A stretch of 40,774 bases of DNA from NCBI GenBank assembly GCA_041497675.1, contig JBGQGY010000017.1, positions 1 through 40,774 of the forward strand, given 5' to 3'. Of the stretch, positions 1 through 40,774 are shown in pieces. Origin of the DNA: a bacterium (GTDB taxonomy: Bacteria; Sysuimicrobiota; Sysuimicrobiia; Sysuimicrobiales; Humicultoraceae). The notes under the pieces are model-generated. The model saw only the letters and a list, made by a program, of their open reading frames with translations, was not told the DNA's origin and ran no database searches. The position numbers were made by a program, and so were the translations under genes. Within the stretch, counting starts at the first letter, position 1; each line of letters starts with the position of its first letter.

Positions 1-924
1 AACCCCACCGCGTGGAGCCCGCCGTGCGTGGATCGCGTGGAGATGTACACGTATCAGGACGACCGCGCGCGCGTCAACGCCCTCAAGAGCGGGCAGGTGG
101 ATCTCATCGAGTACCTGCCGTGGCAAGAGGTGGAGTACTTCTTCCGGGAACGCGGCTACACAGTCTACCGCGGGCGAGAGCTCTTCAACATCGTGCGCCT
201 CAACACCAACCGCCCGCCGCTGAACAACCCGAAGGTGCGCCAGGCGCTCAACTTCGCCATCAACCGGCAGTCGGTCGGCATCATCGCATTTGGCGGCCAG
301 GCCCAACCGATGGAGGGGTTCCTGATCCGTCAGGATTCGTGGGCCTACAATCCCCAGACCAGCAAGGTGTGGAAGTACGATCCCGACCGCGCGGTCGCGC
401 TGCTGCGCGAGGCCGGCCTCCAGCCGCAGGACCTGCGGCTGACCTTTGAATCGACGCCGCTGTCGGTCCACCTGGACACCGCGCAGGTCATCTTGTCACA
501 ACTGCGGTCGCTGGGCATTCAAGTGGACTTCCGGGTCATTGAGCTGGCGGTGCTGCTGCAAAAGCGCGGCAGCGGCGACTACATGATGGTGCAGGACGGC
601 CTGAGCCCGCCCTGGGCGGATCCCGACGCGTACTATCCGTATTTCCATTCTACGGGTACGCAGCACGCCGCCGCGGTGAAGTTCAAGAACGACCGCCTGG
701 ATCAACTCTTGGAAGAGGGCCGTCGGACGACGGATCAGGCGAAGCGCAAGGTCATCTACAACGACGCCGAACGCATCCTGTTCCAGGAGGCGCCCTGGAT
801 CTTCGCGCTCTGGCGGCCACAGGCTGAAGTCAGCCGCAGCTACGTCAAGGGCTACGTGCGCCTGCCGGGCGTCCTGGGGACCTCGACGGTGGGATTTTTC
901 GAACGTATCTGGATCGAGAAATAA
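1..924 (+). CDS. ABC transporter substrate-binding protein, family 5 (DppA/OppA-like), 5'-truncated by window edge
   Basis: Frame is open from base 1 (NPTAWSPPCVDRVE...). SBP_bac_5 C-terminal features: ALKSGQVD, PPLNNPKVRQALNFAINR, YDPDRAVALLREAG, RKVIYNDAERILFQEAPWI. Confidence 0.9.
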   Translation, partial: NPTAWSPPCVDRVEMYTYQDDRARVNALKSGQVDLIEYLPWQEVEYFFRERGYTVYRGRELFNIVRLNTNRPPLNNPKVRQALNFAINRQSVGIIAFGGQAQPMEGFLIRQDSWAYNPQTSKVWKYDPDRAVALLREAGLQPQDLRLTFESTPLSVHLDTAQVILSQLRSLGIQVDFRVIELAVLLQKRGSGDYMMVQDGLSPPWADPDAYYPYFHSTGTQHAAAVKFKNDRLDQLLEEGRRTTDQAKRKVIYNDAERILFQEAPWIFALWRPQAEVSRSYVKGYVRLPGVLGTSTVGFFERIWIEK

Positions 925-928
925 GCCG

Positions 929-1708
929 ATGCAGGCAGAGAGGTTGCGACAGCGGCTCGACGCGGGTGAGGTCGCGTACGGGATCATCACCGGGTGGGCC
1001 GATCCCGACGTGGTCGAAGCGGCCGGCGCCTGTGGCTTCGATTTCGTGTTCATTGACGCCGAGCACGGCGCGCTCGACATCCGCACGTGCGGTGACCTGT
1101 TGAGGGCCGCGACGTGCGGGGGCCTCACGGCCATCATCCGGGTGCCCTACGCCGATTCACGCGGCGTGTACACCTATCTCGACGCCGGCGCCAACGGCCT
1201 GATCTTCCCGCATATTCGCGGCGCCGCCGACGCGCGGGCGGCGGTGAACACGTGTCTCTACCCACCGGCCGGGTTGCGTGGGGCGCTGAGTTCGAGCCGC
1301 GCAGCTCGCTACGGCACCGCGTACAGCAAGCCGGACGAGTACTACCGGGCGGCCAACGATGGCATGTGGGTGTTGCCGCTGATTGAGGACGTCGAGGCCG
1401 TCGACGCGCTCGACGAGATCTTGGCGGTGCCCGGCATCCGCGGATTCTTCATCGGGCCTGGTGATCTTGGCCTATCGCGTATCGCATCAGGAAAGACCGA
1501 CGGCCCCACGGTCGACGTGCTGCTCGACCGCGCGATCGAGCGCGGGGTGCGGGCCAAGAAGGTCGTGGGCACTGTGGCGGGCACACCGGCGGCGGCCACG
1601 GCCCTGGTGAAGAAGGGCGTCCGAATGATCTGCGCCGGCGCGACCGGGCTGATGGTCGGCGCGTACCGCGGGTTCCTGCAAGGCGTGCCGCGCAAGGCGG
1701 ACGGTTGA
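929..1708 (+). CDS. HpcH/HpaI-family class II aldolase
   Basis: Motifs GFDFVFIDAEHG, IIRVP, LDAGA.G..FP, YPPAGLRG, IE, FIGPGDL. Confidence 0.9.
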   Translation: MQAERLRQRLDAGEVAYGIITGWADPDVVEAAGACGFDFVFIDAEHGALDIRTCGDLLRAATCGGLTAIIRVPYADSRGVYTYLDAGANGLIFPHIRGAADARAAVNTCLYPPAGLRGALSSSRAARYGTAYSKPDEYYRAANDGMWVLPLIEDVEAVDALDEILAVPGIRGFFIGPGDLGLSRIASGKTDGPTVDVLLDRAIERGVRAKKVVGTVAGTPAAATALVKKGVRMICAGATGLMVGAYRGFLQGVPRKADG

Positions 1709-1728
1709 AACCGAGAGGAGGCACCAAC

Positions 1729-3327
1729 ATGCACCGAAGGCTCGCGATCCTGCTGATCGTGGCCGCCATGCTGCTGGCCCCACAGGCGCTCGCGGCACCG
1801 GCGGCGGCTCCGCGACCGGGCGGAGTACTGGTGTACGCGATCGAGGCCGATCCGGACCGGCTGGACCCGAATCTCTCGGGGTTGCGCACCTCGCAGATCG
1901 TCTTCTTTCAGATCTTCGAGCCACTGATCGTGCGCGACCCGGCGGACAACACCTTCAAGCCGTGGCTGGCGGCGTCGTGGGAGATCTCGGCGGACGGCAA
2001 AGCCTACACGTTCAAACTCCGCCGTGACGTGAAGTTTCACGATGGGACGCCATTTGACGCGGCGGCCGTGAAGTTCAACATGGACCGCACCCATGATCCG
2101 GTGCTGGCGACCCGATGCGGCGGTTGCGCCGTGGGGTTCTATGAGGCGACGGACGTGATTGATCCCGCGACGGTCCGGATCCGCCTCAAGGCCGCGTGGG
2201 CGCCGTTCCTCGACGCGATGAGTCTCTTCTATCGGATGGTGTCACCGGAGCAGGTCCGGAAGGTGGGGCATCAGGACTTGGGCCGGCAGCCGGTGGGGAC
2301 GGGTCCGCTGAAGTTCGTCGAGTGGATCCCCAACAACCGGATCGTGCTGGAGCGCAACGCCGACTACACATGGGCGCCGTCGATCTTCAAGAACAAGGGG
2401 CGCTCCTACGTCGATCGCGTGATCTTCCGGATCATCCCGGAACCCTCGACACGGGTGGCGGCCCTGGAGGCCGGCGAGGTGCAGGTCGCGTCGGCGGTGC
2501 CCGCCCCCGACTTCGCGCGTCTCAGCAAGGACCAGCGGTTCCAGGCGATCATCGGGTTGTCACCTGGGATCCCGTTCGCGTTTGCGATCAACACGACGAA
2601 GCCGCCGACGAACGAACTCGCGGTGCGGCGCGCGCTGGAATACGGCATCGATCGTGAGATCATCGCGAAGGCGTCGTACCAGGCGTTCCAGCCGTTCGGC
2701 GCGTTCCGTCCAGCGTACACGCTGCTCAGCCACACGACGTGGGGGTACGACAAGAACACCGAGATGTACGAGTACGATCCCGACCGGGCCCGGGCGTTGC
2801 TCGAGGAGGCCGGATGGCGGGCGGGGCCCGACGGGGTGCGGCAGAAGGGCGGCCAGCGGCTCGAGGTGGTGTTGAACTCGTGGGAGCACGGGCCGCCGGA
2901 GATCATGCAGAGCCACCTGCGCCGGATCGGCGTGAGCCTGAAGATCGGAATCCTGAACGCGCTGGCGGTGAACGAGGCGCAGCGGAAGGCCGAGTCGCAC
3001 ATGAGCCCGCTGCCCGCCGCGCGCACCGATCCCGACGTGTTGTCGGCGTTCCTGCATTCGCGAAACGTGGCGCCCGTCGGGTTCAACTTCTCCTTTGTAC
3101 GGGACGCCGAGCTCGACAAGATCTTTGACGCCGCCGCCACCGAGGTCGACCCGGGGCAGCGCAAGCAGCTCTACGCCAAGGCGATCCGGCTGGTCCTGGA
3201 ACGGGCGTACATGCTGCCGGTGCACAACCGCGACAACGTGTCGGTGGCCGGCGTCCGCGTGCGGGACCTGCGCTTCGACGTCACGGGGTTCTTCCCGTGG
3301 ATTCACGAGGTGTGGCTCAGCCAGTAG
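1729..3327 (+). CDS. ABC transporter substrate-binding protein, family 5
   Basis: GAGGAGG SD before ATG 1729; SPase-I type signal peptide (..PQALA); PWLAASW, YTFKLRRDVKFHDGTPFDAAAVKF, PVGTGP.KF. Confidence 0.93.
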   Translation: MHRRLAILLIVAAMLLAPQALAAPAAAPRPGGVLVYAIEADPDRLDPNLSGLRTSQIVFFQIFEPLIVRDPADNTFKPWLAASWEISADGKAYTFKLRRDVKFHDGTPFDAAAVKFNMDRTHDPVLATRCGGCAVGFYEATDVIDPATVRIRLKAAWAPFLDAMSLFYRMVSPEQVRKVGHQDLGRQPVGTGPLKFVEWIPNNRIVLERNADYTWAPSIFKNKGRSYVDRVIFRIIPEPSTRVAALEAGEVQVASAVPAPDFARLSKDQRFQAIIGLSPGIPFAFAINTTKPPTNELAVRRALEYGIDREIIAKASYQAFQPFGAFRPAYTLLSHTTWGYDKNTEMYEYDPDRARALLEEAGWRAGPDGVRQKGGQRLEVVLNSWEHGPPEIMQSHLRRIGVSLKIGILNALAVNEAQRKAESHMSPLPAARTDPDVLSAFLHSRNVAPVGFNFSFVRDAELDKIFDAAATEVDPGQRKQLYAKAIRLVLERAYMLPVHNRDNVSVAGVRVRDLRFDVTGFFPWIHEVWLSQ

Positions 3328-4251
3328 ATGGGGTCGTTCGCGGCCGTCCGGCTCGGCCACGGTCTGCTCGTCGTGGTGGGTGTCGCCGTCCTGGTTGCCA
3401 TGATGATCCACCTGGCGCCGGGCGACCCGGTCGTGCTGATGGTTGGCGATGCCCCGGCCAGGCCCGAGCAACTCGAGGCGATTCGCCACAGCCTTGGGCT
3501 TGACCGGCCGCTGCTGGTGCAGATTGTCAGTCGTACGACCCGGCTGCTCCGTGGCGATTTGGGCCGCTCGCTGCGGTCCAACCGGCCCGTGGCCGATGAC
3601 CTGGTGCGCGTGCTGCCGTTGACCATGGCGCTGGCCGTGACGGCGATGACGTTTGGCATTGTGATCGGTGTCCCCGCCGGCGTCCTCGCGGCGGTCCGGC
3701 GGGGACAATGGCTCGACTCGCAGGTGAGTGCGTTCGCGGCGCTGGGCTTCTCGATGCCGACGTTCTGGACCGGTATCCTGTTCATCTCGTTCTTCGCCGT
3801 GCACCTCAGGTGGTTCCCGACCAGCGGGCAGGAAGGTGTACGGACGCTCGTCCTGCCCGCGCTGGCGCTTGGCTGGTACGCCGCCGGCGCGCTCGCGCGG
3901 CTGGTGCGGAGCGGCATGCTCGAAGTCCTGCAACAGGAGTACGTCACTGTGGCGCGCGCGAAGGGTTTGGGAGAAGCGCTGGTCGTCGGTCGTCACGCGT
4001 TGCGCAACGCGCTGATCCCTGCGGTGACCCTGGCGACCGTGCAGTTTGGGACCTTGCTGTCCGGGGCGGTCGTGGTCGAAACCGTGTTTGGTCGCGACGG
4101 CCTGGGCCGGCTCATCGTGATCGGTATTCTCGAAAAGGACTTCCCGGTCGTGCAGGGCGCGGTGCTCGTGACGGCTGTTATCTATACGCTGACGAACCTG
4201 CTCGCCGATCTGCTGTACCTGAGACTGGACCCGCGGTTGCGGTACACGTGA
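3328..4251 (+). CDS. Peptide/nickel ABC permease, DppB/OppB-like
   Basis: PGDP, GLDRP, GDLGRS, EAA loop VLQQEYVTVARAKG, HALRNAL, ETVF, ADLLY..LDPR. Confidence 0.93.
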   Translation: MGSFAAVRLGHGLLVVVGVAVLVAMMIHLAPGDPVVLMVGDAPARPEQLEAIRHSLGLDRPLLVQIVSRTTRLLRGDLGRSLRSNRPVADDLVRVLPLTMALAVTAMTFGIVIGVPAGVLAAVRRGQWLDSQVSAFAALGFSMPTFWTGILFISFFAVHLRWFPTSGQEGVRTLVLPALALGWYAAGALARLVRSGMLEVLQQEYVTVARAKGLGEALVVGRHALRNALIPAVTLATVQFGTLLSGAVVVETVFGRDGLGRLIVIGILEKDFPVVQGAVLVTAVIYTLTNLLADLLYLRLDPRLRYT

Positions 4252-5078
4252 CGCTGCGGCGACTTCGGCGCCTGACCGGCGCCGGCGGGATGGTGGCCTT
4301 TGGGTTCCTGATCGTCATCGCCTGGGTCGTCGCGTTTCCGCAGACGCTGGCGCGTTACGACCCGATCGACGTCGTGCCCGACCGTCTCTTGACCCCGCCT
4401 GGGCGTGAGTTTCTTTTCGGGACGGATCAGTACGGCCGGGACATCTTCAGCCGGGTGGTGTACGGGGCGCGCGTCTCGCTGGGATTTGCGTTGATCGCCA
4501 CCACCATCAGCGTGGGGTTGAGTACGATCGGCGGCACGCTGGCCGCGTTCTACGGCGGCCGTTTCGACAGCGTGATGATGCGCGGGATCGACATCCTGAT
4601 GGCCTTCCCGGGTATTCTGCTGGCGCTGATCGTGATTGCGCTGCTGGGCCCCGGTCTGGCGACGGCGATGGTGGCGGTCGGCTTTGGCCAGGCGCCGGCG
4701 TTTACCCGGATCGTGCGCGGCGCGACCCTGGTGGTGAAGAGCCACCAGTACATCGAGGCGGCGCACGCGATGGGCGCGCGCGACCCGTGGATCATGCGCG
4801 CGCACATCCTGCCCAACGTGCGGTATACGATCCTGGTGTTGATGACGCTGGGGTTTGGCGCGGCGATCCTGATCGGCGCCTCGTTGAGTTTTCTCGGGCT
4901 CGGCGCGCAGCCGCCGACGCCGGAGTGGGGCAGCATGCTGGGTGACGCGCGCGGCTATGTGCGGACGCACTGGTGGGTCGCGACGCTGCCGGGGCTGGTG
5001 CTCGCCGCGACGCTGCTCTGCATCAACCTGGTCGGCGATCAGATCCGGGATCTGTTCGACCCGAGGCTGAAGTTGTAG
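4248..5078 (+). CDS. Peptide/nickel ABC permease, DppC/OppC-like
   Basis: GTGA overlap with upstream stop; FGTDQYGRDIFSRVVYGARVSL, YIEAAHAMGA, SLSFLGLG.QPPTPEWG. Confidence 0.93.
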   Translation: MTLRRLRRLTGAGGMVAFGFLIVIAWVVAFPQTLARYDPIDVVPDRLLTPPGREFLFGTDQYGRDIFSRVVYGARVSLGFALIATTISVGLSTIGGTLAAFYGGRFDSVMMRGIDILMAFPGILLALIVIALLGPGLATAMVAVGFGQAPAFTRIVRGATLVVKSHQYIEAAHAMGARDPWIMRAHILPNVRYTILVLMTLGFGAAILIGASLSFLGLGAQPPTPEWGSMLGDARGYVRTHWWVATLPGLVLAATLLCINLVGDQIRDLFDPRLKL

Positions 5079-5103
5079 GGCGCAGCGTCAGAGGAGGGAC
5101 GAG

Positions 5104-6705
5104 ATGATCACGAAAGCGCTCGCGTGTCCTGAGCCGCCCGCGGCGGAGGTGGGGGCGCGGGTCTTCAAAGACGGTGGGACGGCCGTGGACGCCGCCGTGG
5201 CCGGGGCGTTCGCGCAGGCGGTGACCAATCCGCTTGGGACCGGGATCGGCGGCATGGCGCACATCTTGTTGCTGCGCGCCGGCGCGTCGAAACCAGTGTC
5301 CCTCAACGCGTCGGTGGAGATTGGCTCGCTGGCCTCGACCGAAGCCTTCGAGGCGGACTTCATCGGGCGTAGCGAGCGGGCGGGCCGCTATCTGATCCGC
5401 AATGACCGCAACCAGTTCGGCTACCAGTCCGTCATGACCCCGGGGTTTGTCCGCGGCATGGAGGCGGTTCTCAAGGAAGGCGAAGGGCGGCTCCCGTGGG
5501 GGCGACTCGTCGAGCCTGCCTCCGAGCTGGCCGGTGAGGGGTTCGCGGTGTACCCGTATCTGGAGAAGTACTACGCGCTTGAAGGGGGTTCGCGCCCCGG
5601 CTACCCCGACATCGAACAGAAACTGGCCGGTGACACGCTCGCACGGCGGCGCTATCTTCCGGGCGGATCGCCGATACCGCTGGGGGCCGTGTTACGCCAG
5701 CCCGAGTACGCCCGTACCCTCGAGCGCGTGGGGTCACAGGGCGCCGACGAATTCTACGTCGGGGGTGTGAGCAAAGCGATGGCCGCCGACCTGGCCGAGC
5801 ACGGAGGCTTCGTGACGGCCGGGGACCTGGCCACCTACCGCGTGCGCGTCGGTCCACCGCTCTCCGGCACGTTTGGCGATCTCACCGTCTACACGGCGCC
5901 GCCGCCCAGCCACGGCCTGATCCTGCTCGTGATGTTGAGCCTGGTCGAGACGCTCCCGCTCGAGTCGATGACTTGGAACGGTCCCGACTACATTGAAACG
6001 ATCGCCTGGGCGACCCGTACCGCGTTTGCGGAATGCATCCCCTACCTGGCCGATCCGCTGTTTGTCACGGTGCCGGTCGAGTGGTTGACTTCGAAGGACC
6101 GGCTTCGGGCGATGAAGCCTGAGCGCACCTCCGAGCGGGTGCCGGTGCCCCCGAAACGCGGGACCGACGGCCACACGACGCACCTGTCGGCCGCGGACCT
6201 CGACGGCAACGTGGTGAGCATCACGCACTCGATCGGCTCGATCGTGGGCTCAGGCGTGATGACCCCGTCGCTCGGGTTTCTCTACAACAATTTTCTTGGA
6301 CAGTTCAACGTCCTGCGCGGCTACCACGACTCGATCGCGCCGGGCAAGCGCATGGGCGGCGGGTGTCCGAGCATCCTCTTTAAGGACAACCGGCCCTGGA
6401 TGGCCATCGGGTCATCCGGTGGCCCGCGGCTCATCAGCGCCGTGTTCCAGTCGATCCTGAATGTGGCGGTCTTTGGGATGTCACTGCAGGAGGCGGTGAC
6501 CGCGCCGCGGGTGCACAGCGAGCAGGGGCGGAGGATCTACGCGGAGCCGGCGTTTGCCGATCGCGTGGTGCAGGCCCTCGAGCGGCGGGGATACGAGGTG
6601 GTGGTGACGCCCTACATGGGGTGCAACCAGGTGGTCGGGATCGGACCGGACGGCATCGACGCGGGATCGGATCCCCGTGGTGACGTCGGGATAGGCACGG
6701 CGTGA
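5104..6705 (+). CDS. Gamma-glutamyltransferase-family Ntn-hydrolase (cytoplasmic, atypical pocket)
   Basis: GG.AVDAAVA, GIGG, nucleophile motif GHTTHLS, GSG, PGKR, GSSGG, APRVH, SDPRG; no signal peptide; SD GAGGAGG. Confidence 0.9.
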   Translation: MITKALACPEPPAAEVGARVFKDGGTAVDAAVAGAFAQAVTNPLGTGIGGMAHILLLRAGASKPVSLNASVEIGSLASTEAFEADFIGRSERAGRYLIRNDRNQFGYQSVMTPGFVRGMEAVLKEGEGRLPWGRLVEPASELAGEGFAVYPYLEKYYALEGGSRPGYPDIEQKLAGDTLARRRYLPGGSPIPLGAVLRQPEYARTLERVGSQGADEFYVGGVSKAMAADLAEHGGFVTAGDLATYRVRVGPPLSGTFGDLTVYTAPPPSHGLILLVMLSLVETLPLESMTWNGPDYIETIAWATRTAFAECIPYLADPLFVTVPVEWLTSKDRLRAMKPERTSERVPVPPKRGTDGHTTHLSAADLDGNVVSITHSIGSIVGSGVMTPSLGFLYNNFLGQFNVLRGYHDSIAPGKRMGGGCPSILFKDNRPWMAIGSSGGPRLISAVFQSILNVAVFGMSLQEAVTAPRVHSEQGRRIYAEPAFADRVVQALERRGYEVVVTPYMGCNQVVGIGPDGIDAGSDPRGDVGIGTA

Positions 6706-6767
6706 GAGCAAAGGCGATGCTCTCATCGTTAGAGTTTCGATAGCAACAGTATATAAGGAGGCAAGCG

Positions 6768-7553
6768 ATGCGGATTGGCGAGATGCCCTGGACCGAAGTC
6801 CGTGAAGCGATCGAGCGGGGGGTCGCCGCGATCGTGCCCCTGGGGTCCATCGAGGAGCACGGCCCGCACTCCCCGATGGGCGACTACATGGCGATCCACG
6901 ATATTGCCGGCCGGACCGGCGAGGCGACCGGCGATCTGGTCGTCCCCACGATGCCCTTCGGCTACTCCGAATACTTCCGGCACTACCCCGGGACGATCAC
7001 GCTGCGCCCCGAGACGCTGACCGCGGTGGTGGAGGATACCGTCGACTGCCTGCTGCGTCACGGTCTGCGCCACATCGTGATCTTCAACGGTCACGCCGGC
7101 AATATGCCGATCCTTGAGGTCTTGATGCGCAAGATCCGGCGGACCCGCGGGCTGCTGATTCCCATCATCTCGCCACTTCAAATCATGCAGGCGCCGGCCC
7201 TCATCAAGGAACTGTACGGCGACGGGATGGTGCTGGAGCACGGCGGCGAGCCGATGGGTTCGCTGATGATGGCGCTCGCGCCGGGCAAGGTCCGCATGGA
7301 GCGTGTCGGCGCGTTCGGCCGCAAGACATACCTGGGGATGCCCACCAGCGGTTTGGGCGGCATCATGTTCAAGGGGGTGCGGGTCGTGGTGCCAATCGAC
7401 ATGCGCGAGGTCACACCCGAGACGGGCAGCCTGGCCGATCCCTCGAAGGCCAGCGCTGAGCGGGGGCGGGCCTTGCTCGACTACGCGGTGAACTTCTGCG
7501 TGGACTTCGTCAAGTGGTTCCGTACGACGGATCCTCGGGTGGTGGCCGAATGA
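6768..7553 (+). CDS. Creatininase / creatinine amidohydrolase family protein
   Basis: PLGSIEEHGPH.P...D, PGTITL, NGHAGN, HGGE, ASAERG; SD AAGGAGG. Confidence 0.9.
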   Translation: MRIGEMPWTEVREAIERGVAAIVPLGSIEEHGPHSPMGDYMAIHDIAGRTGEATGDLVVPTMPFGYSEYFRHYPGTITLRPETLTAVVEDTVDCLLRHGLRHIVIFNGHAGNMPILEVLMRKIRRTRGLLIPIISPLQIMQAPALIKELYGDGMVLEHGGEPMGSLMMALAPGKVRMERVGAFGRKTYLGMPTSGLGGIMFKGVRVVVPIDMREVTPETGSLADPSKASAERGRALLDYAVNFCVDFVKWFRTTDPRVVAE

Positions 7554-8287
7554 GCGCCCCGCATGGGAGCGGCCGCATCGGTGTCGACACGCACATTGGG
7601 TCTCGCGGGTTCACCCGCGTGCCCCGTCCCGCCGCTGACCTGGTCAAGCGTCTGGGCGAGTATCCGCCGCCGGATCTGTCGGATGTGACGCGCGGCGCCT
7701 ACACGCTCGATCCGGCGATCCGCCCGCTGTGGCCGTTTGCCGGTCGTGTCGCCGGTCCCGCGGTGACCGTCGTGGTGCCGCAGGGCTCGCTCAACCCGAT
7801 CAAGTTCGCCATGGAGCAGGTCCGGCCCGGCGACGTGATGGTCGTAAACGCGCGCGGGATCGCGGCGTTCGCGGTCTGGGGAGGCAACGTCAGCAAGGGG
7901 ATGAAGCACCGGGGCTGCGCGGCGGTGATCATCGACGGCGCCGCGCGCGACCCCGAGGAAGCGCAGGCGGTCGGTTTTCCCGTCTTCTCCCGGTGGCAGG
8001 CCACGGCGGCGCCGCCCAACGACGGCCCCGGCGAGATCAATGTGCCGGTCGCCTGCGGGGGCGTGGTGGTCCGCCCAGGCGATATCGTGGTCGCCGACCG
8101 CAACGGGGTCATCGCGATCCCGCAGGAGGCGGCGGAGTGGGTGCTGCAACAGGTTGCGGATCTGCGGGCGCGGTTTGCGAAGATCCAGCCGGTGCTCGAG
8201 CGAGGCGAGGTGACGAACATCGCCTCGATCACCGACGGCCTACGCCGTCAGGGTTTTGCGATCGACGGTGAGGTGCGCACAGACTGA
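7550..8287 (+). CDS. RraA-family / HMG-CHA aldolase-like protein
   Basis: ATGA overlap; AGPAVTV, PGDV.VV, WGG, IDGAARD, FPVF, INVPVACGGVVVRPGDIVVADRNGV. Confidence 0.88.
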   Translation: MSAPHGSGRIGVDTHIGSRGFTRVPRPAADLVKRLGEYPPPDLSDVTRGAYTLDPAIRPLWPFAGRVAGPAVTVVVPQGSLNPIKFAMEQVRPGDVMVVNARGIAAFAVWGGNVSKGMKHRGCAAVIIDGAARDPEEAQAVGFPVFSRWQATAAPPNDGPGEINVPVACGGVVVRPGDIVVADRNGVIAIPQEAAEWVLQQVADLRARFAKIQPVLERGEVTNIASITDGLRRQGFAIDGEVRTD

Positions 8288-9549
8288 CGCTGGTCTCTGA
8301 AGATCGCGCCGTCGCGCATGACGAGCGCGATCCGGTCCGTGTGCTGAAAGATCTCGATGTCCGCGAGCGGATCGCCGTCCACGGCGATCAGGTCGGCACG
8401 GGTCCCCGCCGCGATGCGCCCCGCGTCGGGGACGTTGCAGCACTCGGCGGCCACCGACGTGGCCGCCCGGATGGCCTCCATGGGGCTCATGCCGTACTGC
8501 ACCAGCAGGCTGAGCTCGCGGGCGTTGCCGCCCTGGCGCAGCCCGCGCGAATCCGTGCCCGCCGCGATGCGCACACCGGCGCGATGGACGCGCGTGAAGA
8601 CCGCGCGCTGAAGCGGCGCCAGCTCGGCGGCCTTCTCAATGTTGTAGGGTGACAGCGCACCCGGCACGGCCGCCATCTCCAGGCGCACAGACATGTTCGT
8701 GAGCGTCGGGACCAGATACGTCCCCTGCCGGACCATTGTCGCAATGTCGTCGTCATCGAGCGGCCCCAGGTGCTCCACCGTGCGCACCCCGGCCCTGAGC
8801 GCGTTTTTCAATCCTTCGCCGCCGTAGGCGTGCGCGGCCACCGGCCGGCCGAACGCGCGCGCTTCCTCGACCGCGGCACTGACTTCCTCGAGGGTGAACT
8901 CGCGCGTGAGGATGCTGCTGATGCGCGAGCTGACCCCCCCGGTCGTGGCGATTTTGATGAAATCGGCGCCGCCACGGATCAACCGCCGTACCATCGACCG
9001 GATGCCGTCGGCCCCATCACAGACGGCGTCCGGCGTGCCTGGGAGCCGGAGTGGATCGGTGGAGAACCCCAGCGCGTTGGTCGCATCGGAGAGACCGGCG
9101 GTCTGCGTGATGATGGCCAGGCTGATGATCACGCGCGGTCCGGCGAGGACGCCCGCTTCGACCGCCGTCTTCATCCCAAGATCGAGCCCACCCATGTCCC
9201 TGACCGTGGTGAAGCCCGACTGCAGCATCTCGCGCATCACATCGGCCACGCGCAGCACGAACAGCGATGGTGGGGTGGCGATTTTCGCCGACAGGTCTCG
9301 CGGTGGGCTGGCGAGATGATCGTGGCAGTCGAAGAGCCCGGGCAGCACCGTCAGCCCGCCGGCGTCGATGACGTCCGCGCCGTCTGGATGCCGCGCGTCC
9401 TTCCACGCCCCGACCGCGGCAATCCGTCCAGCGATCACCGTGACCGCGGCGTCCTTCAGGACGCCGCCGGCGCCGTCGAGCAGCGTGCCGCAGCGAATGA
9501 CCGTGGGTATCAGAGGAGGTGTCATAGATCGCTTTGTTCTTGCACTCAC
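8248..9549 (-). CDS. Metal-dependent amidohydrolase (Xaa-Pro dipeptidase-like subgroup)
   Basis: LPGLFDCHDH, SGFTTVRD, GADFIKI, AAHAYG, EH, AGTD, G.RADLIAVDGDPL. GTG start at 9549 follows AAGGAGG (alternative ATG 9525). Confidence 0.9.
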   Translation of the reverse strand: MSARTKRSMTPPLIPTVIRCGTLLDGAGGVLKDAAVTVIAGRIAAVGAWKDARHPDGADVIDAGGLTVLPGLFDCHDHLASPPRDLSAKIATPPSLFVLRVADVMREMLQSGFTTVRDMGGLDLGMKTAVEAGVLAGPRVIISLAIITQTAGLSDATNALGFSTDPLRLPGTPDAVCDGADGIRSMVRRLIRGGADFIKIATTGGVSSRISSILTREFTLEEVSAAVEEARAFGRPVAAHAYGGEGLKNALRAGVRTVEHLGPLDDDDIATMVRQGTYLVPTLTNMSVRLEMAAVPGALSPYNIEKAAELAPLQRAVFTRVHRAGVRIAAGTDSRGLRQGGNARELSLLVQYGMSPMEAIRAATSVAAECCNVPDAGRIAAGTRADLIAVDGDPLADIEIFQHTDRIALVMRDGAIFRDQRQSVRTSPSIAKP

Positions 9550-9644
9550 ACGTGCCTCCTTTAGGTCCGCGCCAGGAACTCGCATGCCGGGCGCGGTAGT
9601 TAGGAGGATATTCCCTGCTTCGAACAGTTGATGGAGGTGTTCAG

Positions 9645-10466
9645 TTGGACGGTGAGTTTACGGGGAAAGTTGCGATCGTCACCGGCGCGTCCTCGGGGAT
9701 CTGCCGCGTGACCCTGCAGGCGTTTGTCCGCGCCGGCGCCCACGGCGTCATCGCGGATATCAATGAAGAATGGGGCCGGCAGGTCGCCGACGGCCTGCGC
9801 GCGGAGGGGGGGACCGTCACCTTCATCAAGACCGATGTACGGGACAGCGCCTCCGTGCAGCGGCTCATCGATGAAACCGTCAAGGTCTATGGCGGGCTGG
9901 ATATTTTGGTGAACTGCGCCGGGGTGGGCGTGCACAAGACGATCGTCGAGATGAGCGACGATGAGTGGGATTTTCAGGTCGACACGCAGCTGCGGGCCGT
10001 CTTTCTGACCTGCCGCGCGGCCGCCCGGCAGATGATCCCCCAGGGGCGGGGCGGCCGGATCATCAACTTTGGTTCGAGCGGCGGGTTGGTGGCGCGGCTG
10101 CGGTCCGCCGCGCACGGCGCGTCAAAGGCCGGCGTCGTGCACTTGACCAAGGTACTCGCGCTGGAGCTCGGGCCGCACAAGATCACGGCGAACGTGGTCG
10201 CCCCCGGTCTCACGGACATCCGCGCGGTCTCCAAATCCTATCCCATGGATGACTACATCGACCGGTTCGTTCAAGAGGTGCCGCTGGGCCGGCTCGCCGA
10301 TCCGCAGGAGATCGCCGACGTCGTGCTGTTTGTGGCGTCGGACCGCGCGCGGTTCGTCAACGCCCAGGCGATCTATGTGGACGGCGGGTATTCGGCGGGC
10401 AAACTGTCGATCGACGGCGCGCATCGCACGGTGCACACGCCGGATCGGACGCGCACATCACCATGA
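9645..10466 (+). CDS. Short-chain dehydrogenase/reductase with HxxxK in place of YxxxK
   Basis: TTG start after GGAGGT; VTGASSGIC, LVNCAG, GRIIN.GS, HGASK, NVVAPG, PLGR...P.EIA, VDGG. Confidence 0.88.
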   Translation: MDGEFTGKVAIVTGASSGICRVTLQAFVRAGAHGVIADINEEWGRQVADGLRAEGGTVTFIKTDVRDSASVQRLIDETVKVYGGLDILVNCAGVGVHKTIVEMSDDEWDFQVDTQLRAVFLTCRAAARQMIPQGRGGRIINFGSSGGLVARLRSAAHGASKAGVVHLTKVLALELGPHKITANVVAPGLTDIRAVSKSYPMDDYIDRFVQEVPLGRLADPQEIADVVLFVASDRARFVNAQAIYVDGGYSAGKLSIDGAHRTVHTPDRTRTSP

Positions 10467-11533
10467 GGGCGACGATTGTCCTCTTGCCGGGCGACGGGAT
10501 CGGCCCCGAGGTGACGGCCGAAGCCGTCAAGGTGCTGCGCGCCATCAGTCAATCGCGCGGGCACGCGCTGGTGTTTCAGGACGTCGTCTTTGGCTCCGCG
10601 GCGATCGAAAGGACCGGACACCCGTTGCCACCCGAGACGCTCGAGGCCTGCCGGAAGGCCGATGCGATCCTGCTCGGCGCCGTCGGCGGACCGCAGTGGG
10701 ACGGTCTGCCGCCCGACCGCCGACCCGAGGCGGGTCTGCTAAGCCTGCGCCGGCATCTCGACCTGTTCGCCAACCTCAGACCGATCCGCGCGTTCGACGT
10801 GCTGGTGGGCGCCTCACCGCTGCGCGCCGATGTCGTGCGGGGCACGGACATGTTGATTGTGCGGGAACTCACCGGCGGGCTCTACTTTGGAGAGCCGCGG
10901 GGCCGGCGGACTGAGGCGGGCCGGCGCGTCGCTGTGGATACGCTGCGTTACGGCGACGACGAGATCCGGCGCGTGGCCCGCGTGGCCTTCGATGCCGCAC
11001 GGCTGCGCCGCCGGCGGGTCACGTCAGTCGACAAGGCCAACGTCCTGCACTCGTCGCAGCTGTGGCGCGAGGTGGTCATCGAGGTGGCGCGAGACTATCC
11101 CGACGTGACGTGCGATCACGCGCTGGTGGATAGCACGGCGATGCAGTTGATCCGCCAGCCGTCAGCGTATGACGTGATCGTGACCGAGAACATGTTTGGC
11201 GACATCTTGAGCGACGAAGCCGCCGGTGTAGTTGGGTCGCTGGGGTTCCTGCCATCGGCGAGCCTGGGCGTCGGGAAGCCCTCGCTGTACGAGCCGGTCC
11301 ACGGCACCGCGCCGGATATCGCAGGGCGCGCGGTCGCCAATCCCGTGGGCGCGATCTTGAGCGCGGCGTTGCTCCTCCGGTACGCGCTGGGACTCACCGC
11401 CGAAGCGGATGCCGTTGAACGCGCCGTCGAGCAGGTCCTGACAGACGGGGCGCGCACCTTCGACATCGCTGCCGGTGGCCCGGCGCTGTCGACCTCGGCG
11501 TTTGGAGACCGCGTGGCGTCGCGCGTCGGGTGA
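10463..11533 (+). CDS. leuB: 3-isopropylmalate dehydrogenase
   Basis: LPGDGIGPEV, GAVGGPQWD, RPEAGLLSLRR..DLFANLRP, RELTGGLYFG, VDKANVL, NMFGDILSDEA, EPVHGTAPDIAG. Confidence 0.93.
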   Translation: MRATIVLLPGDGIGPEVTAEAVKVLRAISQSRGHALVFQDVVFGSAAIERTGHPLPPETLEACRKADAILLGAVGGPQWDGLPPDRRPEAGLLSLRRHLDLFANLRPIRAFDVLVGASPLRADVVRGTDMLIVRELTGGLYFGEPRGRRTEAGRRVAVDTLRYGDDEIRRVARVAFDAARLRRRRVTSVDKANVLHSSQLWREVVIEVARDYPDVTCDHALVDSTAMQLIRQPSAYDVIVTENMFGDILSDEAAGVVGSLGFLPSASLGVGKPSLYEPVHGTAPDIAGRAVANPVGAILSAALLLRYALGLTAEADAVERAVEQVLTDGARTFDIAAGGPALSTSAFGDRVASRVG

Positions 11534-11577
11534 CCGCGCGGTCTCCGGGTCCGCCCGGCGGGGAACATATCCTATCG

Positions 11578-12426
11578 ATGCGGGTCCCTCTTCTGTTCCC
11601 AATCGCGGGCATTGTGTTGCTGGCTGCTGCGTGTCAGCATGAGGCCCCCAGACGTCTGACGGCCGAGCAGGTGACGTCGCTTCTCGCCAACGGATCCACG
11701 GTACATGAAGTGGTGTACGCTGATCTCAACGAGGATGGGCGAGAAGAGGCATACGTCGCCACGATGACGCCGGCGCCCGAGCCTCACACCGCGGCCGTGG
11801 TCCTGGCTCCCGATGGGCGGGGCCGTATGGGCATCGTGTTCCAGCGCCGGCTGGCGGGTGAGACGTGGTTGCCCGTCCAAATCGGGCGTACCGCAGACGG
11901 CGCGCCGATGGTCGCAGTTTTCTCTACGCGCGCGGGCAACGTGGCCAATCTCAGCTACGTCGTGATCCAGCACGCCCGGGGGATTGTGCAGGCCGGTCTC
12001 GACCGCGCGGGGCTCATCGGTGGCCGCGTGCGGTTTATCCCCGATGGCCTGCTGGAGACGCGCGGCGATCTCGACCGCATCTATCGCTGGTCGGAGGCCG
12101 GCTGGCAGCCTGAGGATCTCGACAGCCAGTACCTGCCACCACTGCCGCCGGAGACGACGATGATCGAATACCGCATCAATCCCGTCCGCGGGCCGTTCAT
12201 CGACAGCCCACGCGCCGTCCGGATGCGCGTCGGACAGCACCTCTTCTTCAGACGGATGGATCAGGGCGAGCCGTCCCGTCTGATGTTCTCGGGCGGCGGC
12301 TCATCGTATGCCATCGGCCCCGACGGGGTCATCACGCTTTTGCAACCCGATCTGGTGGAGATCAACATTGAAGGTCCGGCCTACTCGGGCCGCACGGCGA
12401 CGATTTCCCTTCGGATCGACCCGTAA
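11578..12426 (+). CDS. Hypothetical lipoprotein
   Basis: ATG 11578 gives MRVPLLFPIAGIVLLAAAC (lipobox-like); DLNEDGREE resembles a Ca-binding DxxxDG loop. Confidence 0.7.
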   Translation: MRVPLLFPIAGIVLLAAACQHEAPRRLTAEQVTSLLANGSTVHEVVYADLNEDGREEAYVATMTPAPEPHTAAVVLAPDGRGRMGIVFQRRLAGETWLPVQIGRTADGAPMVAVFSTRAGNVANLSYVVIQHARGIVQAGLDRAGLIGGRVRFIPDGLLETRGDLDRIYRWSEAGWQPEDLDSQYLPPLPPETTMIEYRINPVRGPFIDSPRAVRMRVGQHLFFRRMDQGEPSRLMFSGGGSSYAIGPDGVITLLQPDLVEINIEGPAYSGRTATISLRIDP

Positions 12427-12438
12427 GCCAGGTACATT

Positions 12439-13020
12439 TTACTGCACTCTAAATCGTTTCCTCGCGATCTCGTGCAGGGTGGTCGACACGTTTGGATCCA
12501 CGATGTTGACTTTGACTTCATATTCCCCCGAAGCCTGCCCCGGAAGCACGAAGAGAAAGGCCGTGTCCTCAAACCCTCTTCTGCGGAGCCGAGCATTTTC
12601 CGAGGTCGCGATGGCCACGCCGCGCTCCCGCTCGACCTTGTGAAGCGTCACGTTGACGAGCCGCGGTCCGGGGATGTCGATGCGCTGCCACCGTCCGGCG
12701 ACGCCGATGCGCTCGCCGGGGTCAAGCCACTCTACCGCGGGCCGGACCGCACGGGGTGGATCGCCGGTTACTTTGACGATCTCCAGCGTCGCGCGAATGG
12801 TTCCGGGCGCCTTCGGTGATCGCTCGGGTAGACCTTCCTCCCACACGTGCCACCCGATGGCCAGCAGGCCGCCGGCGCCGAAGAGTAAGATACCCGTCCA
12901 GATCAGACCGGCGCCGGTCAGCGGTCCCCGCGTCTTCCGCCCAGCTGGGGTTCCTTGCTCTGTCCCTGTGATTGCCCGCCTCCAACGGTTCGCGTGGAAG
13001 GGCCACGGTATAGATAGCAT
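12439..13020 (-). CDS. Hypothetical single-pass membrane protein (start uncertain)
   Basis: One hydrophobic segment (LIWTGILLFGAGGLLAIGW) followed by a beta-rich domain; fills the gap between the lipoprotein and the tRNA promoter. Confidence 0.6.
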   Translation of the reverse strand: MLSIPWPFHANRWRRAITGTEQGTPAGRKTRGPLTGAGLIWTGILLFGAGGLLAIGWHVWEEGLPERSPKAPGTIRATLEIVKVTGDPPRAVRPAVEWLDPGERIGVAGRWQRIDIPGPRLVNVTLHKVERERGVAIATSENARLRRRGFEDTAFLFVLPGQASGEYEVKVNIVDPNVSTTLHEIARKRFRVQ

Positions 13021-14683
13021 ACCCAACGTTTCTCAAGCGTTTCTCGGTGGCGTTCGTGCGCGTTGACAGCGTCCCGACCCGGCGCCTAGAATGACTGTTG
13101 GCGGACTGTCCTTCCCATAATGGGAGCGTAGTGTAGCCTGGTTTAACACACCTGCCTGTCACGCAGGAGATCGCGGGTTCAAATCCCGTCGCTCCCGCCA
13201 ACTCGATCCCCACGCGCGGTGTGTTTCCTCCCTTTTCCTTGAGCAACTGATTGATTTCGTTCTCAGTCGGTGGCCGGCAGGCACCAGCCCTCCGGTACAG
13301 ACACGTCCCGCCCCAGCAGGTCACCAGGTCGAAGCCATCATGCCGGGGGGGGAGGGGTAAAGTCGACACCATGGTGTTGAATGTCGCCGCCAGCCTCTCG
13401 AAGTCGTCATCGTGCAGAACCAGAATGATCGGGACCTTGCGATGAAGGTACGTGTACCCTCCAGAGAGCGACCAGTGGAACCCGCGGATCGCGACCCCGC
13501 AGACCGTTGGGTCACGGCTGAGTTCCCGGAAAGCGATGAGGTTGCCCGACTCGCGCGACAACGGCGCCAGTGAGGGAGAACGGCCGGCAAAGTACGCGGA
13601 CGTGACAGCGAGAACAATCAAGCACGCCCCGACGAGCGCGCCTGGTGAGCGCGGTCGTCGCCACCAGGCGTTCAGTTCCGACGCCACCTCAGCCACGCTC
13701 GCCGCCGCGAGCGCAATCACGATCGGCAAAACAGGGTAGATGTAGCGGTATTCCTTGTGGGGAATCGCAGAATGGGTGAGCAGGATGGCCAATGCGACCC
13801 AACCCAACAATGGACTCCGACGTGCGCCCCACGCGGCAAGCGGGATCATCGGGCCCAGCTGCCAGGTTAGGATTAGCGCATACGTATACCACGGTGCCGC
13901 CAATCCAATGATCAGGCTCCTGCCCTCGACGATGTTGACCCAGAAGTAGCGAACATAGGACTGGAACGGGTACGACCATGTGATGGCATCGAGCAATCCG
14001 AAGGCGGCGACAGGCAGGACGATCCCCGCGATCATGGGGGCAAGCCTGTCTCTCCAATTCCTCCGACAGATGTACGCCGCGGCAAGAATCACCGCTGGGG
14101 TCAGGAGCGCCCGCAGCGCAAGAGCGAGCCCGAAGAAGAGCCCCGCCACAAACAGGCGATGCCGTTCCCGGATCGAGCTCCCATACACACCCAGGTACAG
14201 CCCCGGTAGGAAGAAATGAGCAGCCACGACCTCGTTCAGCGCCCTCGGAGCGTAGTAGACGAGTTCATACCAGATCGCGCAGGTCCCCGCAGCCACGACG
14301 GCCGCAATCGTCCCACTGGTTCGATAGCTCCACATGAACGCGAACCAGACCGTGCTCAGCGAAAGCAGAGACAGGACGACGGTGATGCCCAACAAGTAGC
14401 CGGCGGACCCTGCGCCGATCGAATCGGTCGCGCGCATCACGCCAGCCAGAAACGCAGGAAACACCCACGATCTGACCCCTTCGCGATACTCCCAGGTGAC
14501 CACGCCGTAGCCGTACGCCAGGCGGTGGGCAGCTTCGCGCGTTTGGAAGACTTCATCTGGATGATTGACGTTCGTGTGCCTAACGGCGAGACCTACGCGA
14601 AGCAGCAACGCGATGACAAAAATCGCCGTCAGCAGGAGAACAATCGAGGACCGCCACTTGGTTCTTCCTTCTTCCGTTTGCAT
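12722..14683 (-). CDS. GT-C glycosyltransferase, PIG-B/Alg9 (GT22)-like mannosyltransferase; plausible protein ends near 13228 but the frame has no stop until 12722
   Basis: HPDEVFQTREAAHRLAYGYGVVTWEY..GVRSW and HKEYRYIYP match the PIG-B-type loop motifs; many TM segments; Cys-containing C-terminal domain. Confidence 0.82.
   Translation of the reverse strand: MQTEEGRTKWRSSIVLLLTAIFVIALLLRVGLAVRHTNVNHPDEVFQTREAAHRLAYGYGVVTWEYREGVRSWVFPAFLAGVMRATDSIGAGSAGYLLGITVVLSLLSLSTVWFAFMWSYRTSGTIAAVVAAGTCAIWYELVYYAPRALNEVVAAHFFLPGLYLGVYGSSIRERHRLFVAGLFFGLALALRALLTPAVILAAAYICRRNWRDRLAPMIAGIVLPVAAFGLLDAITWSYPFQSYVRYFWVNIVEGRSLIIGLAAPWYTYALILTWQLGPMIPLAAWGARRSPLLGWVALAILLTHSAIPHKEYRYIYPVLPIVIALAAASVAEVASELNAWWRRPRSPGALVGACLIVLAVTSAYFAGRSPSLAPLSRESGNLIAFRELSRDPTVCGVAIRGFHWSLSGGYTYLHRKVPIILVLHDDDFERLAATFNTMVSTLPLPPRHDGFDLVTCWGGTCLYRRAGACRPPTENEINQLLKEKGGNTPRVGIELAGATGFEPAISCVTGRCVKPGYTTLPLWEGQSANSHSRRRVGTLSTRTNATEKRLRNVGYAIYTVALPREPLEAGNHRDRARNPSWAEDAGTADRRRSDLDGYLTLRRRRPAGHRVARVGGRSTRAITEGARNHSRDAGDRQSNRRSTPCGPARGRVA
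13063..13092 (+). promoter_or_regulatory. Sigma70-type promoter for tRNA-Asp
   Basis: TTGACA (13063-68), 18 bp spacer, TAGAAT (13087-92), about 30 bp upstream of the tRNA. Confidence 0.75.
13122..13200 (+). tRNA. tRNA-Asp (GTC)
   Basis: Cloverleaf: acceptor GGGAGCG/CGCTCCC, D stem GTGT/ACAC, anticodon arm CCTGC-CTGTCAC-GCAGG, T arm GCGGG-TTCAAAT-CCCGT, discriminator G and encoded CCA. Confidence 0.97.
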
Positions 14684-14746
14684 GTTGGCCCCCGCCTTTC
14701 CTCGTGACAGCAGCATCTTCCTTCGGGGTAAACCATTCTGACGAGG

Positions 14747-14761
14747 CTACCCGCCGAGTAG
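14747..14761. promoter_or_regulatory. Palindromic operator copy (CTACCC-GCC-GAGTAG) upstream of GT22-like gene
   Basis: One mismatch to CTACCC-N3-GGGTAG; a weaker copy CTTCCT-TCG-GGGTAA lies at 14717-14731. Confidence 0.55.
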
Positions 14762-14809
14762 TTTGCGAGTAGTGGGTCAAACGGAGAGCAGGAATGCGCC
14801 GCGAAACGC

Positions 14810-16216
14810 CTAGCACGATCTGGGCTTCAGAGTCTCTGGGACAACGAAATTCCGATACACCTCACAGTTGTGCATCGCGGATCCAAACACCCCAGGCGAT
14901 CCCTGGGGACGGGGGGTGCCGACGAGCACCGGATGAACGTAGATGAAGAAGATCAACGATCCGAGGGCGACCGCCGTCGCGACGGCGACCCGCCTCGGTG
15001 GATGAGGAATCATGGTAATCGCGAAGCCGAGCGCAAGACACAGAAATGGCACGGCCGGGAGAAAGTGGAACAGATATAGCCCACGAACGTGTGTGAGCAC
15101 AAACCACGGCGCGTAGGAACACACAAACCCAATGATGATGACGGCTTCGGCAGAGCGAAGATCGCGGGAGCGGATCAGGCGCGCCGCAGCATACGCCAGG
15201 GCCGGGATCGACAGCCACCAGACAAACGGGTTGCCGAGCGCGACGATTGCCGACGCGGTTGATTCTCCAATGGCGAGGAAGTAGATCACTGGCGACTTTC
15301 CGAGAATCCAGAACCAGGGCGGAGATTGCGCCATGTCACTCCTGGACGCGACGGAGTGGAAACCGATCATCGAGACTTGCTGACGACCCACGGCGCGCAG
15401 CCACGAGCCGTCGGCCCAGGGACTCGCGAGCAGGTTCCCGGACACGGTGCCGGCGTAGCTCGCCAGATAGAGCGCGACCGGCAGCAGCACGAGCCACAGG
15501 CCGATTGACGGGCCTTCCTCGCGCACCGTTCGCAGAAGGACCGGCCCTCGGCCATTGGACCGACGGGCAGACAGTCCCCAGATGATCGTGAGGAGCAATA
15601 CGGCGACGAGCGCGAAGGCCCCGGGCCACTTGGAGGCCATCGCCGCCCCTGCCGCGCCGCCCGCGGCGATTCGCCACGGGTGGCTGAATACGCTCGCGGC
15701 ACCGCCTGACGAAGTCCTGGTCGGTCGGTCGCGGTCGTAGACGCAGAAAAGAAGGGTCGCGACGCTAAAGAGCGTGACAAACACGTCGAGCATGGCAACG
15801 CGCGAGTGGACGAAGTGCAAGAAGTCGATGGCGAGGAGTCCCGCGGCGAGTGATGCACCGGCGGTCGAACGCAGGATGCGCCTAGCGAGGAGGTACACGA
15901 TCGCGACAGTCGCCGTTCCGGCGAGGACCGAGGCTGCGCGCCATCCGAGCGGGTTGTACCCGAACGCGGCGATCCCCAGGGCGATGAGCCATTTGGCCAG
16001 CGGCGGATGGACCACGACGTGAATCGCGCCACAGAGAGAGACGGAATGCAGAAGGTACCAGCAGGCTTCCCGTGCGTAATAGTACTCGTCGTAAACGAAA
16101 CTCGCGGGATCGCCAAGCAGGGCCAGCCGGAGCGCCCCCGCGACCAGGGTGATAGCCGCGATGGCGATCCAGTCGACCGGCGCCCAGGTACGAGCCGTCT
16201 TCTGGTTGGCGGACAC
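14810..16216 (-). CDS. Protein O-mannosyltransferase-like GT-C (PMT/GT39)
   Basis: Loop-1 acidic motif FVYDEYYY, VHPPLAKWLIA, GWR, SRVAMLD.F, KW, GNP..WW, Y.PW, HFLP; multi-TM. Start GTG 16216 is tentative (ORF track starts at 16282). Confidence 0.85.
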   Translation of the reverse strand: MSANQKTARTWAPVDWIAIAAITLVAGALRLALLGDPASFVYDEYYYAREACWYLLHSVSLCGAIHVVVHPPLAKWLIALGIAAFGYNPLGWRAASVLAGTATVAIVYLLARRILRSTAGASLAAGLLAIDFLHFVHSRVAMLDVFVTLFSVATLLFCVYDRDRPTRTSSGGAASVFSHPWRIAAGGAAGAAMASKWPGAFALVAVLLLTIIWGLSARRSNGRGPVLLRTVREEGPSIGLWLVLLPVALYLASYAGTVSGNLLASPWADGSWLRAVGRQQVSMIGFHSVASRSDMAQSPPWFWILGKSPVIYFLAIGESTASAIVALGNPFVWWLSIPALAYAAARLIRSRDLRSAEAVIIIGFVCSYAPWFVLTHVRGLYLFHFLPAVPFLCLALGFAITMIPHPPRRVAVATAVALGSLIFFIYVHPVLVGTPRPQGSPGVFGSAMHNCEVYRNFVVPETLKPRSC

Positions 16217-16251
16217 TCTGCTATCTTTGGCATCAGTCCTCTCGTCGTTCC

Positions 16252-16270
16252 TCCTACCCTGAGGGTAGGA
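16252..16270. promoter_or_regulatory. Perfect 9-1-9 palindrome TCCTACCCT-G-AGGGTAGGA (putative operator)
   Basis: Read directly; lies just upstream of the Pmt-like gene. Confidence 0.7.
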
Positions 16271-16312
16271 TTCCAACTGCAACAGGCCGTCTCAGCCGCA
16301 AGGGTCCAGGGA

Positions 16313-16327
16313 CTACCCTTCGGGTAG
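16313..16327. promoter_or_regulatory. Palindromic operator copy CTACCC-TTC-GGGTAG
   Basis: Perfect 6-3-6 copy 59 bp from the previous one, in the divergent pmt/luxR intergenic region. Confidence 0.68.
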
Positions 16328-16624
16328 GAGGATTCATCTGTCTTGCGTGTAATGTAAGGCTTTGCTTTAACCGGGAGGCGGAACCCGAATTTTACTGGAT
16401 CCTGGTATCCCCGGATCCAGACTTTAGGAGGACTCACAGGGCAAAAGTCTACCAGCCCCCAGAGGCTTAGAGGCTTATGATGATGACACCGGCCCCGTGT
16501 GGGAAGGTGTTAGTGTCGTCTCTGAGGGGTTTCGGGCCGAGGAACGAAGTCGCGCTACCGCGGCCTCACATCGCGCCATATCCGTCGCGAAGCTGTTGCG
16601 CCTCCCCCAATGCCGGGGGTTGAC

Positions 16625-17035
16625 ATGGCTCAAGTCGTGCCGACGGATGTTCTCGAGCGGATAGCGCATTCGCTGTCGGCGTCCAATGGGGCGCTTTCGA
16701 AGGAAGACGGGGCCGAGTTCGGTCGAGCGCTGACGGACCTGGCGGAGAGGATCGAGTTCGCTGCCGAGATTCTCAGGCAGTTGATCGAGTTGATTAATCC
16801 CCAGGTCGTTCTCCAGGACCTGCATCTCACGCCGCGGGAGCTCGAGATGCTCACGCACCTGGCCGAAGGTTCCTCCAATGTCGAAATCGCCGGGAAGTGC
16901 TGGGTCTCAGAGAATACGGTGAAATTCCACCTGAAGAACGTCTTCCGGAAGTTGCATGTGCGAGACCGCGGTCAGGCGATGATGCTTGCACGCGCGATCA
17001 ATCGGAAACTGCATCATTCTCCCGTAGAGAAGTGA
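16625..17035 (+). CDS. LuxR/GerE-type HTH transcriptional regulator with short non-receiver N-terminus
   Basis: LTPRELEMLTHLAEGSSNVEIAGKCWVSENTVKFHLKNVFRKLHVRDR is a canonical LuxR C-terminal HTH; start 16625 or 16610. Confidence 0.9.
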   Translation: MAQVVPTDVLERIAHSLSASNGALSKEDGAEFGRALTDLAERIEFAAEILRQLIELINPQVVLQDLHLTPRELEMLTHLAEGSSNVEIAGKCWVSENTVKFHLKNVFRKLHVRDRGQAMMLARAINRKLHHSPVEK

Positions 17036-17042
17036 AGACGTA

Positions 17043-17345
17043 GTGCCCGTACTCTGGCGGCTGTTCTGGGCGCTGGCCGCCCTCCAGATCGTCGACTTGG
17101 CCTCCACGTACCTCATCATCGCCCGGGGCGGCCGAGAGGGAAACATCTTCATGCGGGACGTGATTCACACCCCACTCGCGCCCGTCGTCAAGGGGTTCGC
17201 GCTCCTCTTCCTCGCCGGACTCATTGTCAGCAGTCTCCAGCGGGGCCGGCCGGCCCCCCACCGCCTCACCGCGATCACGTGGCTGATCCTGGGAATCTAC
17301 GTTGTGACAGCCTTGAACAACGCCAGCGTCCTGATTTTTCCCTGA
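17043..17345 (+). CDS. Small membrane protein, DUF5658-like
   Basis: Three hydrophobic helices; D..STY.....GG.E.N..M and K motifs typical of that family (from memory of the family, not searched). Confidence 0.65.
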   Translation: MPVLWRLFWALAALQIVDLASTYLIIARGGREGNIFMRDVIHTPLAPVVKGFALLFLAGLIVSSLQRGRPAPHRLTAITWLILGIYVVTALNNASVLIFP

Positions 17346-17360
17346 CTTCCATCCCGACGC

Positions 17361-17379
17361 TCCTACCCTCAAGGTAGGT
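17361..17379. promoter_or_regulatory. Palindromic operator copy upstream of flp pilin (TCCTACCCTCAAGGTAGGT)
   Basis: 17/19 identical to the reverse complement of 16252-16270; a half-site AGGTAG follows at 17400-17405. Confidence 0.7.
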
Positions 17380-17505
17380 TACACGGAATCCACCCGCTCA
17401 GGTAGTAGTATCCCGCAGCCTGTCGCGGCTAGCGTGGAACGTGGACGCGACCGCGAGCGCGAGGCGGCACGCGTTTACAAACAGCTCCTTGAGAGGGGGA
17501 TGGTT

Positions 17506-17712
17506 ATGCTTTGGTACCTGCGCGCTTGGCTGGCTGAGACACTCGATGATGAGAGGGGCGCCGCGGCCACCGAGTACGTGCTCCTGATTCTCGGCGTCGT
17601 CCTCTTCATGATCGTCGCGGCATTCGGGTTGCGCGACGTGCTTGCAGCTGCCGTCACCAGTATCAGCACCTGGATCGGTAGTGTCACGCCGCCTGCAGTT
17701 CCAGGACCTTAG
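17506..17712 (+). CDS. flp: Flp family type IVb pilin
   Basis: Leader ..DDERG|AAATEY (G at -1, E+5, Y+6), hydrophobic helix, short S/T/P-rich tail; SD GAGAGGGG; start 17506 or 17500. Confidence 0.9.
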   Translation: MLWYLRAWLAETLDDERGAAATEYVLLILGVVLFMIVAAFGLRDVLAAAVTSISTWIGSVTPPAVPGP

Positions 17713-17755
17713 ATAGTTTGGCCGAGGCGGTAGCTCAGTTGGAAACGGTTGTGTG

Positions 17756-17796
17756 CGACGCGGGCCACCCCGTGTTCATTCGGGTGGCCCGCGTTG
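17756..17796 (+). terminator. Strong stem-loop between flp and tadE (attenuator or mRNA stabiliser; no U-tract)
   Basis: ACGCGGGCCACCC (17758-70) / GGGTGGCCCGCGT (17782-94) form a perfect 13-bp stem with an 11-nt loop. Confidence 0.6.
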
Positions 17797-17812
17797 GTCA
17801 TGGGACGGTCGC

Positions 17813-18244
17813 ATGAAGCAGCGCGGTCAGGCCACCGTCGAGCTGGTCCTGATGATGCCGCTCCTTCTGGCATTGCTATTTCTTCTCTTTGAGTTCGGGC
17901 GCGTCTTCGGCTCGTGGATAATCATTACCAACTCGTCGCGTGAGGGGGCCAGATATGCCGTGGTGCTGGCCCAGAATTCCACGTCGAACCCCGCCATCCA
18001 GGGGCGCGTGCAGGCGACCGCCCAGTTTCTTGACGTGGACGCGGTCCCCTGTACGGGTTCTTACAGCTCGTGCATTCAGATCAATCGGACACCCTCGACG
18101 TGTGTGGAATGCACCGTCACGGTCACTGTCAGATACCGGGTGTTTACGTTGATGCCTATTACGGGCGATATCCCGTTTCTTGGGCCCATCAATTACCCGG
18201 GGTTTATGGAAGTCGTCGGAGTTTCGACAATGCGGGCCGAATAG
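17813..18244 (+). CDS. tadE: TadE-like minor pilin
   Basis: MKQRG|QATVELVLMMPLLL...EFGR....ITNSSREGARYA. Confidence 0.88.
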   Translation: MKQRGQATVELVLMMPLLLALLFLLFEFGRVFGSWIIITNSSREGARYAVVLAQNSTSNPAIQGRVQATAQFLDVDAVPCTGSYSSCIQINRTPSTCVECTVTVTVRYRVFTLMPITGDIPFLGPINYPGFMEVVGVSTMRAE

Positions 18245-18257
18245 GAGGATCCCAGCT

Positions 18258-19157
18258 ATGAAACGCAGGTGGGTCATACCCGTCGTGTCGGCCGTCCTGG
18301 CGCTCGTCACCACTGTGGTGGTCGTCGGTTACCTGCAGACCCTCAGACGGCAGGTCACCGTGGTGGCGCCGATCAAGACCGAGGCCGTCGTCTTTGCGAG
18401 GACCGCGATCGCGGAGCGCCGGATCGTAGGTGCCACCGCCCTCGAGATCCGGCAGATCCCGGCAGAGGCGGTGCACCCGCAGGCTGCGCGGCGGATCGAA
18501 GACGTCGCCGGACGGGTCGCCGTCGCTCCCATTTTCGCCGACGAACAGGTGCTCGCGCCGAAACTGGCGCCGGTCGGTGTAAATGTTGGTCTGGCATTTG
18601 TCCTCCCCAAGGACAAGCGGGCGATGACCATTGCGGTTAATGAAGTCGTCGGAGTGGCCGGGTTTGTCTTTCCTGGAGATCGCGTGGACGTCGTGGCGAC
18701 GGTCCACAACGACAAGATCAACCTGACGAAGATCGTGCTTCAGGACGTCGAGGTCATGGCGATCGCGCAGAAGGTCGAGCAGAAGCCGGGAGAGGAGCCC
18801 CGCGTCACCACTTCGGCGACGCTGGCGCTCACGCCTCAGCAGACCGAGGCGCTGGCCGAGATCGATAACAACGGACGCGTGCGCCTGGCCCTCAGGCCCC
18901 ATGGGGTGGACGACAGGGTGCAGACTGCCGGGCAAACCATCGAGACGGCCATTGGACGTACCTCGACGGCCGTCGCTGCCGCCCCGGCTACGAGCGTGCG
19001 TACAGCCTCTGCTACCGCACGTACGCGGGCTCGGCGCGAGGCTGCAACCGTGGCGGCCGTACCGCCGCCGACCCTCAAGCCGACCGCCGTGCACAGTGTC
19101 GAGCTCTGGAGGGCGACTGCGAAATCGACGGTGCAGTTCGAGGAGCCCCGTCCATGA
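18258..19157 (+). CDS. cpaB: Flp pilus assembly protein CpaB/RcpC
   Basis: N-terminal TM, SAF-like region, KRAMTIAVNEVVGVAGFVFPGDRVDVV, LQDVEVMAI, TLALTP, LALRP; SD AGGAGG. Confidence 0.92.
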   Translation: MKRRWVIPVVSAVLALVTTVVVVGYLQTLRRQVTVVAPIKTEAVVFARTAIAERRIVGATALEIRQIPAEAVHPQAARRIEDVAGRVAVAPIFADEQVLAPKLAPVGVNVGLAFVLPKDKRAMTIAVNEVVGVAGFVFPGDRVDVVATVHNDKINLTKIVLQDVEVMAIAQKVEQKPGEEPRVTTSATLALTPQQTEALAEIDNNGRVRLALRPHGVDDRVQTAGQTIETAIGRTSTAVAAAPATSVRTASATARTRARREAATVAAVPPPTLKPTAVHSVELWRATAKSTVQFEEPRP

Positions 19158-20281
19158 CGAAACCAGCGGATCGCCAGCAAGAACGTGGGATGGCGGCGGT
19201 ATTCACCGTCCTTGGGTTTCTGGCGGTGACGCTTGTGGTCGGGATGTCGACCGATTTCGGCATTCTCATGCGGTATCGGCGCGCCATGCAGAACGCGTGC
19301 GACTCCGGGGTGCTTGCGGGAGGACTGAACCTCAGGTCCAGTCCGTCGACGGCGCCGGCGACCGCTCAGCGATATGCTGAGGACGACATGCGGCAAAACA
19401 ACATCGCCTGGAGTTCGGTGGATGCCACGACACTCGATCTCATGCCGACGCGGCCCGGGCTTGAAGGCGTCCGAGTCGAGGTCCATTCGAACGTTCCAAT
19501 GTTCTTCTTGCGGCTGGTCCGAGACACGGTACCGGTCGCCGTGGCGTGCACCGCCCGACTGGCGCCGGTCATCCTGACTCGGGGACTGGTTCCACTGGGC
19601 CTCAACTACGATGCCTGGCGCGCCTACAGCGGCACCAGCGGCTGCCTGCCGGTGATTCAGGGCGGCGTTCCGCTTTCGGCCCGAACGCCTCCGTGCGACT
19701 CGTTCACGATGACGTTGGACGTCAGCGCCAGGAGCAACCCGTGGGGGTCCGGGAACACGGGCATGGTTGCCATGCAGGCCCCCGGAGGTACAGGAGACTG
19801 CTTCGCCGACTGCCCTGTCGGCGCATCGTTTTGGAGGGACACGTTTATCCAGGGCTCCCCACAGCAGTATTGCTTTGATGAGGGCCAGACCGCTGCGGTC
19901 ACGGACTTCACGCTTGAGGGCCGATCGTGCGCGAACGTCAGGACGAGACCTGGAACCGTCAGCGGCCCGGTCAGGACCGCCGTTGACGCTCGGTGCGACA
20001 GCACGAACCCGCTGGATCGCATCGTCGTCATCGTGCTCCTGAACCCGGCGTATGCGACAGCCGGCAGCGGCTCCTACACCACGGAGATCTGGGGATTCGC
20101 GGCCTACGAATTGGATTGTTCCCAAAGGCCCACGGCCGGGGCTGGTAACGTGTCGATCCACGGGGGATTCGTCTCGTTCGTCTCCATGCAGGCCACCGGA
20201 ACCCACACGACGTTCGATACCGGTATCTACACGGTGGTGTTGTGCGAGGATAGTTCACCACAGAATACTTGTAGGTCGTAG
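19154..20281 (+). CDS. TadG-like pseudopilin / putative tip adhesin (Cys-rich)
   Basis: ERG cleavage-like site plus hydrophobic helix, D.G......R..Q.A.D...LAG Tad motif; 12 Cys; ATGA overlap with cpaB. Confidence 0.8.
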   Translation: MTKPADRQQERGMAAVFTVLGFLAVTLVVGMSTDFGILMRYRRAMQNACDSGVLAGGLNLRSSPSTAPATAQRYAEDDMRQNNIAWSSVDATTLDLMPTRPGLEGVRVEVHSNVPMFFLRLVRDTVPVAVACTARLAPVILTRGLVPLGLNYDAWRAYSGTSGCLPVIQGGVPLSARTPPCDSFTMTLDVSARSNPWGSGNTGMVAMQAPGGTGDCFADCPVGASFWRDTFIQGSPQQYCFDEGQTAAVTDFTLEGRSCANVRTRPGTVSGPVRTAVDARCDSTNPLDRIVVIVLLNPAYATAGSGSYTTEIWGFAAYELDCSQRPTAGAGNVSIHGGFVSFVSMQATGTHTTFDTGIYTVVLCEDSSPQNTCRS

Positions 20282-20290
20282 GAGGCCCAG

Positions 20291-21430
20291 GTGGCCCAGT
20301 TCGTGCGGGTTGTGGTCGCGACGCCCAACGAGGCGTCGCGGAATCTCATCCTCAGGGTCGTGAATCAGCACCAAGCGGCCCGGATCGTCGCCGAAGCCGA
20401 TACCGACGATCGACTCATGGATGTCGTGGCGTATCGGCGTCCCCAAGTGGTGTTCGTGTCCCCCGACCTGGCGGACATGCGGGGATTCGAGGTTGCCGAC
20501 AGACTGTCGCGGCGATATCCCGGTCTCTACATCGCGATGGTGTCACCGCGCAATGGCAACGACGAGCTTCGCCGGGCGATGAAGGCGGGAGCCCGGGAAT
20601 GCCTCGTTGAGCCCATCGGCGAGGACGCTGTGCTGCGCGTCATCGATGAGGCGAAAGACCTTGGGACGTCAATCGCCGAGCGGCGGGGAACCGTTCTGGG
20701 TATCATGTCCAGCAAAGGTGGCGTCGGCAAGAGCACCGTCGCCGTTAACCTGGCGATTGCGCTGAAGCAGATCAACAGCGCCACGCGTGTCGCCCTGGTG
20801 GACGGAGATCTGTACTTCGGCGACATCGCCGTGCTCCTAAACGCCAAGCCTGAGCGGACTATTCACGAGTTGAACACCGCCCTCGATGCGGAGATTGCGG
20901 ACCGGTTCCTCTATCAACACCCTACGGGCATCGAAATCCTGGCTGCGCCCCCGCAGACGGAACAGGCCGACGAGATCTCGCCGGACCGGTTCCGCATGAT
21001 CCTCGGCATCCTGCAGAGCCTCTACGACGTCGTCCTCGTGGACGCCACGGTGTCCGCCTTTGACACTATGCTGGCGACCCTCGACGTGGCGGATCAGATC
21101 GTCTTGTTGTCCACCCTCGATGTCGTGTGCCTGAAGGATATCGGCCAGATGCTGCGGATGCTCTCGAAACTTCGATTCCCGGCCCACAACGTCATGATTG
21201 CCGGCAACCGGTTCGACGAACGCGTCTCGCTCAGCCCGAAGGACGCCGAGCGGGCGCTGGGGATGCCCTTTAGCACGGTGCTGCCCCGGGACGACCGGAA
21301 CATCACGGCGGCCAATCGCGGGATTCCCCTGATTTTGAGTGAACCCGGCGCGCCGTTCGTCCAGAAAATCGTCGCATTCGCAAAGACGATCAACCTGCAG
21401 ACTGGGAGGGCCGAGCGTGTCTCTGCGTAG
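20291..21430 (+). CDS. cpaE: CpaE/TadZ pilus localisation protein (pseudo-receiver plus MinD-like ATPase)
   Basis: RRAMKAGARE, deviant Walker A KGGVGKST, LVDGDL.FGD, AANRGIP. Confidence 0.88.
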   Translation: MAQFVRVVVATPNEASRNLILRVVNQHQAARIVAEADTDDRLMDVVAYRRPQVVFVSPDLADMRGFEVADRLSRRYPGLYIAMVSPRNGNDELRRAMKAGARECLVEPIGEDAVLRVIDEAKDLGTSIAERRGTVLGIMSSKGGVGKSTVAVNLAIALKQINSATRVALVDGDLYFGDIAVLLNAKPERTIHELNTALDAEIADRFLYQHPTGIEILAAPPQTEQADEISPDRFRMILGILQSLYDVVLVDATVSAFDTMLATLDVADQIVLLSTLDVVCLKDIGQMLRMLSKLRFPAHNVMIAGNRFDERVSLSPKDAERALGMPFSTVLPRDDRNITAANRGIPLILSEPGAPFVQKIVAFAKTINLQTGRAERVSA

Positions 21431-22715
21431 ACGCCTCGAGGAGATCACGGAAACCGTTGGGTTCTGGGCCGACCCATATCAAAGCCTGAAAAACACGGTG
21501 CACCGGCGGTTGATCGAGGAGATGGGGCGGCGAGGGGCAGCCGGCACGGGTCGTGAGGAGATCGAGAGAGAAGTGGCCCGCATCCTCGACCGCGAGAACG
21601 ATCTGCTGACGCGCGAAGACCGAACCCGGCTGATCAAGGATATCGTCAATGAGGCCCTCGGGTACGGGCCGATCGAGCCCCTCATCCAGGACCCAACGGT
21701 CACTGAAGTGATGGTGAACGGTGCCAATCAGGTGTTCGTCGAACAGGGCGGGAAGATCTACCCCACGGATGTGCGGTTTCGAGACGATCAACACGTGATG
21801 CGGATCGTCGAGAAGATCGTGTCTGAGGTGGGCCGGCGCATCGATGAGAGTCAGCCGTACGTCGACGCCCGCCTGCCGGACGGCTCGCGGGTGAACGCCA
21901 TCATTCCCCCGCTGGCGCTGAACGGACCGTGCCTGACCATTAGGAAGTTCTCGCGGGAACCCTTTACCGACGCGGATCTGATCCGGTTCGGGACACTGAC
22001 CGACGAGGTCAGGGACCTGCTCGATGCGTGTGTGCGGGCCAAGCTGAATACCTTGATCTCCGGCGGGACGGGATCCGGTAAGACCACATTGCTGAACGTG
22101 GTGAGCGCGTTCATCCCGGCGAGTGAGCGGATCCTCACGATCGAGGACGCCGCCGAACTGCAACTGAAGCAGCCACACTGGGTGCGCCTTGAAACCCGCC
22201 CTCCGAACATCGAGGGCCGGGGACAGGTGACCCAGCGTGACCTGGTCCGGAACGCGCTGCGCATGCGCCCCGACCGGATCCTCGTGGGTGAGGTCCGCGG
22301 CGGGGAAGCGCTGGACATGCTGCAGGCGATGAATACCGGGCACGAAGGAAGCCTGACGACCGTCCACGCCAACACGGCTCGGGACGCGTTGGCCCGGGTC
22401 GAAACCATGGTGTTGATGGCCGGGATCGATCTGCCCACGCGGGCGATCCGGGAGCAGATGGCCTCTGCGTTCCATGTCCTGATCCACATGGCGCGGTTTA
22501 GCGATGGTACCCGGAAGATCGCCAAGATCGCTGAGGTCACGGGGATGGAGGGCGACGTCATTACCATGCAGGACATTGTCGTCTTCACACCGTCAGGCAT
22601 CTCTCCCGACGGGCAGGTCCAGGGTCGGCAAGTGTTCACCGGGCTTCGCCCAAGGTTCTACGATCGGATGAAGGCGATGGGGATCGAGCTGGCGCTTTCC
22701 ATCTTCCTTCGGTGA
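21417..22715 (+). CDS. cpaF: CpaF/TadA pilus assembly ATPase
   Basis: GYGPIEPL..DPTVTEVMVNG, VDARLPDGSRVN, GGTGSGKTT, TIEDAAEL, LRMRPDRILVGEVRG.EA, MNTGH; GTG start after GGGAGGG. Confidence 0.95.
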   Translation: MSLRRRLEEITETVGFWADPYQSLKNTVHRRLIEEMGRRGAAGTGREEIEREVARILDRENDLLTREDRTRLIKDIVNEALGYGPIEPLIQDPTVTEVMVNGANQVFVEQGGKIYPTDVRFRDDQHVMRIVEKIVSEVGRRIDESQPYVDARLPDGSRVNAIIPPLALNGPCLTIRKFSREPFTDADLIRFGTLTDEVRDLLDACVRAKLNTLISGGTGSGKTTLLNVVSAFIPASERILTIEDAAELQLKQPHWVRLETRPPNIEGRGQVTQRDLVRNALRMRPDRILVGEVRGGEALDMLQAMNTGHEGSLTTVHANTARDALARVETMVLMAGIDLPTRAIREQMASAFHVLIHMARFSDGTRKIAKIAEVTGMEGDVITMQDIVVFTPSGISPDGQVQGRQVFTGLRPRFYDRMKAMGIELALSIFLR

Positions 22716-22725
22716 GGGCGCGACA

Positions 22726-23664
22726 ATGTGGGCGCTGACTCTCGTCGTGTTCGCCACGTGCTCGTGGCTCTTCTACCTGCTCGTGGCCAGGCTCATGGGG
22801 CCGCGACTGGCGGTCGCAGACCGGCTGGCGACTGTCGGCGCGGCGTCGCAGCCGCCGGTCCAGGCACCCTTTCGGTGGAGCAGCATGCCGGCAGCAGACC
22901 GCATCATGGGGCGCCTCGACTTCTCGCGATCCCTGGAGTATCTGCTCGACGAGGCGGATCTCCCGATGAAACCGTTCGAATTTGTTCTTCTGCTCATCGT
23001 CTGCGCACTGGGCCTGACCGCGGCCGGCCTGGTCGCGGGACGCGGGACGGCCATCGCGGTGCTCATGGGCATGCTCGGGTTCCTCGCGCCCATCGTGTGG
23101 GTGCGCCTGCGGCGTCTGGGCAGGCGGGACGCGTTCAACCGTCAGATTCCAGACGCCCTTCAGGCGATCGGCAACTCGCTGCGGGCGGGTTATGGATTTG
23201 GTCAGGGGATGGGAGTCGTGGCAAAGGACCTGCCGCGCCCCATTTCTGCGGAGTTTGCTCGGGCGCTTCGCGAGATGAACCTCGGGATGACGGTCGAGGA
23301 CGTCTTGCGGGATATGACACGCCGCATGCAGAGCGTGGACTTCGAGCTCGCGGTCTCGGGCATCCTTATCAACCGTCAGGTCGGCGGCAATCTGGCCGAG
23401 CTCCTCGATCACATCACCAACACAATCCGGGAGCGCGTGAAGCTGCAGGCGTTTATCCGGGTGCTGACGGCGGAGCAGCGGCTGTCGGCCTTGGTCATCA
23501 TGGCCGTGCCGCCGGTGCTGTTCGTCATTCTCTTCGTCGCCTGGCGGGAGTACATGAAGTATATCCTCATTACGCGCATCGGCCTGGCGTTGCTGGCGGT
23601 TGCCCTGGTGATGCAGTTGGTCGGGATCTACTTCATTCGGCGCATTGTTGATATCGAGGTCTAG
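22726..23664 (+). CDS. tadB: TadB inner-membrane platform protein (T2SSF family)
   Basis: QIPDAL..IGNSLRAGY, PISAEF, QVGGNLAELL, IRER, LTAEQRLS. Confidence 0.9.
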   Translation: MWALTLVVFATCSWLFYLLVARLMGPRLAVADRLATVGAASQPPVQAPFRWSSMPAADRIMGRLDFSRSLEYLLDEADLPMKPFEFVLLLIVCALGLTAAGLVAGRGTAIAVLMGMLGFLAPIVWVRLRRLGRRDAFNRQIPDALQAIGNSLRAGYGFGQGMGVVAKDLPRPISAEFARALREMNLGMTVEDVLRDMTRRMQSVDFELAVSGILINRQVGGNLAELLDHITNTIRERVKLQAFIRVLTAEQRLSALVIMAVPPVLFVILFVAWREYMKYILITRIGLALLAVALVMQLVGIYFIRRIVDIEV

Positions 23665-23673
23665 GAGACCAAC

Positions 23674-24633
23674 GTGGAGCCTGCGCTGATCGGACTGCTG
23701 GTGTTTACCACGATCTTCCTGGGGGGCATGGCGCTGCTCAGACGCGCCCCCGAACAGGAGGCGGTTGGGGCCAGGCTGCTGGAGATCGAGCACCAGCGGT
23801 CTCCCCGGGCCATGCTGCTCACGGTGCCCTATCACCGGCGCGTCCTTCTCCCGGTCCTCAAATCCATCGTCGGCGCCGCGGCCAACCTCCTGCCTCCGAA
23901 TTCGATCGGAGAGGCGCAGAAGCGCCTCGTCATGGCCGGCCGGCGCACCGCCAACCCCGTGTTGTGGATTCTCCGCAAATGGGCCCAGGCCGGCGTGGCG
24001 GGGGCGCTTGTCTACCTCGCCGCGGGGCACTTCCGTTTGCCCGCTTTGACCCAGATCCTCGTGGCGCTCGGTGCGGGTGGGTGGGTGTATCTGTGGCCGG
24101 AGGTGCAGGTCCGGAGCGCGATTCTGGAGCGGCAGAACAAGATCGTCAAGGAACTGCCGGAGACCCTGGACCTGCTCACCATCTCGGTGGAGGCCGGACT
24201 CGGGCTCGATCAGGCGCTGGAGACCGTGACGGCGAAGCGCGCGGGGCCGCTCTCCGACGAAATCCGGGCCTACCTGGAGGAGGTCAGGCTGGGCCGCGAC
24301 CGCCAGGAAGCCCTGAGGGCCATCGGGAGCCGCACCGGCGTCGAGGACCTCATCTCCTTGGCCGCGACCCTGACCCAGGCGATGGAGTTCGGGGTGAGCA
24401 TTGGGCTCGTCCTGCGCATCCAGGCGGACGCGGTACGCACGCGCCGGCGCCAGCGGATCGAAGAGCATGCTATGAAAGCCCCGGTCAAGATGTTGTTCCC
24501 GCTGATCTTCCTGATCCTACCGGCACTGTTCGTCGTCGTCGCGGGGCCCGGGTTGATCAGGGCCTACGAGGAGTTCGTCAAACCCACGGGGCCGTCGCAA
24601 TTTAGGCCTCCGGCACAGCAAATTCGTCGATGA
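23674..24633 (+). CDS. tadC: TadC inner-membrane platform protein
   Basis: ELPETLDLLTISVEAGLGLDQAL, LR.QA...R.RRRQRIEE.AMKAPVKMLFPL. Confidence 0.92.
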   Translation: MEPALIGLLVFTTIFLGGMALLRRAPEQEAVGARLLEIEHQRSPRAMLLTVPYHRRVLLPVLKSIVGAAANLLPPNSIGEAQKRLVMAGRRTANPVLWILRKWAQAGVAGALVYLAAGHFRLPALTQILVALGAGGWVYLWPEVQVRSAILERQNKIVKELPETLDLLTISVEAGLGLDQALETVTAKRAGPLSDEIRAYLEEVRLGRDRQEALRAIGSRTGVEDLISLAATLTQAMEFGVSIGLVLRIQADAVRTRRRQRIEEHAMKAPVKMLFPLIFLILPALFVVVAGPGLIRAYEEFVKPTGPSQFRPPAQQIRR

Positions 24634-24671
24634 GTCGACATCACAGTTCCCTTGGAGGAGGCTCGACAGCC

Positions 24672-26171
24672 ATGCGCTCCATAACGGCGGCCCTTCTCAT
24701 CAGCTTCATGATCATCGTCATCGCTCCGAGTGCGCACGCCGACGAGACGGTGATGATTCAGGTCAATCATGGGATGCTGCTGAAGGTCAGCAATGTCGAG
24801 CGAGTCGTCGTCGCAGCGCCGGATATTGCCGACGTGAACATCATCACACGTAGCCAGTTGATGCTCGTCGCCAAGAAGGTGGGCGAAACGACGATCAGCG
24901 TGTGGGATGCCAGAGGCTATACTGCCTATCGGGTGGTCATTGCCGGCGCTCCCGCGACCGACATTATCAAGGCCCTGGGCGAGGTCTTGCGGGAGCCGAG
25001 CGTGGTCGTCAAGGTTGTGGGCGACGCGATTGTGCTCGAAGGGAGCGTGAAGACCAGCGTGGACAAGGCCCGAGCCGAGAGCATCGCGTCCGCGTTTGGT
25101 CGAAAAGTCATCAACGTGCTGAGGGTTGAGCAGGTGACCCCGCCGCCGCCCTCGACGACGCAGGTCTTGGAAGCGCAGGTGCTGGACGCGCTGAAGGGCC
25201 TGCCGGTGGTCATCAAAGTCATCCGGAACTCTTCCAATGAAGATACGATTCTTATCGAAGGAACAGTAGCCAACCAAGCCGAGTTGACCCGACTCGAGAC
25301 GATTGTCAAGGCCCTCGTGAAGAACGCCGTGTTGCTCGTTCGTGTTCGGGACCCCCGCCAGATCCGGGTCGATGCCACGTTTGTGGAGATCGACCGGCAG
25401 GCCCTACAGCAGATGGGCGTCGAGTGGGGGGGAGGGAGTCCGGCGACTACGCCCGCTCCTGGTGCCCCTGTTCTTGCACCCTCCATCACCGATCCGTTCG
25501 CGTTCCACTTCGGCTTCTTCGATCCGAGCAATCCGTTCACTCCCCTACAGGTCTTGGTGGCCCGGTTGCGCCTGCTGGAGTCGCGTGGCGTGGCCAGGGT
25601 ACTGTCCAACCCGCGCCTGGTGGTGTTGGAGGGCCGGCCCGGCAAGCTGGTGGTCGGCGGCGAGCTCCCGGTTCCGATCGTTGGCGCCGATCGCACGGTC
25701 ACCGTCCAGTTCAAGGAATTCGGCATCCGGCTCGAATTCTGCGTGAATTCGATCCTGCGGAAGCAGAACGACCAGCTCGACTGCGTGCGGGGCCAGGAGT
25801 TCGGCACCGGTGACGGCGTCACCATGGACCTGCGCACCGAGGTGAGCAGCCTCGACTTTGCCAACGCAATCGTCGCGGCGGGCTTTCTCATCCCCACGAT
25901 CAAGAAGCGTGAAGTGCAGACGATGATCATCATGCGCCCGGGCGAGTTCCTGGTGCTGGGCGGCCTGATCCAACGCGAGGTCAGCCAGAATGTTTCCAGG
26001 ATTCCTCTCCTCGGCGATCTTCCCATTCTCGGCGCCCTGTTTCGCAGCACCAGGTTCCAACGCGGGGAAACGGAACTCGTGATCTTCGTGTCGCCGAGCG
26101 TTGTGGCGCCGACCAGAGAGCAGCCGGCGGTCCCTGCCGAACCATCGCCGGTACCGTCGCCAGCGCCGTAG
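24672..26171 (+). CDS. cpaC: CpaC/RcpA-type outer-membrane secretin with BON-like domains
   Basis: Signal peptide (AHA-D), PDIADV..GETT N-domain, VGGELPVP, FKEFGI.L, LGGLI, IPLLGDLPILGALFRS..FQ..ETELVIFVSP. Confidence 0.92.
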   Translation: MRSITAALLISFMIIVIAPSAHADETVMIQVNHGMLLKVSNVERVVVAAPDIADVNIITRSQLMLVAKKVGETTISVWDARGYTAYRVVIAGAPATDIIKALGEVLREPSVVVKVVGDAIVLEGSVKTSVDKARAESIASAFGRKVINVLRVEQVTPPPPSTTQVLEAQVLDALKGLPVVIKVIRNSSNEDTILIEGTVANQAELTRLETIVKALVKNAVLLVRVRDPRQIRVDATFVEIDRQALQQMGVEWGGGSPATTPAPGAPVLAPSITDPFAFHFGFFDPSNPFTPLQVLVARLRLLESRGVARVLSNPRLVVLEGRPGKLVVGGELPVPIVGADRTVTVQFKEFGIRLEFCVNSILRKQNDQLDCVRGQEFGTGDGVTMDLRTEVSSLDFANAIVAAGFLIPTIKKREVQTMIIMRPGEFLVLGGLIQREVSQNVSRIPLLGDLPILGALFRSTRFQRGETELVIFVSPSVVAPTREQPAVPAEPSPVPSPAP

Positions 26172-26196
26172 CGGCCACAGCCACAGGGGGCAGTCG

Positions 26197-26631
26197 ATGT
26201 ACGTCGTGAACAGGACGCGCAGCACCTATCTAGGGGTGGATATTCGACTGGCGAATTCGTTCCGGTCACGCCTCATGGGACTGCAGGCCTACCGGGAGAT
26301 TCCATTTGGCGACGGCGTCTGGCTGGTGCCGTGCAACTCGATCGTGACGTTTCGGATGCGGTTTGCTATTGACGCGGTCTTTCTGGATAGGGACGGTCGC
26401 GTCGTGCGCGTCGTGGAGAACATTTCGCCTGGGAAAGTCGTGTGGCCCATTCGCAGGGCGCACTCGGTCCTCGAGTTGCCCGCGGGCGTGGTGCGCAGCA
26501 GCGAGACTCGGGACGGAGACATGATCGAGTGCATCGATGACGTCGTGCGCCCGGTCCGGTCGCGCGACGGGCAAGCCGGGACGTCCCGTGCGTCGACTGA
26601 GAAGGAGGCGTCGCCGCTCGGCCGGGATTGA
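26197..26631 (+). CDS. DUF192 family protein (commonly Tad-associated)
   Basis: A.SF..RL.GL, PCNSI.TF.MRFAID.VFLD, SVLELPAG. Confidence 0.85.
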   Translation: MYVVNRTRSTYLGVDIRLANSFRSRLMGLQAYREIPFGDGVWLVPCNSIVTFRMRFAIDAVFLDRDGRVVRVVENISPGKVVWPIRRAHSVLELPAGVVRSSETRDGDMIECIDDVVRPVRSRDGQAGTSRASTEKEASPLGRD

Positions 26632-26644
26632 GAGCCGCCAAGGC

Positions 26645-26968
26645 CTACCGCACCGCCTGAAGAATCCACAACAGCGCCATCCCGACGCCGATCGTCAGAA
26701 ACACGCTCTTGGTACGCCACGCGACCAGTGACGCGGCCACACCGGCCACCAGCCGGGGATTGGCGAGCGAGAGGCTCAGCACACCGCCGGGTCGCAGCAG
26801 TTCTGGGACAACGAAGGCGGTAAGCACCGACGCCGGCACGAAGCGCAGGGCGATTCGCACGAGATGGGGGACCTCGAGACGGCCAAGCACGATGATCATC
26901 GAGAGACGGAGCGCGAAGGTCAGCACCCCCATCGCGACGATCACGAGCCACAGCGCGGTGAGGGTCAT
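26645..26968 (-). CDS. azlD: AzlD-family branched-chain amino acid exporter small subunit
   Basis: TFALR, LRFVPASVLTAFVVP, NPRL.AG, TIGVGM; ATGA overlap with azlC. Confidence 0.88.
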   Translation of the reverse strand: MTLTALWLVIVAMGVLTFALRLSMIIVLGRLEVPHLVRIALRFVPASVLTAFVVPELLRPGGVLSLSLANPRLVAGVAASLVAWRTKSVFLTIGVGMALLWILQAVR

Positions 26969-27651
26969 CGTTCCGCCGCGAGCCCGGCGGCGATGCCGGC
27001 GAGCATGGCGAGCAACAGACCGAGTTTGAGCGGGGCGCCGACGGCGAACACGGCCACGAGTCCCGCGACCGCCGCCGAGACGAGCGCCGCGCGGTCTGTG
27101 ATCACCGATGCTAACAACCCGATAAACGTCAGCGGAAGCGTGAAGTCCAAACCCCAGGTTGGAGGCACCCGTGCCCCAAAAAAGATGCCGACGGCCGTGC
27201 TCGTCTGCCAGAGGGTCCACAGCAGCACCCCGGAGCCCAGCACGTACCAGTGCCCGGTGAGCGACGCCCCGCTGCGCTGGTAGCGGCTGATCCCCAGCGC
27301 GTACACTTCGTCGACCATCAGATAGGCCAGCACGCACTTCCAGACGGGCCGAAGCGGTTTCAGATGCGGCGCCAGCGAGGCGCCGTAGAGGACGTGGCGC
27401 GAGTTGATGATGGCCGTCGTCAACAGCACCACGCCCCACGGCGCGCCGCCGCCAAGCAACTGCGTGGCCAGAAACTGTGCGGCGCCGGCGAAGACGAACA
27501 GCGACATGCCTTGCGCCGCGGCCGCGGGAATCCCGGCACCGCTCGCGACGACACCGTAGATCATGCCGAACGGCGCGACGCCGATGAGCAGCGGCAGCAC
27601 CGCCTTGATACCGGCCGCGAACTCGCGGCCCGGCGTGGGTGTGGCGAGCAT
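26965..27651 (-). CDS. azlC: AzlC-family branched-chain amino acid exporter large subunit
   Basis: PFGMIYG, MS..VFAGAAQF, INSRHVLYG, DEVYA, GLDF..P..F; SD GGAGG. Confidence 0.9.
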   Translation of the reverse strand: MLATPTPGREFAAGIKAVLPLLIGVAPFGMIYGVVASGAGIPAAAAQGMSLFVFAGAAQFLATQLLGGGAPWGVVLLTTAIINSRHVLYGASLAPHLKPLRPVWKCVLAYLMVDEVYALGISRYQRSGASLTGHWYVLGSGVLLWTLWQTSTAVGIFFGARVPPTWGLDFTLPLTFIGLLASVITDRAALVSAAVAGLVAVFAVGAPLKLGLLLAMLAGIAAGLAAER

Positions 27652-27760
27652 TGTGCCTCCTGGGAGACGTGATGAGCGCGCGAATTGACGAACGGCTACG
27701 ACAGGGGGCGCGGCCTTCCTGCAGGAACGCGTCGCCGGGGCCGCCGAAGTCGGCGACACG

Positions 27761-28657
27761 ATGCGTGTGGTGATCGCCGGGGCTTCGGGACTCATCGGGC
27801 GTCAACTCGCGCCGGCGCTGCGTGCCGCGGGCATGGACGTGCGGCGGCTGGTCAGACGCGCCGCGTCGGGGCAGGATGAAATCGCGTGGGATCCGGCGCG
27901 CGGCCGGCTCGATGCTCAGGCGCTCGCCGGCACCGACGGTGTGATCAACCTTGCGGGCCGCAGCCTCCTCGGCCGGTGGACCGCGGGCGTCAAAGCCGAC
28001 ATCGTGAATAGCCGCGTCCAGGCCACGCGCCTGCTTGTCGACGCCATCGCGGGAATGCCGGCGCGTCCCACGGTGTTCGTGTCGACGTCGGCGGTCGGCT
28101 ACTACGGTAGCCGGGGAGACGAAGTGCTCACCGAAACCTCGTCAGCCGGGACCGGCTTTCTCGCAGAACTCACGAAGGTGTGGGAGGGGGAGGCGCGCCG
28201 CGCCGCCGATCTGGGGGTGCGCGTCGTGTGCCCGCGCTTCGGGCTCGTGCTGGCCCGCAGCGGCGGTGCGTTGGGGCCGATGATACCGTTGTTCCGTGTG
28301 GGTCTCGGCGGGCCGATTGGCGGCGGCGGTCATTGGTGGTCGTGGGTCCATATTGATGATGTCAGCGCTGCGATCGTTGCGGCGCTGACGTCATCTGCTC
28401 TGGAAGGTCCCGTCAACGTGGTGGGACCCGCGCCCGTGACGAACCGTGAATTCTCGCGAACCCTCGGCCTGGTCCTCCACCGCCCGGCGATTCTACCCGC
28501 CCCCGCGTTTGCCGTCCGTTTCGTGCTCGGCGAGGTCGCCGATGAGATGATCCTCAGCAGCCAGCGGGTGTTGCCAGCACTGCTGCAGGCGCACGGGTTC
28601 GTGTTTCGCTGGCAAGAACTTTCCGCGGCGCTGGAGAATCTGGTCACGTCCTCATGA
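27761..28657 (+). CDS. TIGR01777 / YfcH-family NAD-dependent epimerase-like protein
   Basis: GASGLIG, VINLAG, RW, SR, SAVGYYG, GFLAE....WE, R.G.VL, SWVHIDD, GPVN, SQRV.P. Confidence 0.92.
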   Translation: MRVVIAGASGLIGRQLAPALRAAGMDVRRLVRRAASGQDEIAWDPARGRLDAQALAGTDGVINLAGRSLLGRWTAGVKADIVNSRVQATRLLVDAIAGMPARPTVFVSTSAVGYYGSRGDEVLTETSSAGTGFLAELTKVWEGEARRAADLGVRVVCPRFGLVLARSGGALGPMIPLFRVGLGGPIGGGGHWWSWVHIDDVSAAIVAALTSSALEGPVNVVGPAPVTNREFSRTLGLVLHRPAILPAPAFAVRFVLGEVADEMILSSQRVLPALLQAHGFVFRWQELSAALENLVTSS

Positions 28658-28679
28658 AGGGGACGAGGAGGAGGCGAGC

Positions 28680-29162
28680 GTGCTCAACGTCGGCGATCGG
28701 GCCCCAGACTTCACGGCAAGCACCGACACCAGGACGACCGTATCGCTCAAGGATTTCCGAGGGAAAAAGGTCGTGCTCTACTTCTATCCCAAGGACGATA
28801 CCGCCGGGTGTACCCGAGAGGCGTGCGGCTTCCGCGATCATTACGAGGCCGTGACCGGACTGGGCGCCGTCATCCTGGGCGTCAGTGCCGACGACGTGGA
28901 TTCCCACGCCGCCTTCAAGCACAAGTACGCGCTCCCGTTCCCGCTCCTGGCCGACCCCGACAAGGCGATCATCACCGCGTACGGGGTCTGGAAGGAACGC
29001 ACCGCCTCCGACGGTCGGACCTTTATGGGCATCGAGCGCACCACGGTCATCATCGACGAGCGCGGCGTCATCTCGAAGATCTTCCCAAAGGTCAAGGTGG
29101 ACGGGCACACCGACGAGGTGCTCGCCGCCCTGGCCGAGCCCGCGTCTACGGCGCGATCGTAA
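28680..29162 (+). CDS. bcp: Thioredoxin-dependent peroxiredoxin, BCP/PrxQ
   Basis: VLYFYPKDDTAGCTREACGFRD (PxxxTxxC with resolving Cys), GIERTT. Confidence 0.93.
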   Translation: MLNVGDRAPDFTASTDTRTTVSLKDFRGKKVVLYFYPKDDTAGCTREACGFRDHYEAVTGLGAVILGVSADDVDSHAAFKHKYALPFPLLADPDKAIITAYGVWKERTASDGRTFMGIERTTVIIDERGVISKIFPKVKVDGHTDEVLAALAEPASTARS

Positions 29163-30654
29163 TCCGGCCCTCCACGCGCGGGGCGATCGTCTGCGCCCGC
29201 TTGATCGCCTCGGCGACGACCGTAGTGATCACCGGGCCGCCCATCGCGTCGACGATGACCTCCGCGCTTCTGATCATCGTGTAGCCGTCGCCGCCGTCGC
29301 GCATGAAGTCATTGGTCGCGAGCGTGTAGGTCGCGGTCGGGTCGAGCGGCCGGCCGCCGACCGTGACCGATGCGACGCGCGATCCGGCCGGGCGCGCCGG
29401 GCTGAACACAAACGAGAGACCGGATACCTGCGGGAACCGTCCCCCCTGGTTTTCGACCTGGCTCACGCCGTTCTCCAACGCCGCCCGCACCGCCGCCCCT
29501 GATATCCGCACTTTCACCACGGTGTTGTTGAAGGGCAGCCACCCCAATACGTCGCGGAGCTTGATCTCACCCGCCGGAAACAACGCATTGGATCGAATGC
29601 CGCCGCCGTTGGTGATCGCGATGTCGGCGTCGACGGCCTGCCGCATGATGTCGGCAATCAGGTTGCCCAGCGCCGCCTCGCCGGCGCGGACCGCGGCGCC
29701 CCGAGCGTCGAGCGGAATCGACGTGCGGCCGATGACGACGTCCAGTTCGCGGCTCATGCGGTCGGTGTAGCGTTTGACGAGCGCGCCGACATCAGGATCG
29801 GACGGCGTCGCCGACGTGATCGGGACGAGCTCGTCCTTGATCCCAGTGACACGGCCGTCGGTGGTCACCTGCACGCGCACGATGCCCAGCCACCTGGCAT
29901 CCGACCCGGCCTTCGCGACGACCGACGTGCCGATGGTCGCACGCATGGGATCGTGGTCGTGCCCGCCGATGATCAGGTGAATGCCCGGCACCCCGCGGAG
30001 GATCTGGACGTCTTCGGCCATGTCCAGATGTGTGATGCCGACGATGATCTTGGCACCCCGCTGCTGCAAGATCGGTACGATGGCCCGGGCCGTCCCGAGC
30101 TCATCGGCGAAGAGGATGTCGGGGCCCGGGCGCGAGGCGGCCGGGGTGCTCGCGGTCAGCAACCCAAAGTAGCCTACGGGAATCCCGCGCACGGTCTTGA
30201 TCAACGCAAACTCAATGCGCGGCAGGCGGGCCCAACCCCGCCCGTAGACGTTGGTCGCGATCCAGGGGAAGCGAGACTGTGCGAGCCGCAGCTGCAGCTC
30301 GTCGGGCCCCCGGTCGAACTCATGATTGCCCAGCGTTGCGGCGTCGATGCCCAACGCGTTCGCGCCGTCGATCATCTGTGCCCCGCGGAAGACCGACGAC
30401 TCGAGTGACGGCGACACTAAGTCCCCGGCAAACAGCAACTGCGCCTCGGGATCCTGCGCGCGCGTCTGCTTGGAGAGGTAGGCCAGCCGGTCCAATCCGC
30501 CGGTGCGTCCTCCGTCGACCGGTCCGAGTTGGTAGTCGTCGTTGAAGTGCATGAAGGTGAGTGTGAGCGGTGTCTGGGCGTCGACCGGCCAGGACACCAG
30601 GGCCAGTACGAGCGCGGCCAGCAGCCACCGATACCACGATCGTTGCAGATTCAT
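29146..30654 (-). CDS. Secreted bifunctional metallophosphoesterase / 5'-nucleotidase
   Basis: Signal peptide; HFND, AGD, GNHEFD, TH, GGHDH; C-domain NGGGIR, LPF.N, LENGVS, GRFPQVSG, GGDGY. Confidence 0.92.
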   Translation of the reverse strand: MNLQRSWYRWLLAALVLALVSWPVDAQTPLTLTFMHFNDDYQLGPVDGGRTGGLDRLAYLSKQTRAQDPEAQLLFAGDLVSPSLESSVFRGAQMIDGANALGIDAATLGNHEFDRGPDELQLRLAQSRFPWIATNVYGRGWARLPRIEFALIKTVRGIPVGYFGLLTASTPAASRPGPDILFADELGTARAIVPILQQRGAKIIVGITHLDMAEDVQILRGVPGIHLIIGGHDHDPMRATIGTSVVAKAGSDARWLGIVRVQVTTDGRVTGIKDELVPITSATPSDPDVGALVKRYTDRMSRELDVVIGRTSIPLDARGAAVRAGEAALGNLIADIMRQAVDADIAITNGGGIRSNALFPAGEIKLRDVLGWLPFNNTVVKVRISGAAVRAALENGVSQVENQGGRFPQVSGLSFVFSPARPAGSRVASVTVGGRPLDPTATYTLATNDFMRDGGDGYTMIRSAEVIVDAMGGPVITTVVAEAIKRAQTIAPRVEGRITIAP

Positions 30655-32393
30655 GCGCGCCTCCTCGTTACGGACTCAGCGGTCGCCGACGCCGTCGCCA
30701 GCGCGTGCCGGATGGCGTTCAGATCGCGGGCCGCGCGGACGGCCAGGTGTCTCGCCTCGTCACCTTTCGCGCTCCCCAGCGCCTTGAGCGCCGCCAAGTG
30801 TGGCGGCTCGCGGTGCGCCACCGCGGGGTCATGGTCGAAGCGCCCCCGCTCCGTGTAGTCGATGGGGATCAGCGCGCGGCCGATGGCCATCAGCGCTGCG
30901 TTCACCTGACGCACCGCCCGCCGGTCGGACGACCGGGCGAGCGCCCGGGCCCGCCGGGCTAGTCCCTGCGTGGCGCGCACCAGCCGCGCGGCCTCGGCGA
31001 TCGCCGGGCGCACGTCGAGCGCGCCAGCGGCGGCGCCCTTGCGCAGGTCCTGCAACTGCTTCAACCACATCGTCGCCGTCGCCGTGTAGTCGAGCGGCGC
31101 CACGGGCGAGGTCGCGAACGCATGGACAATCCCCAGGTAGATCTTGCAGTCACGCTCGAGCAACGCCGGATCGATCTTGTCCGGGGTGTCTTCGGTCGTG
31201 TGCCACCACCAGCCGAGCCCGCCGGTGTTGCCGCCGCTGAACACGCTGAAGTCGCGGCTCGCCTCCGGCGAGTCGCCTGCCTGCTCGGAGATGTCCATCA
31301 AGAGCGAGGGGACGCCGACGCCCAGGAATGACTGGTCGCCCATTCGGCCGATGCGTTGTCCCTGAAAGCGGCCACCCGCCAGCGATCGGACCACCGTGTC
31401 CGCGACACCCTGTGTCTCCGGCATCGCGTAGGCATGCCTGTTGATGATCGAGCCCTTCCCGCCTGTGGAATCGACGTTCACGTGCGCGATGCAGTGCGCG
31501 TCCAGGTCGTGCCAGTAATGATCCGCATACCACGTGGATCCCGAGTACCGGCCGTGCGAGTGCCCGGACCAGAACGCGAAGCGGATACCGCGGTACCGGC
31601 GCACCTTGGCCATGGCCCGCGCGATCTCCAGCATCGTCGCATTCGCGGTGCCGTTGTCCATCGCGCCGCGATGCCAGGAGTCGAGGTGCCCCGTGAACAT
31701 GACGAACGTGTCCTCGACGGTGCCGGGGAGATCGGCGACGAGCAACGGCGTCTTTCGCCAGCCGGTGTCGACCGACGCCGTGATACGGAGGCGTGTCTGG
31801 CCTCCGCGCACGGCGGTGCGCAGCGCGTCGGCATCGTGCCCCGCAACGGACACCACCGGAATCCTCGGCATCCGGTCCATCGCTTCGGCCGAAGGACTCC
31901 CCCAGACGGTGGAGACGATCATCTCGTGCACGTACGGGTCGCGGTTGAGGAACACCAGCCCAACCGCGCCGGCGGCCTGCCCAGCCTGCACCCCCGCGGG
32001 GCTGGCGAGACCGTCGAGGACCGCGATGCGTCCGGCGGCCTGCGCCGCGGGGAGATCCGCAGGGGTCGCCGCGTACACGGCCGCGGCTTCGAGTCCACCG
32101 GTGGACGCCGCAAACGAGTGGGTGACGCACGGGACGGCGCGGCTACTGATCCGGCTGTCGCCACCCTGTACGAGCGCAAGCGACGCCGGGCCCGGAAGGC
32201 TGATGAAGGCGTCGTGCATGAGCAACTGCGTCTTGCACCCGGCCGCCCGCAACTGTTTTTGCGTGTATCTGAACGCCTCGAGTTCCTCCGGGGTTCCAGA
32301 CAACCTCACCCACCGAGCGAGCGCCTCGGTGTCGCCCATGAGGCGCTTCGTGCTGACTGTGTCATACGGTGGTGCGAGTGCCTTCCTCGCCAT
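30651..32393 (-). CDS. M28-family peptidase-like protein with PA domain (non-canonical active site)
   Basis: GHLDSW..GA.DN, FWSGHSHGRYSGS, NVDS, DQSF, WWWHT.ED..DKID. Confidence 0.8.
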   Translation of the reverse strand: MARKALAPPYDTVSTKRLMGDTEALARWVRLSGTPEELEAFRYTQKQLRAAGCKTQLLMHDAFISLPGPASLALVQGGDSRISSRAVPCVTHSFAASTGGLEAAAVYAATPADLPAAQAAGRIAVLDGLASPAGVQAGQAAGAVGLVFLNRDPYVHEMIVSTVWGSPSAEAMDRMPRIPVVSVAGHDADALRTAVRGGQTRLRITASVDTGWRKTPLLVADLPGTVEDTFVMFTGHLDSWHRGAMDNGTANATMLEIARAMAKVRRYRGIRFAFWSGHSHGRYSGSTWYADHYWHDLDAHCIAHVNVDSTGGKGSIINRHAYAMPETQGVADTVVRSLAGGRFQGQRIGRMGDQSFLGVGVPSLLMDISEQAGDSPEASRDFSVFSGGNTGGLGWWWHTTEDTPDKIDPALLERDCKIYLGIVHAFATSPVAPLDYTATATMWLKQLQDLRKGAAAGALDVRPAIAEAARLVRATQGLARRARALARSSDRRAVRQVNAALMAIGRALIPIDYTERGRFDHDPAVAHREPPHLAALKALGSAKGDEARHLAVRAARDLNAIRHALATASATAESVTRRRA

Positions 32394-32405
32394 CCTCGTC
32401 CTCCC

Positions 32406-33188
32406 TCAGCCTAGCATCCAGCGTCCGCCGTCCACGCTGATCGTCTGACCCGTGACATACGACGCCTGTTCCGACGCAAAGAAGAGCACCGCGTGCGCGA
32501 TATCTTCAGGTGTCCCGAGGCGTTTGACCGCCAGCGCATTGAAGAACCCCTGTTGACCCGCCTCGCCCATCGCCTCCCACTGTTTGGTTGATGAGGGATT
32601 CGACAGTACGAAGCCAGGTGCCACCGAATTTGCCGTAATCCCGAAGGGACCGAGTTCGCGCGCGATCTGCCGGGTGAACCCGATCAGACCCGCCTTCGCG
32701 CTGGCGTAGGCCTGGATCCCGGTCTGGCTGTAGCTGCGACCGGCGCCGGACGAGATCGTGACGATGCGACCCCAGCCACGCGTCTTCATGGCCGGGGCCA
32801 ACGCGCGGACGAACAGGAAGGCGCCGTCCAGGTTGGCCGCCACGATCCGGCGCCACTCGTCCAGGGTCACACCTTCGATCGGCTTGCCCACCTGCCATTG
32901 GACGCCGCCCGCTGCGTGCACGAACACATCGACTCCACCCGTGCGCCCGATCTCGTCGGCGAGCGCCTGCACCGCGCCGGCGTCCGTGACATCGACAGTT
33001 CGCCCCTCGGCCCGCCCGCCCCCGGACCGGCAGCGGCGGACCGTCTCGGCCAGGTCATCCTCGCGGATGTCGCACGCCCAGACAGTCGCGCCACGGACCG
33101 CAAACGCCTCACAGATTCCCCGGCCGATCCCGTGCGCCGCGCCGGTCACAAGTGCAGTCCGTCCTGAGAAGTTGTACGGCTCAGTCAT
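32406..33188 (-). CDS. Short-chain dehydrogenase/reductase (FabG-like)
   Basis: VTGAAHGIG, WGRIVTISS, YASAK, NSVAPG, GQTISVDGG. Confidence 0.92.
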   Translation of the reverse strand: MTEPYNFSGRTALVTGAAHGIGRGICEAFAVRGATVWACDIREDDLAETVRRCRSGGGRAEGRTVDVTDAGAVQALADEIGRTGGVDVFVHAAGGVQWQVGKPIEGVTLDEWRRIVAANLDGAFLFVRALAPAMKTRGWGRIVTISSGAGRSYSQTGIQAYASAKAGLIGFTRQIARELGPFGITANSVAPGFVLSNPSSTKQWEAMGEAGQQGFFNALAVKRLGTPEDIAHAVLFFASEQASYVTGQTISVDGGRWMLG

Positions 33189-34239
33189 GGCCGCCCGCCG
33201 CCCGCACGGCGCCGTACGTCCGTGCGTTCAGGTCGATCAAGGCGCGCATGTTGTCCCACGACAGCGCACGCGCACCGCTTTCGATCTCGCCGATCATCCG
33301 GCTCACGCTGTCCACCAGCGGGATCCCGATGCCGTGCTTGGCGGCCCGCGCGCGCAACTCCATGGCCACCGTCTCGACTTCGGTCTTGCGCCTGCGCACG
33401 GCAAGGTCGCGCCAGATACCGCTCTTGGCCTTCTTCGATTTGCTGTTGAAGGCCACCAGGGCGTCCAGGCTGGCGTCCACGCGGCCCGGATCGCGGCGCG
33501 GCGGGAAGACGAATGCCTGGGGTTCGAATCCGTCGAACGGCTCGGGCCGCACGCTTTCGGCCTCCGCGAGGGCAAGCACTTCGGCCGCCAGATTGGTGAG
33601 CGCGGGCCGGGCCTCGCGGCTGGCCAGACAATCGGCGATCGTATCATCGGTGAGCGCGGTGGCCTTCAGCATCGCCGCGTAGGCATGCTTGCCCCACAGA
33701 TACCCCCAGATGTTGGACGTGGCCTGCGTGTTGCGGAGGAAGGCCGACTGCAGCGCGGCCACCAGGTCACGCACGCGAGGCGTTACCGCGCCGTCCAACT
33801 CGCCGATGTACAGGGCGCCCGCGCCACCGTACATGATGCGGCCCGGCTCTTGATAGTCGGCGCCGAAGTTGACAAAGGCACCGATCGTACGCTGCCGCCC
33901 CACGATCGCGGCGATCCGTTCTTCGTTGAAGCCGTTCTGCATGGAGACCACGACCCCATCGGGCGGCAGGTGCGGCGCGATCTGCCGGGCCCCGGCGTCG
34001 GTGTGCATCGTCTTAACCGCCAAGAACACCATCCCAAGAGGCCCGCGCATCTCGGCGGGGGTGATGGCCGGGATCTTCACCGTGAAGGTCTCGGCGCCTT
34101 CGATCGTCAGGCCCTGCCTGTTAATGGCGCGTACGTGGTCTTCGACCGAGTCCACCAACAGCACGTCGTGCCCAGCCCGCGCCAGATGTGCCCCCAGCGT
34201 CCCGCCGATGGCTCCTGCGCCAACAACTGTGATCTGCAT
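33181..34239 (-). CDS. Ketopantoate reductase (PanE/ApbA) family oxidoreductase
   Basis: VVGAGAIGG, LAVK, SMQNG, IGELDG, LWGK, S.IWRDL..RR.TE; SD GGAGG 7 nt before ATG 34239. Confidence 0.88.
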   Translation of the reverse strand: MQITVVGAGAIGGTLGAHLARAGHDVLLVDSVEDHVRAINRQGLTIEGAETFTVKIPAITPAEMRGPLGMVFLAVKTMHTDAGARQIAPHLPPDGVVVSMQNGFNEERIAAIVGRQRTIGAFVNFGADYQEPGRIMYGGAGALYIGELDGAVTPRVRDLVAALQSAFLRNTQATSNIWGYLWGKHAYAAMLKATALTDDTIADCLASREARPALTNLAAEVLALAEAESVRPEPFDGFEPQAFVFPPRRDPGRVDASLDALVAFNSKSKKAKSGIWRDLAVRRRKTEVETVAMELRARAAKHGIGIPLVDSVSRMIGEIESGARALSWDNMRALIDLNARTYGAVRAAGGHD

Positions 34240-34252
34240 CAGCATGCCTCCT

Positions 34253-35386
34253 TCATCGTGAAACTCGCACGGGCTGCAGGTCGATCCGGCCCCGCGACCC
34301 GTCTGTTGCGATCTTCGTCTCGTACGGTTCTGACAGGTCGGCCAGGCCGGCCAGGATCCGGGCGGCGTCGGCTCCCACCGCGAGTTCGGGATCGCCCTCG
34401 GCATTCATCATGACCGGCACCAGGTCGATCGTGCGCACGGCGCCTGAGTGACAGGTCACCAGGGCAACGACCGAATCCAGGTTGATCGCCGAACGCAGGC
34501 TGCGCCACGAGTACGGAGGATCCGTCCGCCGCAGTTTCGGAAACCGGCCGGGCGTCACCGAGTGGAAGAGAAAGTTGCCCAGGCTGTAAAAGACGGGCCG
34601 GCCGTTGATCACGTCAATGCCGTGCAGCACGTGGGGATGGTGGCCGACGATGACGTCGGCACCGGCCGCGACCAGGGCTTCCGCGAGCGGCCGCTGGTAG
34701 GTGGCCACCGGATCCTGGAACTGTGCGACCCAGCCGTTGGGTACGCCCCAGTGGATCCCGACCACGCACAGGTCGGCCGCGCGCTTCGCCGCCGTCACCG
34801 CGGCGGCGGCGGCCGCCACATCCTCGGGCCAGCAGCGCGTCTCGACGACCGGCGCGGCGCCAGGCGTCTCGTCGAGGGCGGCGCTGTCGATGACGTAGTT
34901 GGTCGTCACCCGCACCGGCGCCATGCCTGGGCGGTCTTCGGCCGCGCCGCTGCCCACCGGCAACGTCGTCGACAGCCCCACGAAGGCCACACGCACGCCG
35001 CCGGCGGTCAGCACGGCAGGAACCAGCGCCTCGGCGAGGGTGGCACCGGCGCCCACGGCCGCCACCCCGGCCGCGCGGAGGGCATCAAGCGTGTCGTACA
35101 TCCCCTCGACACCGTAGTCGAAGAGATGGTTGTTCGCGACGGTGGCCACATCGATGCCCGCCGCGCGCAGTTCGCGGGCCAGGGCCGGATCGCTGCGGAA
35201 GGCCACGTGCTTGTCCGCCGGCGAGCCCCGCGTGGTGAGCGGACATTCCAGGTTGACAAACACCAGGTCGGCGCCGTGCAGGAGCTCAAAGACGCGCGCG
35301 CTGCCGGGCGAGCGACCGCCGTGGACGATCGCGTGTTCCAGCATCAGGTCGCCCACCAGGGCGATCGTCATCGACTGGCCCATCAT
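34253..35386 (-). CDS. CapA-family metallophosphoesterase (soluble, stand-alone)
   Basis: GDLML, NLECP, ANNH.FDYG, HWG, GADVIVGHHPHV, YSLGNF; no N-terminal TM anchor. Confidence 0.9.
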   Translation of the reverse strand: MMGQSMTIALVGDLMLEHAIVHGGRSPGSARVFELLHGADLVFVNLECPLTTRGSPADKHVAFRSDPALARELRAAGIDVATVANNHLFDYGVEGMYDTLDALRAAGVAAVGAGATLAEALVPAVLTAGGVRVAFVGLSTTLPVGSGAAEDRPGMAPVRVTTNYVIDSAALDETPGAAPVVETRCWPEDVAAAAAAVTAAKRAADLCVVGIHWGVPNGWVAQFQDPVATYQRPLAEALVAAGADVIVGHHPHVLHGIDVINGRPVFYSLGNFLFHSVTPGRFPKLRRTDPPYSWRSLRSAINLDSVVALVTCHSGAVRTIDLVPVMMNAEGDPELAVGADAARILAGLADLSEPYETKIATDGSRGRIDLQPVRVSR

Positions 35387-35423
35387 GTCACCTCGTCTTC
35401 GCCGCCGCGCCGAGTCGATTCGT

Positions 35424-36272
35424 CTAACGCTCGGCCAGGGTCGGGTCGATCGCGTCCCGCAGCCCGTCGCCGAACCAGTTGTAGCACAGCACCGTCACGA
35501 AGATCATGATCCCCGGGAACACCGCCAGATTCGGGACCGTCCGCAGGTAGCCGCGCGCGCCGCTGAGCATGTTGCCCCACGAGGCCGCCGGCGGCTGCAC
35601 GCCCAACCCGAGGAACGACAACGACGACTCCAGCAACACGACGAATGCGACCCCAAGCGTCGCGGCCACCGTAATCGAAGGGATCGACTGTGGGACGATG
35701 TGGCGCGCCACGATCCGCAGCCCGCTGCAGCCGAGGGCGCGGGCGGCGAGGACAAACTCGAGTTCACGCGTACGGAGCACCTCGGCGCGCACCACCCGCG
35801 CGACCGTCATCCACGACGACAGCGCGATGACCGTCACCAGGTTGAGAATCGTGGCGCCCAGCAACGCGAGCGCCATCAACGCGATGAAGAAGAGGGGGAC
35901 GGCCATCATGCCATCGGTGATGCGCATCAGGACGATATCGGTGAACCCGCCCAGGTACCCGGCCAGCGCGCCCACCGTGACACCGAGGACCATCGACACG
36001 ACCATTGACGCGAGCGCGACCGCCAGCGAGACCCGGCCGCCATAGAGCAAACGAGTCAGCACGTCGCGGCCGTATTCGTCGGTCCCGAGCCAGTGCGCGC
36101 GGTCCGGCGGCCGGAAGCGTAAGGTCAGATCTACGAGGTCCGGGTTGTACGGGGCAACGCGGGGAGCGAGCGCCGCGGCGAAGTGAACGCCGATCAGAAT
36201 GACGAGCGCGCCGGTCGCCAGCCGGTTCCGGCGAAAGCGCGAGACGATGCGGGCGCCCGGCGGATTATTCAT
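35424..36272 (-). CDS. Peptide ABC permease, DppC/OppC-like
   Basis: HWLGTDEYGRDVLTRLLYGGRVSL, EFVLAARALG, ESSLSFLGLGVQPP..SWG, GDGLRDAIDP. Confidence 0.93.
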   Translation of the reverse strand: MNNPPGARIVSRFRRNRLATGALVILIGVHFAAALAPRVAPYNPDLVDLTLRFRPPDRAHWLGTDEYGRDVLTRLLYGGRVSLAVALASMVVSMVLGVTVGALAGYLGGFTDIVLMRITDGMMAVPLFFIALMALALLGATILNLVTVIALSSWMTVARVVRAEVLRTRELEFVLAARALGCSGLRIVARHIVPQSIPSITVAATLGVAFVVLLESSLSFLGLGVQPPAASWGNMLSGARGYLRTVPNLAVFPGIMIFVTVLCYNWFGDGLRDAIDPTLAER

Positions 36273-37212
36273 AACGGATGCGGGGATCCACGTACACATA
36301 TAAGAGGTCGACCAGTAGGCTGCTCGCCGCCACGACCGTGGAGATCACCAGCGTGATGCCCATGATCATCGGGTAGTCTCGTTCGAACGCGGCGCGCACC
36401 GCCAGACTGCCCATGCCCGGCCAGGCGAACACCGTTTCGGTAATCGCCGCCCCGGCCACCAGTCGAGGCAACTGCAGCCCGACGATGGTCACGAGGGTGA
36501 GCAACGCGTTGCGCAGCGCGTGCCGGTAGAGCACAGTGCGTTCGCCGAGTCCCTTCGAACGGGCCGTGCGCACGTAATCCTGCCGCAGCACGGCCATCGT
36601 CGAGGAGCGCGTGTACCGCGCAAACAGCGCCATATTTGCCGTCCCCAGGACCACCGCGGGCAAGAGCAGATGGCGGGCGGCGTCCACGATGGAGTGCGGC
36701 GCCCCGATCGTACGCATCCCGCCGGGCGGCAGCCACCCCAGGAGAATCGAGAAAAGGACGATCAGCATCAACCCAAACCAGAACGTGGGAATCGAAATCC
36801 CAAAGAACGACAAAAACGTGACGCTGTGGTCCAGCGCCGAGTACGGCCGTGCCGCCGAGATCACGCCTGCCGGCACGGCGACGACCAGGGACAGCACCAG
36901 CGCGGCGGCCGACAGCACGAGGGTGTTCGGCAGCATCTGGCCGATGATCTCCAGCACCGGCAGCCCCGCCTGATACGATGTGCCCAGGTTGCCGTGCAGG
37001 ACCTGTGCGAGCCATCGGACGTACTGGATGTGCACAGGTCTGTCGAGCCCCAGGATCGCGCGCATCCGCGCGATCTCTTCTTGACCGAGGTTTCGGTCCA
37101 GCAGGATCGACGGGCCCCCCGGCGCCTGCATGATGAGCGCGAAGATGACGACGGTGACCACGAGCAGCAGCACCGCGGTCTGCACCAGCCGGCGGATCAG
37201 GTAGCGGATCAG
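36265..37212 (-). CDS. Peptide ABC permease, DppB/OppB-like (probable CTG start)
   Basis: (M)IRYLIRRL, PGGP, LGLDRP, GNLGTS, QDYVRTARSKG, HALRNAL, ETVFAWPGMG, DLLY..VDPRIR. Confidence 0.92.
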   Translation of the reverse strand: MIRYLIRRLVQTAVLLLVVTVVIFALIMQAPGGPSILLDRNLGQEEIARMRAILGLDRPVHIQYVRWLAQVLHGNLGTSYQAGLPVLEIIGQMLPNTLVLSAAALVLSLVVAVPAGVISAARPYSALDHSVTFLSFFGISIPTFWFGLMLIVLFSILLGWLPPGGMRTIGAPHSIVDAARHLLLPAVVLGTANMALFARYTRSSTMAVLRQDYVRTARSKGLGERTVLYRHALRNALLTLVTIVGLQLPRLVAGAAITETVFAWPGMGSLAVRAAFERDYPMIMGITLVISTVVAASSLLVDLLYVYVDPRIRYE

Positions 37213-38810
37213 CGCGTGACCGAGACACCGGTCATGTGCGTGAGCGCATCCCGGTAGCCCATCGGGACCCAACCCTGCACACGCTTGCTGAGCGCCTGGA
37301 CCTCCGACGGATACACGAGAAAGATCACGGGCGCGTCCCACGCCATGAACTTCTGCGCCTGCTGGTAGATCCTGGCGCGCGCTTTGGGATCGAAAACCTG
37401 CCGGCCTTCATCGAGCAGCTTGTCCAACTCGGGGTTGGCGTAGCCAAACTCGTTGAGCGTCCCCTGGCTATGGTAGTAGCCGATGATATCGGCTTCCGGC
37501 GGCGTGATGTACCAGAGCGTCCACGCCTGCAGCGGGTTGGGCCGCGTGCGGATGCGTGAGAGCAGCGCGTTGAACTCGCTAATGCGCACGTCTGCGTCGA
37601 CGCCGACGTCGCGCCAGTACTGGCGCGTGACCACCGCGGTTTGTTCTCGGACGGGGTTGCCGCGGTCGACCTCGAGCGTGACCTTCAACGGCTGGCCGGC
37701 CTTGCGGCGGATCCCGTCCGGACCCTTCGTCCACCCCGACTCCTCAAGGAGGCGGTTGGCCAGTTGGGGGTTGTAGGGGAACTGGTGCACTTTGTCGGTG
37801 TAGGCCCATCCCACGAGCGGGTTGATCGGACCGGTCGCCAAGCGGCCCTTGCCGAGGTAGATCTTGTCCAGGAGCGCCTTGCGGTCGACCGCGTGCGTGA
37901 GCGCCTGGCGAACCTTGCGCTCGGTGAACGGCTCGACCTTGTTGTTGAACGCGATGAACGTGTAGTTCACCTGCGCCGCGTCGACGATGGTGAGGTTGTT
38001 CATCCGTTGGACCGCCGGCACCTGATGCGGTTCGATGATCATCAGGTCGAGCTGGCCGGTTTGCAACTGTGCGAGCTGCTGTTCCAGGTCGGCGACTACG
38101 CGAAAGACGATCGCGTCGAGCTTGGGCCGGCCGAGGAAGTAGCGGTCGTTGGCCACCAGCCGAATGTGCGACCCCAGGACCGATTCCCCAAACTTGAACG
38201 GCCCGGTGCCGATCGGGTTGCGGCGAAAGTCGACCGGGTTGCGGATCTGGTCGATCGTATAGTTTCCGAGGATGTGTTCAGGCAGGATGTTCGCCAGATA
38301 CCCGAGCATCACCGGCAGCGTGACGAACGGGACCCGCGTGACGATCCGAACGGTGTAGTCGTCGACGATGTCGACGCGGCTGATCTCTTGAATGTTGGCG
38401 CGTTGGAAGAACGGGACCTGCGGGTTCAGCCACAGGCGTTCGATCGTGAACTTGACGTCGCGCGCGGTGAAGGGGCGGCCGTCGTGCCAAGTGATGTTGC
38501 GGCGGAGGTTAAAGGTCCACGTGAGCTTGTCGTCGGATAGCGACCACCGCTCCGCCAGATCGCCCACCGGTTGCCAGCTCTTGGGGTCGTACTTGATCAG
38601 GGTGCTGTAGAGTACCTTGTTGACCAGGATGTTCGGCAGGCCGCCGGTGATCGGCCACATCTGCGCGTTGTCGATGAGCGGGAGTGAAAACGTCCCCGGC
38701 GTTGCCTGCGCCGAGGCCGGGGGCGTCTGGACCACACTGGCCACCAGCACGACGCCGACGATCAGCGCGATCGCGGCGCGAACGACACCACGCACCTGCT
38801 CTGCTCGCAT
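37209..38810 (-). CDS. ABC transporter substrate-binding protein, family 5
   Basis: GGAGGT SD; signal peptide (ASA-Q); GDLAERW, WTFNLR..WHDGRPFTARDVKFT, PIGTGPFKF, VRQALTHAVDR. Confidence 0.93.
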   Translation of the reverse strand: MRAEQVRGVVRAAIALIVGVVLVASVVQTPPASAQATPGTFSLPLIDNAQMWPITGGLPNILVNKVLYSTLIKYDPKSWQPVGDLAERWSLSDDKLTWTFNLRRNITWHDGRPFTARDVKFTIERLWLNPQVPFFQRANIQEISRVDIVDDYTVRIVTRVPFVTLPVMLGYLANILPEHILGNYTIDQIRNPVDFRRNPIGTGPFKFGESVLGSHIRLVANDRYFLGRPKLDAIVFRVVADLEQQLAQLQTGQLDLMIIEPHQVPAVQRMNNLTIVDAAQVNYTFIAFNNKVEPFTERKVRQALTHAVDRKALLDKIYLGKGRLATGPINPLVGWAYTDKVHQFPYNPQLANRLLEESGWTKGPDGIRRKAGQPLKVTLEVDRGNPVREQTAVVTRQYWRDVGVDADVRISEFNALLSRIRTRPNPLQAWTLWYITPPEADIIGYYHSQGTLNEFGYANPELDKLLDEGRQVFDPKARARIYQQAQKFMAWDAPVIFLVYPSEVQALSKRVQGWVPMGYRDALTHMTGVSVTR

Positions 38811-38831
38811 CGTCTCCACCTCCGGAGTCGA

Positions 38832-40634
38832 TCAGTCCAGGGCCGCCAGCGCACCCTCGAGGGCTTGGGCGGCGGTCAGCAGATTGAAGACCACTTTGTT
38901 GCGCCTGCGCACCAGGTGCGTGTGCAAGACGCGCGCCTGGTGCGAGTCCAACGTCATGTCGGCAAGCTCGCGTGCGTCTTGAAGGGACGGCAGCGGTGAC
39001 TGCGGTACCGCGGGATCGTGATCGAACGGGCTGCCCCCGGTGTACCCGACCTGGATCAGCGCCCGGATCGCCGTCCGTTGCGCCCGGCCGATGACGGCCG
39101 CGCGGTCGGCGTCACGCGCCCCCGCAGCCGCCGCGGCATCCGCCGCCGCAGTGGCGGCCGCGTCGAACCCTTGGGCCGCCGCGGCCAACCGCTCCATCGC
39201 CGCGGACAGCGGGCTCCAGTCGAACCGCGCGCCCGTGTGTTGGGCCAGTGTAGCCGTGACCGCGCGCAACTCCGCGACCGACGCACCAATCTTGAACGGC
39301 AGCACCGGGGCGACCGCGAACCGGTACGCCGCGATGAGGTAGATGCGGGCATCGAGGTGCAGGACGTCCCGGTCGACCTTGTCGATCGTGTCGTCTTCGG
39401 TGTGCCACCACCAGCCCAGCCCCGATCCACCGACGGCCCAGCGTTGACCCTTGGGCCGCACCGATGACCCCATGAGCAGCGACGGCACGCCGGCCCCCCA
39501 AAACGACTGATCGCCCGCCCGCACCGGGCGCTCCCAGCCGACGTCCTGACCGGTCAGTTCACGGATCAGGCCGACGGCGAAATCGGCGGCGTCAGCGGTG
39601 GCGGTCACCGGATCATACTCGGTGGCGCCCAGGACGCCGGGTGAGTCGCAGTTGATGTGGAGCACGCAGTGTTGGTAGAGGTCCTGCCACTGCTGATCGG
39701 CGTACCACGACGACCCGGCGTATCGCCCGGTCGAGTGCCCGGGCCAGAACGCGCACCGCACGCCGCGCCGCAGCCGGTCGCGGTGCGCGTGAAAGACCCG
39801 CGCCACTTCCATCGTGACCGCGTTGCCGGTCGCGTTGTCGGTGGCGCCGAGGTGCCACGAATCGACGTGCCCGGAAAACAGCACGAACTCGGGCGTCTGG
39901 CCGGGAATCGACGCCACCGGCAGCGTCACGCGCCGCCACCCGGTCTCGGTCCGGCTGTGCAGACGCAGCGTGACCGGTCCTCGCTCGAGGGCCGCCCGGA
40001 TCGCCTCGCCGCTCTTTTTGGTGATGCTGAGGATGGGGATGCGCGGGAACGCCGCCGCGGTGAGCGGGGTCGGCGCGCCCCACACCGGTGAAACGATCCC
40101 CTCGTGGATCGCGTCCTCGTCGCTCGGCCAGGTGTGGAGGTACGCCGCCGCGCCCTGTTCCTGCGCGGCCTGCATGTTGCGGCGGCTGCCGGCCTCAGAG
40201 AGCACGACCTTCCCCGCGACGCCCGCGCCGGCGAGACGCCGGTGGGTCTCGGTATCGCGGAACAGATCGGTGCCGCCGGGCACATAGATGACCTCACCGG
40301 TGACGCCCTCCGGCGGGGTGTTGCCGGAGAATGCCCGCGTCTTCGCGTTGATCTCCGCCGGCAGGCCGTGGCCACCAATCACCGCGATCGAACCCGCGAT
40401 CGGGTAGCTGAGATAGGCGTCGAACGCGTGCACGTCTACTGTGATACCGTCGGCGCGAAGGCGATCGGCGATGTAGTCCATGGCCCGCCGTTCCCCCTCG
40501 GTGCCGGAGGCGCGGTCGAACCCGCAGAGGAACTCGAGGTCGCGCCACATGCGGTCGGGCGCGATCGTGCTCAGGACATGGTGCTCGTCTTTGGAGAGCG
40601 CCGGGGCACCCGGGCGGGTCAGGGGAGGTTTCAC
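38832..40634 (-). CDS. M28-family peptidase-like protein with PA domain (non-canonical active site), paralog of 30651-32393
   Basis: GHVDSW..GATDNATG, FWPGHSTGRYAGS, NCDS, GDQSF, WWWHTEDDTIDKVD; GTGA overlap with upstream gene. Confidence 0.82.
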   Translation of the reverse strand: MKPPLTRPGAPALSKDEHHVLSTIAPDRMWRDLEFLCGFDRASGTEGERRAMDYIADRLRADGITVDVHAFDAYLSYPIAGSIAVIGGHGLPAEINAKTRAFSGNTPPEGVTGEVIYVPGGTDLFRDTETHRRLAGAGVAGKVVLSEAGSRRNMQAAQEQGAAAYLHTWPSDEDAIHEGIVSPVWGAPTPLTAAAFPRIPILSITKKSGEAIRAALERGPVTLRLHSRTETGWRRVTLPVASIPGQTPEFVLFSGHVDSWHLGATDNATGNAVTMEVARVFHAHRDRLRRGVRCAFWPGHSTGRYAGSSWYADQQWQDLYQHCVLHINCDSPGVLGATEYDPVTATADAADFAVGLIRELTGQDVGWERPVRAGDQSFWGAGVPSLLMGSSVRPKGQRWAVGGSGLGWWWHTEDDTIDKVDRDVLHLDARIYLIAAYRFAVAPVLPFKIGASVAELRAVTATLAQHTGARFDWSPLSAAMERLAAAAQGFDAAATAAADAAAAAGARDADRAAVIGRAQRTAIRALIQVGYTGGSPFDHDPAVPQSPLPSLQDARELADMTLDSHQARVLHTHLVRRRNKVVFNLLTAAQALEGALAALD

Positions 40635-40774
40635 TCCCGGCTCAACACACGCTCGGGTCCGCGCGCGGTTCCCCGCTGGATCGACGTGGGGGTGGGGTAG
40701 GCGATCTTCGAATGGGTGAGCCGCGACCCGACCAGCATCTCGGCCGTGCGCAACGATACGCGCAGCGCGTTCAC
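40631..40774 (-). CDS. C-terminal fragment of an Asp/Glu/hydantoin racemase-family protein (runs off window edge; not in ORF track)
   Basis: Minus-strand translation VNALRVSLRTAEMLVGSRLTHSKIAYPTP...SRE* resembles hydantoin/allantoin racemase C-termini; its TGA overlaps the M28 GTG. Confidence 0.6.
   Translation of the reverse strand: MNALRVSLRTAEMLVGSRLTHSKIAYPTPTSIQRGTARGPERVLSRE

What the first reader, a model, noticed from the sequence alone, without database searches (positions are those of the whole stretch)
13228..26631. Candidate dedicated Tad-pilus O-glycosylation system (Pmt plus PIG-B-like GT-C linked to a Flp/Tad operon)
Seen: a GT39/Pmt-like and a GT22/PIG-B-like gene sit divergently from LuxR-DUF5658-flp-tadE-cpaB-tadG-cpaE-cpaF-tadB-tadC-cpaC-DUF192 and share an operator with flp. 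Exported pilus parts carry S/T/P/A-rich tracts: pilin TSISTWIGSVTPPAVPGP, CpaB TSTAVAAAPATS..PPPTLKPT, secretin VTPPPPSTT, SPATTPAPGAP and PSPVPSPAP. Known: Pmt enzymes transfer mannose from polyprenyl-P-Man to Ser/Thr in such tracts (actinobacteria, fungi); GT22 enzymes extend mannose chains; the known Flp glycosylation in Aggregatibacter uses the unrelated RcpC-associated route. Inference: an initiating plus elongating extracytoplasmic mannosylation pathway dedicated to a secretin-containing Tad pilus. I know of no description of this arrangement. The polyprenyl-P-sugar synthase is not in the window.
Basis: partly seen in the sequence, partly recalled or inferred. Interest (0 to 1): 0.8.

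Follow-up and report, generated by a model that had tools for sequence, protein, structure and literature searches.

The report
Protein mannosyltransferase wired to Tad pilus
In an uncultured bacterium, a gene of the protein O-mannosyltransferase (Pmt) family sits back-to-back with an adhesion-pilus (Tad) operon, shares with it a DNA palindrome whose exact form occurs nowhere else in the genome, and keeps this position in several relatives, so it likely sugar-coats the pilus subunit; the second enzyme proposed as its partner is a one-genome extra that lacks its stop codon.

Summary
The gene calls, tracts and operator are confirmed. The Pmt (14810-16219) keeps its four catalytic residues and folds like yeast Pmt (TM 0.73-0.76; ArnT 0.53). 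The palindrome CTACCYNNNRGGTAG occurs exactly 3 times in 3.97 Mb, all here (0.2 expected).

The lineage is inferred to be CSP1-3. A GT-C gene fills the slot upstream of flp in 9 of 14 readable loci of this Tad subtype. Four carry a Pmt; five carry a different PMT_2-type enzyme, found in 3 of 94 genomes, each at Tad.

The two-step Pmt+GT22 pathway is not supported. GT22 is in 1 of 94 genomes, resembles acidobacterial proteins, and lacks its stop codon, reading 167 aa through tRNA-Asp. The S/T/P/A linkers also occur in loci without a GT-C. A candidate donor synthase lies on contig C154.

Best reading (0.55): a LuxR-co-regulated, swappable GT-C that O-glycosylates the Flp tail, working like TfpW but with Pmt chemistry. 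Substrate and sugar are untested. The scan noted Tad+GT-C pairs before on other DNA (16 or more notes); none of the notes shown names a GT39 Pmt in the locus.

The parts
14810..16219 (-). Pmt/GT39 protein O-glycosyltransferase, 469 aa; D44-E45, D145, R379-x-x-Y382 intact; segment about 278-303 divergent and variable
   Evidence: Pfam; alignments; model pLDDT 90; fold closest to Pmt4 and Pmt1-2; residue scan
13226..14716 (-). GT22 (PIG-B/Alg9-like) GT-C, conserved part of 497 codons; D54-E55 intact; no stop codon after it; accessory
12722..13225 (-). 167-codon read-through tail of the GT22 frame, antisense to tRNA-Asp, no predicted TM segment
13122..13200 (+). tRNA-Asp(GTC) with a near-consensus sigma-70 promoter at 13063-13092; left boundary of the variable slot
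14747..14761 (.). operator copy (1 mismatch) between the Pmt stop and the GT22 start
16254..16268 (.). operator copy (exact), 35 bp upstream of the Pmt start
16313..16327 (.). operator copy (exact) in the divergent Pmt/luxR region
16610..17035 (+). LuxR/GerE-family regulator without receiver domain; likely binder of the palindrome (inferred)
   Evidence: orthologue at most loci of this subtype
17043..17345 (+). DUF5658 small membrane protein, usually between the GT slot and flp
17363..17405 (.). operator copies upstream of flp (exact at 17363, weaker at 17390)
17506..17712 (+). Flp prepilin; mature 50 aa from 17560; 6 Ser/Thr in the last 20 residues, Pro-rich tail
17813..18244 (+). TadE pseudopilin
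18258..19157 (+). CpaB/RcpC with an S/T/P/A-rich C-terminal linker
   Evidence: TIGR03177 over cut-off
19154..20281 (+). TadG-like protein
20291..21430 (+). CpaE/TadZ
21417..22715 (+). CpaF/TadA ATPase
22726..24633 (+). TadB and TadC platform proteins
24672..26171 (+). CpaC/RcpA secretin with BON domain and Pro/Ser/Thr-rich linkers
26197..26631 (+). DUF192

Best explanation
A Pmt-family membrane enzyme encoded back-to-back with a complete Tad operon likely transfers a single sugar (probably a hexose such as mannose) from a lipid carrier onto Ser/Thr in the proline-rich tail of the Flp pilin, and it is likely switched on with the pilus by the locus's own LuxR through a shared palindrome. Steps: (1) LuxR binds the CTACC-N5-GGTAG sites before pmt/luxR and before flp (sites shown, binding inferred). 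(2) A housekeeping GT2 with a GtrA/DPMS domain (C154:597-1688) makes polyprenyl-P-sugar (gene shown; product and sugar inferred). (3) The genome's only A24 peptidase, PilD on C21, matures Flp (inferred). (4) Pmt modifies the periplasmic Flp tail in the inner-membrane pool before assembly, and possibly the CpaB and secretin linkers (inferred). (5) The sugar-coated pilus would alter adhesion or mask phage binding, by analogy to TfpW/TfpO. The slot is swappable: another family uses a different GT-C there. GT22 is a recent, probably impaired passenger.
For: Enzyme class: PF02366+PF16192. The only PDB sequence hits are Pmt enzymes. A high-confidence model matches Pmt4 and Pmt1-2 at TM 0.73-0.76 against ArnT 0.53. 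Equivalents of the four residues essential in M. tuberculosis PMT (D74, D176, R441, Y444; PMC12331936 passages) are D44, D145, R379, Y382, mapped by motif order. Linkage: a GT-C fills the slot in 9 of 14 readable loci, against 10 PF13231 matches among about 4061 called genes in the own genome. The four Tad-linked Pmts fall in one clade (SH-aLRT 91, quick tree) apart from the housekeeping Pmt (100). All five genomes holding that clade have this Tad system (7 of 34 family genomes do; hypergeometric 7.5e-5, overstated by kinship). The replacement enzyme occurs in 3 of 94 genomes, each time at Tad; it has a GT-C fold and does not align to the Pmt profile. Operator: specific to the locus in the genome and conserved in relatives. 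Acceptor: MtPMT prefers Pro-rich S/T in unstructured termini (PMC12331936), as in this Flp tail. Flp tails average 3.9 S/T in 9 GT-linked loci against 2.3 in 3 GT-less loci (p=0.07). In the same lineage pilA genes are directly followed by GT-C genes.
Against: No glycan, expression or binding data. 5 of 14 readable loci have no GT-C in the slot (G004, G029, L158/L159, L167, L163/L171; three end at a contig edge), and G004 and G023 have the pilus without a clade Pmt, so the enzyme is dispensable. Two clade members sit away from Tad (G019, second copy in G042), and related Pmts occur in G002 and G066, where this Tad system was not found. Two conserved acceptor-pocket positions are replaced (H to D295, against H in 42 of 50; Y to A297, against Y in 38 of 50); W355A at the presumed equivalent cost MtPMT 70% of its activity. 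The G009 Flp has only 3 S/T in its last 20 residues and one L172 Flp has 1. Operator copies in a divergent region may serve luxR alone. The Caulobacter Tad filament shows no modification (PMC10710030). GDP-mannose supply is only suggested: a PGI/PMI is present, a Man-1-P guanylyltransferase-like gene scores below cut-off, and type I and II PMI were not found.
Confidence: 0.55

Rival explanations
1. The Pmt is a co-regulated but broad protein O-glycosyltransferase for the adherent state. It modifies many exported S/T/P-rich proteins (CpaB, secretin, adhesins, lipoproteins), and Flp is minor or not a target.
For: Characterised bacterial Pmts have many targets (PMC11727336, PMC12757957 passages). 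CpaB and CpaC tracts are rarer than the Flp tract (2.3%, 4.8%, 20%). Some clade members lie away from Tad.
Against: The genome already has a separate housekeeping Pmt. The exact operator marks no other locus. A different GT-C takes the same slot next to flp in another family.
Confidence: 0.22
2. The GT genes are passengers in a variable slot beside tRNA-Asp and the Tad island, and act on lipids or surface polysaccharide, as in three-component GT-C systems.
For: The slot between tRNA-Asp and pmt holds 21.6 kb of other genes in the same-genus genome G001. GC3 of gt22, pmt and luxR is at the 3rd-8th percentile. GT-C plus GT2 plus GtrA systems commonly modify glycans (PMC11127046 passages).
Against: In G009 the Tad locus with its Pmt lies far from tRNA-Asp (C1 about 2.84 Mb against 0.23 Mb). 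The fold is Pmt-like, not ArnT-like. The linkage survives rearrangement of luxR.
Confidence: 0.13
3. One reading: Pmt initiates and GT22 elongates a mannose chain on pilus proteins, as a dedicated two-enzyme pathway.
For: GT22 keeps D54-E55 and most conserved columns. A one-mismatch operator lies 30 bp before its start. Other Tad loci carry two to five GT-Cs in a row (L172, L169, G069). Pmt+PimE is a precedent.
Against: GT22 is in 1 of 94 genomes. Its named closest relatives are acidobacterial, at 51-57% identity. The stop codon is missing and the frame runs into a tRNA gene with a near-consensus promoter. G009 has an O-antigen-ligase-like gene after its Pmt instead.
Confidence: 0.1

Closest known systems
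TfpW of Pseudomonas aeruginosa group IV strains (pilA-tfpW-tfpX); bioRxiv 10.1101/2020.04.19.049825 (abstract, Introduction and one Results section read)
   Same: A GT-C encoded next to a pilin gene, using a lipid-linked monosaccharide, O-linked to pilin Ser/Thr; accessory and strain-variable.
   Different: TfpW serves type IVa pili, transfers D-Araf oligomers, lies co-directionally after pilA and has a TPR domain. Here the pilus is Tad (type IVc), the enzyme is GT39, the gene is divergent and shares an operator, and activity is untested.
Actinobacterial protein O-mannosylation: Ppm1 + Pmt (GT39) + PimE (GT87); PMC8698208, PMC11727336, PMC12331936, PMC12757957 (passages)
   Same: Same enzyme family, fold and catalytic residues. 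The closest named relatives are Actinomycetota Pmts at about 45%. A GT2+GtrA candidate donor synthase is in the genome.
   Different: Those are general enzymes of monoderm cells, with no pilus link in the passages searched. This is a second, accessory paralogue in a genome with secretins, inside a pilus regulon. It scores 142 bits against a cut-off of 800 for NF058602, and acceptor-pocket residues differ.
Flp1 glycosylation in Aggregatibacter actinomycetemcomitans (PMC6182317 and PMC12307814, passages)
   Same: Shows that a Flp pilin can be glycosylated.
   Different: No transferase is named in the passages read. RcpC, once implicated, is a periplasmic conduit.
Tad/Flp (type IVc) pilus loci (Caulobacter cpa, Aggregatibacter tad)
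   Same: Full set flp, tadE, cpaB, tadG, cpaE, cpaF, tadB, tadC, cpaC.
   Different: No cpaA/tadV in the locus (sole A24 peptidase on C21). Adds LuxR, DUF5658, DUF192 and a GT-C slot.

Membership tests
GT39 / Pmt | PMT and PMT_4TMC domains | tested here: met
   PF02366 73 bits (cut-off 22.7), PF16192 63 bits (32.4)
GT39 / Pmt | Catalytic DE in loop 1, second Asp, R-x-x-Y motif | tested here: met
   D44-E45, D145, R379-x-x-Y382; mapped by motif order to the residues named in PMC12331936 and PMC8698208, whose sequences were not aligned here
GT39 / Pmt | Pmt fold rather than ArnT or OST fold | tested here: met
   TM 0.73-0.76 to Pmt4 and Pmt1-2; 0.53-0.54 to ArnT
Actinobacterial Pmt equivalog (NF058602) | Score above curated cut-off | tested here: not met
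   141.9 bits against 800
Actinobacterial Pmt equivalog (NF058602) | Conserved H-x-aromatic acceptor-pocket residues before the QSxxWxW motif | tested here: not met
   D295 and A297 where 42 of 50 have H and 38 of 50 have Y
GT39 / Pmt | Transfers mannose from polyprenyl-P-Man to protein Ser/Thr | not testable with these tools
   needs assay; donor pathway only partly found
GT22 (PIG-B/Alg9/Alg12-like) | PF03901 domain with acidic motif | tested here: met
   105 bits; D54-E55; weak PDB hit 9s6t
GT22 (PIG-B/Alg9/Alg12-like) | Intact C-terminus like its bacterial homologues | tested here: not met
   stop codon missing, 167-aa tail
Conserved Pmt+GT22 two-enzyme Tad module | Both genes together at Tad loci of relatives | tested here: not met
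   GT22 in 1 of 94 genomes
TfpW-like pilin-dedicated GT-C system | GT-C gene next to the pilin gene, kept across genomes | tested here: met
   9 of 14 readable loci
TfpW-like pilin-dedicated GT-C system | Homology to TfpW (TPR domain, D-Araf pathway) | not tested
TfpW-like pilin-dedicated GT-C system | Pilin carries a glycan that depends on the linked gene | not testable with these tools
   experiment needed
Tad (type IVc) pilus | Flp, TadE/G, CpaB, CpaE, CpaF, TadB/C, secretin in one locus | tested here: met
Tad (type IVc) pilus | Dedicated prepilin peptidase CpaA/TadV | tested here: not met
   only one PF01478 match in the genome, the pilD on C21; completeness 98.6%

The most novel reading that the evidence does not exclude
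Tad pili of CSP1-3 carry a plug-in glycosylation slot under the pilus's own regulator. One family has recruited a true protein O-mannosyltransferase and rebuilt its acceptor-binding loop to serve the Flp tail; another uses a different GT-C in the same slot. This would be a pilin-dedicated Pmt and a named enzyme for Flp glycosylation, in a diderm. The fast-changing loop and slot would fit an arms race with pilus-binding phages.
Probability: 0.35. Interest if true: 0.8.

Novelty: new variant of a known kind. Interest (0 to 1): 0.6.

Why it matters
Flp pilins can be glycosylated, but my searches found no paper naming a transferase in a Tad locus. Most candidates are GT-Cs of unknown chemistry. 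This one belongs to a family known to modify proteins, so it can be tested with an existing Pmt-null Corynebacterium glutamicum reporter platform (PMC11727336). If true, it extends Pmt biology to a substrate-dedicated paralogue in a diderm, and extends pilin glycosylation, a known anti-phage shield in type IVa pili (10.1101/150227, abstract), to Tad pili.

Tried and rejected
1. Pmt+GT22 as a conserved pair: rejected.
2. S/T/P/A tracts as specific evidence: weak.
3. GT22 read-through as an assembly error: rejected; contigs of three other runs cross the junction unchanged, and the long contig of the fourth begins at 13228.
4. Neighbours of GT22 homologues: no relative in viral contigs or plasmids, so their gene context stays unknown.
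5. Expression: no RNA holder listed; no evidence either way.
7. The careful tree and the one-clade test did not finish; only the quick tree is used.
8. The second ARAGORN call (tRNA-Ala 22776-22865, inside tadB) is not supported by Rfam and was ignored.
9. G070 and G071 matched cpaE, but the gene is an orphan there; they have only a second Tad subtype and were dropped from the slot count. That subtype showed no GT-C beside it in 5 loci read (G029 C10, G030, G038 C20, G070, G071; some are short contigs).
10. Left out of the 14-locus count: G001, G019, G023 and L166 (slot not on the contig), L175 (same genes as G069), L073-L075 (repeat loci already read), and L153-L155, L157, L160-L162, L164, L165, L168, L170, L173, L174 (contigs do not reach the slot).
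11. Repeat search and the Atlas search of DUF5658 added nothing.
12. No supplements were read; a Tad-linked transferase could be listed in tables I did not see.


Full report
VERDICT. The conserved unit is a Tad operon with a swappable GT-C slot, filled here by a true Pmt. GT22 is a one-genome extra. That the Pmt glycosylates the pilin is likely but unproven (0.55).

ORGANISM. The window is contig C17 of a 3.97-Mb, 66% GC genome, 98.6% complete. The closest titled locus (L073, CpaE 66% identical) is named Candidatus Fervidifonticultor, a name that occurs in the paper defining phylum CSP1-3/Sysuimicrobiota (PMC11604079, search listing). I infer that phylum; 94 genomes of it were searchable. Runs holding the stretch are sediment metagenomes. 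Term searches of the two CSP1-3 papers found no 'pili', 'pilus' or 'tad' in the main text.

ANATOMY. On the plus strand: luxR, DUF5658, flp, tadE, cpaB, tadG, cpaE, cpaF, tadB, tadC, cpaC, DUF192. On the minus strand: pmt, then gt22, which ends against tRNA-Asp. The locus has no prepilin peptidase; the only A24 match is pilD on C21.

THE PMT. It starts at GTG 16219 like its 80-84% homologues. Its only PDB sequence hits are Pmt enzymes. The model (pLDDT 90, pTM 0.92) matches Pmt4 and Pmt1-2 at TM 0.73-0.76 and ArnT at 0.53. D44-E45, D145 and R379-x-x-Y382 correspond, by motif order, to the residues shown essential in MtPMT (PMC12331936 passages). It misses the NF058602 cut-off (142 against 800). 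Its closest named relatives are Actinomycetota Pmts at about 45%, closer than the genome's own second Pmt on C154 (35%). Among five close homologues, residues 284-303 are the most variable window (0.52 against 0.19 overall), and the usual H and Y are replaced by D295 and A297. In other runs, 7 of the 12 listed differences inside the gene fall in codons 278-296, several of them at third positions (73 rows were not shown). This segment lines the acceptor pocket in MtPMT, so the change may mean altered specificity or partial decay. I cannot tell which.

THE GT22. It keeps its acidic motif, and its named homologues are acidobacterial, 51-57% identical. 99 of 119 homologues end where codon 497 lies; the window has no stop there and reads 167 more codons through the tRNA gene. 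Three other runs carry the same junction, and the tRNA has an 11/12 sigma-70 promoter facing it. It is found in 1 of 94 genomes. In the same-genus genome G001, the tRNA and pmt lie on one contig 21.6 kb apart with other genes between. GT22 is therefore a recent occupant of a variable slot and may be impaired.

THE OPERATOR. CTACCYNNNRGGTAG occurs exactly three times in the genome, all here (0.21 expected), plus a one-mismatch copy before gt22. Eight other one-mismatch copies are scattered, 6 inside genes. With a looser pattern, related sites lie before flp, luxR or the GT gene in G009, G042, G004, G019, L156, L158, L163 and L167; they are weak or missing in G038, G067, G069, L169 and L172. It is a Tad-regulon site, present also where no GT-C is. 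L156 has an exact copy downstream of its pmt, like the window's site at 14747.

LINKAGE IN RELATIVES. Of 14 loci of this subtype in which the slot upstream of flp can be read, 9 hold a GT-C: a Pmt in the window, G009, G042 and L156, and a PMT_2-type enzyme in G038, G067, G069, L169 and L172. Five do not: G004, G029, L158/L159, L167, L163/L171, three of them near a contig end. The PMT_2-type enzyme has a GT-C fold (model pLDDT 67), does not align to the Pmt profile and occurs in 3 of 94 genomes, always at Tad (those three rows were in the query alignment). It is often followed by more GT-Cs and a GT2; G009 has an O-antigen-ligase-like gene after its Pmt. In a quick tree of 51 Pmts the four Tad-linked ones lie in a 15-row clade (SH-aLRT 91) with copies from G001, G019 and a second G042 copy. 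The copies in G002 and G066 lie outside on weak forks, and the housekeeping Pmts form their own clade. In the family, 7 of 34 genomes have this Tad system (G001 by a cpaC-DUF192 fragment only) and all 5 with the clade have it (p=7.5e-5, overstated). Counting G002 (59% complete), it is 5 of 6.

WIDER CONTEXT. Among 76 distant CpaE loci, 17 have a GT-C-like gene within 10 kb. Fourteen share one Anaerolineales-type layout (GT87 and PMT_2 genes, two-component system, flp), so they count as one lineage (58 of 82 candidate ORFs went to Pfam, the rest were judged by BLAST). In CSP1-3 the type IVa locus also holds a Pmt, GT2+GtrA and GT-Cs right after pilA (G004, G007, G009, G023). The own genome has pilA-pilA-GT-C on C198. 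In G033 and G036 the housekeeping Pmt had no pilus genes within the 20 kb read.

ACCEPTORS AND DONOR. The quoted tracts exist, but 20% (Flp), 4.8% (CpaC) and 2.3% (CpaB) of 641 exported-like proteins match them, and the CpaB linkers look alike without a GT-C. Flp tails tend to have more S/T where a GT-C is linked (3.9 against 2.3; 9 and 3 loci; p=0.07). A GT2 with a GtrA/DPMS domain lies on C154 near the housekeeping Pmt. A PGI/PMI is present, and a Man-1-P guanylyltransferase-like gene scores below cut-off. Mannose is plausible, not shown.

LITERATURE. TfpW is the working analogue: a GT-C next to pilA that O-glycosylates type IVa pilin (10.1101/2020.04.19.049825; abstract, Introduction, one section). 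Pilin glycans block phage (10.1101/150227, abstract). Aggregatibacter Flp1 is glycosylated (PMC6182317, passage). RcpC was only implicated and is a periplasmic conduit (PMC12307814, passage). The Caulobacter filament is unmodified (PMC10710030, passage). Pmt+PimE is a known initiator/elongator pair (PMC12757957, passages). Searches pairing Tad/Flp with mannosyltransferase or glycosyltransferase returned 0 and 3 papers; I checked passages in two of the three (the first 300,000 characters of the review) and neither described such a locus. GT22/PIG-B with bacterial terms returned 0. The library lacks most subscription papers, and no supplements were read.

EARLIER SCAN NOTES. At least 16 notes report GT-C genes at Tad loci in other phyla. 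They agree with the theme; I did not check them. None of those shown names a GT39 Pmt in the locus, and look-ups by sequence and by relatives found nothing.

SCORES. Pilin-directed Pmt 0.55; broad co-regulated Pmt 0.22; passenger acting on lipid or glycan 0.13; Pmt+GT22 pathway 0.10. Novelty: new variant of a known kind. Interest 0.6.

Noticed in passing
L037, L038, L054-L059, L178; own genome C154 and C198 (L036, L194): The type IVa pilus locus of this family contains a housekeeping Pmt, a GT2+GtrA donor-synthase candidate, a MoxR-DUF58-transglutaminase trio and several GT-Cs. In G007 each of two pilA-like genes is followed by its own PMT_2-type gene.
   Followed up: partly
L081, L086, L097, L099, L108, L115, L130: Anaerolineales-type Tad loci are preceded, on the same strand, by four or five GT-C-like genes (GT87, PMT_2, unnamed), a response regulator, a kinase-like gene and flp.
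   Followed up: partly
window 17758-17794: Perfect 13-bp hairpin without a T tract between flp and tadE; it could set the excess of flp message over the rest of the operon.
   Followed up: no
window 17721-17745: Short stretch after the flp stop that resembles the 5' part of a tRNA (from recall); not called by ARAGORN or Rfam.
   Followed up: no
window 17043-17345: DUF5658 sits beside flp or the GT-C in most loci of this subtype (not seen in G004, G019 or G029); a possible pilin or transferase accessory.
   Followed up: partly
L052 (G019 C142): Tad operon with no secretin gene between tadC and DUF192, and a longer CpaB C-terminus.
   Followed up: no
L069:2987-4267, L071:202-1470: Orphan cpaE (50-52% to the window) without neighbouring tad genes in G070 and G071; possibly a remnant of a lost locus.
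   Followed up: partly
L034:1-4700 and L176: Related Pmts in G002 and G066 lie beside lasso-peptide-like genes (Transglut_core3, NTP_transf_5) or in a GT-C/GT2 cluster, not beside Tad.
   Followed up: no
L065:16541-17458, L067:15833-16591, L072:1832-2336: Three to four tandem flp paralogues, plus two more elsewhere on the contig in G067.
   Followed up: no

Follow-up and report, generated by a model that had tools for sequence, protein, structure and literature searches.

The regulator and its pilus locus

Around the gene of a small LuxR-type regulator in Sysuimicrobiota, the palindrome CTACCC-N3-GGGTAG recurs before a pilin gene and before genes for two glycosyltransferases. The question is whether these repeats are operators through which the regulator controls pilus and glycosylation genes together. 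The window, by which we mean the whole stretch of 40,774 nucleotides that was analysed, contains the following features in this region:

12722..14716, minus strand: GT22/Alg9-like membrane glycosyltransferase ORF, start at 14716 or 14686 (PF03901, E 7e-30)
13122..13200, plus strand: tRNA-Asp (ARAGORN, Rfam); blastn similarity to two close relatives ends at the tRNA 3' end
14747..14772, minus strand: array of three half-sites (direct, direct, inverted; N3), lying past the pmt stop codon and ahead of the GT22 start
14810..16216, minus strand: Pmt-like GT-C glycosyltransferase (Pfam PMT, PMT_4TMC, PMT_2)
16254..16268, no strand: perfect 6-3-6 palindrome, 37 bp upstream of the pmt start codon
16313..16327, no strand: perfect 6-3-6 palindrome facing luxR (window scan), likely autoregulatory
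16625..17035, plus strand: 136-aa LuxR-type regulator with a short helix, a 32-residue helix and a GerE-type HTH, without receiver or autoinducer domain
17043..17345, plus strand: DUF5658 small membrane protein (Pfam), accompanying the locus in most relatives
17363..17377, no strand: auxiliary 6-3-6 palindrome in the upstream part of the flp promoter, centred at about -72 (window scan)
17500..17712, plus strand: Flp-type pilin without Pfam match, with a prepilin G-x4-E-Y motif in its sequence
17813..26631, plus strand: tad operon encoding TadE, CpaB/RcpC, TadG, REC-TadZ, TadA, TadB-like, TadC, RcpA secretin and DUF192 (Pfam)

Homologues of the Flp pilin (50-74% identity) stand at the head of every related tad cluster. 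The TadB-like ORF has no Pfam match and was named by its position and weak similarity to TadC; an ARAGORN call of a tRNA-Ala inside this gene was rejected.

Palindromes as parts of half-site arrays

Allowing up to two mismatches, a scan of the window returned four matches, starting at 14747, 16254, 16313 and 17363, exactly where a sequence-only reading had placed them, and no further N3 copy was found in the window outside these sites, as that reading had also claimed. The expected number of matches is 0.86, and four were reached in 1 of 100 shuffles. The copy at 16254 is embedded in a 19-bp palindrome (16252-16270) with perfect 9-bp arms around one central base, again as described. In the 3.97-Mb genome, the perfect N3 form occurs twice, both times inside this 2.7-kb stretch, which also holds 4 of the 9 copies with at most one mismatch; the probability of such clustering of N3 copies in the whole genome is roughly estimated at 1e-6. 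All copies are intergenic, as had been proposed, if Pmt begins at GTG 16216, a start favoured by homologue alignments in which tblastn matches begin at residues 3-9 from there.

Two weaker partner palindromes in the earlier description did not survive. At 14717-31 only a single half scores (4.1 bits), and this partner was rejected, whereas the one before flp (17391-405) had been read in the wrong register and is really a 6-4-6 palindrome at 17390-17405, a conserved promoter-proximal site. The N3 motif itself is real and local, but half-site arrays, not single palindromes, are the functional units, and their proximal pair was 6-4-6 or 6-5-6, never N3, in 27 of 27 arrays when gaps of 3-5 were allowed. 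The copy at 14747-61 likewise is part of the array at 14747-14772. The palindromes are components of arrays of the six-base half-site CTACCC, grouped at the pilus locus and almost certainly acting as operators.

The flp promoter

A scan for a consensus sigma-70 promoter at flp found none. Between the auxiliary palindrome and the pilin gene, three further elements were recognized:

17379..17384, plus strand: degenerate direct-repeat half-site, 11 bp upstream of the proximal palindrome
17390..17405, no strand: promoter-proximal 6-4-6 palindrome, predicted activator site, centre at about -44.5
17430..17435, plus strand: predicted -10 hexamer TANNNT, 24 bp downstream of the proximal palindrome

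An array followed by TANNNT at 23-24 bp was present in all ten flp promoters from eight related genomes, compared to 15 of 2987 background cases, with five of the ten promoters already seen before the geometry rule was written. Six of six distinct metagenome flp promoters, one of them read by eye, had the same geometry. When array and -10 box were scored jointly, the region 17390-17405 was the top match of the genome. The 11-bp period of the half-site repeat recurs in 9 of 10 flp promoters of relatives, and the letters of the half-site at 17379-17384 are identical in one promoter of G029. The auxiliary palindrome is conserved in position, with an N3 gap in G004 and G019 and an N4 gap in G029 and L062. 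None of the four N3 copies has TANNNT at 23-24 bp, and no gap-2 site resembling the 7-2-7 type was found in the locus. At an unrelated Tad locus that lacks the LuxR, nothing upstream of flp scored above 5.3 bits, and no site was recognized there. Spacer class (N4 or N5) does not correspond to one clade in a rapidly built, weakly supported LuxR tree, and we claim no co-evolution. If the predicted +1 lies 7 bp past the -10 box, the proximal palindrome has a class II-type operator position (about -41 to -45), centred at -44.5 and abutting a poor -35.

The LuxR-type protein and its recognition helix

The only Pfam domain of the LuxR protein is GerE (PF00196; E 7e-19, 67.6 bits against a cut-off of 23.5). 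In the AlphaFold model, the HTH helices span residues 70-130 and the N-terminus consists of two helices without strands; the HTH superimposes on those of VpsT, LiaR, VraR and NarL with an rmsd of 0.8-1.5 Å. Unlike NarL/FixJ response regulators, the protein gave no Response_reg match, and it stayed under every NCBIfam cut-off. No Pfam match to an autoinducer-binding domain as in quorum-sensing LuxR and LuxR solos was obtained for its 136 aa, and the model of MalT, a type that like AlkS comprises proteins of about 900 aa with an N-terminal ATPase and TPR sensor, covers residues 42-126 only. The N-terminal 66 residues retrieved no usable match from the ESM Atlas, and an HMM built on this region detected no other instance of it in the genome. 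A family alignment (A1) contains 71 sequences.

An orthologue of LuxR is present in 10 of 94 genomes of the phylum and an orthologous CpaB in the same 10, a co-occurrence that partly counts as one event, since the genes are physically linked and the kin are not independent. A strict three-half-site pattern gave 19 matches, 18 of them in the LuxR-positive genomes and one in the other 84, whereas a reversed control pattern gave 2 and 11, respectively. Within genus g23, three LuxR-positive genomes contained 13 strict matches and three negative ones contained none. The strict pattern misses 4 of the 10 LuxR-positive genomes, including that of the window. TANNNT stood at 23-24 bp in 9 of 11 non-training matches, although the pattern did not demand it, and in a tenth it followed the downstream partner. 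A looser three-half-site pattern gave three matches in five genomes, as many as its control. In G001 the array and pmt are present, but neither luxR nor cpaB was found in the assembly, in which the contig breaks off within pmt.

The recognition helix supplies a link to the palindrome that extends beyond the locus. Two of its lysines are the presumed equivalents of the NarL contact residues Lys188 and Lys192 (PMC10853779). This helix is shared by a NarL-type two-component regulator on contig C26 of the same genome, which is accompanied by a perfect N4 site of its own. The N4 palindrome adjoins 13 of 18 orthologues of this same-helix regulator compared to 0 of 8 with a different helix. Among 139 distant loci chosen solely by the helix peptide, N4 palindromes scoring 16 bits or more were present in 48, and each of the other gaps from 0 to 10 gave at most one palindrome. 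The large proteins carrying the peptide are mostly MalT-like (7 of 9 tested). These data are summarized by a helix-to-site rule that pairs TVKFH[LM]K with CTACCC-N4-GGGTAG.

The locus-encoded LuxR is the best candidate binder of the sites and very probably binds them. Array geometry, the co-occurrence of LuxR and Tad and the link between helix and palindrome together indicate that it likely activates flp-tad. Of 23 distinct luxR loci, 10 have a palindrome of at least 13 bits in the 500 bp preceding luxR, and 13 lack a strong upstream site. Rfam places c-di-GMP riboswitches in the luxR leaders of G009, G023 and one G019 copy; in the window no c-di-GMP aptamer was detected between 14600 and 17900 at E values up to 1.

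The Pmt-like gene

The Pmt-like protein scored 141.6 bits against the NCBIfam equivalog for protein O-mannosyltransferase (NF058602, cut-off 800), and from its sequence we assign it to the GT-C/Pmt-like class only. Counterparts of the site upstream of pmt exist in G042 and L061 (N3) and in G009 (N4), and the site is present in 4 of 4 linked genes but 0 of 18 others. The linked genes fall into one clade of the Pmt tree (support 0.88), which includes a siteless G019 gene. More distant PMT_2 genes divergent from luxR in L063 and L065 have no site in the gap (best scores 5.7 and 3.9 bits). Control of pmt by LuxR appears reasonably probable. In relatives, genes for glycosylation are repeatedly placed behind or next to sites of this kind.

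Discussion

Our preferred reading is that the receiver-less LuxR reads the arrays as operators and likely activates flp-tad from the predicted site at about -44.5. A LuxR dimer would sit on the inverted pair immediately upstream of the poor -35 and recruit RNA polymerase, comparable to NarL at -43.5 or -44.5, and extra protomers may be accommodated at the N3 palindrome near -72 and at the half-site that precedes the pair by one turn of the helix. LuxR likely dimerises through its long N-terminal helix, which might permit spacings from N3 to N5. Since pmt and luxR diverge, the two perfect N3 sites in the gap between them likely serve autoregulation and control of pmt, with either sign. As the protein has no sensor domain, its output is probably set by the amount of LuxR.

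Fifteen LuxR-type HTH proteins are encoded in the genome, and the main binder could be another of them, e.g. the C26 two-component regulator, which shares the K-F-H-x-K-N helix and whose orthologues so often adjoin N4 sites. We consider this unlikely, as a C26 orthologue occurs in 3 of 10 Tad-positive genomes and in 15 of 84 others, and the three-half-site array tracks the small LuxR. Judged by its helix, the C26 regulator could cross-read LuxR sites, and cross-talk between the two proteins is possible in the window genome. The fixed distance between the right half-site and a -10-like box might also mean that GGGTAG belongs to promoters read by an alternative, SigB/SigF-like sigma factor and is no operator half-site. 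A distance of 23-24 bp exceeds the length of a -35/-10 spacer, GGGTAG is found in either orientation and also repeats directly at 11 bp, and across phyla it follows a LuxR helix, so that this very improbable explanation was rejected. We likewise rejected REP-like elements and RNA hairpins, to which we give hardly any credence even though a tandem copy on contig C76 sits between converging genes like a terminator. With the copy numbers given above, the palindrome is not a genome-wide repeat, and it is conserved in orthologous loci; a Y1 transposase (PF01797), which the control found in 6 of 14 genomes, is absent. Moreover, the 23 deviating arm positions comprise one compensated, three G-T and 19 pairing-breaking changes, and at flp the sites precede the predicted start.

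For GT22, the evidence is divided. Its array has the highest three-half-site score of the genome (27.9 bits, next 17.7) with a matrix trained on relatives only, and is a strong predicted binding site, undecayed and oriented toward GT22 as at flp. L065 repeats the layout of a PMT_2 gene, an N3 array and a second gene that is GT-C-like by eye. Alternatively, the array may be a relic of the control region of a lost gene, with GT22 a later arrival beside tRNA-Asp and outside the regulon, while LuxR still reads the flp and luxR sites. GT22 was found in 1 of 94 genomes of the phylum, and the four taxon-named homologues among the matches listed belong to Acidobacteriota by source name. The homology stops near 13215, and the frame continues antisense through tRNA-Asp with the stop codon lost at the junction; all eight inspected homologues terminate right after the matching motif (at least 120 homologues listed, 49-58% identity, 443-561 aa). 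In two close relatives a luxR paralogue occupies the GT22 slot, and in G001, of the same genus, the homologous array adjoins a PEMT/ICMT methyltransferase gene, without GT22. TANNNT is absent at 23-24 bp from the GT22-side array. We see an even chance that LuxR controls GT22; the relic scenario, which is compatible with the preferred reading for the pilus, seems slightly less than evenly probable.

Co-regulation of pilus and glycosylation genes, as originally proposed, is supported in part, by conserved sites at flp and the Pmt-like gene, but the link to GT22 is uncertain. The regulon is local in the window genome but has distant members in some relatives, and the motif indicates shared control without showing that the enzymes glycosylate the pilus. 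A far-reaching and rather doubtful extension would be that a sensor-less LuxR family, so far confined to Sysuimicrobiota, is the master switch of a programme of pilus plus glycosylation. Its amount would be set by autoregulation and, in some species, c-di-GMP riboswitches, a coiled-coil tether would let it polymerise over N3-N5 arrays, and glycosyltransferases (Pmt-like, Wzy_C, GT22, GT2) would be swapped behind the operators, varying the sugar coat of the Flp pilus.

No literature on this system or motif was found at the level of titles and summaries, mostly of open-access papers, and none of the motif terms occurs in PMC9734109. For an uncultured phylum, the analysis provides a model of how a pilus promoter may be controlled, comprising protein, sites, a predicted start (about 17442) and candidate targets. 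The varied glycosylation genes under shared operators are candidates for pilin-glycosylation enzymes. The link between helix and operator across distant taxa could serve regulon prediction, and the TVKFH[LM]K rule, if true, would allow the operators of many LuxR-type proteins to be predicted that have not been studied so far, in a range of phyla.

Comparison with known regulators

Published accounts allow a comparison with several characterized systems. At E. coli yeaR and ogt, a NarL dimer binds an inverted repeat upstream of the -35, centred at -43.5 or -44.5, with a second ogt site at -77.5 (PMC10853779). The window LuxR resembles NarL in its HTH, in a pair of recognition-helix lysines at positions i and i+4 and in an inverted repeat abutting the -35, with predicted centres at -44.5 and -72. 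In contrast to NarL, it has no receiver domain or kinase, its site is 6-(3 to 5)-6 plus a direct repeat instead of 7-2-7, and its targets are pilus and glycosylation genes.

PprB of P. aeruginosa is also of the NarL/LuxR type. It is a direct activator of type IVb pilus genes that also occupies its own promoter, the combination predicted for the window LuxR, but it belongs to a two-component system, recognizes the site GGCTAATAC and has CupE and Bap as further targets (PMC6821963, in part). In Pectobacterium, the two-component regulator ECA0785-0786 is required for flp/tad expression and is encoded beside the flp/tad cluster like the window LuxR, from which it differs in being OmpR-type with a kinase (PMC3767616, in part). 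AlkS of P. putida GPo1 and other MalT-like LuxR activators act from an inverted repeat upstream of the -35 with positive autoregulation (PMC8784404, PMC12740625, in part). Their likeness to the window LuxR, as activators of the same family, lies in the position of the repeat near the -35; AlkS, at about 900 aa, additionally contains ATPase and sensor domains.

The best match in sequence and fold, for the HTH only, is VpsT of V. cholerae together with CsgD; VpsT binds c-di-GMP through a receiver-like domain, which the window LuxR lacks. VpsT and CsgD are biofilm and adhesion regulators tied to c-di-GMP (title of PDB 3klo). A Tad pilus activator encoded at its own locus is a design already known, and one noteworthy point here is a regulator without sensing domain that is led by riboswitches in some relatives.

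A probable local operator motif before the flp-tad genes

The sequence-only reading had proposed that CTACCC-N3-GGGTAG palindromes (inverted half-sites with a 3-bp spacer) are operators of the locally encoded LuxR protein, shared by flp and two glycosyltransferase genes.

Genes and sites of the locus
GT22-like glycosyltransferase, minus strand, leftmost in the locus (Pfam)
Pmt-like glycosyltransferase, minus strand, right of the GT22-like gene (Pfam)
GerE/LuxR protein, 136 aa, plus strand (Pfam)
DUF5658, plus strand, after LuxR (Pfam)
Flp-type pilin, plus strand, after DUF5658 (without Pfam match)
Tad operon, plus strand, after the Flp-type pilin (Pfam)
13122-13200, tRNA-Asp
17379-17405, flp-promoter array, matching the conserved unit of relatives
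17430-17435, predicted -10 box of flp

The four N3 palindromes are present at 14747, 16254, 16313 and 17363, with four matches at up to two mismatches against 0.86 expected. Both perfect N3 copies of the 3.97-Mb genome lie within 14747-17377, as do four of the nine copies with at most one mismatch, and no Y1 transposase was found in this genome, which rules out a REP-like repeat and indicates a local motif. Since no distant promoter of the flp-array type stood out in scans of the source genome, the regulon was correctly called local here. On another contig, N5 and N4 palindromes in tandem (C76, 11422-11455) are flanked by two converging genes and may represent a terminator hairpin instead of an operator.

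In relatives, flp promoters contain a conserved unit of one half-site, a second 11 bp later, an inverted half-site after 4 or 5 bp and the -10-like hexamer TANNNT after 23-24 bp. This unit occurs in 10/10 flp promoters from eight related genomes (five inspected before the rule was set; that of G023, beyond its contig end, left out) and in 6/6 distinct metagenome promoters (L073/L074 scored by eye, one half-site variant lying outside the search pattern), against a background frequency of 15/2987; the motif is conserved at orthologous loci. Because the window unit comprises 17379-17405 and the -10 box, the supposed weak partner at 17391-405 is instead the main site, and the 17363 palindrome is predicted to be an upstream auxiliary site. 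With a matrix trained on relatives only plus the -10 box, the window flp promoter ranked top genome-wide. Among 27 arrays, the gap of the inverted pair was 4 in 16, 5 in 11 and 3 in none, and most arm changes had no compensating change, evidence against an RNA hairpin. No consensus sigma-70 promoter was found at the flp promoter site, as expected for an activator-dependent promoter. In genomes of family f4 (L054, L055, L026, L047, L258), flp is present in multiple copies, some in tandem and others at loci of their own; each of the latter has an N5 operator array. In G038, tadG has its own divergent promoter bearing a site (L050:1885).

The LuxR protein and its candidate competitor

The LuxR family comprises 114 proteins (71 in alignment A1) with an invariant W-x2-[EQ]NTVKF-H-x-KN helix. 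Its homologues are labelled Armatimonadota in their sources, and the genus of L139, a locus carrying an orthologue, is assigned by NCBI to Ca. Sysuimicrobiota. Sequence and fold searches gave matches confined to the HTH. In the structure model, a short helix and one of 32 residues precede the HTH, and no receiver domain is present. The protein is neither a response regulator nor a quorum-sensing LuxR or MalT-type protein. Some relatives have extra LuxR copies (L046/L141 near 7569; L073:8537-9130; L024), one second copy following GAF-like-looking sequence, one forming a divergent pair and one a tandem pair. DUF5658 and DUF192 accompany the Tad cluster in most relatives. Pfam identified no prepilin peptidase (TadV/CpaA) in the cluster (17500-26631), and an ARAGORN tRNA-Ala inside the tadB-like gene (22776-22865) is probably false because Rfam calls none there.

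The main rival as binder of the locus sites is encoded on contig C26 of the same genome. This two-component regulator of the NarL type has the identical recognition helix and a perfect N4 site beside its own gene; it is, however, present in just 3/10 Tad-positive genomes. Two comparisons in which pili play no part tie the helix to the site. An N4 site adjoins 13/18 orthologues of the C26 regulator versus 0/8 regulators with a different helix. Of 139 loci from distant taxa (L077-L138 and L142-L218), retrieved by the helix peptide alone and many mutually related, 48 carry within 1.5 kb an N4 palindrome that scores 16 bits or more, versus at most one locus for any other gap from 0 to 10. Frames of at least 700 aa occur in 73 of the 139, and 7/9 proteins tested were MalT-like. 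Pairing of TVKFH[LM]K with CTACCC-N4-GGGTAG may be a general helix-to-operator rule; near such proteins of many phyla, the palindrome often lies 22 bp before a -10-like box. At the C26 kinase-regulator pair (G000:C26:15140; L264, L266-L283), a conserved N4 palindrome lies ahead of the operon that follows; in the source genome, the genes of that operon resemble by eye a cupredoxin and a NrfD-type redox complex.

Sites at luxR and the glycosyltransferase genes

All N3 copies of the sequence-only reading have counterparts. In 10/23 distinct loci, the 500 bp upstream of luxR include a palindrome scoring at least 13 bits, a score reached by 0.1% of random 250-bp windows; this count leaves out three duplicates and two loci with <150 bp of sequence upstream. 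Riboswitches for c-di-GMP lead luxR in G009, G023 and one G019 copy (type II in two relatives, L021:9311-9400 and L022:10315-10401; type I before the second G019 copy, L024:5598-5673); none was found before the window luxR. In G038, a CAP-domain gene close to luxR has a c-di-GMP-I-GGC riboswitch ahead of it (L026:13312-13391). In the window, luxR transcripts could be attenuated by a terminator-like hairpin and its T-run (16340-16370), located between the gene and the 16313 site.

Of the two glycosyltransferase genes proposed as targets, pmt is supported by a site before 4/4 locus-linked genes versus 0/18 other homologues, although two PMT_2 genes, more distantly related and transcribed divergently from luxR, showed no site. 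The pmt site has activator geometry in G009 only, so control of pmt might be either positive or negative. For GT22, the chances of control by the array are about even. The 14747-14772 array is the best three-half-site array of the genome (27.9 vs 17.7 bits) and is oriented toward GT22, but lacks a -10 box at 23-24 bp, and GT22 occurs in 1/94 phylum genomes. Control is favoured by L065, which has the window order of PMT_2 gene, N3 array and second GT-C-like gene. By contrast, G001 retains a homologous array beside a PEMT/ICMT gene without GT22, and a luxR paralogue occupies the slot in two close relatives. Identity to the GT22 homologues listed is 49-58%; those with a named taxon are Acidobacteriota. 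Eight inspected homologues stop where the window ORF continues for ~170 codons through the antisense tRNA; the frame at 12722-13215 has lost its stop and reads antisense across tRNA-Asp. Similarity to close relatives ends at the tRNA-Asp 3' end, a pattern as for insertion. Other tRNA genes at or near the locus (tRNA-Asp in G004, L023:360-438; tRNA-Arg in G009 and G023, L021:5382-5457 and L022:14647-14724) and the patchy 10/94 distribution hint at a mobile island.

Distribution in the phylum

The LuxR orthologue and the orthologous CpaB occur in the identical 10/94 genomes, a co-occurrence inflated by linkage and kinship. Two further genomes have a distant CpaB only; one has a recognisable flp, before which no array site was found. 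The strict three-half-site pattern matched 19 times: 18 of these matches fell in LuxR-positive genomes (6/10; the source genome is among the four missed) and one in the other 84, versus 2 and 11 for the reversed control. Eleven matches lie outside the training set (one previously inspected): TANNNT follows nine of them at 23-24 bp, in a tenth it comes after the downstream partner, and one is without. The genes next to these matches encode an additional Flp, an AMIN-domain protein, a NarL-type regulator, a GHMP kinase and small proteins; another is a TPR gene with Wzy_C, sugar-transferase and GT4 genes behind it. G029 has a similar site before a MshEN-PilB gene.

Proposed mechanism and comparison with known systems

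Most likely, a LuxR dimer, presumably formed through the long helix, would bind immediately 5' of a weak -35 region, recruiting RNA polymerase to the flp-tad promoter with assistance from upstream protomers; LuxR would also bind before its own gene and before pmt. Assuming a standard start, the proximal pair is predicted to be centred at about -44.5. None of the papers listed by literature searches dealt with this system. The regulon prediction is real and well supported, as a variant of an already known design. NarL, which LuxR would resemble in its mode of action, has sites at -43.5 in yeaR and at -44.5 in ogt, with a second ogt site at -77.5 (PMC10853779), matching the predicted flp proximal pair. 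AlkS is a similar activator (PMC8784404, PMC12740625). LuxR would fill here the role of PprB (PMC6821963) or that of the Pectobacterium tad regulator (PMC3767616).
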